Shown one piece after another: positions 1 to 64,000 of a DNA stretch of 64,000 nucleotides. Location: assembly GCF_009914755.1 (NCBI RefSeq), contig NC_060930.1. One strand, written 5' to 3'. This stretch comes from the human T2T-CHM13v2.0 reference genome, Homo sapiens. The notes beneath the pieces were generated by a model that saw nothing but the letters and a program-made list of their open reading frames with translations, did not search any database and had not been told where the DNA came from. Each line of letters opens with the position of its first letter. Position 1 is the first letter of the stretch. Both the position numbers and the translations under genes were made by a program.

Positions 1-1021
1 ATTGGAGAAGCACTCATCATTTCCTTTGAATTGTGGTTCTTTCAGATAAAATGCTAGCTGACCATCTTGAGCTGTGCACTTTTTAAAATTTGACTCATAA
101 AGACTTCAGTATTTATCTCAAAAAGATAATAACTATAGTTAAATTTTATGTTTTTAGATAATTTTAAACTCACATGCAGTTGTAAAAATATAATACAGAA
201 AAAGTCCATATCCCATACCCCATACAATTGGAGAGATACTGGGATTTTTCCAGTATCTCTCCAACTGTAATGTCTGCCACTGTTACAGAACAATATCCCC
301 AGTCAGAATATTGACCTTGGTACAGTCAAAAGATAGAACATTTCCATCATCACAAAGATCCCTCATGTCACCGTTCTTTAGTCACACCCCCTTACATGCT
401 ACCTATCCTCTTTTTAACCTCTGATTTGTCCTTCATTTCTATAATTTGGTTATTTCTAAAATATTATAAAAATGGAATAATACAATGTATGTTTTATGTT
501 GCTTTTAACCAAGCAGTATAATTCTCTGAAGATACATTTGATTTTCTGTTTGCATAATTTTTACTCTTTTTCATTGCTGAGTAGTATTTCACAGCATTGA
601 TATACCATGGCTTATTTATATATTTACCCTTTGAAGGACATGGGTTAATATTAGTTTATGGTATTATGAATAAAACTGTTATGAATACTTGTGTGAAATA
701 TTTTTGTGAAGATAAGTTTTCATTCTACTGGGACAAATGCCTAGGAGTACATACAATTGCTGGGTTGTGTGGCTTTTGTATGTTAAATTATTTCCAGAGT
801 GACTATACCATTTTTTATTTTTACCAGCAATTATGAGTGATCCAGTTTCTCCACATCCATGCCAGCATTTGGTATTGCCACTATATTTTATTTTAGTCAC
901 TGTAATTTTGATTTATATTTCCCTAATGGCTAATGATGTTGAACCTCTTTTTATATGTTTGTTCACTATCTGTATATCTTTAGTGACATTTGTCTCCACT
1001 TTTTTTGTCTTAATTGGACAG

Positions 1022-1335
1022 TGATATGGCTTGGCTGTGTCCCCGCCCAAATATCATCTTGAATTGTAGTTCCCATAATCCCCATGTGTCATAGGAGGGA
1101 CTCAGTGGGAGGCAATTGAATCATAGGGGTGCTGGCATTATAAGGGGCTTTTCCCCTTTTGCTCGGCTCCCACTCTCTCTCCTGGGACCCTATGAAAAGC
1201 TGCCTTCCTCCGTGATTGTAAGTTTCCTGAGGCCTCCCCAGCCATGCAGAACTGTGAGTCAATTAAATCTCTTTTCTTTTTAAATTATCCAGTCTCTGGC
1301 ATTTCTTCATAGCAATGTCAGAATGGACTAACATA
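1022..1335 (+). mobile_element. THE1C/D-type MaLR solo LTR with an internal deletion
   Basis: Starts 'tgatatggcttggctgtgtcccc', ends 'gaatggactaacata'. Flanks gacag (1017-1021) and aacag (1336-1340) form a near-perfect 5-bp TSD. Confidence 0.9.
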
Positions 1336-1471
1336 AACAGTTTCCTTTTTATTTTACTATTGTATTTTGATTTACTATTGTGCTTGTGTTTTTAGGATAG
1401 ACACTAAACCTTTGTCAGATATATGGTTTGAAAATATTTCATCTCAGTCTGTCGCTTGTCATTATATCCCC

Positions 1472-1916
1472 TGTGATGGTTAATACTGAGTGTCAACTGG
1501 ATTGGATTGAAGGATACAAAGTATTGATGTTGTGTGTGTCTATGAGGGTGTTGCCAAAAGAGATTAACATTTGAGTCAGTGGGCTGGGGAAGGCAGATCC
1601 ACCCTTAATCTGGTGGGCACAATCTAATCAGCTGCCAGCAAATATAAAGCAGGCAGAAAAATGTGAGAAGGACAGATGGGCCTAACCTACCAGCCCACAT
1701 CTTTCTCCCGTGCTGGATGCCTCTTGCCCTAGAACATCCGACTGCAGGTTCTTCAGTTTTGGGTCTTCTCTCCTTGCTCGTCAGCATGCAGACAGCCTAT
1801 GTGGGACCTTGTGATCATGTAAGTTAATACTTAATAAACTATATATATATAGAGAGACAGAGAGAGAGAGAAAGAGAGAGTGTGTTTATTAGAGTTTATA
1901 TATATGCTTATTATAA

Positions 1917-1996
<80 letters not shown>

Positions 1997-2033
1997 CCTA
2001 TTAGTTCTGTTCCTCTAACAGAACTCTAATACA
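1472..2033 (+). mobile_element. MLT2A2-type (HERV-L) LTR serving as 5' LTR of a chimeric element
   Basis: Starts 'tgtgatggttaatactgagtgtcaact..gattggattgaaggatacaaagtattg', ends 'ctaataca'. AATAAA at ~1833 is followed by an expanded microsatellite. Confidence 0.92.
1840..1993. repeat. Compound (TA)n(GA)n microsatellite inside the MLT2A2 LTR
   Basis: Directly visible TA and GA runs, in two blocks. Confidence 0.97.
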
Positions 2034-3602
2034 GAAATTGGTAACAGTAGAGTGGGGCATTGCTGAAAAGATACCTGAAAATGTGAATGTGACTTTGGAA
2101 CTGGATAACAGCCAGAGGTTGGAACAGTTTGAAGGGCTTAGAAAAAGACAGGAAAATGTGGGAAAGTTTGGAACTTGCTAGAGAATCGTTGAATGGATTT
2201 ACCCAAAATGTTGACAGTGATATTGACAATAAAATTCAGATGGAGGTGATCTCAGATGGAGATGAGGAACTTGTTGGAAGCTGGAACAAAGGTGACTCTT
2301 GTCATGTTTTAGCAAAGAGACTGGCAGCATTTTGCCCCTGCCCTAGAGATTTGTAGAACTTTGAACTTGAGAGAGATTATTTAGGGTATCTGGCAGAAGA
2401 AATTTCTAAGCAGTGAAGCATTCAAGAGGTAACTTGGGTGCTGTTAAAGGCATTCAGTTTTATAAGAGAAGCAGAGCATAAGTGTTTGGAAAATTTGCAG
2501 CCTGACTATATGATAGAAAAGAAAAAACATTTTCTGGGGAGAAATTCAAGCTGGCTGCAGAAATTTGCATAAGTAGCAAGGAGCCTAATGTTAATCCCCA
2601 AGACCATGAATAAAATGTCTCCAGGTCACGTCAGAGAACTTCTTGGCAGCCCCTCCCATCACAGGCCCAGAGGTCCAGAAGGAAAATAATGGTTTTGTGG
2701 GCTGGGCCCCGGGTCCTCACACTGTGTGCAGTCTAGGGACTTGGTGCCCTATGTCCCAGTTGCTCCAGCTGTGGCTGAAAGGGGCCAGTGTACAGCTTAG
2801 GCTGTGGCTTCAGAGGGTGGGAGCACCATGCCTTGGCAGCTTCCACGTGGTATTGAGCATGTGGGTGCAAGGAAGTCAAGAATTGAGGTTTGAGAACCTC
2901 TGCCTAGATTTCAGAAGATGCACGGAAACACCTGGATGCCCATGCAGAAGTTTGATGCAGGGGTGGGGCCCTCATGGAGAACCTCTTCTAGGGCAGTGCA
3001 AAAGAGAAATTTGGGGTCGGAGCATCCACATAGAGTCCCTACTGGGGTGCTACCTAGTGGAACTGAGAAGAGGGCTACCCTCCTCCAGACCTCAGAATGG
3101 TAGATCCACCTACAGCTTGCACTGTGCACCTGGAAAAGCCACAGACACACAACACCAGCCCATCAAAGCAACCAGGAGGGCGACTGTACCCTGCAAAGCC
3201 ACAGGAGTGGATTTGCCCAAGACCATGGAAACCCACCTCTAACATCAGTGTGACCTGGATGTGAGACTAGGAGTCAAAGGAGATGATTTTGGCACTTTAA
3301 AATTTGACTGCCCTGCTGGATTTTGGACTTGCATAGGACCTTTAACCCCTTTGTTTTGGCCAATTTCTCCCATATGGAAAGGCTGTATTTACCCAATACC
3401 TGTACTGCACTAGGAAGTAACTAGCTTGCTTTTGATTTTACAGGCTCATAGGCAGAAGGAACTTGCCTTGTCTCAGATGAGACTTTGGACTGTGGACTTT
3501 CAGGTTAATGTTGAAATGAGTAAAGAATTTGGGGGACTGTTGGGAAGGCATGATTGGTTTTGAAATGTGAAGACATGAGATATGGAGGGGCCAGGGGCAG
3601 AA
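2034..3602 (+). mobile_element. THE1A internal region (THE1-int, ~1.57 kb)
   Basis: PBS-like 'tggtaacagtagagtgggg' at 2039. The degenerate MaLR internal ORF appears as 2129-2356 (…KMWESLEL…GDEELVGSWNKGDSC…KRLAAFCPCPRDL). Polypurine tract 'ggaggggccaggggcagaa' lies immediately before 3603. Confidence 0.93.
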
Positions 3603-3946
3603 TGATATGGTTTGGCTGTGTCCCCACTGAAATCTCAACCTGAATTGTATCTCCCAGGATTCCTATGTGATGTGGAGGGACCCAGGGGGAGGTAATTGAA
3701 TCATGGGAGCCAGTCTTTCCCATGCTATTCTTGTGATAGTGAATAAATCTCATGAGATTTGATGGTTTTGTCAGAGGTTTTCGCTTTTGTTTCTTCCCAT
3801 TTACTCTTGCCGCAACCATGTAAGAAGAGCCTTTCACCTCCTGCCATGATTCTGAGGCCTTGCCAGCCATGTGGAACTGTAAGTCCAGTTAAACCTTTTT
3901 TTTTGTTCTCAGTTTCAGGTATGTCTTTATCAGGAGTATGAAAACA
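3603..3946 (+). mobile_element. THE1A LTR (3' LTR of the chimeric element)
   Basis: 'tgatatggtttggctgtgtcccc…ctcaacctgaattgtatctccc…ttttcgcttttg…gattctgaggcc…ctgtaagtcca' match THE1A diagnostics as I recall them. The terminus is shortened to 'gaaaaca'. Confidence 0.9.
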
Positions 3947-5016
3947 TCCTCTTAAAAGTATATTCACGAGCAAATATTTGTAAATTTTATGAAGTCCAGT
4001 TTTTTATTTCTCTTTTTATGGATTATGCTTTAAATATCAAGTCCTGATAACTTTTTATATTGTCCTAGGCCCAGAGGACTTTGTTCTGTATTCTTTTTCC
4101 AAAAGTCTTATTTAAAGTCCAAGATCTATTTTTAGTTAAATTTTATTTAAGGCATGAAATTCAGGTCAACATACTTTGTCTTTCTACTTGTGTTGAATTA
4201 CTCCTATACTATTTAATGAAAAGGCTATTGTTTTGTACCTTTGTCAATAATAGGCAAATTTGCATACTTATATGATTTTTCATTGATCTGTATCTCTAAC
4301 CCTCTACTGATACCACATAGTTTTGAGTATTGCAGCTATATAATGGCTTTTCAAAATTATTTAACTATTCTAGCTCCTTTGCCTTCCCATATAAATTACA
4401 GAATATCTTGTTTATATATATAAAATCATCTTACTGGAATGTTGATAGAAATTGCATTGACCTGCATATCATTTGGGGTAGAACTGAGATCTTTACTATG
4501 GGTGACTCAATCTGTGAACATAATGTGTCTCTACCTTTATTTAGATCTTCAGTGTGTTTTTTTTTTCCTTTGGTAGCTTTCAGCATGAGTCCTATCCATG
4601 ATTTATTAGATTGACACACAGGTCTTTCATTTTTTGAGCAATTTTAAATGGTATTATATTTTTAATTCTGGTTCCCATAGGTTCATTGCTAGTATATATA
4701 AAAACATTTTATTTTTTCTCATTCTCTTATTTCCTGTGATCTTCCTGAACATCTAACAGGGAATGTCCATGTAGGTAATCGTGTTTTCTGTAAATAAGAA
4801 CAATTTTTTCCTTTCTGATTTAAATAACGTTTATTTCTTTTTCTTGTCTTTTTGCACTTGCTAGAACTTACAATATTACGTTAAGTAAGAGTGTTAAAAG
4901 CAGGCATCTTTGCATTGTTCCCATCTTAGGAAGAAAACATTCAGTTTTTTACAATTCAGTATAATGTTACCTACATAATTTTCAGATGCTCTTCATCAAT
5001 TAAAAAAGTTCCCTTC

Positions 5017-5910
5017 TGTGTTATAATAGGAAATACATAATTGATTTCTGCTCTTGGTTCCTGAAACAGCACTCCTAAAATTCTTAAATTTCTTGCATGT
5101 TAGAGATAATAGTAATATCTTTTGCTATAATATTTGGTTTTGGTCCCTGGTTCCCAACACAAGAGTTCCTAAGACCTTTGATTCTCTGGAGTGATAAAGT
5201 CTTTTAATGTACGCTAATGAGATGACTGGTGGTTGGGGTCCTACATAGCTTCAAAACTGGGGCTGATTGCCAGAAAGACCAAGGTATGACTAGAGAGCTA
5301 GAACTTTTGGCATCAACCCTTGACCTTTTGGGAAAAGAGAGGCTGAAGATTGACTTAATCACCAATGGCCAATAATGTAATTACTCATGCTTAGGTAATA
5401 AAAGCCTCCATAACATTTCTAAACAATAAGATTTGGAGAGCTTTCATTTCCAAGGTTCTGGAAGAACAGCATACACAGAGAGAGGATAGAAGCACTATGC
5501 AGCCTTCCCTACCTGCCTGGCCCTGTGCGTTTCTTCTGTCTGGTTGTTCCTGGGTTGCATCCTTTATAATAAACTGTTAATAGTATGTAAAGTGTTTCTA
5601 TGAGTTCTGTGAAAAGTTATAGCAAATTATTTAATATGAAGAGGGGATTGTGGAAGCCCCCAAGTTGTAGCCAAGTCAAACAAAAATGGGGACCCAATAC
5701 TTGTGATTTGTGTCTGAAGTCATGGGCAGTCTATGAGACTAAGCCCTTTAACTTGTGGATTGGACATTAACTCCAAGTAGACAGCATCAGAATTGGATTG
5801 ACTTGTAGCACAGCCAATAGCTGTCCACAGAGAATTGGAGAATGTCTTGGTGTGGGGAAAAAAAGAACGCATTTGATATCAGAAGTGTGTGAGTATAGAA
5901 AAACAGGGTT
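5017..5910 (+). mobile_element. MER21B/C-type LTR inserted in the old L1
   Basis: Start 'tgtgttataataggaaatacata…ggttcctgaaacagcactcctaaaa', internal 'aatgagatgactggtggttggggtcc', end near 'tcagaagtgtgtgagtatagaaaaacag'. It interrupts L1 after 'aagttcccttc'. Confidence 0.8.
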
Positions 5911-8811
5911 AACTATTTTTCTGAAAGTCTTAATATGAACGTGTGTTGAATTTTGTCAAATGCTTTTTCTGTATCAATTGATATGCTTATGTGATATTTT
6001 TGGCCGTAGTCTGTATTTGATATTCATATAGTCATTCCCTTTTTTTGTTTAATGTTGACATGGTATATTTGTTTCCATCCTTTTACTTTAACCTACTGAT
6101 ATCATTATATTCAAAATGAGTTTCTTGTATATAGCACACAATTTTTTTAAGATTCACTCTGCCAGTGTGTTTTAATTGGTGTACTTAAACCATTTACATT
6201 TAATGTAATTATTATGTTAGGGCTTCAATCTGCCACTATTTTTTTGTTTTGTTTTTTGTTTGTTCTGCTTTTGTTTCTCTGTTCTTTATTCCTGCCTTCT
6301 GATAGGTTACATTAATATTTTCTTAGAATTATATTTTTGTTTACCTATGCAGTTTTTATGTATTTTTTTGCATAGGTTTTAGTGGCTGCTCTAGGTATGA
6401 CATTACATGTCCAAATCTTATAGTCCACTGATATAGTCATTTCACCAATTTGAGTGAAATATAGAAAGCTAAACTCCCTTTATGTCCCTTTACTTGCCTC
6501 TATTTATAATTGCCTTAATTTCTCCCTACATACATTCAGAATCACGTTAGACATTGTTCTAATTGTTTTTCAACTATCAATTCAGAAATTTCAAGGAAAA
6601 AAGTATCTATTGTATTTACCCATATTTTTTATTATTGTGTTCTTCTTTCCATCCCAATGTTTGAAAGTTCCTTCTTTTATCATTTCCTTTCCGTTTAGAG
6701 TACATCCTTTAGCCATTGTTTTAGGGTAGGTTTGCTATCTAATTTGCTTAGTTATCTTTCATTTAAAAATGACTTGGTTTCCCTTTCATTCCTAAATATT
6801 TTTTTCCTCCCTAAATATAGAATCCTGGGCTAACCTTTCTTTTCTTTCAGCGCTTGAAGAAAGTGCCACTTCCTTCTGGTACCACCTTGTTACTTCTAGG
6901 TAGAGATAGAAATCTAGGTTCCAAAGTCTACCTCTGTTGACACCTAAAGGAAGGAGTGGTTCCTTATTACTGTTGGCCAGAGCGGGAGTTCTGGCTTGCC
7001 ACCAGACTTCCACTGGCTGAGAGAGGTAATAGTGCCTTGTTACTATTCCCCACTTTGCTTCTACTAGTAGCACTAGAAGAAGAGTAGACGCTTTATACTT
7101 GGCAGTGGTAAAAGTCCTGTCCACTAGAATCCCTTGAACACCACCCCAGTGAGGAGAAGACGGGATACTTTATTACTTCCGGTGGGAAGAAGTGCAGATT
7201 CCCTGCATGGTCTCTACTGAAACGAGTGTGGAACAGGTAGGCTCATTATTTCTGTGCAAAGTTGATAGTCTAGGTTCCCTACTTGGCCTCCTCTAACACT
7301 ACATCAGCAGATAAATTAGGTTGCCTCATTGCCTCATTACAGCATGATGAGGGTAGAGATCTAGGCTCCCCTTTCAGTCTTTGCTGGAATGGGTGTGCTG
7401 GGGGACACAAATATTTTGTGTTATGAATTACAGTGGTTATTGTTGAAAAATTTTTATCATGCTAGGCTACTACTTTCCTGGTCCTTTGGTAAAAGAGAGC
7501 AGGCTTTTATTGGGGCTTTTGTTTTTATTTTTAGGTGGGGGAATCTATGCTTGTCGCCATTTCCAGGTTATCTGCTTGTTCATTTTCAAGTCTTAGGTAT
7601 AGGAAGCAAAATTTACTACCTTGTTATTTCTTAGGTTTAAAGTCCTTAGAGAGTCTGTTCTCTTCATCTTTTAGAGTTTTCTATATTACATATAATGTCA
7701 AGGAACTTTATTTTATCTAGCAGGAGGAATAGGGAAAAGTATGTTCACTCTATCTTCCCAGAACAGGAACTCAAGCCAATTTTTGTAACAACATTACCAT
7801 TAGAACACAAAAAACATCCAAAGGTAATTTTACGATATTTTGATTTTTTCAAAGTAACTTTTTCCAAATGGTTTCAAAAATGACAAAATGATTTGCTTAA
7901 AAAGGAATATTAGTTCAATATACTGCACTTGATTTATATCACTGTTGAACCTCTCAATCTGTAATAGTCTTCTTTATATTTTCATATCTTGGATTTATTA
8001 AAGACACTTATTCTGAAAAATTTTTATATGATTTGTGATGTCATTAAATATGTTTCTCTGCTCCTTTTTTCTTGCAAATTGATACTTAGATCTAGAGGTA
8101 TCTGCGGGGATATTTCTTTCTAGAGTCTTTGAGGCAAGCATCAATTTCCCCACCCATTTCAGCTCTTAATTGTTGCATTCCTCGGCCTGTACCTCTTATT
8201 TCAAAAAGTGTCACTTCAAACTGTGCTTTCATGATCACATCATTTTTTCAACAGTCTGACCATCCTGAGTACCTTATATACATACTATTATTTAACTTTT
8301 GACTTCATCATTCAATCTTATTTCTAAAAAAATTTAATAGTTACTGCTAATCCTTAAATTGTAGCTACTCAATATATATGTTGCCAGCTCATTTTCTTTT
8401 ATATTCCACAGAAAGAGTAAAAGGAAATAATGTCTCTAAATTCATGCTCATAACTGCCGTCTGTGGCCTCATAACTGCTGTCTGTTGCCTCTGAATTCAT
8501 GCTCATAACTGCTGCCTCTGACTTGAAATTTAGTTACTCTGGATATTAAAATTTAACTCACATTATTTCCTTAAGATACATGTTATAATCTGTCAAAAAT
8601 AATTTTTTTTATTATACTATAAGTTTTAGGGTACATGTGCACAACATGCAGGTTACATATGTATACATGTGCCATGTGGGTGTGCTGCACCCATTAACTC
8701 GTCATTTAACATTAGGTATATCTCCTAATGCTATCCCTCCCTCCTCCCCTCACCCCACAACAGGACCCAGTGTGTGATGTTCCCCTTCATGTGTCCATGT
8801 GTTCTCATTGT

Positions 8812-12612
<3,801 letters not shown>

Positions 12613-12639
12613 TATAATGTTAACTGGTTATTTTGCTCA

Positions 12640-13691
12640 TTAGTTGATGCAGTTTCTTCCTAGCCTCTGTGGTCTGTACAGTTTGGCATGATTTTGCAGT
12701 GGCTGGTACTGGTTGTTCCTTTCCATGTTTAGTGCTTCCTTCAGGAGATCTTGTAGGGCAGGCCTGGTGGTGACAAAATCTCTCAGCATTTGCTTGTCTG
12801 TAAAGGATTTTATTTCTCCTTCAATTATGAAGTTTAGCTTGGCTGGATATGAAATTCTGGGTTGAAAATTCTTTTCTTTAAGAATGTTGAATATTGGCCC
12901 CCACTCTCTTCCGGCTTGTGGAGTTTCTGCTGAGAGACCAGCTGTTAGTCTGATGGGCTTCCCTTTGTGGGTAACCTGACCTTTCTCTCTGGCTGCCCTT
13001 AACATTTTTTCCTTCATTTCAACTTTGGTGAATCTGACAATTATGTGTCTTGGAGTTGCTCTTCTTGAGGAGTATCTTTGTGGGGTTCTCTGTATTTCCT
13101 GAATTTGAATGTTGGCCCGTCTTGCTAGATTGGGGAAATTCTCCTGGATAATATCCTGCAGAGTGTTTTCCAATTTGGTTCCATTCTCCCCATCACTTTC
13201 AGGTACACCAATCAGACGTAGATTTGGTCTTTTCACATAGTTCCATATTTCTTGGAGGCTTTGTTCATTTCTTTTTATTCTTTTTTCTCTAAACTTCTCT
13301 TCTCACTTCATTTCATTCATTTGATCTTCCATCACTGATACCCTTTCTTCCAGTTGATCAAATCAGCTACTGAGGCTTCTGCATTCATCACCTAGTTCTT
13401 GTGCCTTGGTTTTCAGCTCCATCAGGTCCTTTAAGGACTTCTCTGCATTAGTTACTCTAGTTAGCCATTTGTCTAATTTTTTTCAAGGTTTTTAACTTCT
13501 TTGCCATGGGTTCGAACTTCCTCCTTTAGCTCGGAGTAGTTTGATCATCTGAAGCCTTCTTCTCTTAACTCATCAAAGTCATTCTCCTTCCAGCCTTGTT
13601 CCATTGCTGGTGCAGAGCTGCATTCCTTTGGAGGGGGAGAGGCGCTCTGATTTTTAGAGTTTCCAGTTTTTCTGCTCTGTTTTTTCCCCAT
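12640..13691 (-). pseudogene. L1 ORF1 (RNA-binding chaperone), disrupted
   Basis: ATG at 13691. An in-frame TGA (ATG AAG TGA, ~13303) interrupts the coiled coil. The RRM/CTD half is open as 12640-13236 (KRPNLRLIGVPE…YPAKL). The normal TAA is mutated, so this frame reads through to 12640. Confidence 0.93.
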
Positions 13692-14266
13692 CTTTGTGGT
13701 TTTATCTACCTTTGGTCTTTGATGATGGTGATATACAGACGGGGTTTTGGTGTGGATGTCCTTTCTGTTTGTTAGTTTTCCTTCTAACAGTCAGGACCCT
13801 CAACTGCAGGTCTGTTGGAGTTTGCTGGAGGTCCACTCCAGACCGTGTTTGCCTGGGTTATCAGCAGCGGAGGCTGCAGAACAGCGAATATTGGTGAGCA
13901 GCAAATGTTGCTGCCTGATCCTTCCTCTGGAAGTTTTGTCTCAGAGGAGTCCCTGGCCATGTGAGGTGTCAGTCTGCCCCTACTAGAGGGTACCTCCCAG
14001 TTAAGCTACTTGGGGGTCAGGGACCCACTTGAGAAGGCAGTCTGTCTGTTCTCAGATTTCCAGCTGCGTGCTGGGGAACCACTCTTCTCTTCAAAACTGT
14101 CAGACAGGGACATTTAAGTCTGCAGAGGATTCTGTTGCCTTTTGTTTGTCTATGCCCTGCCCCCAGAGGTGGAGTCTACAGAGGCAGGCAGGCCTCCTTG
14201 AGCTGTGGTGGGCTTCACCCAGTTCGAGCTTCCCAGCCACTTTGTTTACCTACTCAAGCCTTGGCA

Positions 14267-14449
14267 ATGGCGGGCGCCCCTCCCCAAGCATGGATGCTGC
14301 CTTGCAGTTTGATCTCAGACTGCTGTGCTAGCAAAGAGCTGGGCTCCATGGGCATGGGACCCTCTGAGCCAGGCGCAGGATATAATCTCCTGGTGTGCCG
14401 TTTGCTAAGACCGTTGGAAAAGTGCAGTATTAGGGTTGGAGTGACCTGA
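14267..14449 (+). CDS. L1 ORF0 (antisense-promoter ORF), 60 aa, C-terminally truncated
   Basis: MAGAPPQAWMLPCSLISDCCAS…GPSEPGAGYNLLV…IRVGVT* from the ATG in 'gcaATGg'. It matches the primate L1 ORF0 pattern and ends at a CGA>TGA change. Expression is unknown. Confidence 0.7.
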   Translation: MAGAPPQAWMLPCSLISDCCASKELGSMGMGPSEPGAGYNLLVCRLLRPLEKCSIRVGVT

Positions 14450-16271
14450 TTTTCCATGTGCTGTCTGTCACCCCTTTCTTTGACTAGGAAAGGGAATTCC
14501 CTGACCCCTAGCACTTCCTGGGTGAGGCAATGCCTTGCTCTGCTTTGGCTCATGCTCAGTGCACTGCACCTGCTGTCCTTCACCCACTTTCCAACACTCC
14601 CCAGTGAGATGAACCCGGTACCTCAGTTGGAAATGCAGAAATCACCCATCTTCTGCGTCGCTCAAACTGGGAGCTGTAGACTGGAGCTGTTCCTATTCAG
14701 CCATCTTGGCTCCACCCTCAAAAATCATTTTCTATGTGATTTTGTTTCCCTTCTAATTGATTTAATCTTTTGGGTTTCAGACTCATAGTATTTGTTTATT
14801 CTCTTTTTATGTCCACTAGCTTTATTAAAATAACTGTTTTTATTTTCTACTCTTGGTTAATTTTACCATGTACACAGCAATTTCATTTTAATATATTAGT
14901 TTAAGTCACATTAATTTTTATTTATGGAATTTTTATGTTTATAGTTTCTAGAATTAGTTCTGTTCATTGTCTCTTTCTTCTCCAAGGATTCTTGTAATGT
15001 GTAGTTTGGTTTGCCTATCTTAGCGCTCTCTCTTCAATTCTGTTTGATATATTTTAAAATGTACACTGTATTGTAATTTACTAATTTAATATTAATTTCT
15101 GAAACTGATTTTTAAAAATATTATTTCAATTCTCCCTGGGCTGTCATCATTCTTTTCATTAACTCTGTTTTTCAACCAACTATCTAATCTCTGAGCTTTG
15201 TTAATTATAATTAATGTTATTTTATAATATTGTCTAAAATTTTAAAACTTTTTGTTTTTAATATATTTTGGTCATATTCTTATTGTTTTTCATTATTTGA
15301 ACCTATTTCATTTAGTCCATTGTTACATTCTTTTGTCTTACAATATTTTATGCTGGTTTGATTAAAATTATGTACTTATTTCATATATAAATACTACTTA
15401 CGTAAGATGGGTTTCTTATACTTTAGAAGGCAGTTCTTATGTTGGTGATAAAGGTGTATACACATGCTAGGTTTCCCTCTCTTTTACAGAAAATATTTAA
15501 AAATATGCTCCATTAAAAGCTATTTTTCTAATACTTTTTGAAATACATGTATTTTTTTTCTGGATACTTCTCTCATGTGAAATTTTACTCTTCTTTACGC
15601 CAGAGTTGCAGGCCAAATAGTGGGTTCTATTCTCTGAAGCATCTCTTCAGAGTGTTCATTATCATACTAACTGTACCCATCCTGTGAGCCCAGTATACTC
15701 AGCGTGCTCTAATTTTCCTATAATCCCCTTTGTTTTTGCCTACAAATTAGAGCGTTTGGAGCTCTTTCCCAATTTACCAAGTGACTCTTCCACTAAGAGT
15801 GGGAAACCTCTCTTTATTGAAATGAGAGTGTCGGGAATTTGTTTCACAGATCTTAGATCTGTTAGAAGCCCTTTTGCCTTTCCTGTGCTGTTCCCACACA
15901 GCTTCCTTTCCCATATTTTTTCTTGCTACATTTGGGTTGGACTTGCATGCTCATACTCTGAGGCTTATGGAAATCCTTTATCAACAACATTTTGGAAGAT
16001 TTCTTTTTATCCTAGTTGTCCATCTCTTTTTAAGAAAGAACTGTAAAGATTTAAAGACTATGCTGTTGCTACCATCATTCCTTTCTTACCCATATTATAT
16101 TTAAAAACAGCAATAGTAAACATTCTAAAGTAACGTAAAACATATACAATACAATTAAACCATGCAATACAAAAGTATAATTTGTTTTGTTTAACTGCTC
16201 CTCTAAAAGAGAGGTGCACAGAGAAGAATAGAAGCTGACATTTTAAGCAGAGCAGCAGAGCAATATCCTGG

Positions 16272-16727
16272 TGATGTAAGGCAGGTGAGCCCCCAAATTT
16301 GGGCTCAGCCAAGGAAAGTTCTTGGCTTTGCCAGAAAAGAATTCAAGTGCAAGCCAGCAGTGAAAGAAAGCAGTTTTAATGAAGAGGCAGTGTACAGCAA
16401 AGTGGCTTCTCCTGGTGGAACAGGGCTAACCTATAGTCAGTGCGCCTAGAGTAGCAGCATGTGGGCTGTAGGCTATCTGTATTTATAACTACTTTAAATG
16501 ACATGCAAATTAAATGGTAGGTTAATCAGAAAGCACTAGAAAAGGGGCAGTAAATTTGGAGTATGCTATGGCATTCATAAACTGTCATGCGTTGGTGGGA
16601 ATGTCTTAAGCTGATGGGCAGCGAGGGCAATTAGAGGGTGCCTTTGGTGCCATTTGCTGATTGTGGCTGGTTTCTTTATTTCATCCTGTCAGGACCAGGA
16701 AATAAGTTTTGCCAGTGTCTTACCTTG
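16272..16727 (-). mobile_element. 3' LTR (MER66-like)
   Basis: Aligns along its length with 23003-23455 (e.g. 'gttcttggctt', 'cagggctaacc', 'gaccaggaaataagt'). Confidence 0.88.
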
Positions 16728-16899
16728 TTCCCCTGCTCAGAGATTATATACTTCTCTTTAATCCTAAGGGGGCTGCAGAAGGGTAAAGGTCTATTTTTTT
16801 TTTTCTTTGTAAGTTTTCCCTGCTGATTTTATGGGTATTGGCCCTGCCTAGCATTGGAAGAGTAAAAATCTCTGGATACCTGATCTAAAGGGCCCAAAG

Positions 16900-18316
16900 A
16901 CATGATGCTTTTATTCTCCAGGTCAGAAAGTGGGATGGGTTGGAAGCCTTGTGCCAGCATCATTTTTACATGGAATTGTAATCTACGAGACACAAACTTT
17001 ACAAGGATGTTAAACAAGCAAGAGGCAAAATCAATTGTAACAATACAGCTATCAAAGGTCCTAGGAAACATGGAAACCTGGTGAGATTTGGGAGGGCATG
17101 TTTTATAGTCAACCAGTTATAGATGGGGTCAATATCCTGGTTATATCTATGTAACTACATAGCTTGTTTATATATTTTTTGAATGTTGATCTCAACTTGT
17201 TCAGATTAATATACATGCAGCAGGTCTTATTAATAACTGCATAGGTTCCCCCTTGTTCAGCTAATACACAATTCAATTCTAGTCTGTTGTAAAGGACTAA
17301 ACTTGTTAGAGAGTCTAGAGACTCTTGAATTCCCATTAATGACTGACTGTTGTTGGCTGACTCTAGAATTTGAGTCAAGTTCCTTAGGTTGACTCAGGGT
17401 AGGCAAAGTCACTCCATGGGGCTGCTAGACTTATTGCTGCCCCAATTCCTTCTAGAATTAGTTCTATTGCTTATTTATTTTGGTACCCCTGGGCCTCATT
17501 AGAGTTATAGATGGTGGTCTCTGTAGGGGCAATGGTGGCCAATATATATTCACCCATGTTCTGAAAGCTACTCCTGAAAGAATAGATGGCTCCCCAGGGA
17601 GTCAGGAATGGTTACAAGGTGGAATTTATTCCCGGTCATGGCCATAGGCAAAAATTAGCCCAGTTAGGGCACAAATTGAGGCCCTGTGGGGTGTAACATC
17701 TGTCCTCTGCTGCCAAGTTTTGTTTATAGAAATATTTTTTCCCAAACTCCAGTGGGGATGATCAAACAGCTCTTATTTTCTAGAACAGGCTGGTACTTCC
17801 ACTTTCGCAGGTCAGGAAGTTGTTTCTCCTTTGCGTGTATTGGCCCTGAAGGAGGCACCATGTGTGGTTTCCTCAACACTGCCTTGGGAACTTGGCAACT
17901 AGGGTTGGATCACAGGGAAACTTTTGCTTTTGTGTTATTATCACAACCATGGGTACGAAAGATAGTGCCATTAAGCCACTAAGAGGTATAAATACCAATT
18001 TTCCAGGTCCAGATAACAGTGGCAGAGACAGTTAGGTAGGATTTATTAAGTAGGGGAGAGTTCCATCTAACAAGTTAGGGGTCTGAGTGTTAAGGGATCA
18101 CTATGGTTAATTAGGAGGTCTGGGAGATGGCCATGAGATGTCTTGATGTGTCATATGGTGGAACTCTATCCTGGGTATGCTGATGACAGATCTAGCAACC
18201 ATAAAGATGATTTCCTATTGCTATAATTTTTGAAATATTTATCATAGCATTTTATTACCACCCACATGCTGGATTAGGTTAACTGGGAGAACAAACAGGA
18301 TTAACAGAGGCAGCAT
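16900..18316 (-). pseudogene. Decayed retroviral env resembling EnvV (ERVV-1/2 family)
   Basis: Signal-peptide-like MLPLLILFVLP from ATG 18316; 'INISKIIAIGNHLYGC*ICHQ' at ~18181-18243; dead furin site plus fusion peptide 'QNK*AIELILEGIGAAISLAAPWSDFAY' at ~17399-17482; TM 'LDSLTSLVLYNRLELNCVLAEQGGTYAVINKTCCMYIN' (ORF 17109-17378). The 3' end is approximate. Confidence 0.88.
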
Positions 18317-18435
18317 GGTGTCCAATTTGGCCTTAGAGTGACATCTTTATCCAACAAGGAAAAAAAGAGGTGTCTTTCAGGAAGAGGTGATTGACGGATG
18401 GCAGAGAACAAGAATTATGATCAAGAGTAAAATAA

Positions 18436-19160
<725 letters not shown>

Positions 19161-20654
19161 AAAGATGAGAGAAAGGTATATTGAGGCATGTCTGACCCCA
19201 TTCCCATTATGGCATGTATTAGCTTTTCATAGGTATTTAAACCTTCTAGACCAGAGAGAAATGGAAGTCTAGCCTAGAATGCCAGCTCTCATTTGCCTTA
19301 AAACCCTTTTCAAGCAGTGTAAAGGTAAAATACCAAAAGCCAAAATAAAGTTATACTTCAAACAACAACAACAACAACAACTCAAGAGTATAGAATTAAG
19401 TTAAATTGGAGGAAAACATTATTTTATAGATCTCTAAGTTAAAATATTTTAGCATTAGTTCAACAACAGTTAGAACTAGAGGGAAAAAAAGTTATAGGAG
19501 CTGATGAAAAAGTTGAAGTAGAGAGTTATCCTAGGTTTTCTCAAGGGGAGGAAAAAAGCAAATCAATACCTAAAAACAGTTTGTTTTAATATGGGAGACT
19601 ATACTTTAGAAAGGTTATTATAAACAATTCCATTTTAATTACAGCAAATTTAATTATACACAAAATTCCTTTATACATTTTCCTACATGAATCTTACCAT
19701 GACTTACACAGACCATTAATGACATGCTTGAACTTTTTTGACTTGTATACTACCTCGTTCTTAAATAACTAGTCATTTTATTCTAGGGCAAGAATTTACA
19801 ACACAATATCCTTTCTCAGATAAAACTACTCTTTCCTTTATAACCTTTCTTACCAAAAATAAATCTTCATATCTGTAATTTTTGTTATACTTCTCTCCCA
19901 TACTTAACTGTGTCCCTTCTATGTTGTTTCATAAATAACCTTTTGAAAGGTTTTTTAAAGTCTATAATTTGAATTAACCTTTAGATAATTTTCAACTGGA
20001 AAAAATTTTTTCTTAATAAGAACACATCTTCTTTGGTGCATTTCAAATAAACCCAAGAAGTGAGAAATTCTGAAATGTTTATTAGATATTAGTATTTTAT
20101 AGATAAAGCCATTCCACAATTTTTTAATAAACAAACATGTTTCCCCATATCATAACCCCTTAATTAGAAATGACCCAGACATCCAACATCCAACATAATT
20201 TTAAGATTTTAAATGATACAAAAAGTTTACTTATATGCATTTATTCCATTTTTCCCTAATTACTATTATTGTTTAATAGTTGACTGAGACTATCTATGAA
20301 AACTGCACTATGAGACAAAGCTAATCAACATTCAATTTCCTTGTCAACTATTTTTTGAAGACTGCTTATTAGGTAAATACCGAGTAAAAATATTAAAGTT
20401 GAACACATAGGCATTTTGCTGATTTAGCTGTTTTTATTGAACTAACAATCTTATTATTAGTTACTTAGTAACTAATATATAATAATCTTATTATTAGTCT
20501 TATTTACACAATTATGTAGATATTTTTATTATCATTAATTTTATTACCAGTTTTATTTCCCAAAGATTAAAGTGAACTTGAAAACACTTAGATTTACTTA
20601 ATTTATGAGTACTCATTTACTTAAAATCCAATTTGTTAGCATGCCAGACCCAAC

Positions 20655-20792
20655 ACATAACATATGAACACATAAACATATATGTGTTTATACATATATA
20701 AACATATCTAAACATATATAAACATTTACATATAAACATCATACATATATAAACATATTTACACATATAAACATATCTAAACATGTGTATAC
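20655..20792. repeat. Degenerate (CATATATAAA)n-like low-complexity repeat
   Basis: Directly visible repeated 'catatataaacat' units. Confidence 0.85.
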
Positions 20793-21289
20793 ACAAAGAC
20801 TCAATGTCTTTTATCTCAGAATTTTAGTCATAAGAGAGCACTATAAATTTACCACTTTGTAAGAAATAACTGAATTTAAATTATTTCTGAGACAACTGAA
20901 ACTTGTCCACATGGTTAAGCTTTGTTCGCCCTGATAGGTAATACAAAGAAAGCTGTAGACTAGACTTTGGGTAAAGCAGTTTTTCATGGCAGTTTTGATC
21001 TTAAAAATTTTCTGTTACCAGTCATTTTTAATGGCAGCAAGAGAGAAGGAGTAAATAGTATTGCTCAACAGGTGCCCTTGGTGTCCCCAAGCTGCTGGTG
21101 AACTCACTCGGCAGTAGAGACACCAAAGAAAGTGTTCAGGAAGCTGCTTGTCTGCCATTGTGGGGAGCTGTCAGTCAGATTAGAGGTCAGGGACACCCAG
21201 AAAAATAGGCTCAGCAAGAGAGTAGCTAGGGTTATAGGCTGAGGCTAGTTGGATAAGAGGGAGGAGTTTCTAATGAACTTGGGATGGAA

Positions 21290-21710
21290 TCCTACAGTGG
21301 AGAACTGGAGGGACGCCCTCAGAATTGGGGGACTGAGTAGGCTCTGAGGGGGACATGGGCCCTCCAGGAAGAGCAGCTAGGAGGGGGTTATCTAAGATAT
21401 GTGGTGTTACTTCTTGGTGTCTGGAAGTAGAAAAGCCACACACATTTTACATTTGTCCCTTAAGTCAGGATCCTGGTAAAAGCCAAAAAAGCTTAAGGGA
21501 CTTCTCCCCATTTTCCTTCCTGTTTACAGAATAAGTCTAATTATAAGGAACAATTTTTAGGCCACATTTTTTGGCCTCCCAATTTGTAAGGAACCCAAAT
21601 GATGCTTCAATCGAAAATGAGTTTCTCTTTAACCCATCCAATTGGAATTTGCTCCAATTGCCTAAAAGACACGCTAGTGGCTGTCCTTTAGGATGATCAT
21701 TGTTCTCACG
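21290..21710 (-). pseudogene. gag matrix-region remnant
   Basis: The minus strand reads PLACLLGNWSKFQLDGLKR at ~21625-21681, resembling the gamma-type MA N-terminus, followed by proline-rich coding-like sequence. Confidence 0.65.
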
Positions 21711-22982
21711 TCTGACAAGGATCTCTTCTAGACAAAGTTTTTAAAAGCCTAGCAAGAGGCCAGTTATTTTCCCTTTTAAATTCCTACCTCTCTTTCTTTT
21801 CATGAAGAATGGTCAGTAGGCAATTGCCACCAATTCCTGCAAAGAGGGTTTAAGTACAGGTCACAGTGAAAGTTAATTCTAAGATATGAGTGAGCAGTGG
21901 AGTGATGACTGTATTCACCAGCAAATAGAACATGATGGAAGAGGTGCTTTTTAGTAAGCAGATTATAAAAGGAGAGGTGGAAATAGAGTGACAAGATTAA
22001 GAACCCCCTAGCGTGGAACTGTAACCCACAATCCTAGAAGGCCAACTAAGGAACCCCCTAGGGTTGGAATCTAACCCACAGTCCTAATGCTACAATAGGA
22101 ACTCTAACCCACAATAATCCTGATGAATTCTCCTAGAGTGGGACTCTAACCCACAATCTTAGAGGAAATAATGTGGCCCTGGCATCCCAGAGTTGGCACA
22201 GTAGGGGACCTCCCAAGACCAAAAAAAAAAGAGGATTTAAAACAAACAAGAAAAGCAAAAAAACACATGTCCAAATACAGTTAGCAGTAGCCAAAGTGAA
22301 AACTGTAAATGAAACATACATTTCAGAACAGAAAGTAAAATGGCTGGTGGAAAAATAAACATTAGCAGAGAAAAGGACTAAAGGAAAGGACTAAACAAGC
22401 ATGTAGTTGATCAAGCATGCTTCTGTCTTGGGCACCCAAATGACAGGGGACGTCAAATTCACCACACAGCCAGAGGCCTCATTTCCTGGTTTACCCAGCA
22501 TCAAATGAGGTACAGAGGGACACTCACCCAGCCACAAGAGCCAAAATGGTGCTGACCAGTCTCCAACCTGGGGCCTATATGAAGGTCTTTCTCAGGTTTT
22601 CCAAGCTTGAGTAGATTCAGCTGCTGCAAAAGGACTGACATGCAGACCAGCAACCTGCTGGTCTAAGTGGTGGGTCCCACACAAGGCAGCGGCACTGCAG
22701 CTGCTCCCTCACTGCTTGGCTTCACCATCACTGCATGTTGGGAAAGATAATGGCTCTAAAAATAACCTTTGGCTGGTGTTATAGCTCTTTGGTATTAGCA
22801 GTTCTTTAGTGTTATAGCTAGTCTGTTACAGCTCTGGATGTCAATCACTGATTGCTGTCTCACTGTCTTTTGCTGTCATGCCAATTGCTGTCTTACCATG
22901 TCACTACCTCTCTTTGCTGTCTTGCCATCGTTTTCACTGTCTCACTACCACACTGTCTCACTGTGTCTCACCATCTTCTCAA

Positions 22983-23000
22983 GCCCCACATTGGGTGCCA
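22983..23000 (-). promoter_or_regulatory. Primer-binding site, tRNA-Lys(CUU) type
   Basis: Minus strand TGGCACCCAATGTGGGGC versus canonical Lys1,2 PBS TGGCGCCCAACGTGGGGC (two CpG-type changes), 2 nt from the 5' LTR. Confidence 0.88.
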
Positions 23001-23002
23001 GA

Positions 23003-23455
23003 TAATGCAGGAGAGGTAAGCTCCAAATTGGGCCCAGAAGGGTTCTTGGCTTCATTCAAGAAAAAAATTTAAGAGTAAGCTGGTGGTGGAAGAAAGCAGG
23101 CGTATTAAAGTGGCATTGTACAGCAGAGTGGCTGCTCCTAGCAGAGCAGGGCTAACCCATAATCAGTGCACCTGGAGTAGCAGCATATGGGCTATTGGCT
23201 AGCTGTATTTATACCTACTTTTAATTACATACAAATTAAGAGGAAAGTTACTCAGAAATTCCTAGAAAAGGGGTGCTAACTTCCAGATGTTGTCATGGCA
23301 TTTGTAAACTGTCATGGCACTGTTGTGAGTGTCTTATGCTGATGAACAGCAAAGGCAACTAGAGGTTGCCTTTGGTGCCATTTGCTGGTCCTGGCAGGTT
23401 TCCTTATTTCATCTCGTTGGGACCAGGAAATAAGTCTTGCCAGTCTCCAACCTCA
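23003..23455 (-). mobile_element. 5' LTR (MER66-like)
   Basis: The minus strand starts 'tgaggttggagactggcaagacttatttcctggtcc'. It is paired with 16272-16727 and adjacent to the PBS. Confidence 0.88.
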
Positions 23456-23974
23456 CTGTTTTCGTTAGAGAAATTGAGTCGTAGGCCAGAAATGTAGAAT
23501 TCTGGAGGATAAACTGGGAGATATTACCTGTCACTGAAGCTTTAGAATTGAGTTATGTGTCAGAAGCAGTAATGTAATTACTTTAAGGATTAACAACAGC
23601 TAGAAATAATGTAGGCATAATAGGAAAAGTGCTAAAATAGTATATCCCTGTAAATCAAATTGCAGGATGCTGAAAATAGTCTATACATTTCAAAGTTCAC
23701 TGCCCAAATGACTGCCTAAACAAGTTGCTAATGTGTTAATTCTCTTTAGTTCCAAATTCTTGCCACATAATTCGGGTGATTGGACTATTTTACTGAAGTG
23801 TTCACAATGACTGGCTGCTTTTCTATTTAATAACCTTTTAAATTCAGTGGTATTATACTGAAATATAAACCAGGTTTAGTCCAGGAATTAAACAAAGATT
23901 GCTTCATATAATGGTATTATGTAATGGTATAGGATAGTGTATTTATCCTATATACACACAACTACTATATAATG

Positions 23975-24400
23975 GCATAGGAAGCAGAGATACCTATTTT
24001 GGATATAGATTTGCCTTCCTTGCCTGTAATACTTCTGCAAGCACCACCATCCATGGACTCACAGAATGCCTTAATCACTATCATGGAAGTTTCCATACAA
24101 TTGTTCCTGATCAAGAAATTTATTTCATAATAAAGGAAGTTTGGAAATGGGTGCAGACCTGTGAAATTAATTCATCTTATTACATACCTCATCATTCAGA
24201 AGTTGCTAGAGTAATTGACATATGAAATGGTTTGCTGAATAATCAGTTACATTACAAATACATATAGGCTCTGTCTTACAGGACATAGTATGTTATGAAT
24301 CAGAGATCATTTTAGGGTTCAGTATACCCCATAGACAGTACTTTTGAGTCTGGAAATCAAAAGTAGAAATGTGAATGTCTCCTTTTGTGATTACACCCAA
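23975..24400 (+). mobile_element. ERV-L class integrase-core fragment
   Basis: 'gatacctattttggatatagatttgccttccttgcctgtaatacttctgcaagcaccaccatccatggactcacagaatgccttaat' translates to DTYFGYRFAFLACNTSASTTIHGLTECL, like ERV-L integrase DTYSGYGFAFPA…TTIxGLTECL. Confidence 0.8.
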
Positions 24401-24419
24401 CAAGTTGAATAAAATCAGA

Positions 24420-25250
24420 ATTGTTATGAATATAAAAAATAGGAAGATAAGGACTTTTAAATCATAAATGTCTACTAGTGAATGTAGTAGGAAAGATAGA
24501 ATTAGAAAATCAACATTTGGTAACTATCAAAGTAATAATTCAAACATAAAGTATCAATGGATATTATAACTGACAAAAGTTTGATTAGAATGTATATTTA
24601 TATAGATTCAAGTACCTCCTCTCAAAAAATATGTTAACTACAAACCAGGAAAGTATAACTTTATAATGGGGAAACTAGCAGACAAGAATTTAACCAAATA
24701 AGCAAAATTAATAATAACAGTAAATCAAATAATCAAAAAAATCAAAAACTTGTACCACCTGATAGAATACAATGAGAAAAATAATATTATCACTTCTGTA
24801 ACATTTTTGTCAAAAGTGCTTAACAGAAAAATACTCATGAGGAAACTTCTGACCAACACTACTTAGAGGACATTCTATAAGATGCCAATATCATGAAAGT
24901 CACAAAAAGACAGAAATTGTTCTAGACTGAAGGAACTCAAAGGGACATGATAATTAAATGTGAAGTGTGATCTTGGGGGAGAAGATCCTGTTATTATAAA
25001 GGGCATTGGTAAAATTGGAGGTACATGATTAGATAGTAGTAATGTTTCAGTGTTGAGTTCCCAATTTTCATTGTAGTGTTGTGTGTGGTCTTGTAGGAGC
25101 ATATCCTTGTTGAAAGAACTACATAGTAATGTATCTGGAGAATACTAAGACATCGTCTTTCCAACTTATGTTTCAGGAAAAAATAGTTTTTGTATTTTTC
25201 CAACCATTTGTAAACTAAAAAATATTTCCAACTAAAGATTGTTTGCCATT
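24420..25250 (+). mobile_element. Old L1MC-type 3' end fragment
   Basis: 'ttagaaaatcaacatttggtaactatcaaag', 'gaggacattcta', 'ttgttctagactgaaggaactcaaagggacatgataattaaatg'. Confidence 0.7.
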
Positions 25251-25706
25251 TAAAAATTGTAAAACTACACATTACTGGATTTCTTTGCAGTTAATTGAAT
25301 TTTAAATTCTTGTTGAAATAGAAACTTCACAAGTAGGGTTTAGTTTTGATTTCTCTATTTGTGGAAAGAAAATTATCCATTGCCATATCTCTCATTTGGT
25401 GAGAGAAATAGCTATCCATAAATTAATATTAAGACAGGCTTTACCCAATTGCAAGTTAGTAGTCTTTAGAAATGAGGAAAGCAACAGGTAAGGTACAGAA
25501 TAAACACTCATTGCCTACTAAGCCAATTTCAGTCTGTTAGTCTGCAGTCAGATTATTGGTGTCACAACAATCATCATCAAAATCAATCACCACTATCTTC
25601 AAAATCAGTTGCCAAATTGTATAAATTTCTCTGTCAAGATGTAGGGTACATTATCAATAATTTAGATTAATCTATTCTACATTTATGACAGAAGCCATAA
25701 AATGGG

Positions 25707-25994
25707 GGCCAAAGGTGTTGGCTCACTCCTGTAATCCCAGCACTTTGGGAGGCGGAGGCAGGCGGATCGCCTGAGGTCAGGAGTTTGAGACTAGCCTGGC
25801 CAACATAGTGAATCCCCATCTCTAGTAAAGATACAAAAATTAGTTGAGAATGGTAATGCATGCCTGTAGTCCCAGCCACTCAGGGGGCTAAGGCAGAAGA
25901 ATAGCTTGAGACTGGTAGGTGCAGGTTGTGGTGAGCCGAGATCACGCCACTGCACTCCACACTCCAGCCTGGGTGATAGAGTGAGACTCCATCA
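25707..25994 (+). mobile_element. AluS-type element
   Basis: Full dimer 'ggcc…gctcactcctgtaatcccagcactttgggagg…cctgaggtcaggagtttgaga…gtgagactccatc'. Confidence 0.95.
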
Positions 25995-26138
25995 AAAAAA
26001 GAAAGAAAGAAAAGAAAGAAAGGAAAAAAAGAAAAGAAAGAAAGGAAAAGGAAGAGAAAAAAGAAAGAAAGAGAAAGGAAGAGGGAGGAAGGAAGGAGGG
26101 AAAGAAGGAAGGAAGGAAAGAAAGGAGGGAGGGAGGGA
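25995..26138. repeat. Polypurine (GAAA/GGAA/GGGA)n tract derived from the Alu tail
   Basis: About 140 nt composed only of A and G. Confidence 0.95.
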
Positions 26139-26719
26139 AAATATTGCTGACACTAGTGAGAAAGTTTTAATTGAACAACAAACATTAAGGTGGACATACT
26201 TAAAATAAATTTCATCTATGTTTAAATGTAATCCAATTCAACTCTTTCATTACATTCCTAATAGGTATGAAGTTAAGTTTCCTATTCCTGGTCTCAGCTC
26301 CTCATATTTTATGAAAGAGGAAAGGGGAATGGGCAAAAAAGAAGGAGAAGGCATATTGATGATGGTAAAACCACCACCAATTGGCCAATTATCACTCTAC
26401 GTTAATAGGATGTGATTTCAGATTAATAATTTTGCTAGTATATATATTATTAATTTCATTATAACCATGTACAAGCCTTTAAGCTTATCAACTAAAATTA
26501 ATAAATTTATAAATAATGAAAATGAACAGACTTACATTCTACTTTCCTTCCATTACATCAGAATAAGAAGGTGAGGCTACTGCAAGTAATGGGGTGCTTG
26601 AAATCAGCAGGCATTTTTTGTTGTATGTGACCTTGAAGAAGTCATTTATATTTATGGTGCCTAATTTCTACATCTTTAAATCAAGCAAGAGTGCAATTAA
26701 GTAATCATAATTTTATTTC

Positions 26720-26945
26720 AAACTTACTATGTACCAGGCAGTGTACCAAGTTCTTTAACTACAGTACATAATTAAAACTTATCACGATTATACAAATGGT
26801 ATCACCCCCATTTTACAGATGAAGATATTAGTATGAGAAACAATAAGGAGTAAATTTACCAAGATAAAAAACTGAGTCTATGGCAAAGCTAGGATTCGTG
26901 CCGAGGAGTGTCTAACTCAGAGTGCAAGCTCCCAAGGCTACGCTA
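26720..26945 (-). mobile_element. MIR SINE
   Basis: 'cttactatgtaccaggcag…ccccattttacagatgaaga…atttaccaagat…gctaggattcg' is the MIR core. Confidence 0.75.
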
Positions 26946-27674
26946 CCTTTTCACAGACTTACCCAGGATCCCTTTCAGCTACAACACCTTTAAAATTTAC
27001 ATTAAAAAGGGATGGGAAACAGAGCTTAATTTTGTTATGTCACTTGGAGTCAAGTAATTTTTGTATCCAATATAAGTTTCTCGTTCTCTTCCTCAACATG
27101 TTTTAAGTTCTATTTGTAGATTCCTGTCCTCCCTTGCTCCCAAATATTCAAAACTGGTTTTAATCTTTGTGCATGTGTTTCAGCTTCATTCTTTTGGCTA
27201 TCTCTCCTGAAATCTGTAGTGGTACAATAGTGCCACAGATCAGTTGACAGCTTTCTGTAGAAATTTCATATTTGTCAGGCTTTAATCTAAAAAAGACTGG
27301 AGGACATTTGTCATCTGCCAAGTGAGGTCCTCACAGCTTCTCTTCTCCTACATTCTAGAAGTGACATATTTGTGACCTTGCCCACTCCTACACTCTTGGG
27401 TGAGCAATTTCAAGGAGACGTGCACTCTACTTCCCCCAAGGGTTGTTGCTAATCTTAAAACTCTAAAACACTTTTCATATTTCTTTTTTTCTGTTACTCA
27501 AGTTATTTTTAAATTTTTTTTTACACTGCATTCACATCTCTAAGGACTTGCTGTGGGAACATCTGTGATTCATATATTTGAATGGATTTGGGGTAAAATT
27601 GAGTCAAGCAGAGAGAATCATATTTATCTGTCATATTAAGACTAGAGATCCCTATGTACTATTATTTTTACTGA

Positions 27675-28268
27675 TGTATTAAAGTTATTTAGAAAGAATC
27701 AATAGGATATAGATGTAGATGATATAAAATCTGAGAGGAAATTATTAGGGAAATTGATTCTCACTGTCAGAAAGGCCAAGAAGCTCCAAGAAAGGCCATC
27801 TGCAAGCTGGAGACCCTGGGAAGACAATAGCTTGGCTCAACTCAAGTCTGAAAGCCTCAGATACCATGAAAGTCAATGGTACAGTTTTCATTCTGAAGTC
27901 AAAGGCTTGAGAAGGGAGTGGCAGAATTAGAGGGGTGGGCCTGCTAATCTAATCTAAGTCCTGGACTTTCAAGGCAGAGAGCCTGGAGTTCCCATGTCGA
28001 AGGACAGAGGAAGGAGAATGTTTCAGCTCCAGGAAAGATAGCAAAAAGGTTCCTTTCTCTTTTTTTTTTTTTTTTTGTTTAATCTGGGCCTCCAGCCAAT
28101 TGGATGGTGCCTGTGCACACTGAGGGAGGATATTCCCCACTCACTTCACTGATTCACATGCCAGTCTTTTCTGGAAACACCGTCACAGACATAGCCAGAA
28201 GCAAAGCTTTACCAGTACTCTAGGTATCCAGTAAATCAGTCAAAGTGGCATCTAAAATTAACCATAAC
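27675..28268 (-). mobile_element. MLT2B-type (ERV-L) solo LTR
   Basis: The minus strand begins 'tatggttaattttagatgccactttgactg…ggtgtttccagaaaagactggcatgtg…caccatccaattggctgg'. The plus strand begins 'tgtatt…aatcaataggata'. Confidence 0.82.
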
Positions 28269-29199
28269 TCAGTTTTGTTTTTGTTTTGTTTTGTTTTAAG
28301 GGAGCTTACTGGCCTTCACATTAGACTAAACAAAACAAAGCACTTTTTCTGGGAATTATTTATTTCTTATGTAAGACTTCTGATCTTTTGATGTAAAAGT
28401 TTTAACAGTCAAGACTTTTTTTTTCTCATTTAAATGGATGTTTTTCACAACACCAGAAATACCAAACACATAGCCATAGAAACTCTTTGTTATAAAGGCA
28501 ATATGTTTGTTACATTTAATACCCTAAACATGTTCATTTTCTTTCTGCTGGTTTTTTATTTAAGTGAAATGAATAGCTAATAACTGTAGTTATGGGAGGA
28601 ACATAAGTGTCACAGAATTATGATTCCTGTGCTAATTTTATTTAGCTTTTGTGTATACATACATGAAAACACTGTTTTTAAAACTAGCTTCAAATGATAA
28701 ACGTTGAAGGAAATATTAGTTTGAAATATGTATTGCTAGATCATAGTGGCTTGTTAATTGTAATTTATTATTCAAATGGGAAAATTTTTAGAGCCAAAGG
28801 GATACTAATCTGAGGATGACAAGATAGGTGCAAACTGGGAAGTTCTCATGCCAGCTAGGATATGGGTTTCTCTAGATGTGAGAGATAAAGTACTTGTACA
28901 TGCAAAAGATAAAATCCTCCATTGTTTGGCTCATAAGTCTATGTATGTATCCTGACCCACCTCTGACTTTGCTGGGCACAGAGAGAGTTTCTTCCTCTTG
29001 GCTATACACTTGAGTCTCAATCATGTTTGTCATTGAAGTGATATATGATAGAGTGAAACAGAGATTTCACATCCAGAGGTTAATTAAGCCATTTTCTATG
29101 TGGCTTGAACAGGGTAATTCTGAGCCTGTGAGGGAAGGAAAACAGCACCTACATAAGAGAAACCTTTATGTCCTGGGATATGTTCAGATCTTCTACTTT

Positions 29200-29365
29200 T
29201 TCTTTTAAATTTATTTTTTAATGACATATAAAACCGTATTATGTACAACGTGATGTTTTTAAGTATATATACATTGTAGAATGGTTAAATCTAGCTAATT
29301 AACAAATGCATTATATCACATAGTTATCATTTCTGTGGTGAGAACACTTAACATCCACTACCTTG
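29200..29365 (-). mobile_element. L1MA/MB extreme 3' end fragment
   Basis: 'tgtagaatggttaaatctagctaattaacaaatgcattatatcacatagttatcatttctgtggtgagaacacttaacatc'. Confidence 0.75.
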
Positions 29366-31292
29366 AAAGCATCACTGCTTAATCTATGGAGTTATATATA
29401 TTTTTAATGGTGTGGAGTAAGATATTTTACTGAGAACTCAGATGTCTCTTAATTCTAGACAAGATAACACATAAATTCATTCAAAAATGTTTATGAATAA
29501 TAAATAAACAATGGTAGGAGAAAATAAAATATCACTATACTAAAAAGAAAATAAAAGGGAAAATATAAAAATAAATTTATGAAAAATTTACTATTTGCTA
29601 ACGCATGTTCTAATTTTGTATGCTTGATCCTCACAATAACCCTATGAGATAAGATTGTCATTATATCCATTACATAGATGATGAAAATATCAGATGAAAA
29701 TTTTCCAAAGTCATGTAGTAAATAAGTGGAGAGGTTGAGACTGAATCCAGGTAGAACACATGAATAATAATATCTATATTTCAGTGAGGGATAGGACAAT
29801 GACATTTTTAGAAAAAACATAGTCCAATAAATTGGGCATTAAACGTTTTATTTTAGAGGAGATCGGAATAATCTTAAGATATGGGGCAATGAATACTAAT
29901 ATTTGAAAAATTATTTTATAATAGTTTCAGATTTATAGTAAAGTCATGAAGATAGCACAGAGTTCCCATTTACTTCACACCCAATTCTCCTATTGTCAAC
30001 ATCTCTATTAGTATATTTGTCAGAACTAATAAACCATAATAGATATATTATTATTATTAGCTAGTCTATACTTTATTCATACTTCCCTAGTTTTTACTAA
30101 TATTTAAAGTGATTTTATGATCTTATTGTTTTATTTTAAATGACTAATATGAGGCAAATATTAATTTTAATGTAACACTGATTAATTATATACATACATA
30201 TATATATGTATGTATATAATTATCCTGTCCTTCTGTAGTGATTTTTGAAACTACTTATGTAAAGGAAATTTGGTATGAACAGATCTTTTTTTCCATCAAA
30301 TTTTTGAAAATTGCCACATTGCATATGCTGCCCATAATTTAATAACATACATTTACTTTGATGTTAGGTCTCTGTGGACAAAATAAGCTATTTGAGTATA
30401 ATTTCAAGTAAGAATTTAAGAGTCAAGTAAGAATTTAAGCTGCATTAATTTTTCTGAAGTAAAAGAAATATATATTTTCTTATCTAGAGGTGAAAAGAAG
30501 CTTGGTAAAAAAAAAAATATGGCCTCAAAACAGGTGTAATGCATCAACTGAGTTAGGAATGTCAGCAGAGCAACCCACAGAAATTCACGTTTCAAGGCAT
30601 TGCTTAGTTCCATCTGAAAAACAGTAAGTATCATCAAATAACTATGAAAGTAAAATGTATAATCCACTTACTTTTCTTTTAAATGTTATTAATCTCTCCC
30701 ATTTTATAGTATGGTCTTTGGAGTCTGAAAGGACAGGTAAAATTCCAGCTGCTCTCTTTAATGCCATTTTTGGTAAGTAAACCTTTCTCTTCCTTATTGG
30801 CAGAATTGGGATAATTGATCATATTTGTTGTCTGAATTAATACGTTAAGCCAAAGTACCTGATATGTGGCAAATGTTGCTAACAAAAACAACACAATAAT
30901 AACTTTGATAGTAAGAGCTGACAATTATTGTGTGCTTACCCTGGGCCAGTCATGCAAGACACTGAAGAGTGTGCAAGTTTTCAATTATTTTGCTTTCCTG
31001 CTTAGTTTGGAAAAAATCCATGCATTTCCCATTTCCCTTTAAAATGCATAATCTACACTTCCATAAAATACTTTGCATTATAGTCAGTATTATAGCAGGT
31101 TACCATACTCATCATTGTATGGTAATAATAGCTGGGAGTAATAGCTGATATTTACTGAATATATGCCAGGTACTTCATATGAATAATTTATTTTAAAATC
31201 TTATTGTTTCATTTTTTCTTCGATTGTACCTAAATTTATAATCCATTAATTCCATCACCTTATCACTCTCCATCATGCCTTGATGAATTCCC

Positions 31293-31697
31293 TGTTTTAT
31301 GAACTGAATTGTGCCCTCCCCATGAAATTCATGGGTTGAAGCCCTTAACCCTTAATGTGACCGTATTTGGAGATAGGGGCTTTAAGGAGGGAATTGAGGT
31401 TAAATGAGACCACAAAAGTGGGGCCCCAATCTAATAGCACTAACATGCTTATAAAAAGAGGAAGAAATGCCACAGATCTGTCCCTCTCTTTAGGTCCACA
31501 CAGAGAAAAGGCCATGTGAGGACACAGCTAGAAGGCAGCCATCTGAGAGCCAAGCAGACAGGTCTCATCAGATGCCAGCCCTGCCAGCACCTTTATCTTG
31601 GACTTCCACTCTCCTAAGTTGTCAGAAAATAAATTTATGTTGTTTAAGCCAACATTCTATTCCATTTACTCTGTTATAGCAACCTGAGCAGTCATAC
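31293..31697 (+). mobile_element. MLT1A/B-type MaLR solo LTR
   Basis: 'tatgaactgaattgtgccc…gtatttggagatagggg…gccatgtgaggacacagc…atcttggacttcc…aataaatt…gttatagcaacctgagc'. Confidence 0.85.
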
Positions 31698-32115
31698 CCT
31701 CTCTCTCCTCCTTATTCCACTTAGCATCCATAGTGAGTAATAATAATCATTTAATGGTAACTCTTCAACTTCCTTGCCCCTTGCATCCTTCATTTTACTT
31801 GATGGGTCAACTTTATCTTTCCACATGACCCACTTAATCTATCTTTCCACCTGTTGCTTACCTACAAAATGAACATGGCTAGAGAAGAAGTCACACACCA
31901 TGCTGACTTTCAATTCATGAACATAAATATCAAGTGAGCTCATGGAGTCACCCAAAATTTGAGTTTCCTTCGATCATTCATTCTTCTACTCCTTTTAATA
32001 TTATATATCTTTCTGATTAAAACTCAAGCATCTCCCCTTCACTTTCCATATCTGCTGATGCTTTTGCTTTCTAAACTACTAAGTGATCAGAATCAAATAG
32101 AAAAGGGTCTTCATA

Positions 32116-32422
<307 letters not shown>

Positions 32423-33575
32423 TCATAAGCTTCCATCATTACTTGCACTCATTTAACATATTCTGTTCTGTACCAACAAATGCTGCCTTCCTCTTGAAAC
32501 TATAAACTGTTCATGTAGTTCACTAAGATGCTTAATTTCATCTTCTCTCACACACTCAGGACACCTCCTTAACAACTCTCTTATTTTCAACATTATCCAC
32601 TCTATCCTGTGCTACTCCCCTCAGCACACACCTATGCTGTTATTACCTCCTTCTCAAAAAATTTCTCTGGACTTTACTTACACCTCCAGCTACGATCTAA
32701 TTTTTATGTAATCTATGAATAATTTCGTAGTAATATATATAATTCACATATACTTAGAAAAATACCTAGAAAATCATTTGACTAAACTTTGAAAAGTAGC
32801 CATCTCAGAGTAATGGATTATCATATAATCTATTTCTCAATCATACTTTCTGTAAGCCTTGATAACTGCCATGCATACATATTCAGTTATGAGTGCACAT
32901 AATTATATAACTATATAAAATATGAATCAGATAATTCAATAATTAAATAGAATTATTGCATATAATTAAAATGCAAAATAAAGATAAAAGTACGACCATG
33001 TTTGTGGCATTGTAGATGGCACATCTGCCTTGAAAAGCAATGTGGCAATCTCTAGCAGAATTACAAGTGTACATTCCTAGAAATCCAACAATTTCATTTT
33101 TTAAAATACACTTCAGAGGAAAAAGGATACCTATGTAAGGATTTACATGGGAGAAATAATTGTAATCATGGACAATTTGAAATAACCTAAATATGTGAGT
33201 AGAATGCTTAAAATGTTGGTATTGGTTCCAGATCCACATAGGAGATATTGAAAATAATGTTATATAAAAATAGAAAGAGAGGATAATACATAGAACACGT
33301 TGCTGTGCAGTGTTTAAGAACACATATAAGATAATCTTATAGTAAATAGGATGGAAGGATTCTCATAAAAGTCAGATAGTTGTTGCCCCTGGAGAGTTTG
33401 AATAGGAATATTACTGAGGGTATTCATCAAAGGGGACTTAGCTAAATCTCTAAAGTTTTATTTTATTTTTGAAAGAAAATGAGAAGCAAATAAGACAAGA
33501 TATTAGCAGTAGATATTCTAGGTGATGAAAACATGTTTATATTGTATCTAAAAGTATATGTGTGTATATATCCCT

Positions 33576-33580
<5 letters not shown>

Positions 33581-33609
<29 letters not shown>
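33581..33609. repeat. (TG)n microsatellite
   Basis: Directly visible. Confidence 0.97.
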
Positions 33610-33611
<2 letters not shown>

Positions 33612-33921
33612 CCATTTCTATAATTTAAATTCTTTTAAAGGAAAAAGAATTTTAAAAAGAGGAAGAAAAACAGATACACTAAGGTGAAAGTACATGGTCC
33701 ATAGAAATTTGACTGCTAATAATCTTGACAGATCTCATTTACAGATGCAGAGATGAGAATTCTTTCCATTTAATGGCTTTGCAACATTACATATTATTTC
33801 TTAAAAGATATGTGCAGGAAGGATTATTTTTATGCAATTAAGATGGTGAAAAATTAAGGTGCTGACAACTCCAAGAATAAGAACTATTCTGTGGGGAAGA
33901 AGGCTGAGCAAAATGTTCAGA

Positions 33922-34098
33922 GAGAAGCTTCTAGTGATCATTCCCCACACTTCAGGAACACCACATTGAGCAATTGTCTATTCAAAAAAGCACCTTTATA
34001 AGTTCCAAAAACCAGGTGAGAAATCACAGTACCTGGTTTTAATATTACATCAAGGAAAGAAGCACTGCAGAGGACAGAAAAGACAGTCTTGAATTGAC
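33922..34098 (+). mobile_element. Old L1 (L1M1/L1M2-like) 5'-end fragment
   Basis: 'aaaaagcacctttataag…aaaaaccaggtgagaaatcacagtacctggttttaa…aaagaagcactg…aagacagtcttgaattg' resembles L1MA-era 5'UTRs. Confidence 0.65.
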
Positions 34099-35439
34099 AA
34101 TATTTTTCATGTGGAGTTGAATTTAGTTTGACAGTATTTTGTTGAGGATTTTTACATTTATGTTCATCAGTGATTGCATCTCCTATTTTAAGTGATACAA
34201 ATGGTTACGGATTGTGTTCTTAATTACACAGCTTTATTTGGTTTTGAATGTTCACATCAATCTTTGTTACTAGAAGTCCAGTAACTTCATAAATGTTACT
34301 ACACACAATTTGTGATTTTCCCTGTCTAAACACTTTAGTAACACACATCTTATGATTCCAAGCAGTAATCTTGTCTTAAAGTGTTTACTTGCCTTCTTAT
34401 TTCTCAAAAACAAGCTAGAAACAGCTGCCTGTAGCATAATTCAATTAACCAAAATGCAGAAATAATCAGCCTTATTCACAGCAAAAGTGAACCTTTATGG
34501 AGCCCTGCCTTGAAAAAAATCTGACTGTAATCTATACAACCAAGACCTGCATATTATAAGCAGTGAAGATCTATGAGATTAGGGGGGAATATGTTTTTCA
34601 ACTGTCTTGTTTTTAAGGATGCATGTAAATTTAGCATATTTATTTATCTGAACACTTAATCAAAAGATATAAGAAATGTATCTTGGAGAATATTTGGAAT
34701 ATTAGAAAACATGTGGACACAGATTTTTAGCTTTCTTTCTATACTCAAATATGGTCTGCTAATATGATGATGTCAACATGATTAGAAGTATTGCTGGTAA
34801 ATAATTGTTAAACTGCACTCTTTACAAGATGCTGAAGATTGCTTTTCTGATATTTTTTGTCTAATTCCATGCCAAGGATTATTATACGCACAAACATAAT
34901 TAATATATAAATACCTCATGCACCCTGACAATGTGTGCTACAGATAACCAGCAATACTGGCTCTTAACACTTGCGATCTCACTAAAACAAAGTGGAAAGC
35001 TAACTTTATACAGTAAACCTATATATACTATAATAAAACTTTATTCAATCCAAACTGCATTTTTATCATTGTTTTTTCTGTTTTCTTGTCTACTGCATTC
35101 ATTACGTAGAATATCCCAAAGCATGCAATATTGGGTGGCAGTTTATTGAAAATGATTTTAATATATTTTGTTCAGAAGAATTCCTATCTTTTTATTAGAC
35201 TAGCCAATGATGATTAATATTTAGAACTGAATGCTTACAGCTAGACAAAAATATGAAAAGAAAAAATATTGAAAGAGAATCAAACTCAATGCATTTCTGG
35301 AAGAATATGGTTGCTCTACCTGACGTTAGTGAAATTTTATCTCCTTTAGTAGTACATACTTCAGAAATGCTGTAGAACAAACATGAATGAATGAAACACG
35401 TACGCAACCCTCATCTGATGTGTTAAAAAATAAGTCCCA

Positions 35440-38400
35440 ACAAGGAAGTTTTAGCAATAAGCGCCAACATCAAAAAGTAGAAAGATATCAAATAAACAAC
35501 CAAACATTATACCTCAAGGAACTAGAAACAAGAGCAATCCAAACCCAAAATAAGGAGAGGGAAAGAAATAATAAATATCAGAGCAGAAAGAAACAGTATA
35601 GAGACTATGATATATCAATAAGACAGAGAGCTGTTTTTTAAAAAAGAAACAAAATCAACAAAACTTTAGGTAAACTAAGAAAAAAGAAAACTCAAAATCT
35701 GAGAGAGATGAAGAAGACATTATAACTGATACCACAGAAATACAAAGAATCATAAAATACCACAATGAACAATTAAATGCTAATAAGTTGGAAAACTTAG
35801 AAGAAATAGATTAAGTCCTGGATACATACAACTTACCAACAATAATGATGAAGCAATAGGAATCTTGAACAGACCAGTAACAGGTAACAGAATCAGGCAG
35901 TCATACAATTAATACAATATCCCTCATAAAAGAAAATCCTAATGGTTTCACTGCTAAATTCTACCAAACATTTAAAAAGAATTAAAACCAATTCAAGTCA
36001 AATTATTTCAAAAATAAATGAAGAGGTGGGACTTCCAAGCTCATTCTATGTGGCCAGAACAGGATACTAAAACCAGACAAGGACACACACACATAAAATT
36101 ACAGGCCAATATCCCTAATGCACATAGATGCAAAAATCCTCAACAAAATATTAGTACGCTAAATTCAACAACATTAAAACAATTGTTCACCATAATCAAG
36201 TGGGATTCATCATGAGAACGCAAGGATAGTTCAACATCTGCAAATCAATAAACATAATACATCACATTAACATAATCAAAGACAAAATTCATATGATCAT
36301 TAAAATAGAGTTGAAAATGCATTCAGTAAAATTCGACATTTTTTATGATAAAAACCCTCAACAAACTGGGTATAGAAGAAACATACCTCAATGTAGTAAA
36401 TGACATATATGACTAACATATAATAGCTAACATCATAGGGAATAAGGAAAAGTTAAAAGCTTTTCCTCCAAGGTCTGAAACAAGAACAGGATGCCCACTT
36501 TCACTTTTATGCAACATAGTACTGAAAATTCTAGCCACAGCAATTAGGCAAAAGAAAGAAAGGGCACCTAAATAGAAAAGTTGTCCCTGTTTGCAATTGA
36601 AATGATAAAATATATATATATATATATATACATATATCATATGTGTATATTTATAATATATATTAGTATAATGACCATTAATGTAATGACCATAATACAT
36701 ATGGTTAGTCTAATAAAAACAATAAAAAGTTTTTTGTATCCTAGTCTAATAAAAATAAGAATTCTTCTGAACAAAATATATTAAAATGTTTTCCCAATAC
36801 ACTGTCATCCAAGGTTGCATGCTTTGAGATACTCTATTTACATTATGAATGCAGACCAGAAATATATATATATATTATGGTCATTACACTAATGATCATT
36901 ATACTAATATATATTATAAATATATATAATCATATATATCTAAGGTTTTGTGGAGTCTTGAGGGTTTCATATATATACTTAAGGTTATACGGTTATATCT
37001 GGAGTCTTTAGGGTTATATGTACATACATATTTAAGGTTATATTTATAGATTAATCCTAAAAACATGTATGTATATATAACATTTATGTATATATACACA
37101 CATATGTATTTAAGGTTATATTTATATGTTTAAAGTTATATATAAAAATATAACTTTAAATACATGTGTGTATATTTAGGGTTATATTTGGTATATATAC
37201 ATAATTTATATATGATATAAAATCCTAAAGACTTCACAAAAAACTGTTAGAACTAATAATTGGTAACGTTGTATACAAACTGAATTTATAAAAATCAGTA
37301 GTGTTTCTATGTGCCAATAGTGAACTATATGACAAAGAAATCAAGAATGTGTCTATTTACTATAACTACAAAGAGATACTTAAGAACAAAAGAAAGGAGG
37401 TGAAAGATCTCTACAATAAAAAGCATAAAACATTGATGAAAGAAATTAAAGAGAACACAAATAAGTGGAAAGATATCATATGTTAGTGCACTGGAAAAAT
37501 TGTTAAAATGTCTATGTTACCCAAAGCAATCTGTGGATTTTATGCAATCTGTATTAAAATGCCAATGACATTCTTCAGATTTTTTTAAAAAGTCTTAAAA
37601 TTCATATGGAAATAGAAAAGACCCCAGATAGCCAAAGCAATCTTGAATATGAAGGACAAACTGGAGGTATCTCAGTACCTGACTTCAAAATATACTACAA
37701 AGCTACAGTAACCAAAACAGCATGGTACTGGAATAAAAATAGATACATAGATCAATGAAACAGAACAGAGAACACAGAAATAAACCTATGCATTTACAGC
37801 TTACTGATTTTTGACAAAGGTGTCATGTAGACACACTGGGGGAAAAGGCAGTCTTTTCCATAAATGGTTCTGGGAAAACATGGATATCCATATGCACAAG
37901 AATGAAACTAGACTTTTATCTCTTACTGTATAAAAATAACAAATCCAAATGGATTAAAGACTTACATGTAATATGTGAAACTACAAAACTATTATAAAAA
38001 CATAGAGGAAATACATTATGAAATTGGACTAGGCAAAAATTTTTTTGAGAAAGACCTTAAAAGCACAGGCAACAAAAGCAAAAATAAACAAGTGGGATTA
38101 CATCAAATTAAAAAATTAAATTTAAGCATTCCTTATGACTCAGCAATTCCATCACTGGTATATAACCAGAGGCAATGAATTTAGCATGTTGAAGAGATAT
38201 CTGCACTCCCATATTTATTGCAGTGATATTCACAGTAGCTAAGCTATGAAATCAACATACATGTACAACTACAAATAAATGGATAAAGAAATGTATATGC
38301 ATACAGTGAATACTTTCAATCATAAAATAGAATGAAACCTTGTCATTTGTGACAACATAGGTGAATCTGGAGGACATAATGTCAAGTGAAATAAGCCAGG

Positions 38401-38808
38401 CATAAAAAAATAAATACACATTATCTCATTCATATATGGAATCTAAAAATGTTGATTTCAGAGAATTTGATAGTAGAAACTGATTACTTGAGGATACGGA
38501 GGGCAGGGAGGATGAGTTTCTCAGAGAGGCTGGTCAATGGGTACAGAGTTACAATTAGACAGGAAGAATAAATTTTGTTCTTCTATCACATAGTAAGGTG
38601 ACAATAGCAAATACCAGTGTAGTGTATATTTCAAGATAGCTAGAAGAACAAATTTTGAATGTTGTCACCACAAAGAAATGGCAAGTGTAAAATGACGGAT
38701 ATAGTAATTAACCTAATTGGATTATTATACTCTATATACAAGCATTGAAACACCACATTGTACTCCATAAATACGTAAAATTTTTATGTCAATTATAAAA
38801 AATTAAAA
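35440..38808 (+). mobile_element. L1MA-type LINE, ORF2 to 3' end, decayed, with a ~610-bp insertion (36605-37215) and an internal deletion near 38115
   Basis: Sense ORF2-like sequence ('gatgcaaaaatcctcaacaaaatat', 'aacaagaacaggatgcccacttt', 'tacctgacttcaaaatatactacaaagct') and an L1MA-type 3'UTR ending in an A-rich tail at ~38795-38808. Confidence 0.9.
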
Positions 38809-41800
38809 AGTTATTTCATTAAACCCTCATTCATAACTCTCAAGTAGTATTTATATATATGTAGTATCCACAAGAGTTAAGATATCACATCAGGAAATTA
38901 CGCTGTAATCAAATTAATCCATCTACATAAACAACTTTCTGAGTTCTACTTTGTATTTTATATCATTCCAGAAGGCATTGAGCAGGAGGAGAAAGGAATA
39001 CACATTTTAAAGGAAAGAATTCTTTAATTCATCTTGATATTTGATAACTTTCAATCTGATGAGACCAGTTTTAGTGTGGGCTTTCACCTTTTGGCAACGG
39101 TCAACTAAAATAAAAATTATTTAAACCAACTCTGCTGTTAACAGTACTTATAAAGCCATCATTTGAAGTTTAATTTTGTCCCATTTATTATGGAGAAGAG
39201 CAGGTGATAAAGGTTTTGTTTTTGCATACAATTTCACCAAAACAAAGTTTGACATGGGGGCAAAAAAACTCCACCATTATGTTTTCTAAAGATATCAGTA
39301 CATGCAATCAAAACACATTTCAAGCAGGTTTACATTTTAAAATGTTTCATTTGTTTTTGCAAACTTTAGGCTACCAGAACCCTCTCCCCTTTTGACAATT
39401 AAGAATCTGTTTTGAGAATATCATTTCATGGGAGAAATAATACCTTAGAAAGTATTGAACAAAGTCCAGAACATTCATCCATTGCAAAACATAGCCTAAA
39501 TCTATCCACCTGGGTATATTCTTTATTCCCATTCACCACTCCATTCTTTTCCTCACGTCCTGAAAGATTTAAAGAAATCCTAACAAGTATCAAATCTCAA
39601 ACAGCACATTCTCTGAAAGAATTGCTGCACTCAATGGACTTGTAAAAGTCAGTGAAGTAATGTAATTCAGCATCTCTAATCAAAGAGTAAATTAAATGAA
39701 AAATTATAAGGATAAAAGCAAACTTTTGAGGAAATATTTCAAACTGTGAAGTACATGAAAAATAGATCAAACATTTTGAATGGATGAGGACAAAACACTT
39801 AGAATTTTTATTTCTTCAAAATTTTTATCCAAATTGGCTGTTGTGTAGGAGGAATTTATGGTGTTTTCAAACTTATAATATCTTCAATTATGCAATAGAA
39901 ATTATTCCTGCACTTCAGCTATTTTTCAGTGATGTTCAAGGAACTAGAGGAAATATACATGGATCGTACCATATTTAAAAGAACATAAGATAATCAAAAT
40001 GAAGTATCATTTGGATATTGCCATGAAATGAAGTGTTTTTATAAGTGAATGTTATAATAAATAAATTTTATTTTCTATTTTGATAAACATTTTAAAACTG
40101 CAATGCTTTATCTCTACAATAAATTGATTATGGAACACTCTGTACATTTTTAAGTATCAGTGATGTCATTATAAACATGTTTTTATTGCTTGTGCTGCAA
40201 TAAAGAGATGTCCAAAGGAGTGATTAAGCTTTCAGAACATTTTGCCACTATAATTTTTAAATCTGTTCGTAAAATCATTCCCCATTTTTTTGCATTTGTA
40301 TGATTCACAATCTTTTCTCATTGCTATATGTTTAACTGGTACTTCCTTTTATAATCCTCTCATCCATTAGCACCTTTTTAATGTACTTCTTCTAATTTTC
40401 TATAAGCTGGAAAAGGTTTTGCTAGACAAATGGTCAAATAAAAAATACATGTTGATTAAAAACAAAAGCTGCCTATAAACAAAGTAGGTATTAGAACTTG
40501 ATGTGCATGCCGTTTTTCTTGACCCTTCTGATGTCTCAGTTTCTCATTTATGTTTCCCGGCAGTATTTCCTATACTTGAAAATATTCTATATATAAAATT
40601 GAATTTTATTCAACAATTACTTAAGTCAAACTCTTTTTTTTGCAAAACATTTAGTTAGGCCCTGTGAATGATGGAAATGTGACAAAAGCAATCTCACCAA
40701 GAGTTTATAATAAGGACAATATATAGGCTTTCTTTATAATAGAACATTGATTAAACTATTATAATATGTAATGCCTTCTCTCAGAAGGTCACAATCTAAA
40801 GATGGAAATGTCTCTTCTCTACAATAGAAAAATATTACAATAGACATAAAATGCATTAATATGAGAAACAGAGAAGGGGGAAGATATGCAAGTAGGAATT
40901 CAAGCTATTAGCCATTTTAAAATTGAAAATAAAAGGTGTGAATATTTGTATTTATGAATGAGTGAGAAATTTATAAAAACTCTCTAATCAGTGTACAATT
41001 GAATCTTTTTAGATTTGTATATTTCATCTCTAAAGACTAAAACTTGGCCACCACTCTTTTACAAACATTAGACTATTTTAAACTCTTTTTTTGTTACGGA
41101 AATGAATTAATTCATATTTGTCTATATTTATAATTATTTTATCTAACAGTATTTTCTATTACACATTTTATTTTCTATTTAATTCTTTTCTCATTTTGTT
41201 CAGTTGATCAAGTTTCTATCTTTAAAGGGATATTAAATCTATCTCTACCTACTGTGATATTAAAATTAAAGAACAAGTGTTCCTTTATATTAGTCTTTTT
41301 ATCTGTTTCCCCATCTCTTCATTAGCGAAATAAAACTATTATTTTAATTTTCCAATTATGTTTAAGTATAAAAACTAGAATATTTGTTATAAGCTATCGT
41401 TTCTTCTCTTACCTGTTTGCATGTGTGTAATCTTTAATACATTTTTGTCAGTTTCTAGTTGTATCATCATTATTATATTCATATATTAATTTATTATTAA
41501 AACATTACTCACCATTATTTATTATAATCTTTTTCCCTTATCTTGGAAATTTGTTCTGATTTATTTTAAATTTAAATAGAGTAGTTTCCCAAACAATTTC
41601 TTCATACAGGTTACTCTGAATCCTTCTACTGGAAAAAATATATTTAGTCTTTACATAGGACTAATCTAAGTGTAGAATACTTGGATGGCATTATTTTTCT
41701 TCATTAAGGTCTATCACTTTTGTTCTTTTTGATTAGTGTGGCAGATGATAAATTAAAACACTGACTTAATGTCCTTAATTAAAATATTCTTTCTGCCTAA

Positions 41801-43329
41801 AAGGGACATGTATTATTTATAATTAGATTCAGCTTCAAGGTGACTAATATTAAAAAATAGTAGCTTAAACCAGGTAGAAGTTCATTTTTCTCTCATGTAA
41901 AAAAGGCCAGAGATGAAGAATTTAGTATTACTTTGGGGAATCCATATAATTGTCAGAGACTGGAGGTCCTTTATTTATGTCCCCTAGGACACAGATCTTG
42001 TCTGCATGGTCTGATATGTCTGCTTGAGTCCCAATTAACACACTTCCATTCCAAGAAACAAATGGAAAAAGGAGAAGGAAATGAAACTTTTAAAAACAAT
42101 TTTATTAAGGTATAAATTTCACGTGATAAAATGCACCTATTGTTTTTAGGTCAGTGAATTTTGACATATGTATATATTTGTGTTATGAAACCAAAATCAA
42201 GATTTAGAACATTTCCATCATTCCCAAAAGTTTTCTCATGTCTCAATCACTTTACTCTCTCAGATCTAAACAAATACTGATCTGTTTTCTATTGGTGTAG
42301 ATTAGTATTGCCTTTTTGAAATTTCACACAAATGGAATCACACAGTATCTAATCTTTTGTGTCTGGTTTCTTTCTTACATAATGTTTTTGAGATTTATCA
42401 GTGATTTTGTGTGTCTTGGTAGAGTGTCCCTCTTTATTGCTGCATAGCATTTATGAGTTGTACCACATAAAATTCCCAGTAATTTTTCTTTGCCTAGTCT
42501 TGTGACTTATCACCCTATACATGTGAAGTTTAGTATTCAACCAAGTATTCAAGGAGATCACCTGTATAGATTTCTAAGTCCTTTTTATACATATCTCACT
42601 TCTCTCCTGAATTATGCCCGACAAATTCCAGATGTCCAGCAATCTCTATTTCTTCAGCTCAGTGACATAGCTGGTCTCTAAATTTTCCCATCTTCTCCAA
42701 TATCTAGAATATTTTAACCAATATCTAGATATATTCACCAATATCTAGAAATATTCAGATAGAACACTGGGGCCACTATTGGGGTTTGCCTCATTTGCTT
42801 TCCCTCTCTTTGGGGGTCATAATTATTTTGTAAAATGTCCAAAAAGAGGCACATATTTAACTGTTTTATAGTTGTTTTTATGGGGTGAGCTAGTCTGTTT
42901 TGAGTTATTCCATATTGACTAGAAGCGAAGAGAAAGACCCTTGATATTTAAGTAGACTTTCCAAAAGTTCCACTCAGTATGTCTGCTTACATCTAATTGG
43001 TCAGAACTTAAATTCATGACTACACTTACTTACAAAAGAGAATTGGATGTATAGTAATATATGTACTTGATAATGTAATCAGCTGCAATAGAGTTCTACT
43101 ATAAAAGAAGTAGAAAGAGTGGAAATTGGAGGGCAACCAGTAGTTGTATAAAAATTATATGATTTTTCTCTTTGATTTAGATCAAATATACAAGAATATT
43201 TCCAGGAAAAAAAAAAGGATAAACCGTTTGGGAAAATGGAGAGACAAAAACCACATCAGAGGCAATAAAAATTGTGATGCACAAATAAAAGAAAGCCCAA
43301 TTGCTCTGGCAATTAAGAAAATTAAAATT

Positions 43330-45707
<2,378 letters not shown>

Positions 45708-45722
45708 AAGAAAATTTAAATT

Positions 45723-46090
45723 AAAACCACAACAATATGAGGAAAATCATTAAAAAGGATAGCAATAAAATGTTGGAAAGAATATAAAGCAATGTAAATT
45801 AACTGAGAGTTGAAGTTTAAATTAGTACAATTACTTTAAAATGCAATTTATATATGTCTAGTATAAATGGAAATACATGTAATATCTATTCTAGCCACTC
45901 CATTTCTAGGCATTCACCTTAAAGAAACTCTTCCACAGGAATACAAGGAAATTTATATGAGGATGTTAAGCAATACTCTTTGTAATAGCAAAAAAATAAA
46001 AAAGTGAGCTCAAAATGTATAAATAAAATGTAAATAACAATTTTATGTCATTCAAGGGAACACTTCATAGCAGTGGAAATGAGCTAAAAG
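45723..46090 (+). mobile_element. Old L1ME-like fragment that hosts the inverted L1PA (continues from ~43200-43329)
   Basis: Removing the young L1 restores 'aattaagaaaattaaaattaaaaccacaa', and 'ctagccactccatttctaggcatt' follows. Confidence 0.6.
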
Positions 46091-47739
46091 GAGCTTTCAT
46101 TGAACAGATTTTCTGCTGACTCATGTTAGTGTGTATCCTCTTAATATGCAGGTCTGTTTGTGTTTCTTGGCAAGAGAGTTGGACTGAAAAATCGGAGACA
46201 TTAGGGCAAGAACATCTTCCCCAGAGGTGCAAGGGTGATTAGCAAGTCGTGTTGAGGTGACTCTACTCTCAGGTGCAAAACATATAGGTTGTTTTAGTCA
46301 GGTGCTATAATTACCCTTGAGAACTTTTGACTCTAACAGTTGGCCTCCACAAAGCTACAAGAGTATTGCCCCACTCATGTTCCAAAAATAGTTTTACACA
46401 GACCAGCTGATTCCCCCTTGTTACACTGATATAATGGATTTGTCTATAAGCTTTGCCTCAGGTTCCACTAGAATAGAAGACTTTTTTCCCAAATATCTTT
46501 TTTTTCTAGCTTCTGTCTACTAAGGCACTGGACAAAGACATTTCTATTTTAAAGATCTCAGCTACAGTATATGCAAGCTTTCCATCAGGATCCAACAACC
46601 AGCCATTATTGGATTAGTAGCAGGAAGCAGTAAGTGACAGGGTATCATGCTGTTGTTGAGGCTGTTTATTTTTTCAGGGCTTACAAATTTATAACTCCCA
46701 ATTTGCTTTCTCATCTAGAAACTAAACCAAATGCAAATCATTAAAGTATTATAAGACATTGGGAATAACATTTAGAGTTTTACCAAATATTAGGAGAAAT
46801 TCTTATTTTGAAAATATTGATAGTACTAAAGATGCTGGTCCTCGTAAGTACCTGTTATACTGGCAACATATCTGCACTTTATTGCTATGTATTCTGAGCC
46901 ACATTGCCAATGACATCAAAGCCCCTCCTTTGCCAATGTAATTACACAGGTAGTAAATACAATATGCCACCTACATAATACAATAATTGTCTAGTGATTG
47001 CAGCTTTTTCAATTGTATCCACCATGCTCCCTCACTGGAAAGTTAGCTTTAGTGTTAAGAATAGAAATCTATTTTCACTATGAAAAGAGTATGTTACCTG
47101 AATCACTCCATTCTTTCGCATGCTCAATATAGATTTAAACAAAACAAATCAAAGCAAAACCTCTGAATGTATGAATAACCTTCTAAAAAAATGCCAAAAA
47201 TATACAGCAAGGCATTGTACTACCTACTCATCAAAGTCACCCACAGAGAAGACAATCAAACTGTTTTTTCCATTACTGAACAGAGTTGGAGTTGTTAAAA
47301 AAAAAATAAAGCCAAAACATTTTTTTGAAAAGGAACATCCACTGGCATTATAAAATATGAATCTACTCTTGAAATTGCAAATCAAGCCAGTGAAAATAGT
47401 CCAGATGAACTGGCAATAAAAATTAGGCATTATGTCTGTTTTTAACATTGACAACACCCAATATTCCTACATAATTTATATCACAAATGTACTAAAAAGT
47501 TATTTAAAATAATAATGCCTTATACATAGAAAAAATCGGTTTCTGAAAAGACAGTGCTTTATTATGCACCATTCCTGGAACAATATTTGAGTTCAATAAA
47601 GCCAGAATAGTGCATTCTGAACATCCTATATTTCTGTTTTATTTTTTTGATGATCTCTGAATAGCTATTATATAAACTTTCACTTTTTAAATACTCAATT
47701 ATTATCAAACAGCAATATATATTAATATAAGAGAGGCAT

Positions 47740-47917
47740 TTCTAATGCAATGATTCCAGATTGACATTAGTATCACCTGGGGAAGTTTTAAAAGCCCAAT
47801 ACCCATGTCATGCCTCACATTAATTAAATCAAAATGTGTGGGAGGCAACACAGGTGTCAGTTTTTAAACATTCCCCAGGTGATTCAAATGTGCAGTAAGC
47901 TTTGGTGATCACTGCCA
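47740..47917. mobile_element. MER5-type hAT-Charlie non-autonomous DNA transposon
   Basis: 'cattagtatcacctgggga…ttccccaggtgattcaaatg…gatcactgcc' shows the internal inverted symmetry typical of MER5. Confidence 0.75.
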
Positions 47918-48447
47918 TAATATGTGTAATCACACAATAGTTTGAATAAATGCCATTTTATTTATTTTAGCTATGCATGGTACTCTAACTTATTTTTTCA
48001 AGAAATTCTGAATAAACTGTTTCAAAAAATTCTGAATGAATTGTTTTTTGTTGTTTATAGCCCAAATATCAGTATTTTCTTCACTTTCCCAAGTTAGTCT
48101 AAGTTTTCAAAACTGGGTTTAAAACCACTGCCTTAATTGGTAGCTAACTGTCCAATAATCCTTTCTAAGCCTACTGGAATAACAAGATACAACTAAATGA
48201 CCAGACAAAACTCATTTGTAATCTACAGTGTTATTTTCATATAACTAGTATACTAGATTATTTTCAAATAGTTGTTTCTTCAGGATTGTTTCCTGAAATC
48301 ACATTAGTATCATTAAAATACTTATATAACATCTTCTGTTCATAGCACAAAAATGCATTTCAAATAAGCATGAGAAATTATCACAATTTAAAAATAAAGT
48401 GGATTGTATTGTGACAGAAGACAGATCTTTTTAATTGCTTACTGTGT

Positions 48448-48815
48448 TATATTAGTCCATTTTCACACAGCTGTAAAGAACTACCCTAAGACTGGGTAAA
48501 CTAAAAAGGACAGAGGTTTGTTTAATTGACTCACAGTTCTGCATGGCTGGGGTGGTCTCAGGAAATTCACAGTCACGGAGGAAGGGGAAGCGGGCACATT
48601 CTTCACAAGGTGGCAGAAGCGAGTGAGAGTGAGTGAAGTTGGAAGAGCCCCTTACATAAACCATCAGATCTTGCGAGAACTCACTCACTATCACGAGAAC
48701 AGCATGGGGGAACCGCCCCGTAATCCAATCACCTCCAGTCAGGTCCTTCCCTCCACACCTGGGGATTACAATGCAAGATGAGATTCAGGTGGGGACACAA
48801 AGCCAAACCACATCT
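48448..48815 (-). mobile_element. THE1D/MSTA-type MaLR solo LTR
   Basis: 'tatattagtccattttcacac…ggtggggacacaaagccaaaccacatct'; perfect 5-bp TSD tgtgt at 48443-48447 and 48816-48820. Confidence 0.93.
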
Positions 48816-51800
48816 TGTGTCTTTGACTATTCAACCACCTTTTACTGTCTGATGGGATTTAAAAGTTAATATCTAAATGGTAAGACAAATGTAATGCCCA
48901 CTAATCTCCTGATCATGGAATTTGATGTATATAAGTCTGAAGTTAGTTAACACCGTAAGTTTCCAACCCATGACTAAAAATTCTCCTATATAAATGACGT
49001 TAGAATAGCGCAAAAAATAGATGTCTTTTTTCATATTGAAAGTCTGGATATAACATCTAAAAATATCTTTATTTCAAACCTATTTTCAATCAATGAATTT
49101 TGTCATGTGAATATTTACAGATTAGTAATTTGAAATTATAGGTTTTGCAAACAAACTGAAGTCCAAAATTAATCTGAGAGCATGAGAGCACAACATTTGC
49201 TAGTAGCAAAGCTGGGTCAGAGGCCTTAATTTTATGACATCCTACATGATAGTACCTTCATAGCCCAGACAATGGAAGATCATAAATGTGGTGCAAGCTG
49301 ATGAAAAATCTTGTCTTCTAAACTATAAATAATAGCCTTATAATGCGAAAAGACCTGAAAATTAGTCAAAAGCCCACCTGAATATAGACAGAATGAGTAA
49401 GAACCAGAAGTAAAACAAAAACAACAAAATTACCGAATGATCCCTTTATAGCTGGGTTCCAAAAGGTACAAACTTTGTACTCTTTAAGAGATATTAGGGA
49501 ACTAATTTCATTGTTATTGTACTTCTAGGGCCCAAATCACAGTAGAGAGCATTCACTTCAGAGCAAGGATAATATGCAACCAGAACACATCTGGTTAAAC
49601 ATATTGTTTTTTTGTGTCAGCAACTGTTCTGATTAACCATGGCATTTTGAAGGCTAGTCAAGGAACCCAGGGTAATAGCTTTGTTCCCAAGCCTTACCCA
49701 TTTATTAGATACTTTGTATATCACTCCTGCTAACAACACTATCAAAAAGCCCACAGTTTAAAAAAATGCTCTATGAAGACAATTATTACATTAAATAAGA
49801 AAAAAACAAAAAAGACAAAAGGCTAATACCACTGAAGTTCTATTGTTAAATCACAAGAATCTGCTAGACTATAGAAACAAATGTGTAGTAGTAATGTTTA
49901 AAGAAGTAGGCTTTGACACATGTGAAATGTTTTAAGCAAAAATAAATTTCCAAGCTGCTTGCATCATTTTAATGATAAAGTTAAATGCTAATCTCATTTC
50001 AGTATTCACAATGCTAGAATACATATAAGCTTTTACTTATCAACATACAATATTAGTGGCTTCTGAAGATTATAAAACATAATAAACTACTTTGACCCTG
50101 AGAAATCACACTTGCAAATGTATTACATAAACAGAACATTTATGTCCCTGGAATATATTTTTATTACAAAGTTAGTTCACTCTATATCATTTATAAATTT
50201 AGTTAAACTTTGTAGCTCTAAATATCTTATTGGTTATCCTACACAGCAGATGGTTTATAGAATATTCATAAGGTGAAGAAAATTTAAAATCATAATTTAG
50301 TATTGCTAAACCTTATCCCAAGATAATTAAGAATAAATGAAAGTCCTTTAATTTGACTTCTTTATATGTCATAATAAAATTATGTGGCATTAGTGTGGCA
50401 TTTAGTAGGACACAGCAATATGCCAATTGTATTGATAAATACTTGCAGATGTTGAAGATTAAAGAAGCATCATTGTAGTCCAATTGATAATTTTTGAGCT
50501 GTGGGGGTCTTGTGACCCAATTTAATTTTTCACCTTTATTCTTTTATTTTTAGATCAATCGGTATCTTAAAAGCATTAAGTAAAAACACAAAATTCTTTG
50601 CTTTCAATACTTGCTGGAATTTAGAGTGACATGTTGTAAAAATGCTCCCCATGAAACACTTCTTTAACATTCTGGTGACTGAAGGAGCCTCCAGGCATCT
50701 GGCCTTCTATTCACTGTTTATTAGATGGTTCATTCTTAACACAGACTTTTATTTTTGAAGCATGATCTAATGAGCTAAACTAAAATGAAAATGAAATGAT
50801 TCCCTTGGTAAGAATGCTGTTAATAAATACAGACGTAATGATGCTGAGTGGCAAGATTAAAGAAAGTTTGTCCCAGATTTGAATGAGGATTGTTAATTCT
50901 TGCTGGAACTACTCAGTGTTGGATTTTTCAAAAGCAAAAGTGGAATATTTCAGCAAATTTGTGACAGATTTCATCTGTTAATCAATCCGGGAAGATATTA
51001 GAGACAGATGATGTGATGGTGACAGATCACGCTCAGAATAAGGCATGATTTTTCCACTAGATTTTACTTCTAGTCAGCTCTTCTTTCAGATGAAAATGCG
51101 TCGCTTTTAAAACAAGAGAACCTAGACTGAATTATCTTGTTGGCAAGCTAGAAAATGCATATTTGTTGCCAATCTGAAATACCATAACTTAATAACTTAG
51201 AATTTCTCCAAGCGATGTACTTCCCACATCACCACACGCTTCAAGATCCATAGTAGCATTCCAAGCAAGGTCAAGGTAGGATATTAACTGAAAGAGGAAA
51301 AGGAGGGACTCCATTTCCCCTAGAAGAAATGACACAAACAAAAGAGCAGATATATGAAGGTAAAAAGTACTTTCGGAAAATGAAGCCACATTCAGTGTGC
51401 CTGAAAGGTATGGTTCATGGTTGGAAATAAAAATAGAAAGCAGTTTTTATGCTGATAGTCAAAGCCTTGTATGTGAGACTAAGGCATTTGACGTTTATTT
51501 TCTGGGAAATATGTAGTCACTGAATGTTTTTGAATAGAGTGGGAACGCAACTCTTAACAAAGGAGGGGGTCTGTGGAAGATTAGATTGACAGGTATGTGC
51601 AGGAAAGATTGAAGGAGAAATCTTATATTTTACTTTTGTCAAATTTTTGGTAAAAGTTTGAAGTACTGACTAAAGATATAGCAAGAACATTATCCCCAAA
51701 TGAGAGAATATGGCTCATTTTTATTTAATCTCTCATATTTAGAATCACCAGACATAAGGGTACCCTGGAAAAGTGAGGAAATAAAAAGGCTATATCATTA

Positions 51801-52912
51801 CTAGTAGCTAGTTTTGATTTCCTGCTTGGTATCAATGCAAGGTTAATTTTAATATTGAACACAATTGCATTTTTTTAAACTTGTGACTCTAACAGAATTT
51901 AACTGATCCATTACTAAGGCAACTTGATATATATATAACCAATAATATATAGAGACAATTCTAAATAGGCCTTCTTCTTCCTTTTCCTGTATAGAACATT
52001 GTCATTTTTGGAAGAAATAGAAAACAAACAAATAAACATCTTTGACCTTTAAAAGTTGGCAAATAATTCATATCTCTAGAAAACCAAACAAATTTCACTT
52101 TCATCAATTTTGCATTCAAATTTTTTTTTATTAAAAGAACCTTAAGAATTTTCTAAAGAATAGTGAAGATGTTGAATACATCTAATAGGTATGGGCTTCC
52201 TGTTCTAGGGGTGAGTAATATTCCTATGACCTCTAAGTAACTGATCAACTGAGAAAGGATTCTAAAAGGAAAATACTATGGTAAGTCTGCAGCGTGCAAA
52301 TATGGTGATGGTTTTATTTCAAATAAAACAAGTCCCCAAGAGAAGTAAATTCTCAGCAGTTAGTGGCTTCTCTTAAGAGGCAGTATGGTTTGGAATCTTA
52401 AGACTCCAAATCAAGATCGACACATTGACTAACAAAAATTTCCTTCTTGGTTAAATAATAGTTAATATCCTACCGTTCCAATAATGTGTTGAGAGGATTG
52501 AATACATTATTTAAAATAAAAGTAATATTTCAACTGTTGCACCTTTCCCTATAAGCTAACACTATTCTATAAAAATCTTTTATAAGAAAATAAAATTATT
52601 ACTAATATTAGTAATAGACATAGCAATACATAAATCATAAGAGCTATCATGTATTGAATGCTCATCTTATGCCACTATCAGCTAAGAAAATATATATTAT
52701 TGTTTGTAATTCTCAAAGTAATCCTATCAGGTTGGTGTCATTATCCACACCCATTTTAGAAATGAAGACTAGGAGGTTCACAGAGATCAAACAGCTTGCC
52801 CATGCCCATACATTTAGTCAGGAGCAGGAGCTGGCTGCAGTCCCATGTCATTGTTTCCTTCTGCCGGGTGCAGCAGTAATTCTTCTGGTATATGACCTAC
52901 AAAGAAACATAA

Positions 52913-53113
<201 letters not shown>

Positions 53114-53448
53114 TAATTTAGAAGAAATATGATAAAATAATTATGTACATTATTAGAACAGTTGCTTACCAAATTCATGTCTGGCTCAAATATGAGGAGG
53201 AGAGCTAGAATGTCAGTGTTAGGATACTCACAGTTCCTGCCGGATTGTAACAATGGGATTCCTTATAAAGATGGAGCCCATCAGGATTGTGTTGCTCCCC
53301 TGATCTAGGTTCTATATGAAACCATGCAAATAAGGAATTGGAAAACACCATTTACTTATAAGTTGTATTAACAGTAAATTCAATGCCAGGGAATTGTGTA
53401 TCGCACTGGCTAAAGCCAGAACTATGCTTCTTAAAAATCTGCCTCCCA

Positions 53449-53639
53449 CTCGGAGGTTACAGTGAGCCGAGATCGGGCCACTGCACTCCAGCCTGGGCGA
53501 CAGAGTGAGACTCCATCTCAAAAAAAAAAAAAAAAAGTAAAGTACACACAGGTATCTTATGATAGATGTAGATGGAAATTAAGTCTGCTATATTCAGCAA
53601 TTGAAGAAAGCCTGTCACAACTCAAGACTATTAGAAAAA
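53449..53639 (+). mobile_element. Severely 5'-truncated Alu + A tail + 98-bp non-Alu sequence + short A run, bounded by one TSD
   Basis: TSD aaaaatctgcctccca at 53433-53448 and 53640-53655. Alu 3' end 53451-53519, A tail to 53536, extra sequence 53537-53634. Confidence 0.9.
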
Positions 53640-54727
53640 AAAAATCTGCCTCCCATTGCTTAAACACAATACTCTTTTCATTATGGCACTCTGGGCTCTT
53701 CATATTTTGACTCCACTTACCTTTATAGCCTCATTGTCTTCCATATATCACCAGCCATCCTAAGTTAACAAAACCACTCTCCAGTCCCAGAATAGGTTGG
53801 GCCTTTTCATTGTATTTCTATTCCATTTGCTAGTACCTCAGGTAAAATATATTTTTTCTCTTCTCTATTTTAAAATATTTATCAAGGCCAAACACAAAAG
53901 CTAGCTCTCTCCGCTGTGATTAATGCATGTTATTTGTGCCTATCATTTGTATCATTCTGCTTTTTAAAAATAATTTGTAATTTACAAACTCTTATTTTCC
54001 TTCCTTCAATGCCTCATATAGAACTTACCACTTTTCAGACTGTGATAACATTTGTTGCACATAACCAAATGTTTTCCAGAACAAAGTAATGATTGCACTC
54101 TGGTAAGATCAGCTCATACCTGTGTATCCTTTGGGGTAGCATATTTTAAACCAAAGGTTGACATGAAACTCTTTTCCAAAGTAGGTAACCCAGAATGATC
54201 CACGGACTCAGAAATATGTTGAAGGAGGTTGAAAGTTGGTAGGCTGAAAATACAGAGACAGAATAATTTCTCTTGTTCTATCTAGTTTCCAGAGAGCTGA
54301 GAAATAATCAATGAATCACAATTTCAAGGTGGCAAAGACAAAGAAGGGTATTCTAAAATAGTGTCTAATAATGAAAGGCGCATGCAGCTACAGGTAGTTT
54401 TGGTGTATATTGAAATACCTTAGTGAGAATGATTAGTTTTAGAAGACATTTTTGAGAGAGTGTGGGAGAGGTGACTACAGATTGCTCAAAGATTTTTTGA
54501 AAGATGTTGCATTACATCCTGCATGGCAAAACTTCAATACCATTCTTTCCTCAAATGCTCAAGCATAATGTTTGGTTTCAAGCGTCATCAACAGCAGTAT
54601 CTAAACCCTTAGAACCTTGACTTCAGGCACTCCACCTTCATAGTCTCAAAGTTCACTTTAAACACTTTATATGCTTCATTGACTATATTATAAAACATTA
54701 TGTTATTCAATTTGTACTAGCTCATAA

Positions 54728-55115
54728 TTTTGTAGAAAAAGCCGGGTTCCTATCACACGACCAGGAAAATGTAGGCACATGACGTACTGTTAGGGTGACT
54801 AAGGAAGGGTTTATAGGGTAAAAAAGAGAAAAGGAAAAAGGGATTCTCAGCAAAGCAAGAGAGAGTCCTGCTAGCAGGTCTCCCGCTTCACAGATTGCAT
54901 CCCAGGTCACCACTGAGGAACTGAAGAGGCCAGGCTCCTCCCCACTGCAAAGGGCACAAACTCTCCGTCCTCTCAGTGCACAGGTAGGCATTATTTCAGC
55001 GGGGAAAGGGCCGGCTTCACCTATGACCAGCAGTCCGGTTTTTCACCCTTCAGTCTGTTTTAGGCTTGAAGACAGGGTTTTGCCGGGGACCCTTAGCTGT
55101 CTCCTGTCTCTATCA
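54728..55115 (-). mobile_element. 3' LTR (MER61-like)
   Basis: Aligns with 61018-61419 ('tcacacgaccaggaaaat', 'gaagaggccaggctcctc', 'tgtctctatca'). Confidence 0.88.
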
Positions 55116-55667
55116 TTCCTTGCTCTGAAGAAGTACATCTAACTGCCTTTAGAATAAAGGTAAGGATAAGGATGAAGACCGATTTTAACTGCTTCCTGCT
55201 GATAAGGGGCACTGTTTTGGGAAAACAGCAGTCAGATCTACCTCAGAGGCCTATCTAAGGGTTCGCTGGAAAAGGGGCCACCATCGTCTTGAGGCTCCGG
55301 TTGCATGACCCTTTGGAGCTTGATGGCGTGAAGCTGAGAAGAGACAAACCAGGTTATTAGAAAAGAATGTATTAAAACAAAACAAAGCGGCGGGGGCTGG
55401 GCGGGGGTGGGGAGAGGGTAAGGACAGCTCGAAAACCCCAAGGCCTTTTTCCGTTTGCACGGGGAGAGGAAGGCCAAATGCCTGGCTGGCAAAATCAACC
55501 TTTTGCCCTTTTGCCAACATGCCAGGCTTTTGGGTTCCCTCACCCCAAGCCCAATCCTAAGCCAACCAGTTTAAGGTTTGGGAAATTAACTTTTCCCAGT
55601 TTGAAGGATGCATCCGAGGGGAGTGTCTCATAGTACGGAGGCACAATTACTTATCAGTGAAGAGGGG

Positions 55668-56023
55668 TGATAAGGTTTGGCTATGCCCCACCCAAATCTC
55701 GTCTTGAATTGTAACTCCCACAATTCCTACATGTTGTGGGAGGGACCCAGTGGGAGGCAATTGAATCATGGGGGCGGGTCTTTTCCGTGTTATTCTCGTG
55801 ATAGTGAATAAGTCTCATGAGTTCTGATGGTGTTATAATGGGGTGTTTCCCTGTACAATTCTCTTCTCCTTCTGCTGCCATGTGAGATGTGCCTTTCACC
55901 TTCTGCCATGATTGTGAGGCCTCCCCAGACACGTGGAACTGTGAGTCCATTAAACCTCTTTCTTTTTTAAATTGCCCAGTCTTGGGTATGTCTTTATCAG
56001 CAGTGTGAAAACAAACTAATACA
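55668..56023 (+). mobile_element. THE1B solo LTR nested in the provirus
   Basis: 'tgataaggtttggct…aaacaaactaataca'; perfect TSD agggg at 55663-55667 and 56024-56028. Confidence 0.94.
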
Positions 56024-58830
56024 AGGGGACAGAGGAGGAAAAGGAATAAAGGAAGGCACTTTTTTAAAGCAGTCCCAGGGGTTTAGGATGACCCAAAAGG
56101 GATACAGACAGAAGATGATTGGCTACTCATCTAGAAAGTGGGGAGCAGGCATCCCTGGTTCCTTTCTCTTCCTAGCAAATTCCTGAGGTATGTGAAAAAG
56201 AGAAAGTGAGGTGTTCCTCTTTTTTTCTTCCATCCTTGTATCCCTGAGTCCCAGTGACCACAATAGGATGCCACCCATGGGTGTCAAAGCAGCTTTCACG
56301 CATGTTAAAAAGGGAGCCTAGAGAGTGGCAGTATCCATTCTTACCCTTGTATGCCCTATCTCTCCTGCTGTCAGTAGACAACCCCCTGCTTCCCTAGACT
56401 GTAGACCCCATCTCCCCTGCTCCTCTATACCCGATTTATGCTATGGACACTAACAAAATCTTTATCCATGAAACAGAAAGCTTAGCTTAATCAGCAGGAA
56501 TCAGTCATGCTCATTTGTGCTGTGCCTTTTAACTTTAGTTTTCATCGGCCTCTGGATCACTCAGATCTAGTTATCTTTCCTACGGCTTTCACTGGAAGCT
56601 TGGAATTGAGTTTGGGGCAAAAATTTGTCTCGGGCAGGTTGCATGGACTCCTTATCATAAACCGAATGCTAAGATGAAGCTGTGGAATTGAGTCCTCCTC
56701 CAACAAGGGAGAGAAAAGGATGTCTTGTGACATACCCAGATAACTGGTGGCTATAGTTATGCTTGCTAAGATTTGGGTGTATAGGGCTTGGCTTTGATTA
56801 GCTTCCTTGGTTTTACTTTCCCAAAAAGGAAACCTCCAGGTGATGGGAACCCTATTTATTCCCATCACCTGGCAGGATTTGCAGAATAATTGCTCAGAAT
56901 TAGAATATCAATCCATATTTTTACATCAGCCATCCCTCTTGTTCTTTCTGAGCTGCAGCTGGAGACTGCTGGTTGGTTCAAAGGAAAAAGCAGGGTTGGT
57001 CTAAAATCTAGGCAAAAACTTGAAAACAACAAATGAGTCGAGAATTTAATGATGAATGTATGATAAGTTTTGAAACATAACTTCTCTCACTGCAGTCCTC
57101 ATTTTTGTTAAAAAACACACGATAATAAGACTGAGTTGTTTGCAAAATAGACTTTATTCTCATACTTTGCCTGGTTATTTGCATAAAGCACAGCAAGAAT
57201 AATAATTTCTACCTAGGTCTTTTGGATTGACTTTGATGGAACTCTGTTCCGCAAGGAAGTACCCTCAAATACCTGTGAGTTGGGTTATCTTCTTCTCTTA
57301 AGGTACCAAGATAAACTTGAAGCTCCTGGGGACTTACACAGGTCAGGAACCCTGTTTAGGGACTGCCTATGCAAGGGTATGAGGCCAGTTTTCCCAAGGG
57401 GCTTTTATCAGCTCTGCAAGCCAAGTTTGACTCCTTAAAGGGACATGTACCCTTCCAGTCAAAACCTTGGTAAAACAAACAGCTTCTCTAATTGCATTCT
57501 ATTGCAAAAGTAAATGGATTCTTATTGCACTGATACAAACAACTATATTGCCATCAGTTAAGAATACTCACAGCTAGCTTCCAAATTCTGGGGAAACCAG
57601 GCAGAGAGAGAGAGAAACAGGCTCTAAATTTTGTTCATAGGAGTATACCTTACTAAATTATTAAAGGCCATAAATAATTCAAAATAAGTTTCCTTGACTC
57701 TGAAAAACAAAACAAGGATCAGCAATATTCCAAGCAAGAGTCAAAAAGATGGCTTCAGTTTTCTGAGTTTAGTCCATTTAATTAACTCACATTTTGCTTG
57801 ATATTTGGGAAGATTTAAGCTCTTCATAAGTCCTGTACATTTTTCTTTATTCCAATGTCACAATCTCCAAAGTTATCAGAAACCTGTATTTGAGAGCACC
57901 TGTCAGAGTTCTGTAGCTGATTATAAACCATATTTTGAAAAAGATCAAAACAAGACAATTGTCTGTGACGAACAAAAGGCCAGAGTAGTTACAGTTAAAA
58001 ATACAATTGCAAAAATGTTTGGTTATTTCTGTGGTTTACAATAACTTAATAACATAATAACTTTAATTATGATGAATAGCATATACTTTAGGCATTAGAA
58101 TTTTAGAAATTCCATACAATTTTGGAACATATATTAGTATTATTTACCAAAATATAACATAAAGAAGATTGAACACCATTTTACCAATCTCATGTATCCT
58201 AACATGTCAAATAATCTTGTTTACCTCTCTTCTGGATACTCTAGGAGGCTTCTGTAGCATCCAAAAGCCAGGCATCAGGAAAGACAGTTTTGAAACTTAA
58301 GTTTGATATTGGGAAGCCTGTCAAATGTTAGAGGTTTGTAACACTTGATGTTATGAAATAGAATTCCAGATTACCATAAGTTATTTATTTTGCCAAAATG
58401 ATGACTCAGAAATTTTAAAAAGCAAAACCCTTTTATAACCATTTACGAATTTTGCTAAAGAGCAGATTAGTACCTTAAGAGTACCTTGTTATGCTTTTAT
58501 TTCAATGCTCAATTGAGACAAAAACCATGTAATAACCTTTTGAATTTAGTTAACATGGTCACACATGGAATTTTTGCAAGATTAATTTTTATAAACCTTC
58601 CATTATTTATTTAGACCTTCAGCTTTATCTTATTAAATTCAAAACAATCATTTAACCCTAAGCAAAAATTTACATTTTGATGACATCTGCATTTTACCAA
58701 TAATCTTTAAGGCTGCTTTTATTTCTCAAAGATTAAAGTCACATGAACTAAAAGGTACCACAGCTTTTATCTTCTCTTTAAAAAACATTTGATTCAAGCA
58801 GTTATTTTTCTTTAGGCCAATTAATTAGAG

Positions 58831-59143
58831 TTTTTTTTTGTTTTTTTGGTTTTTTTTTTTTGAGGCAGAGTCTCACTCTGTCATCCAGGCTGGAGAGCAG
58901 TGGAATGATCTGAGCCCACTGCAACCTCCGCCTCCTGAGTTCAAGTGAATCGCCTACCTCAGCCTCCTGAGTAGCTGGGATTACAGGTGCTCAGCACCAT
59001 GCCCAGCTAATTTTTATATTTTTAGTAGAGACAGGGTTTTGCCATGTTGGCCAGGGTGGTCTTGAACTCCTGACCTCAGGTGATCCACCAGCCTCGGCCT
59101 CCCAAAGTGCTGGGATTACAGATGTGAGCCACCACATCCAGCC
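58831..59143 (-). mobile_element. AluSx-type element nested in the provirus
   Basis: T tail, then a full dimer ending 'cctgacctcaggtgatcc…gtgagccaccacatccagcc'. Confidence 0.95.
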
Positions 59144-59512
59144 TAGGGATCTTTTTTATAGCCATCACACACAACACATATATAACTACACAGACAGGCA
59201 GAAGAAAACACAGCAGTCGTAAGACTTCATTTGCCAATTTCTTAATTTGATTATTGGCCTCTCATGCATGCATTAAGAATGGGCAAGACAAAATGGAGAA
59301 AAAGAATTCAATTGACTGAGAAAAAAAACTTTTCCAGGAAAACAAGATCTCAGAAGAGAAAAACATAAAGGCCTTTAAAATATACCTATAACTTGGATAT
59401 CCACTTTTAGTTAAGCTGAGCACTCTTTAAGAAAATCCTTTTAAATTTGCTATTACCCGACTTTAGCCACACCCAGTGGCCAATATTTCTGGCTTTCAAA
59501 CCTTACTAAAAG

Positions 59513-60003
59513 TGTTGGGAGCAAGCCCCCCAAAATCTGGCCATAAACTGGCCCCAAAACTGGCCATAAATAAAATCTCTGCAGCAATGTAACATGTCCA
59601 TAATGGCCATAACACCCAAGCTGGAAGGTTGTGGGTTTACGGGAATGAGGGCAAGGAACACCTGGCCCTCCCAGGGCGGAAAACCACTTAGAGGCATTCT
59701 TAAGCCACAAACAAAAGCATTAGCGATCTGTGTCTTAATGGCGTGTTCCTGCTGCAATTAATTCGGCCCATCCCTTCGTTTCCCTTAAGGGATACTTTTA
59801 GTTAATTTAATATCTATAGAAACAATGCTAATGACTGGCTTGCTGTTAATAAATATGTGGGTAAATCTCTGTTCCGGGCTCTCAGCTCTGAAGGCTGTGA
59901 GACCCCTGATTTCCCACTTCACACCTCTATACTTCTGTGTGTGTGTCTTTAATTCCTCTAGCGCTGCTGGGTTAGGGTCTCCCCAACGGAGCTGGTCTGG
60001 GCA
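59513..60003 (+). mobile_element. MER9 (HERV-K HML-3) solo LTR nested in the provirus
   Basis: 'tgttgggagcaagccccccaaaatctggccataaactggccccaaaactggcc…aataaa…gagctggtctgggca'; TSD aaaag at 59508-59512 and 60004-60008. Confidence 0.92.
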
Positions 60004-60995
60004 AAAAGTAACCTCACAAGTGAAACCAACAAGCTTCAATTAAGGTTATGATTTAACTACAAGTATATGAGGTATTTTCTATGGGGGTAAGCAGTTCTTA
60101 CAAAATTTAGAAGCTTTAAAAGTAACCCAGAGAAAGGAAGATTTAAGAAAAAGCTAGAAGTTGTTCATGGAGGGGAAGAAAATCAGCAAATGGCACAAGT
60201 CACACAGATATCACCTCGAAAGTATTCATTTTCTAAGTCAGGATTGAACCCAGGTGCCATTGTAAAATGGTGAAGGCTAGAATAAAACATTGCCACATGG
60301 CTACAGGTCATGCTCCCAAGGGCATAACACAAGATAGAGGCCTGCAGCAGTTTGCTGCAGACCGTACAGAAGGTGATACAAAGCACACCAGATTGGCTAT
60401 AGCTGAAGAACAACCTCACAAATCCTTTTTCTTAATTAAAAATTTACAGAGAATATAATCAGTGATCCTTATCATTCCTGGCCTAGTAAAATGTCTTCTA
60501 AAAGGAAAAAAAAAAAGCTCTTCCTTAAGAGTTAACTGCTGACACGGTAGAGAGAAGGAAGAAAAAAAAGTTACAATGCAGGGTTGGAAAGATGCCCAGC
60601 GGAAGAAGGTCTTATTCTTACACAAATGGATTCCTTTCCCCCTGGCTCAGACCAAGTGAAAGTCTGGCCAGCCATCGCACAGGGCCTGGGCTCCTGAGGC
60701 TTCCTTGGGGCCTGGGCAGTGGCTGCCCTGCATGGCTGCTGGACACCACACACACATGCTGCAGACACAGTCATGTGCCGCCACCAGGAAGGAAGTGGGG
60801 CAGGGAGTTGCCGCTCTCTCAGCTGTCCTGCACGCAGGCCTGTGGCCATTGGGGTGGGTGTTGACCACCTCCCATATTTTAAAAGAAATGATAGATGCCA
60901 TTACTCTCCCCCGAAAAAAGAAGAAAAATGCCATACGACCAAAGGCTCAAAAATGAGTGTGAGAGGTTTTGGGTCCACATTTCACGCACCCTAAG

Positions 60996-61013
60996 GCCCC
61001 ACATTGGGCACCA
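60996..61013 (-). promoter_or_regulatory. Primer-binding site, tRNA-Lys(CUU) type
   Basis: Minus strand TGGTGCCCAATGTGGGGC, 4 nt from the 5' LTR. Confidence 0.88.
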
Positions 61014-61017
61014 AAAA

Positions 61018-61419
61018 TGTCGTGCAGAAAAACGGGTTCTTGTCACACGACCAGGAAAATTTAGGCAAACGGATGCATTGTAGGATGACTTGGGCAGGGT
61101 TTATTGGGTAAAAAAGAAAAAAGGAAAGAGGAACTCTCAGCAAAGCTAGAACGAGTTCTGCTAGTAGGTCTCCCACCTGATAGATTGAATCCCAGGTCAC
61201 TATCCAGGAAACGAAGAGGCCAGGCTCCTCACCCCTGCAAATGGCACAAACTTCCTGAGTCTCCCTCCCATCCTCCCAGTATGCATTATTCAGAGACAAT
61301 CAGCTGGCAAAGGGCGGGCTTCATCTAGGACCAGCAGTGGAGTTTTTCAGGCTTCAGGCTGTTTTAGGCTTAAAGGCAGAGTTTTGCTAGGGACCCTTGG
61401 CTATCTCTTGTCTCTATCA
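61018..61419 (-). mobile_element. 5' LTR (MER61-like)
   Basis: The minus strand starts 'tgatagagacaagagatagccaagggtccc', contains AATAAA and ends '…gaca' adjacent to the PBS. Confidence 0.88.
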
Positions 61420-61880
61420 ATAATATTTACTCATTTACTCATGACCACAAATTTAAATAAAGTCTCCACTGATTTCAGCCTGAATGTAAGGCACCTTATA
61501 GTGAGCAAGTAAGACAAGGTAGATAAAAACATTTCTTCTGCCTTCATCACAATCATTAATAAAGTGGAAATAATTCCAGGCTTAGAAAATTTCATAAGTT
61601 AAATAAAAAGCAGTGATAAACTTTTTTAGACTCTTGCTTTGTAAGGTTTTGAAGGCTTCACTAAAATCGTTGAAAATTAACAATAAATTCAGGTAGGAAA
61701 TTCAGAACAGGCCACACAAAAACTTCAGTTAAGACTATTTTATACAATTTGAATCACACATTCCATCAGTTAGGATTCTAACCAGAAACCCAAAGCTTAA
61801 ATCAACAATTAAGATTCCAACATATTATATTTGTGATTATTAATACATTTTAACATTTCTGCATATATATATATATATAG

Positions 61881-62160
61881 TTGTTGTTGTTTTTAAGGCA
61901 GAGTCTTGCTCTGTTGCCAGGCTGGAGTGCAGTGGCACGGTCTCAGCTCACTCCTGGGTTCAAGCGATTCTCCTGCCTCAGCCTCCCGAGTACCTGGGAC
62001 TACAGGTGCAGGCCACCATGCCCAGCTAATTTTTATATTTTTAGTAGAGATGGGGTTTCACCGTGTTGGCCAGGATAGTCTCAATCTCTAGACCTCGTGA
62101 TCAGCCTTCCTCGACCTCCCAAAGTGCTGGGATTACAGGCGTGAGCCAGCATGCCCGGCC
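61881..62160 (-). mobile_element. AluSc-like element with a small internal deletion
   Basis: 'ggcagagtcttgctctgttgccaggctgg…ttggccaggatagtctcaatctc…gagccagcatgcccggcc'; similar flanks 'gcatatat' and 'acatatat'. Confidence 0.92.
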
Positions 62161-64000
62161 TTTACATATATTTTTAATCACTGTGGTAAAGTGTCATAAT
62201 CCATTTCCCAAGTTTCTCAGGAAAAAGCGACTATTAAGCAAAATGCAATTATATATAATCACTAAGTGTGTGATCTCCAGATGCGTTTAAAAAAATTTAA
62301 TGAAACTTATAAAAGTTCATAAAATTGAACTTGACAAACATCTGATTTTAATTTTTTTTTGGTATTTAATAGAGGTAATTTTAATTTAAACGATGAAGAA
62401 TGTCAATCACTGGTATTTTCATGGGCCTAGGTATCATCTTGATACAAATACACAAAAGTGCAAACAGTAAGTTCTTTAAACTGACAGCTGTACTTATAAC
62501 TTGTTTCCATCAAATAAAAGTGATAATATTTATAAATATGCCTAAATTATTATATCAAGCACATTTTAAATTTTTCTTATTAAAATTCATTTTAGAAGCA
62601 TACATAAAATATTTAACACCATTGGGTGAATAGTTTTTTCTTATAGAATGTAAAGCTGTTAATTCAGTTTAATTATAGACTTGGTATACATAAATCACAT
62701 TATTAGTTATTAAAAGATGAACTGTTTTGTATAACACAAAGCTTAATTTTAAAAAAAATTGATTGAAATACATCATATGCAGAATTTGAGAAAAAAAAAA
62801 ACACAATTTAATACCCAGTTCCCATTTGCTTTGTAAAAATTAGGTAATTCAATTCAATGATCTTTAAACTGCCTTTTGAGAATTAATGAAACTAATGGTT
62901 TTTGAGCTTTCATGTGAGGTCAAACCCTTTACTAAGTAACTTAACACATCTGAGTAAGTTCATAACTAATATTTAGGGAAAATTCAATTACACAAAAAAT
63001 ATAACTTATTTGTAACTGTGCACACAAAGGAGGAGCCAGACCACTCACCACTGTTTTTGACCCCTCACAGAAATTACCACTATTATATCATACTGTCTCA
63101 GTTTGGAATCCTTGACAAATCTAATGAGTTAGAGGGGGTACAAAGACAAAGAAAATGAAATAAATTGTTTCAGGGATAGGAGTGAAGGTTTTTCAGGTAT
63201 TATGAAAAGTAGACTATGTTTTTCTTGTACTTTTTCATCCACAAATTTCCCCTAATAGTTCAGATTAGAAGATATTGAGTATTTTCCTGTCCTTTCCTCT
63301 TTATTCTCCTTTATCATACCTTTGTCATCACATTCTCATTATTTTTATTATTTTGCTTTAGTTACAATTTTGTAATAAGAAATACTTTGGATAAGAATCA
63401 GAGTTACAACTTTGATGCATACTAGATATAAATAAAAACTACATTCTAGTGCCTTACTATCTGAAGTTTGTAAATTTTGGACAAGTGATAATCACATTTC
63501 TAATAGCATAAAATTAGTGTATGTAAGCATATCCAATCTATTAAATCAGAAACAGAAGTATCTAACTGTATCTTGTGATTATTCATAAGATAGTCAAAAG
63601 AAACCCTTTACTGAGATTTAGTGCATATTCAAGGAGTCACTGTCTATTTAGATCAGTGGTGGTAAGTAGTCATTTTAAACGTACAACAATAAGAATTTAA
63701 AACTAATCTTCTCTGTCCACCCACACCCTCATAAACCATAGTGGAATTAGGCATTTATGTAATTTCCGGACTGCCACACTGTATTATGTGCATTCAAAAT
63801 AGGCTTACATACCAAGAACCTTAGGGGACTGAATGTAATTGCTCTATTTAGAAGGTAGAATGCAGTTTAGGTCTTCTGTTCATAATGCATCAGGATTGTA
63901 CAAACCTACTATAATTTAAAGTCATTATTGAAATCTTCATAGCATGAGATAACTCCTTTTGCATCTTTGAGTGCCTTGGTATAAAGCTCCTTATGTTCAA

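What the first reader, a model, noticed from the sequence alone, without database searches (positions are those of the whole stretch)
1472..3946. Provirus with two different LTRs (HERV-L MLT2A2 5' LTR + THE1A body and 3' LTR), joined exactly at the PBS and bounded by one TSD
Seen: a complete MLT2A2 LTR ends at 'ctaataca' (2033) and runs straight into THE1-int ('gaaat-tggtaacagtagagtgggg'), with no THE1 5' LTR sequence. The unit ends in a THE1A LTR. It is flanked by tcccc (1467-1471) and tcctc (3947-3951), and the host L1 reads through when the whole unit is removed. Established: normal reverse transcription gives identical LTRs, MaLRs lack pol and are thought to depend on ERV-L, and both start their internal region with a similar TGGTACCAG-type PBS. 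Inference: HERV-L and THE1A RNAs were co-packaged, and the HERV-L plus-strand strong-stop DNA jumped via the shared PBS onto a THE1A minus strand. This would be a molecular fossil of the helper-parasite relationship and of intermolecular second-strand transfer.
Basis: partly seen in the sequence, partly recalled or inferred. Interest (0 to 1): 0.85.

Follow-up and report, generated by a model that had tools for sequence, protein, structure and literature searches.

The report
Retroelement with two unlike LTRs
A fossil retroelement on human chromosome 6 carries a HERV-L LTR at its front and a THE1 body and LTR behind, went in as one piece, and is one of at least two dozen such hybrids, which points to the two elements having been copied together inside the same virus-like particle.

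Summary
Window 1472-3946 is an MLT2-type (HERV-L) LTR, a full THE1 internal region from its first base, and a THE1 LTR. It has one 5-bp target duplication (tcccc/tcctc). Four paralogous L1 copies read straight through the site with a 5-bp overlap.

It is not unique. Junction searches of the same genome found 24 such hybrids. Sixteen were checked end to end: all have MLT2 at 5', and the 13 whose 3' end lay in the fetched DNA have a MaLR LTR there. Ten of 12 evaluable copies have their own 5-bp duplication. The switch always lies between the LTR end and the primer binding site. Hybrid LTRs and bodies are scattered among ordinary copies in trees, and older LTR types pair with older bodies, so these are repeated independent events.

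One clean reciprocal (THE1/MST LTR, HERV-L leader, MLT2 LTR, own duplication) was found. A pattern search found no THE1 body followed by an MLT2 LTR.

Best reading: HERV-L and MaLR RNAs shared particles, and plus-strand strong-stop DNA crossed between two minus strands at the shared primer binding site.

Not done: subfamily names, primate orthologues and a full census. Nine literature searches found no description.

The parts
1467..1471 (.). Left copy of the 5-bp target-site duplication (tcccc)
   Evidence: Paralogous L1 copies carry this pentamer once.
1472..2033 (+). 5' LTR of HERV-L (MLT2) type, complete from TGTGATGG to CTAATACA
   Evidence: 39 other genomic copies at 87-89% identity over bases 1-359. 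In the tree it groups with ordinary MLT2 LTRs.
1918..1993 (.). (TA)17(AG)21 microsatellite grown inside the 5' LTR
   Evidence: A degenerate TA/GA tract also lies at about 1840-1880.
2034..2038 (+). Spacer GAAAT between the LTR end and the PBS. It has HERV-L length (5 nt) with THE1-like bases next to the PBS, so the crossover lies here.
2039..2057 (+). Primer binding site of THE1 type (with the 2-nt TA insertion)
   Evidence: That it matches tRNA-Leu is recalled, not tested.
2034..3603 (+). Full-length THE1 internal region, from its first to its last base
   Evidence: In the tree it falls in the youngest THE1 clade (support 100/99) among ordinary copies.
3585..3603 (+). Purine-rich tract at the end of the internal region (polypurine tract position)
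   Evidence: the same junction as in ordinary THE1 elements.
3604..3946 (+). 3' LTR of THE1 type, lacking 10 nt just inside its 3' end (between two ACA repeats)
   Evidence: 39 other copies at 86-89% identity.
3947..3951 (.). Right copy of the target-site duplication (tcctc)
1336..1471 (-). Host L1 (antisense), left of the insertion
3947..4260 (-). Host L1 (antisense), right of the insertion
   Evidence: (paralogues at 67-86% identity).

Best explanation
The unit 1472-3946 was made as one linear DNA with two unlike LTRs and integrated once, by an integrase that leaves a 5-bp duplication. It arose in a particle holding both a HERV-L RNA and a THE1 (MaLR) RNA. Each RNA was copied into its own minus strand. 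The plus-strand strong-stop DNA made on the HERV-L minus strand (whole MLT2 LTR, spacer, and a copy of the tRNA primer) then annealed through the shared primer binding site to the 3' end of the THE1 minus strand instead of its own. Extending both ends gives MLT2 LTR - PBS - THE1 body - THE1 LTR. The same accident happened at least two dozen times over a long period, each time between HERV-L and MaLR variants of matching type. Shown here: single integration, recurrence, independence of the events, the position of the crossover, the one-sidedness of the foreign LTR, and a reciprocal product. Inferred: co-packaging, the plus-strand transfer step itself, and reading the two junction types as the two strands of the transfer duplex.
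For: (1) Single integration. The TSD is tcccc/tcctc, and 4 of 6 paralogous L1 copies show the two flanks overlapping by 5 bp.
(2) Recurrence. Four junction queries gave 24 different loci where an MLT2 LTR end runs into THE1/MST internal sequence. Sixteen were fetched and mapped along their length. All have the MLT2 LTR 5' of the internal sequence from base 1-28. The 13 whose 3' end lay in the fetched DNA have a MaLR LTR there. The other 3 (CX, C15, C6b) ended before or inside it.
(3) Own TSDs. Of 12 copies with both ends readable, 4 match 5/5 and 6 match 4/5. The chance of 10 or more of 12 is about 6e-17.
(4) Crossover zone. Ordinary HERV-L has a 5-nt spacer in 21/21 copies, GATTT in 18. Ordinary THE1 has a 6-nt spacer in 50/50 copies, GTAAAT in 44. 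The hybrids have a 5-nt spacer in 22/24. HERV-L and THE1 share no other similarity, in body or in LTR.
(5) Two linked junction types. Spacers with T at -2 go with a PBS lacking the TA insertion (11 copies; 1 unclear). Spacers with another base at -2 go with the TA-type PBS (10 of 12). Fisher p = 6.7e-5. Within LTR clade A the split is 3/3 against 5/5, p = 0.018. This fits a transfer duplex whose two strands segregated.
(6) Independence. Pairwise identity among hybrids is 71-89%. Hybrid LTRs and bodies are interspersed with ordinary copies. LTR clade A hybrids fall 8/8 inside the THE1 body clade and clade B hybrids 7/7 outside it.
(7) Same age. The window's two LTRs are each 86-89% identical to their nearest genomic relatives.
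(8) Direction. A pattern for THE1 body end followed by MLT2 LTR start gave 4 hits, none real. The analogous ordinary pattern recovered about 10 of 17 junctions.
(9) Reciprocal. L099 is MaLR LTR - HERV-L leader - MLT2 LTR with TSD gatgt/aatgt.
(10) Background in print. Second-strand transfer is generally intramolecular but may be intermolecular in heterozygous HIV (PMC5651808, abstract). MLT2 and MaLR share a 5-bp TSD and target-site bias (PMC2836564, passages). HERV-L and THE1 were active in simian primates over overlapping times and are both switched on in cleavage-stage embryos (PMC11359688, passages).
Against: No step of reverse transcription is observed; it is inferred from products.
If the transfer duplex segregated 1:1 in every cycle, about half of ordinary THE1 copies should carry the PBS without the TA insertion. 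Only 2-3 of 20 in a sample chosen without regard to the PBS do. So the two-strand reading of the junction types is not secure. In the older hybrids the PBS without TA may simply be native.
Only one clean reciprocal was found. Its HERV-L part is only about 540 nt, and it was found with a pattern that demanded a 6-nt spacer. A second (L100) is complex and a third (L098) is of unclear family.
The reverse-arrangement test was a short pattern with about 50-60% sensitivity, not a census.
Eight of the 24 hybrids are known from the junction alone.
Two of 12 evaluable copies show no TSD at the canonical boundary (C11b; C3b only with 7 extra bases). A few boundaries needed judgement (C17, C1, C8b).
The window's own spacer GAAAT could also be the THE1 spacer with one base lost.
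No primate orthologue was examined.
Confidence: 0.7

Rival explanations
1. The hybrid DNA was made before integration in a shared particle or pre-integration complex, but by another route. One route: the THE1 minus strand, on running out of template a few bases past the PBS, switched onto the 5' end of the HERV-L genomic RNA and then made a second R-mediated jump. Another route: two finished linear cDNAs recombined at the short shared stretch.
For: This explains the single TSD, the recurrence and a crossover zone limited to the only shared sequence equally well. Crossovers 2, 4 or 6 nt upstream of the PBS look like a ragged minus-strand end.
Against: A switch onto HERV-L genomic RNA should carry the HERV-L form of the PBS (the form ending GTGGTTC, 21/21 ordinary copies). 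No hybrid has it. The hybrids with a HERV-L spacer have the other, TA-less form. This route also needs an extra jump to gain U3 and a defined left end. DNA-level joining would be expected to give more varied junctions.
Confidence: 0.2
2. Two separate insertions: an older MLT2 solo LTR, then a THE1 element landing beside it, followed by loss of the THE1 5' LTR.
For: Nested insertions of MaLR into ERVL are common (PMC2836564, Table 1 passage). MLT2 families are on the whole older than THE1.
Against: The left flank of the MLT2 LTR and the right flank of the THE1 LTR form one TSD in continuous L1. The MLT2 LTR has no TSD of its own. The same base-precise junction recurs at 24 loci. The two LTRs look equally old.
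Confidence: 0.02
3. Recombination or gene conversion after integration, between a THE1 element and a HERV-L provirus elsewhere in the genome.
For: Proviruses with unlike LTRs from ectopic recombination are known for other HERV groups (recalled, not checked here).
Against: Ectopic crossover gives unmatched flanks, whereas 10 of 12 hybrids have matching 5-bp flanks. Conversion needs homology on both sides, and there is none to the left of the LTR. The only shared stretch is about 25-30 nt.
Confidence: 0.03
4. A self-propagating hybrid family that keeps an MLT2 LTR in front and a THE1 LTR behind through each cycle.
For: There are many copies. The spacer GATAT, seen in 6 hybrids, occurs in none of 21 ordinary HERV-L or 50 ordinary THE1 junctions.
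Against: Standard reverse transcription makes both LTRs from one template, so such a structure cannot be inherited. Hybrids are polyphyletic in both trees and mix with ordinary copies. The GATAT copies belong to different LTR clades and different body lineages.
Confidence: 0.03

Closest known systems
Recombinant retroviruses from heterozygous particles, with intermolecular second (plus-strand) transfer (HIV-1 inter-group and inter-subtype recombinants; PMC5651808, abstract read)
   Same: Two different genomes share one particle, and LTR make-up is decided by which molecule receives each strand transfer.
   Different: There the partners are close relatives and the two LTRs still end up nearly alike. 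Here the partners share only about 25-30 nt, so the product has two wholly different LTRs and is a dead end.
Autonomous and non-autonomous LTR element pairs (ERV-L with MaLR; MusD with ETn, recalled)
   Same: A pol-less element depends on a coding relative. MaLR and MLT2 share the 5-bp TSD and target bias (PMC2836564, passages).
   Different: The ERV-L/MaLR link has rested on relatedness and shared hallmarks. These hybrids are physical products joining the two in one cDNA.
Hybrid LTR retrotransposons in yeast (Ty1/Ty2, recalled) and plants (chimeric TRIM elements and template switching; PMC13570524, passages read)
   Same: Reshuffling of LTRs and internal regions between families, attributed to template switching during reverse transcription.
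   Different: Those hybrids usually carry matched LTRs or extra LTRs and can found new lineages. Here the LTRs are unlike and the switch is confined to the PBS region.
Mosaic HERVs such as HARLEQUIN and the non-canonical chains of Vargiu et al. (PMC5753468 and PMC4724089, passages read)
   Same: Human ERV loci built from parts of different families.
   Different: Those are complex internal mosaics or secondary insertions. MaLR was explicitly left outside the scope of that survey, and no MLT2/THE1 hybrid is mentioned in the passages seen.

Membership tests
LTR retroelement integrated in one event | Ends TG...CA and a short direct duplication of the target | tested here: met
   TGTGATGG...AACA, with tcccc/tcctc. 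L1 paralogues show a 5-bp overlap.
LTR retroelement integrated in one event | PBS after the 5' LTR and a purine tract before the 3' LTR | tested here: met
LTR retroelement integrated in one event | Two LTRs of the same sequence at integration | tested here: not met
   No similarity between 1472-2033 and 3604-3946 beyond 8-nt words.
THE1 (MaLR) element | THE1 internal region and THE1 3' LTR | tested here: met
   78-90% identity to ordinary copies. Position in the tree..
THE1 (MaLR) element | THE1 5' LTR with the 6-nt spacer | tested here: not met
   The 5' LTR is of MLT2 type and the spacer is 5 nt.
HERV-L provirus | MLT2 LTRs on both sides of a HERV-L internal region | tested here: not met
   Only the 5' LTR is MLT2. 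The body has no similarity to the HERV-L internal sequence of L006.
Provirus rearranged after integration (ectopic recombination) | Flanking repeats that do not match | tested here: not met
   Flanks match here and in 10 of 12 hybrids.
Nested insertion | Each element has its own TSD | tested here: not met
   There is no TSD around the MLT2 LTR alone; it abuts THE1 base 1.
   No Dfam or Repbase library was at hand. The LTR belongs to the shorter of two MLT2 clades and the body to the youngest THE1 clade sampled.
PBS for tRNA-Leu | Complementarity to the 3' end of a leucine tRNA | not tested
   Recalled from the naming of HERV-L. No tRNA comparison was run.

The most novel reading that the evidence does not exclude
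The human genome holds a few dozen dead-end 'hetero-LTR' elements that are direct fossils of HERV-L and MaLR genomes copied in one particle. They identify which helper mobilised which MaLR subfamily and when. Their junctions preserve the two strands of the plus-strand transfer duplex of an extinct reverse transcriptase. One type carries the helper's spacer and the copy of the tRNA primer. The other carries the parasite's PBS and two bases of its spacer. Together these mark where the minus strand and the strong-stop DNA ended.
Probability: 0.35. Interest if true: 0.8.

Novelty: new variant of a known kind. Interest (0 to 1): 0.68.

Why it matters
MaLRs (THE1, MST, MLT1) make up several percent of the human genome yet encode no polymerase. 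That ERV-L moved them has rested on relatedness and shared hallmarks. Hybrids made in a single integration, with reciprocal products and matched-type partners, are physical evidence that the two were reverse-transcribed together. They also show that the second strand transfer, usually within one molecule, crossed between molecules often enough to leave dozens of fixed copies. They offer a countable record of that rate. In practice they warn annotators that an MLT2 LTR abutting THE1-int is one element, not two. They also place a HERV-L promoter in front of MaLR bodies at a few dozen loci.

Tried and rejected
A leftover THE1 5' LTR: the MaLR LTR at 1021-1335 looked like a candidate. It has its own TSD, lies in continuous L1 and is separated from the unit by 136 bp of L1, so it was rejected.
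Segmental duplication of one hybrid: rejected, because pairwise identity among hybrids is 71-89% and the flanks differ.
Shared packaging or body similarity between HERV-L and THE1: a sensitive BLAST found nothing beyond chance words.
An unbiased reciprocal search by DNA query was judged too weak (40 scored of about 1200 candidates) and was replaced by a spacer-length pattern.
The older key papers could not be opened: one PubMed id and one PMC id tried from memory for Smit 1993, and PMC104094 for Bénit 1999, are not held.
Literature searches that found no description of MLT2/THE1 hybrids. Passages were read in PMC5753468, PMC4724089, PMC2672092, PMC2836564, PMC13570524 and PMC11359688. No supplementary files were opened; the nested-insertion tables of PMC2836564 might list such pairs.
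Full report
THE OBSERVATION

An LTR of the HERV-L (MLT2) kind runs from TGTGATGG at 1472 to CTAATACA at 2033. It holds a (TA)17(AG)21 microsatellite at 1918-1993. Five bases follow (GAAAT), then a primer binding site (PBS) and a complete THE1 internal region, 2034-3603. A THE1 LTR occupies 3604-3946. No THE1 LTR sequence lies between 1472 and 2034. The flanks are tcccc and tcctc.

The host is an old antisense L1. I searched the genome with the right flank and fetched 300 nt around the matching point in six paralogous L1 copies. In four of them both flanks align. The left flank reaches about subject base 205 and the right flank starts at subject base 201. The two flanks therefore overlap by five bases, no host sequence is missing, and the paralogues carry the pentamer once. 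The other two copies matched only the right flank.

The MaLR LTR 136 bp upstream (1021-1335) is a separate solo LTR. It has its own duplication (gacag/aacag) in continuous L1. The 3' LTR lacks 10 nt just inside its end. The names MLT2A2 and THE1A could not be checked, because no repeat library was available.

IT IS NOT UNIQUE

The whole genome of the window could be searched. A 100-nt query across the junction returned four other loci where the alignment ran from the MLT2 side into the THE1 side. Three further junction queries, taken from other hybrids, raised the number to 24 different loci. Each search scores only 40 of thousands of candidates, so this is a lower bound. Overlaps between the lists give rough estimates of 21 to 36. 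In a list of 39 matches to a THE1 internal segment, chosen without regard to the LTR, one was a known hybrid.

Sixteen loci were fetched and mapped along their length. All have an MLT2-type LTR, then THE1/MST internal sequence starting at base 1-28. The 13 whose 3' end lay in the fetched DNA have a MaLR-type LTR there. Three others (CX, C15, C6b) ended before or inside the 3' LTR. One (C3b) has a large internal deletion, and one (C10) lacks the first 40 nt or so of its 5' LTR. Eight loci are known from 121 nt around the junction only.

EACH WENT IN AS ONE PIECE

For 12 hybrids both ends could be read. The five bases before the MLT2 LTR and the five after the MaLR LTR match 5/5 in four (C21, C8, C11a, C21b). 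They match 4/5 in six (window, C3, C2, C17, C8b, C1). C11b shows none. C3b shows a 4/5 match only if seven extra bases are counted with the LTR. With a chance of 0.016 per locus, ten or more of twelve has a probability near 6e-17. A few boundaries (C17, C1, C8b) needed judgement because the terminal bases are mutated.

WHERE THE SWITCH LIES

Ordinary HERV-L proviruses have a 5-nt spacer between the LTR end and the PBS in 21 of 21 junctions. It is GATTT in 18, and it is followed by a PBS form ending GTGGTTC. Ordinary THE1 elements have a 6-nt spacer in 50 of 50, and it is GTAAAT in 44. Most carry a PBS with a 2-nt TA insertion.

The hybrids have a 5-nt spacer in 22 of 24:
- GATTT or a one- or two-base variant in 12.
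- GATAT or a one-base variant in 9.
- GAAAT in the window.

Two have the THE1 spacer. Read from 5' to 3', every one is HERV-L first and THE1 after, with a single change-over somewhere between the last bases of the LTR and the end of the PBS. Outside this stretch of about 25-30 nt the two families share nothing detectable, in body or in LTR.

TWO LINKED JUNCTION TYPES

Spacers with T two bases before the PBS go with a PBS that lacks the TA insertion (11 hybrids; one unclear). Spacers with another base there go with the TA-type PBS (10 of 12). Fisher p = 6.7e-5. Within the younger LTR clade, whose ordinary THE1 relatives mostly have the TA-type PBS, the split is 3 of 3 against 5 of 5 (p = 0.018).

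None of the hybrids carries the HERV-L genomic PBS form. This is what a plus-strand transfer duplex would leave. One strand would be HERV-L LTR, HERV-L spacer and a copy of the tRNA primer. The other would be the THE1 PBS plus a couple of THE1 bases beyond it. Replication would then separate the two.

I hold this part loosely, for two reasons. In a sample of 20 ordinary THE1 junctions chosen without regard to the PBS, only 2-3 lack the TA insertion, fewer than a simple 1:1 split predicts. And in the older hybrids a TA-less PBS may be native.

INDEPENDENT EVENTS WITH MATCHED PARTNERS

No two hybrids are close copies. Pairwise identity is 71-89% for the LTR and 71-86% for the body.

In a tree of 16 hybrid 5' LTRs, six ordinary MLT2 LTRs and one reciprocal's 3' LTR, there are two well-supported clades (100/99). 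Within the clade that holds the window, hybrid and ordinary LTRs are mixed.

In a tree of 15 hybrid bodies and 17 ordinary ones, the hybrids sit in several different THE1 lineages next to ordinary copies. The window lies in the youngest clade (100/99). All 8 hybrids of LTR clade A fall inside the THE1 body clade (99/98), and all 7 of clade B fall outside it. By my own arithmetic the chance of this split is 1 in 6435. C3b was left out of the body tree because its body is under 900 nt.

The window's two LTRs are each 86-89% identical to their 39 nearest genomic relatives, as expected if they arrived together. A hybrid cannot pass on its structure by ordinary reverse transcription, because both LTRs of a new copy derive from one template. 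Repeated origin is therefore also what the mechanism requires.

DIRECTION AND THE RECIPROCAL

A pattern for the end of the THE1 body followed by the start of an MLT2 LTR, with up to three mismatches, gave four hits. One was an MLT2 LTR preceded by non-THE1 sequence, two were L1 3' ends and one was unrelated. The matching pattern for ordinary THE1 recovered about 10 of 17 junctions in hand. A handful of such elements could therefore have been missed, but not dozens.

For the reciprocal I searched for the HERV-L leader with a 6-nt spacer (22 hits, most of them ordinary copies shifted by one base). Three places had MaLR-type LTR ends in front of the HERV-L leader.
- L099 is clean: a full THE1/MST-type LTR, about 540 nt of HERV-L leader, an MLT2 LTR, and flanks gatgt/aatgt. 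Most of its HERV-L body is missing.
- L100 has the same front half but is followed by another PBS, and I could not resolve it.
- L098 is an inverted pair with an older kind of LTR.

All 40 best HERV-L junctions had MLT2 ends, but that list favours full matches.

MECHANISM

Shown: single integration, recurrence, independence, a crossover confined to the only shared sequence, the foreign LTR on the 5' side, and at least one reciprocal.

Inferred: the two RNAs were packaged together, both were copied into minus strands, and the HERV-L plus-strand strong-stop DNA annealed through the common PBS to the THE1 minus strand.

The main rival keeps the shared particle but switches the THE1 minus strand onto HERV-L genomic RNA, or joins two finished cDNAs. 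The absence of the HERV-L genomic PBS form in all 24 hybrids speaks against the first of these. Two insertions plus deletion, recombination after integration, and a self-propagating hybrid family are each contradicted by the results above.

WHAT IS KNOWN

In heterozygous HIV-1 particles the first transfer may be within or between molecules and the second is generally within. Database recombinants suggest the second can also be between molecules (PMC5651808, abstract). MaLR and MLT2 insertions share a 5-bp TSD and a flanking base bias, which the authors took as a hint of a shared mechanism (PMC2836564, passages). A review places HERV-L activity in simian primates until about 40-30 million years ago and THE1 expansion in simian primates. 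It reports both groups active in cleavage-stage embryos (PMC11359688, passages). Mosaic HERVs and plant hybrid elements are described (PMC5753468, PMC4724089, PMC13570524, passages).

Nine full-text searches found no account of MLT2/THE1 hybrids. The founding papers on MaLR and ERV-L were not available, and no supplementary tables were opened, so an earlier mention cannot be excluded.

VERDICT

It is widened from one curiosity to a recurrent class. I rate it a new variant of a known kind: recombination between co-packaged retroelement genomes is known, and here it leaves unlike LTRs and ties a helper to its parasite. A full annotation-based census and the primate orthologues are the decisive checks still to do.

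Noticed in passing
window 1021-1335: Solo MaLR (MST/THE1-like) LTR with an internal deletion and its own TSD gacag/aacag, inserted in the same old antisense L1, 136 bp upstream of the hybrid.
   Followed up: yes
window 3936-3946: The THE1 3' LTR lacks 10 nt just inside its end. The missing stretch sits between two ACA repeats, so slippage, or use of an internal CA at integration, would give the same sequence.
   Followed up: partly
L091 (chr3:18,184,770-18,187,770), 3' end near locus base 1168: In hybrid C3b the 3' LTR is followed by GTAAATA, the THE1 spacer, before a 4/5 TSD (ttcat/ttcac). It looks as if an unprocessed U5 end had been integrated. Single case.
   Followed up: no
L098 (chr1:216,550,170-216,551,170): Two copies of an older MaLR-like LTR end joined to a HERV-L-like leader (spacer GAGAAT), head to head about 900 bp apart, with an Alu between them. 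This is either an inverted duplication or an unrecognised family.
   Followed up: partly
L100 (chr2:179,555,800-179,565,300), bases 506-1900: MaLR LTR, 586 nt of HERV-L leader and a partial MLT2 LTR, followed by another spacer and PBS. A three-part arrangement that I could not resolve.
   Followed up: partly
L023 (chr8:114,820,000-114,829,000): Hybrid C8 and an ordinary THE1/MST element lie 3.2 kb apart in opposite orientation, and their internal regions are sisters in the tree (support 95/94). This suggests local conversion or the same burst.
   Followed up: no
L111 (chr2:195,872,011-195,872,101) and L126 (chr3:67,232,525-67,232,615): Ordinary THE1 elements whose PBS lacks the TA insertion typical of the family (2-3 of 20 in a sample chosen without regard to the PBS). 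They may be copies that inherited the tRNA-derived strand.
   Followed up: partly
chrX:154,070,237 and chrY:62,267,194: Two THE1 internal matches with identical scores on X and Y, probably the same pseudoautosomal locus. Only the X copy was used.
   Followed up: no

What the first reader, a model, noticed from the sequence alone, without database searches (positions are those of the whole stretch)
53433..53655. Candidate Alu-mediated 3' transduction
Seen: a perfect 16-bp TSD (aaaaatctgcctccca, at a canonical TT/AAAA L1-endonuclease site) encloses the last ~70 nt of an Alu, its A tail, 98 bp of non-Alu sequence (53537-53634) and a second short A run. The 98 bp contain no AATAAA/ATTAAA and no TTTT. 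Established: Alu Pol III transcripts read into flanking DNA until a T run, and 3' transduction is common for L1/SVA but rarely documented for Alu. Inference: a read-through Alu RNA was primed at a downstream A run, so the tag should identify the source Alu. The alternative is a truncated retrocopy of a Pol II RNA containing an Alu.
Basis: partly seen in the sequence, partly recalled or inferred. Interest (0 to 1): 0.75.

Follow-up and report, generated by a model that had tools for sequence, protein, structure and literature searches.

The report
Alu copy carrying parent's flanking DNA
A short insertion on human chromosome 6 holds the end of an Alu repeat plus 98 bases found at only one other place, just behind an old Alu 500 kb away, so it is likely a rare case of an Alu read-through RNA being copied back into the genome together with its neighbouring DNA, and unusually close to its parent.

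Summary
The predicted source exists. The tag has one other copy in the genome (92 of 106 columns identical), at chr6:81,765,988-81,766,086, 499.5 kb upstream on the same strand. There it begins 21 nt behind the tail of a nearly full-length AluS, and the first T4 lies about 90 nt beyond it. That copy has no enclosing duplication, so it is the parent. The parent has only AAA at the priming point. 17 nt between tail and tag are skipped, A run to A run. The parent Alu lacks its first 11-13 nt. The Alu piece shares only two common CpG decays with the parent, so the link rests on the tag. Retrotransposition of RNA from that locus is likely (about 0.85). Pol III read-through (about 0.5) and a Pol II RNA with a passenger Alu (about 0.33) cannot be separated here. 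A survey of 118,489 AluY confirmed no Alu transduction; a preprint list of 386 calls could not be read. The 500-kb distance (chance about 3e-4, post hoc) hints at local nuclear capture.

The parts
53431..53432 (+). TT of the TT/AAAA L1-endonuclease-type site
   Evidence: sequence; consensus 5'-TTTT/AA-3' on the bottom strand in Wagstaff 2012 passages
53433..53448 (+). left target-site duplication, 16 bp
53449..53450 (+). two bases that match neither the Alu majority nor the parent; likely untemplated at the 5' junction
   Evidence: alignment
53451..53519 (+). last 69 nt of an AluS-type element; 1 of 55 non-CpG columns and 3 of 14 CpG columns differ from the majority of 72 Alus; 59 of 69 columns match the parent Alu (chr6:81,765,671-81,765,940)
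53520..53536 (+). A17; stands where the parent has an (AATA)n tail, 17 further nt and AAAA, so 17 nt are skipped between two A runs
53537..53634 (+). 98-bp transduced tag; the only other copy is chr6:81,765,988-81,766,086 (+), L002:1497-1595
53604..53609 (+). AAGAAA, a weak poly(A)-signal-like hexamer at -31, also present in the parent
   Evidence: 22% of sampled window positions have one of 13 listed hexamers at -40..-10
53635..53639 (+). five A outside the duplication; with the duplication's five A the run is 10, while the parent has only AAA here
53640..53655 (+). right target-site duplication, 16 bp

Best explanation
This is a 5'-truncated insertion of Alu 3' end plus 98 bp of unique DNA, and it was likely made by L1 ORF2p from a likely Pol III read-through RNA of the AluS at chr6:81,765,671-81,765,940, 499.5 kb upstream. 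Shown: the duplication and cut site; one other copy of the tag, behind a same-strand AluS; no enclosing duplication there; no terminator before the tag end and a T4 about 90 nt after it. Inferred steps: (1) soon after it inserted, the parent Alu was transcribed from its A and B boxes into its flank; (2) ORF2p nicked TT/AAAA at the new site and began on an oligo(A) end, either by slipping on the RNA's AAA, on a trimmed and adenylated 3' end, or by switching from another RNA's poly(A); (3) it copied the tag, skipped 17 nt from AAAA to the Alu tail (or these were deleted later), and stopped 69 nt into the Alu; (4) the short distance suggests the RNA was caught in the nucleus near where it was made.
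For: The tag has exactly 2 copies by BLAST with either copy as query and by two patterns with up to 3 mismatches (2 exact plus one 3-mismatch hit on C2; 2 hits). A sense Alu tail within 30 nt upstream of a random point has a chance of 0.1-0.6%. Both Alus are of the same non-Y, AluS-like type (subfamily label recalled). The parent's B box matches GWTCGAGAC, the Alu B box in Conti 2015. Its A box differs from TGGCTCACGCC at the first base and at one CpG; the right copy of its 7-8 bp duplication reads AAATGTG, so the T was plausibly present at birth (inference). The terminator lies downstream of the tag, which is Halabian's criterion b. Timing fits: the tag copies differ by 13 of 105 (11 of 103 without one CpG pair), about twice the parent Alu's 12 of 226 from the panel majority, so the copy arose when the parent was young. 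No canonical poly(A) signal lies 10-30 nt before the end, and no same-strand L1 was detected in 30 kb upstream. ORF2p slippage on A runs and internal priming are described.
Against: The Alu piece is no closer to the parent than to other Alus: the parent scores 85.5%, tied at ranks 29-42 of 73, and the only shared derived states are two CpG decays also found together in 15 of 72 panel Alus. The parent lacks its first 11-13 nt, and Alus with less 7SL-like structure retrotranspose less well. Only AAA lies at the priming point while an A tail lies about 120 nt upstream; the site matches the target at 7 of 12 bases, best of 9 AAA sites but not best of 208 positions. AAGAAA at -31 would serve a Pol II RNA. 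The copy looks somewhat younger than the tag divergence implies (2 changes in 89 site-copies; P 0.08-0.41). No transcription data are available. Halabian 2024 confirmed no case among 118,489 full-length AluY.
Confidence: 0.5

Rival explanations
1. A Pol II RNA (unannotated lncRNA, downstream-of-gene read-through, or a transcript fired from the 5' end of the neighbouring citrate synthase retrocopy) ran over the Alu and flank. It was cleaved or primed at the tag end and retrotransposed with heavy 5' truncation; the Alu is a passenger.
For: AAGAAA at -31 in both copies. Extra A bases with no genomic A run. Intergenic polyadenylated fragments are known L1 substrates (class 1 TSIPs). Transketolase_C exons lie on the + strand at 81.41 and 81.48 Mb, 284 kb upstream (BCKDHB by recalled position). 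The parent's truncated 5' end is no obstacle here. Chromatin-bound Pol II RNA would explain the short distance.
Against: No AATAAA 10-20 nt before the end, which class 1 TSIPs typically have. The AATAAA copies in the parent's tail are 126-146 nt away. Variant hexamers occur at 22% of positions by chance. The adjacent sense Alu is then a coincidence of about 1%. The timing right after the Alu's birth is not required by this model.
Confidence: 0.33
2. A template-switch chimera. ORF2p copied the tag from a nearby RNA or single-stranded DNA and jumped at AAAA to the tail of an unrelated AluS RNA, so the Alu piece is not from the parent Alu.
For: No private mutation is shared with the parent. The 17-nt gap sits exactly at the tag/Alu joint. 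Template switching and templated insertions under 250 bp are described. The donor is on the same chromosome.
Against: With a DNA donor the adjacent same-strand Alu of the same type is a 0.1-0.6% coincidence. The templated insertions described lie within 15 bp of the site, not 500 kb away. With an RNA donor this collapses into the two models above.
Confidence: 0.1
3. The copy came through a lost carrier: an intermediate daughter Alu that already held the tag, or an upstream L1 (orphan 3' transduction) since deleted.
For: The perfect duplication, clean A17 and 4 intact CpGs look younger than 12% divergence. Orphan transductions are known.
Against: No third copy of the tag. No sense L1 in 30 kb upstream; the only L1 piece found in the 40 kb lies about 4 kb downstream on the other strand (library limited to the window and 30 loci). 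The age tension is not significant. A distant intermediate would make the 500-kb spacing pure chance.
Confidence: 0.07

Closest known systems
Alu 3' transductions: the monomer case of Kojima 2011 (known only through Halabian 2024), AluSx3-WaluSat and 386 Alu 3' calls in Hoyt 2021 (10.1101/2021.07.12.451456)
   Same: Alu plus flanking DNA inside one duplication, traceable to a parent locus; truncated and old elements included in Hoyt's calls.
   Different: Here the tag is unique non-repetitive DNA, the parent is 500 kb away, 17 nt are skipped and only AAA lies at the priming point. Whether this event is among the 386 could not be checked (Table S13 closed).
Strict AluY transduction class of Halabian 2024 (10.1101/2024.04.29.591526), with no confirmed member
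   Same: Gap over 70 nt, concordant strand, source Alu upstream, T4 downstream of the tag.
   Different: AluS-type, 5'-truncated copy and parent, 87% rather than 90% or more identity. It lies outside their search, and they say AluS/AluJ and Pol II cases are not excluded.
L1/SVA 3' and orphan transductions
   Same: TPRT hallmarks, 5' truncation, a tag that identifies the source.
   Different: Those are Pol II RNAs ended at a downstream poly(A) signal and are mostly interchromosomal. No L1 or SVA carrier was seen.
Class 1 templated sequence insertion polymorphisms (PMC5110952)
   Same: Duplication, TTTT/A site, added A, intergenic donor.
   Different: No AATAAA 10-20 nt upstream; the donor is near rather than distant; ancient by divergence.
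Tailless retropseudogenes (PMC5322556)
   Same: 3' end set inside the RNA at a short A-rich spot.
   Different: This copy has five A beyond the duplication and is 5'-truncated.

Membership tests
L1-mediated TPRT insertion | Target-site duplication of 8-30 bp | tested here: met
   16 of 16 identical
L1-mediated TPRT insertion | TT/AAAA cut site and 3' A run | tested here: met
   53431-53437; A10 at 53635-53644
L1-mediated TPRT insertion | Empty site with one copy of the duplication in an outgroup | not testable with these tools
   No relatives held; flanks are single-copy, so no paralogous empty site
Alu 3' transduction (Halabian 2024 criteria) | More than 70 nt between Alu end and terminal poly(A), free of Alu/L1/SVA | tested here: met
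   98-bp tag, two copies genome-wide
Alu 3' transduction (Halabian 2024 criteria) | Source Alu upstream of the tag in the same orientation | tested here: met
   L002:1180-1449, tag from 1497
Alu 3' transduction (Halabian 2024 criteria) | T4 or longer downstream of the tag at the source, none before | tested here: met
   First T4 at L002:1685
Alu 3' transduction (Halabian 2024 criteria) | Parent and offspring flanks not duplicated | tested here: met
   20 kb around the parent matches the window only in Alus and the tag
Alu 3' transduction (Halabian 2024 criteria) | Full-length AluY as source and offspring | tested here: not met
   AluS type; parent lacks 11-13 nt; copy is 69 nt
Alu 3' transduction (Halabian 2024 criteria) | At least 90% identity of tag to source | tested here: not met
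   92 of 106 columns; fits the age
Alu 3' transduction (Halabian 2024 criteria) | Same subfamily for source and offspring | tested here: inconclusive
   Both non-Y, AluS-like; 69 nt and no repeat library do not allow a finer call
Pol III-driven Alu transduction | RNA made by Pol III from the Alu's own promoter | not testable with these tools
   B box intact, A box with 2 changes; no transcription data
Class 1 TSIP / Pol II retrocopy | AATAAA 10-30 nt before the added A | tested here: not met
   Only AAGAAA at -31
Class 1 TSIP / Pol II retrocopy | Donor is a Pol II 3' end or transcribed region | not testable with these tools
   The annotation supplied covers the window and 100 kb, not the parent locus
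Orphan L1 3' transduction | Sense L1 upstream of the donor | tested here: not met
   None detected in 30 kb with a limited library

The most novel reading that the evidence does not exclude
A genuine Pol III Alu 3' transduction with a traceable parent and a unique tag, made by a local route: a young, 5'-truncated AluS that folds poorly for the usual ribosome route had its read-through RNA captured by ORF2p in the nucleus and inserted 500 kb away. This would define a class of short-range AluS transductions that AluY-only, full-length-only surveys miss and that marks real source Alus.
Probability: 0.35. Interest if true: 0.78.

Novelty: new variant of a known kind. Interest (0 to 1): 0.57.

Why it matters
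Alu source elements can rarely be named because copies carry no tag, and the one systematic test found no confirmed transduction. This pair gives a named parent, a daughter and an approximate date. It shows where to look: old subfamilies, truncated copies and lower identity. The 500-kb spacing makes a testable point: if such events cluster near their parents, some L1-driven insertions use RNA caught near its site of synthesis. No function is claimed for either locus.

Tried and rejected
Segmental or tandem duplication: rejected, since 20 kb around the parent shares only Alus and the tag with the window. Reverse direction: rejected, since the parent's left flank has no match over 6 nt in the 130 nt after the tag. 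Tag as a repeat family member: two copies only; Rfam finds only Alu-related hits in both loci. Tag as a mutated A tail, the usual false positive: rejected, it is complex sequence with a separate homologue. A paralogous empty site: none. A hairpin explaining the 17-nt skip: only -3.5 kcal/mol, not persuasive. Fold of the parent's first 50 nt (-13.0 versus -17.7 +/- 3.2 in the 56 of 72 panel Alus starting with GG): within range, not decisive. Primer-RNA complementarity: 7 of 12, not best of 208. Shared mutations in the Alu piece: uninformative. Papers on local retrotransposition: two searches gave nothing relevant in their listings. The published version of Hoyt et al. was not held. Earlier scan findings were not available.

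Full report
Observation. The lack of TTTT is weak evidence, as 68% of shuffles and 38% of window 98-mers also lack it. Both flanks are single-copy.

The source. A genome search with the tag gave 2 matches from 2 candidates: itself and chr6:81,765,992-81,766,086 (+), E 2.9e-23. The reciprocal search with 331 nt of that locus returned only these two places, and the match ends at the tag end. Two patterns with up to 3 mismatches agreed: 2 exact hits plus one 3-mismatch hit on C2, and 2 hits. The tool warns that it scores only the best candidates, so a more decayed third copy is not excluded. The distance is 499,548 bp on the same strand.

The parent locus reads as follows: a citrate synthase retrocopy on the minus strand; then, head to head, an Alu (L002:1180-1449); an (AATA)n tail; 17 nt; AAAA; the tag (1497-1595); AAA; and the first T4 at 1685. 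The tag region matches at 92 of 106 columns. Twenty kb around the parent shares only Alus and the tag with the window, and no duplication encloses Alu plus tag there. So the direction is parent to window. A sense Alu tail this close to a random point has a chance of 0.1-0.6%, so the copy most likely derives from an RNA that held both.

The Alu piece. I compared both Alus with a majority of 72 near-full Alus from 29 loci and the window; the panel was selected for likeness to the parent. Both are non-Y, AluS-like (label recalled, no repeat library). The parent lacks the first 11-13 nt and differs at 12 of 226 non-CpG columns. The copy differs at 1 of 55. The two share only two CpG decays, found together in 15 of 72 panel Alus, and the parent is tied at ranks 29-42 of 73 for identity to the copy. 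The Alu piece therefore cannot be assigned to the parent by its own sequence. This is expected if the copy was made before the parent mutated, but it leaves a template switch open.

Timing. The tags differ at 13 of 105 (95% interval 7-20%), about twice the parent's 5.3%, so the event followed the parent's insertion closely. By recalled primate rates that is roughly 25-45 million years ago. The perfect duplication (P 0.12-0.37) and the few changes in the copy (P 0.08-0.41) are mild tension, not a contradiction.

Which polymerase. For Pol III: the B box matches the Alu consensus in Conti 2015 (passages); the A box has two changes, one a CpG decay and one that may postdate insertion, because the right copy of the parent's short duplication ends in GTG; no canonical or T3NT/TNT3 terminator precedes the tag end. 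Against: only AAA lies at the 3' end, and the truncated 5' end should weaken the 7SL-like fold that aids mobilisation (review passages). For Pol II: AAGAAA at -31 in both copies, though 22% of positions have such a hexamer, and a + strand gene with Transketolase_C exons 284 kb upstream (BCKDHB recalled). Class 1 TSIPs usually have AATAAA 10-20 nt upstream (passages), absent here. No sense L1 was detected in 30 kb upstream. I put Pol III at 0.5, Pol II at 0.33, a chimera at 0.1 and a lost carrier at 0.07.

Mechanism. Shown: cut site, duplication, parent, skip and extra A. Inferred: ORF2p began on oligo(A) by slippage (Wagstaff 2012 passages), by internal priming (PMC5322556 passages), on an adenylated trimmed end, or by switching from another poly(A). 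It then copied the tag, jumped between A runs or lost 17 nt later, and truncated. Landing within 499.5 kb has a chance of 3.2e-4 genome-wide (post hoc, one event), and L1/SVA transductions are mostly interchromosomal (passages). This favours capture of the RNA near where it was made. A purely DNA-level copy would not explain the cut site, duplication and added A together.

Literature. Halabian 2024 (whole held text read, tables as images and supplements not seen) confirmed none among 118,489 full-length AluY, cites one monomer case by Kojima (not seen by me) and does not exclude AluS/AluJ or Pol II cases. Hoyt 2021 (passages) lists 386 high-confidence Alu 3' transductions including truncated elements; its Table S13 is closed and may hold this event, and the published version was not held. 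Passages of PMC12350158, PMC7058536, PMC13174262, PMC3412727 and 10.1101/2024.08.27.596794 gave no short-range Alu case. Searches were seen as listings; none names this locus in what I saw, which does not prove it is unpublished.

Verdict. A real retrotransposed copy of an Alu end plus flank with an identified parent. It works like an Alu 3' transduction but fails the strict AluY definition on subfamily, length and identity. The polymerase is unresolved. Interest 0.57.

Noticed in passing
L003:6780-9660 (chr6:81,762,780-81,765,660, - strand): Processed citrate synthase pseudogene (PF00285; 80-94% identical to pieces of a multi-exon gene on C12, with sister copies on C19, C3 and C2). It sits head to head with the parent Alu; its 9-bp duplication and the Alu's short duplication abut at one TTT/AAAA site, so one site was hit twice from opposite strands.
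   Followed up: partly
window 52915-53101: A right-arm-only Alu on the - strand, 420 nt from the insertion, forms an inverted pair with it (89 nt, 89% complementary).
   Followed up: no
window 53645-53653 region and L002:1599-1607: The end of the right duplication plus flank resembles the parent's sequence just after the tag (7 of 9 bases, visible); possibly extra primer-template pairing, possibly chance.
   Followed up: no
window 8589-13847 and 43308-45737: Two long masked stretches give L1 ORF1/ORF2-like peptides, mostly on the - strand (identification recalled, not scanned).
   Followed up: no
window 8439-8457 and 8494-8512: Exact 19-bp direct repeat 55 nt apart just before the long L1-like stretch.
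   Followed up: no
L042:8132-8151 (chr6:81,754,132): An isolated A20 run with no Alu or L1 end recognised before it.
   Followed up: no
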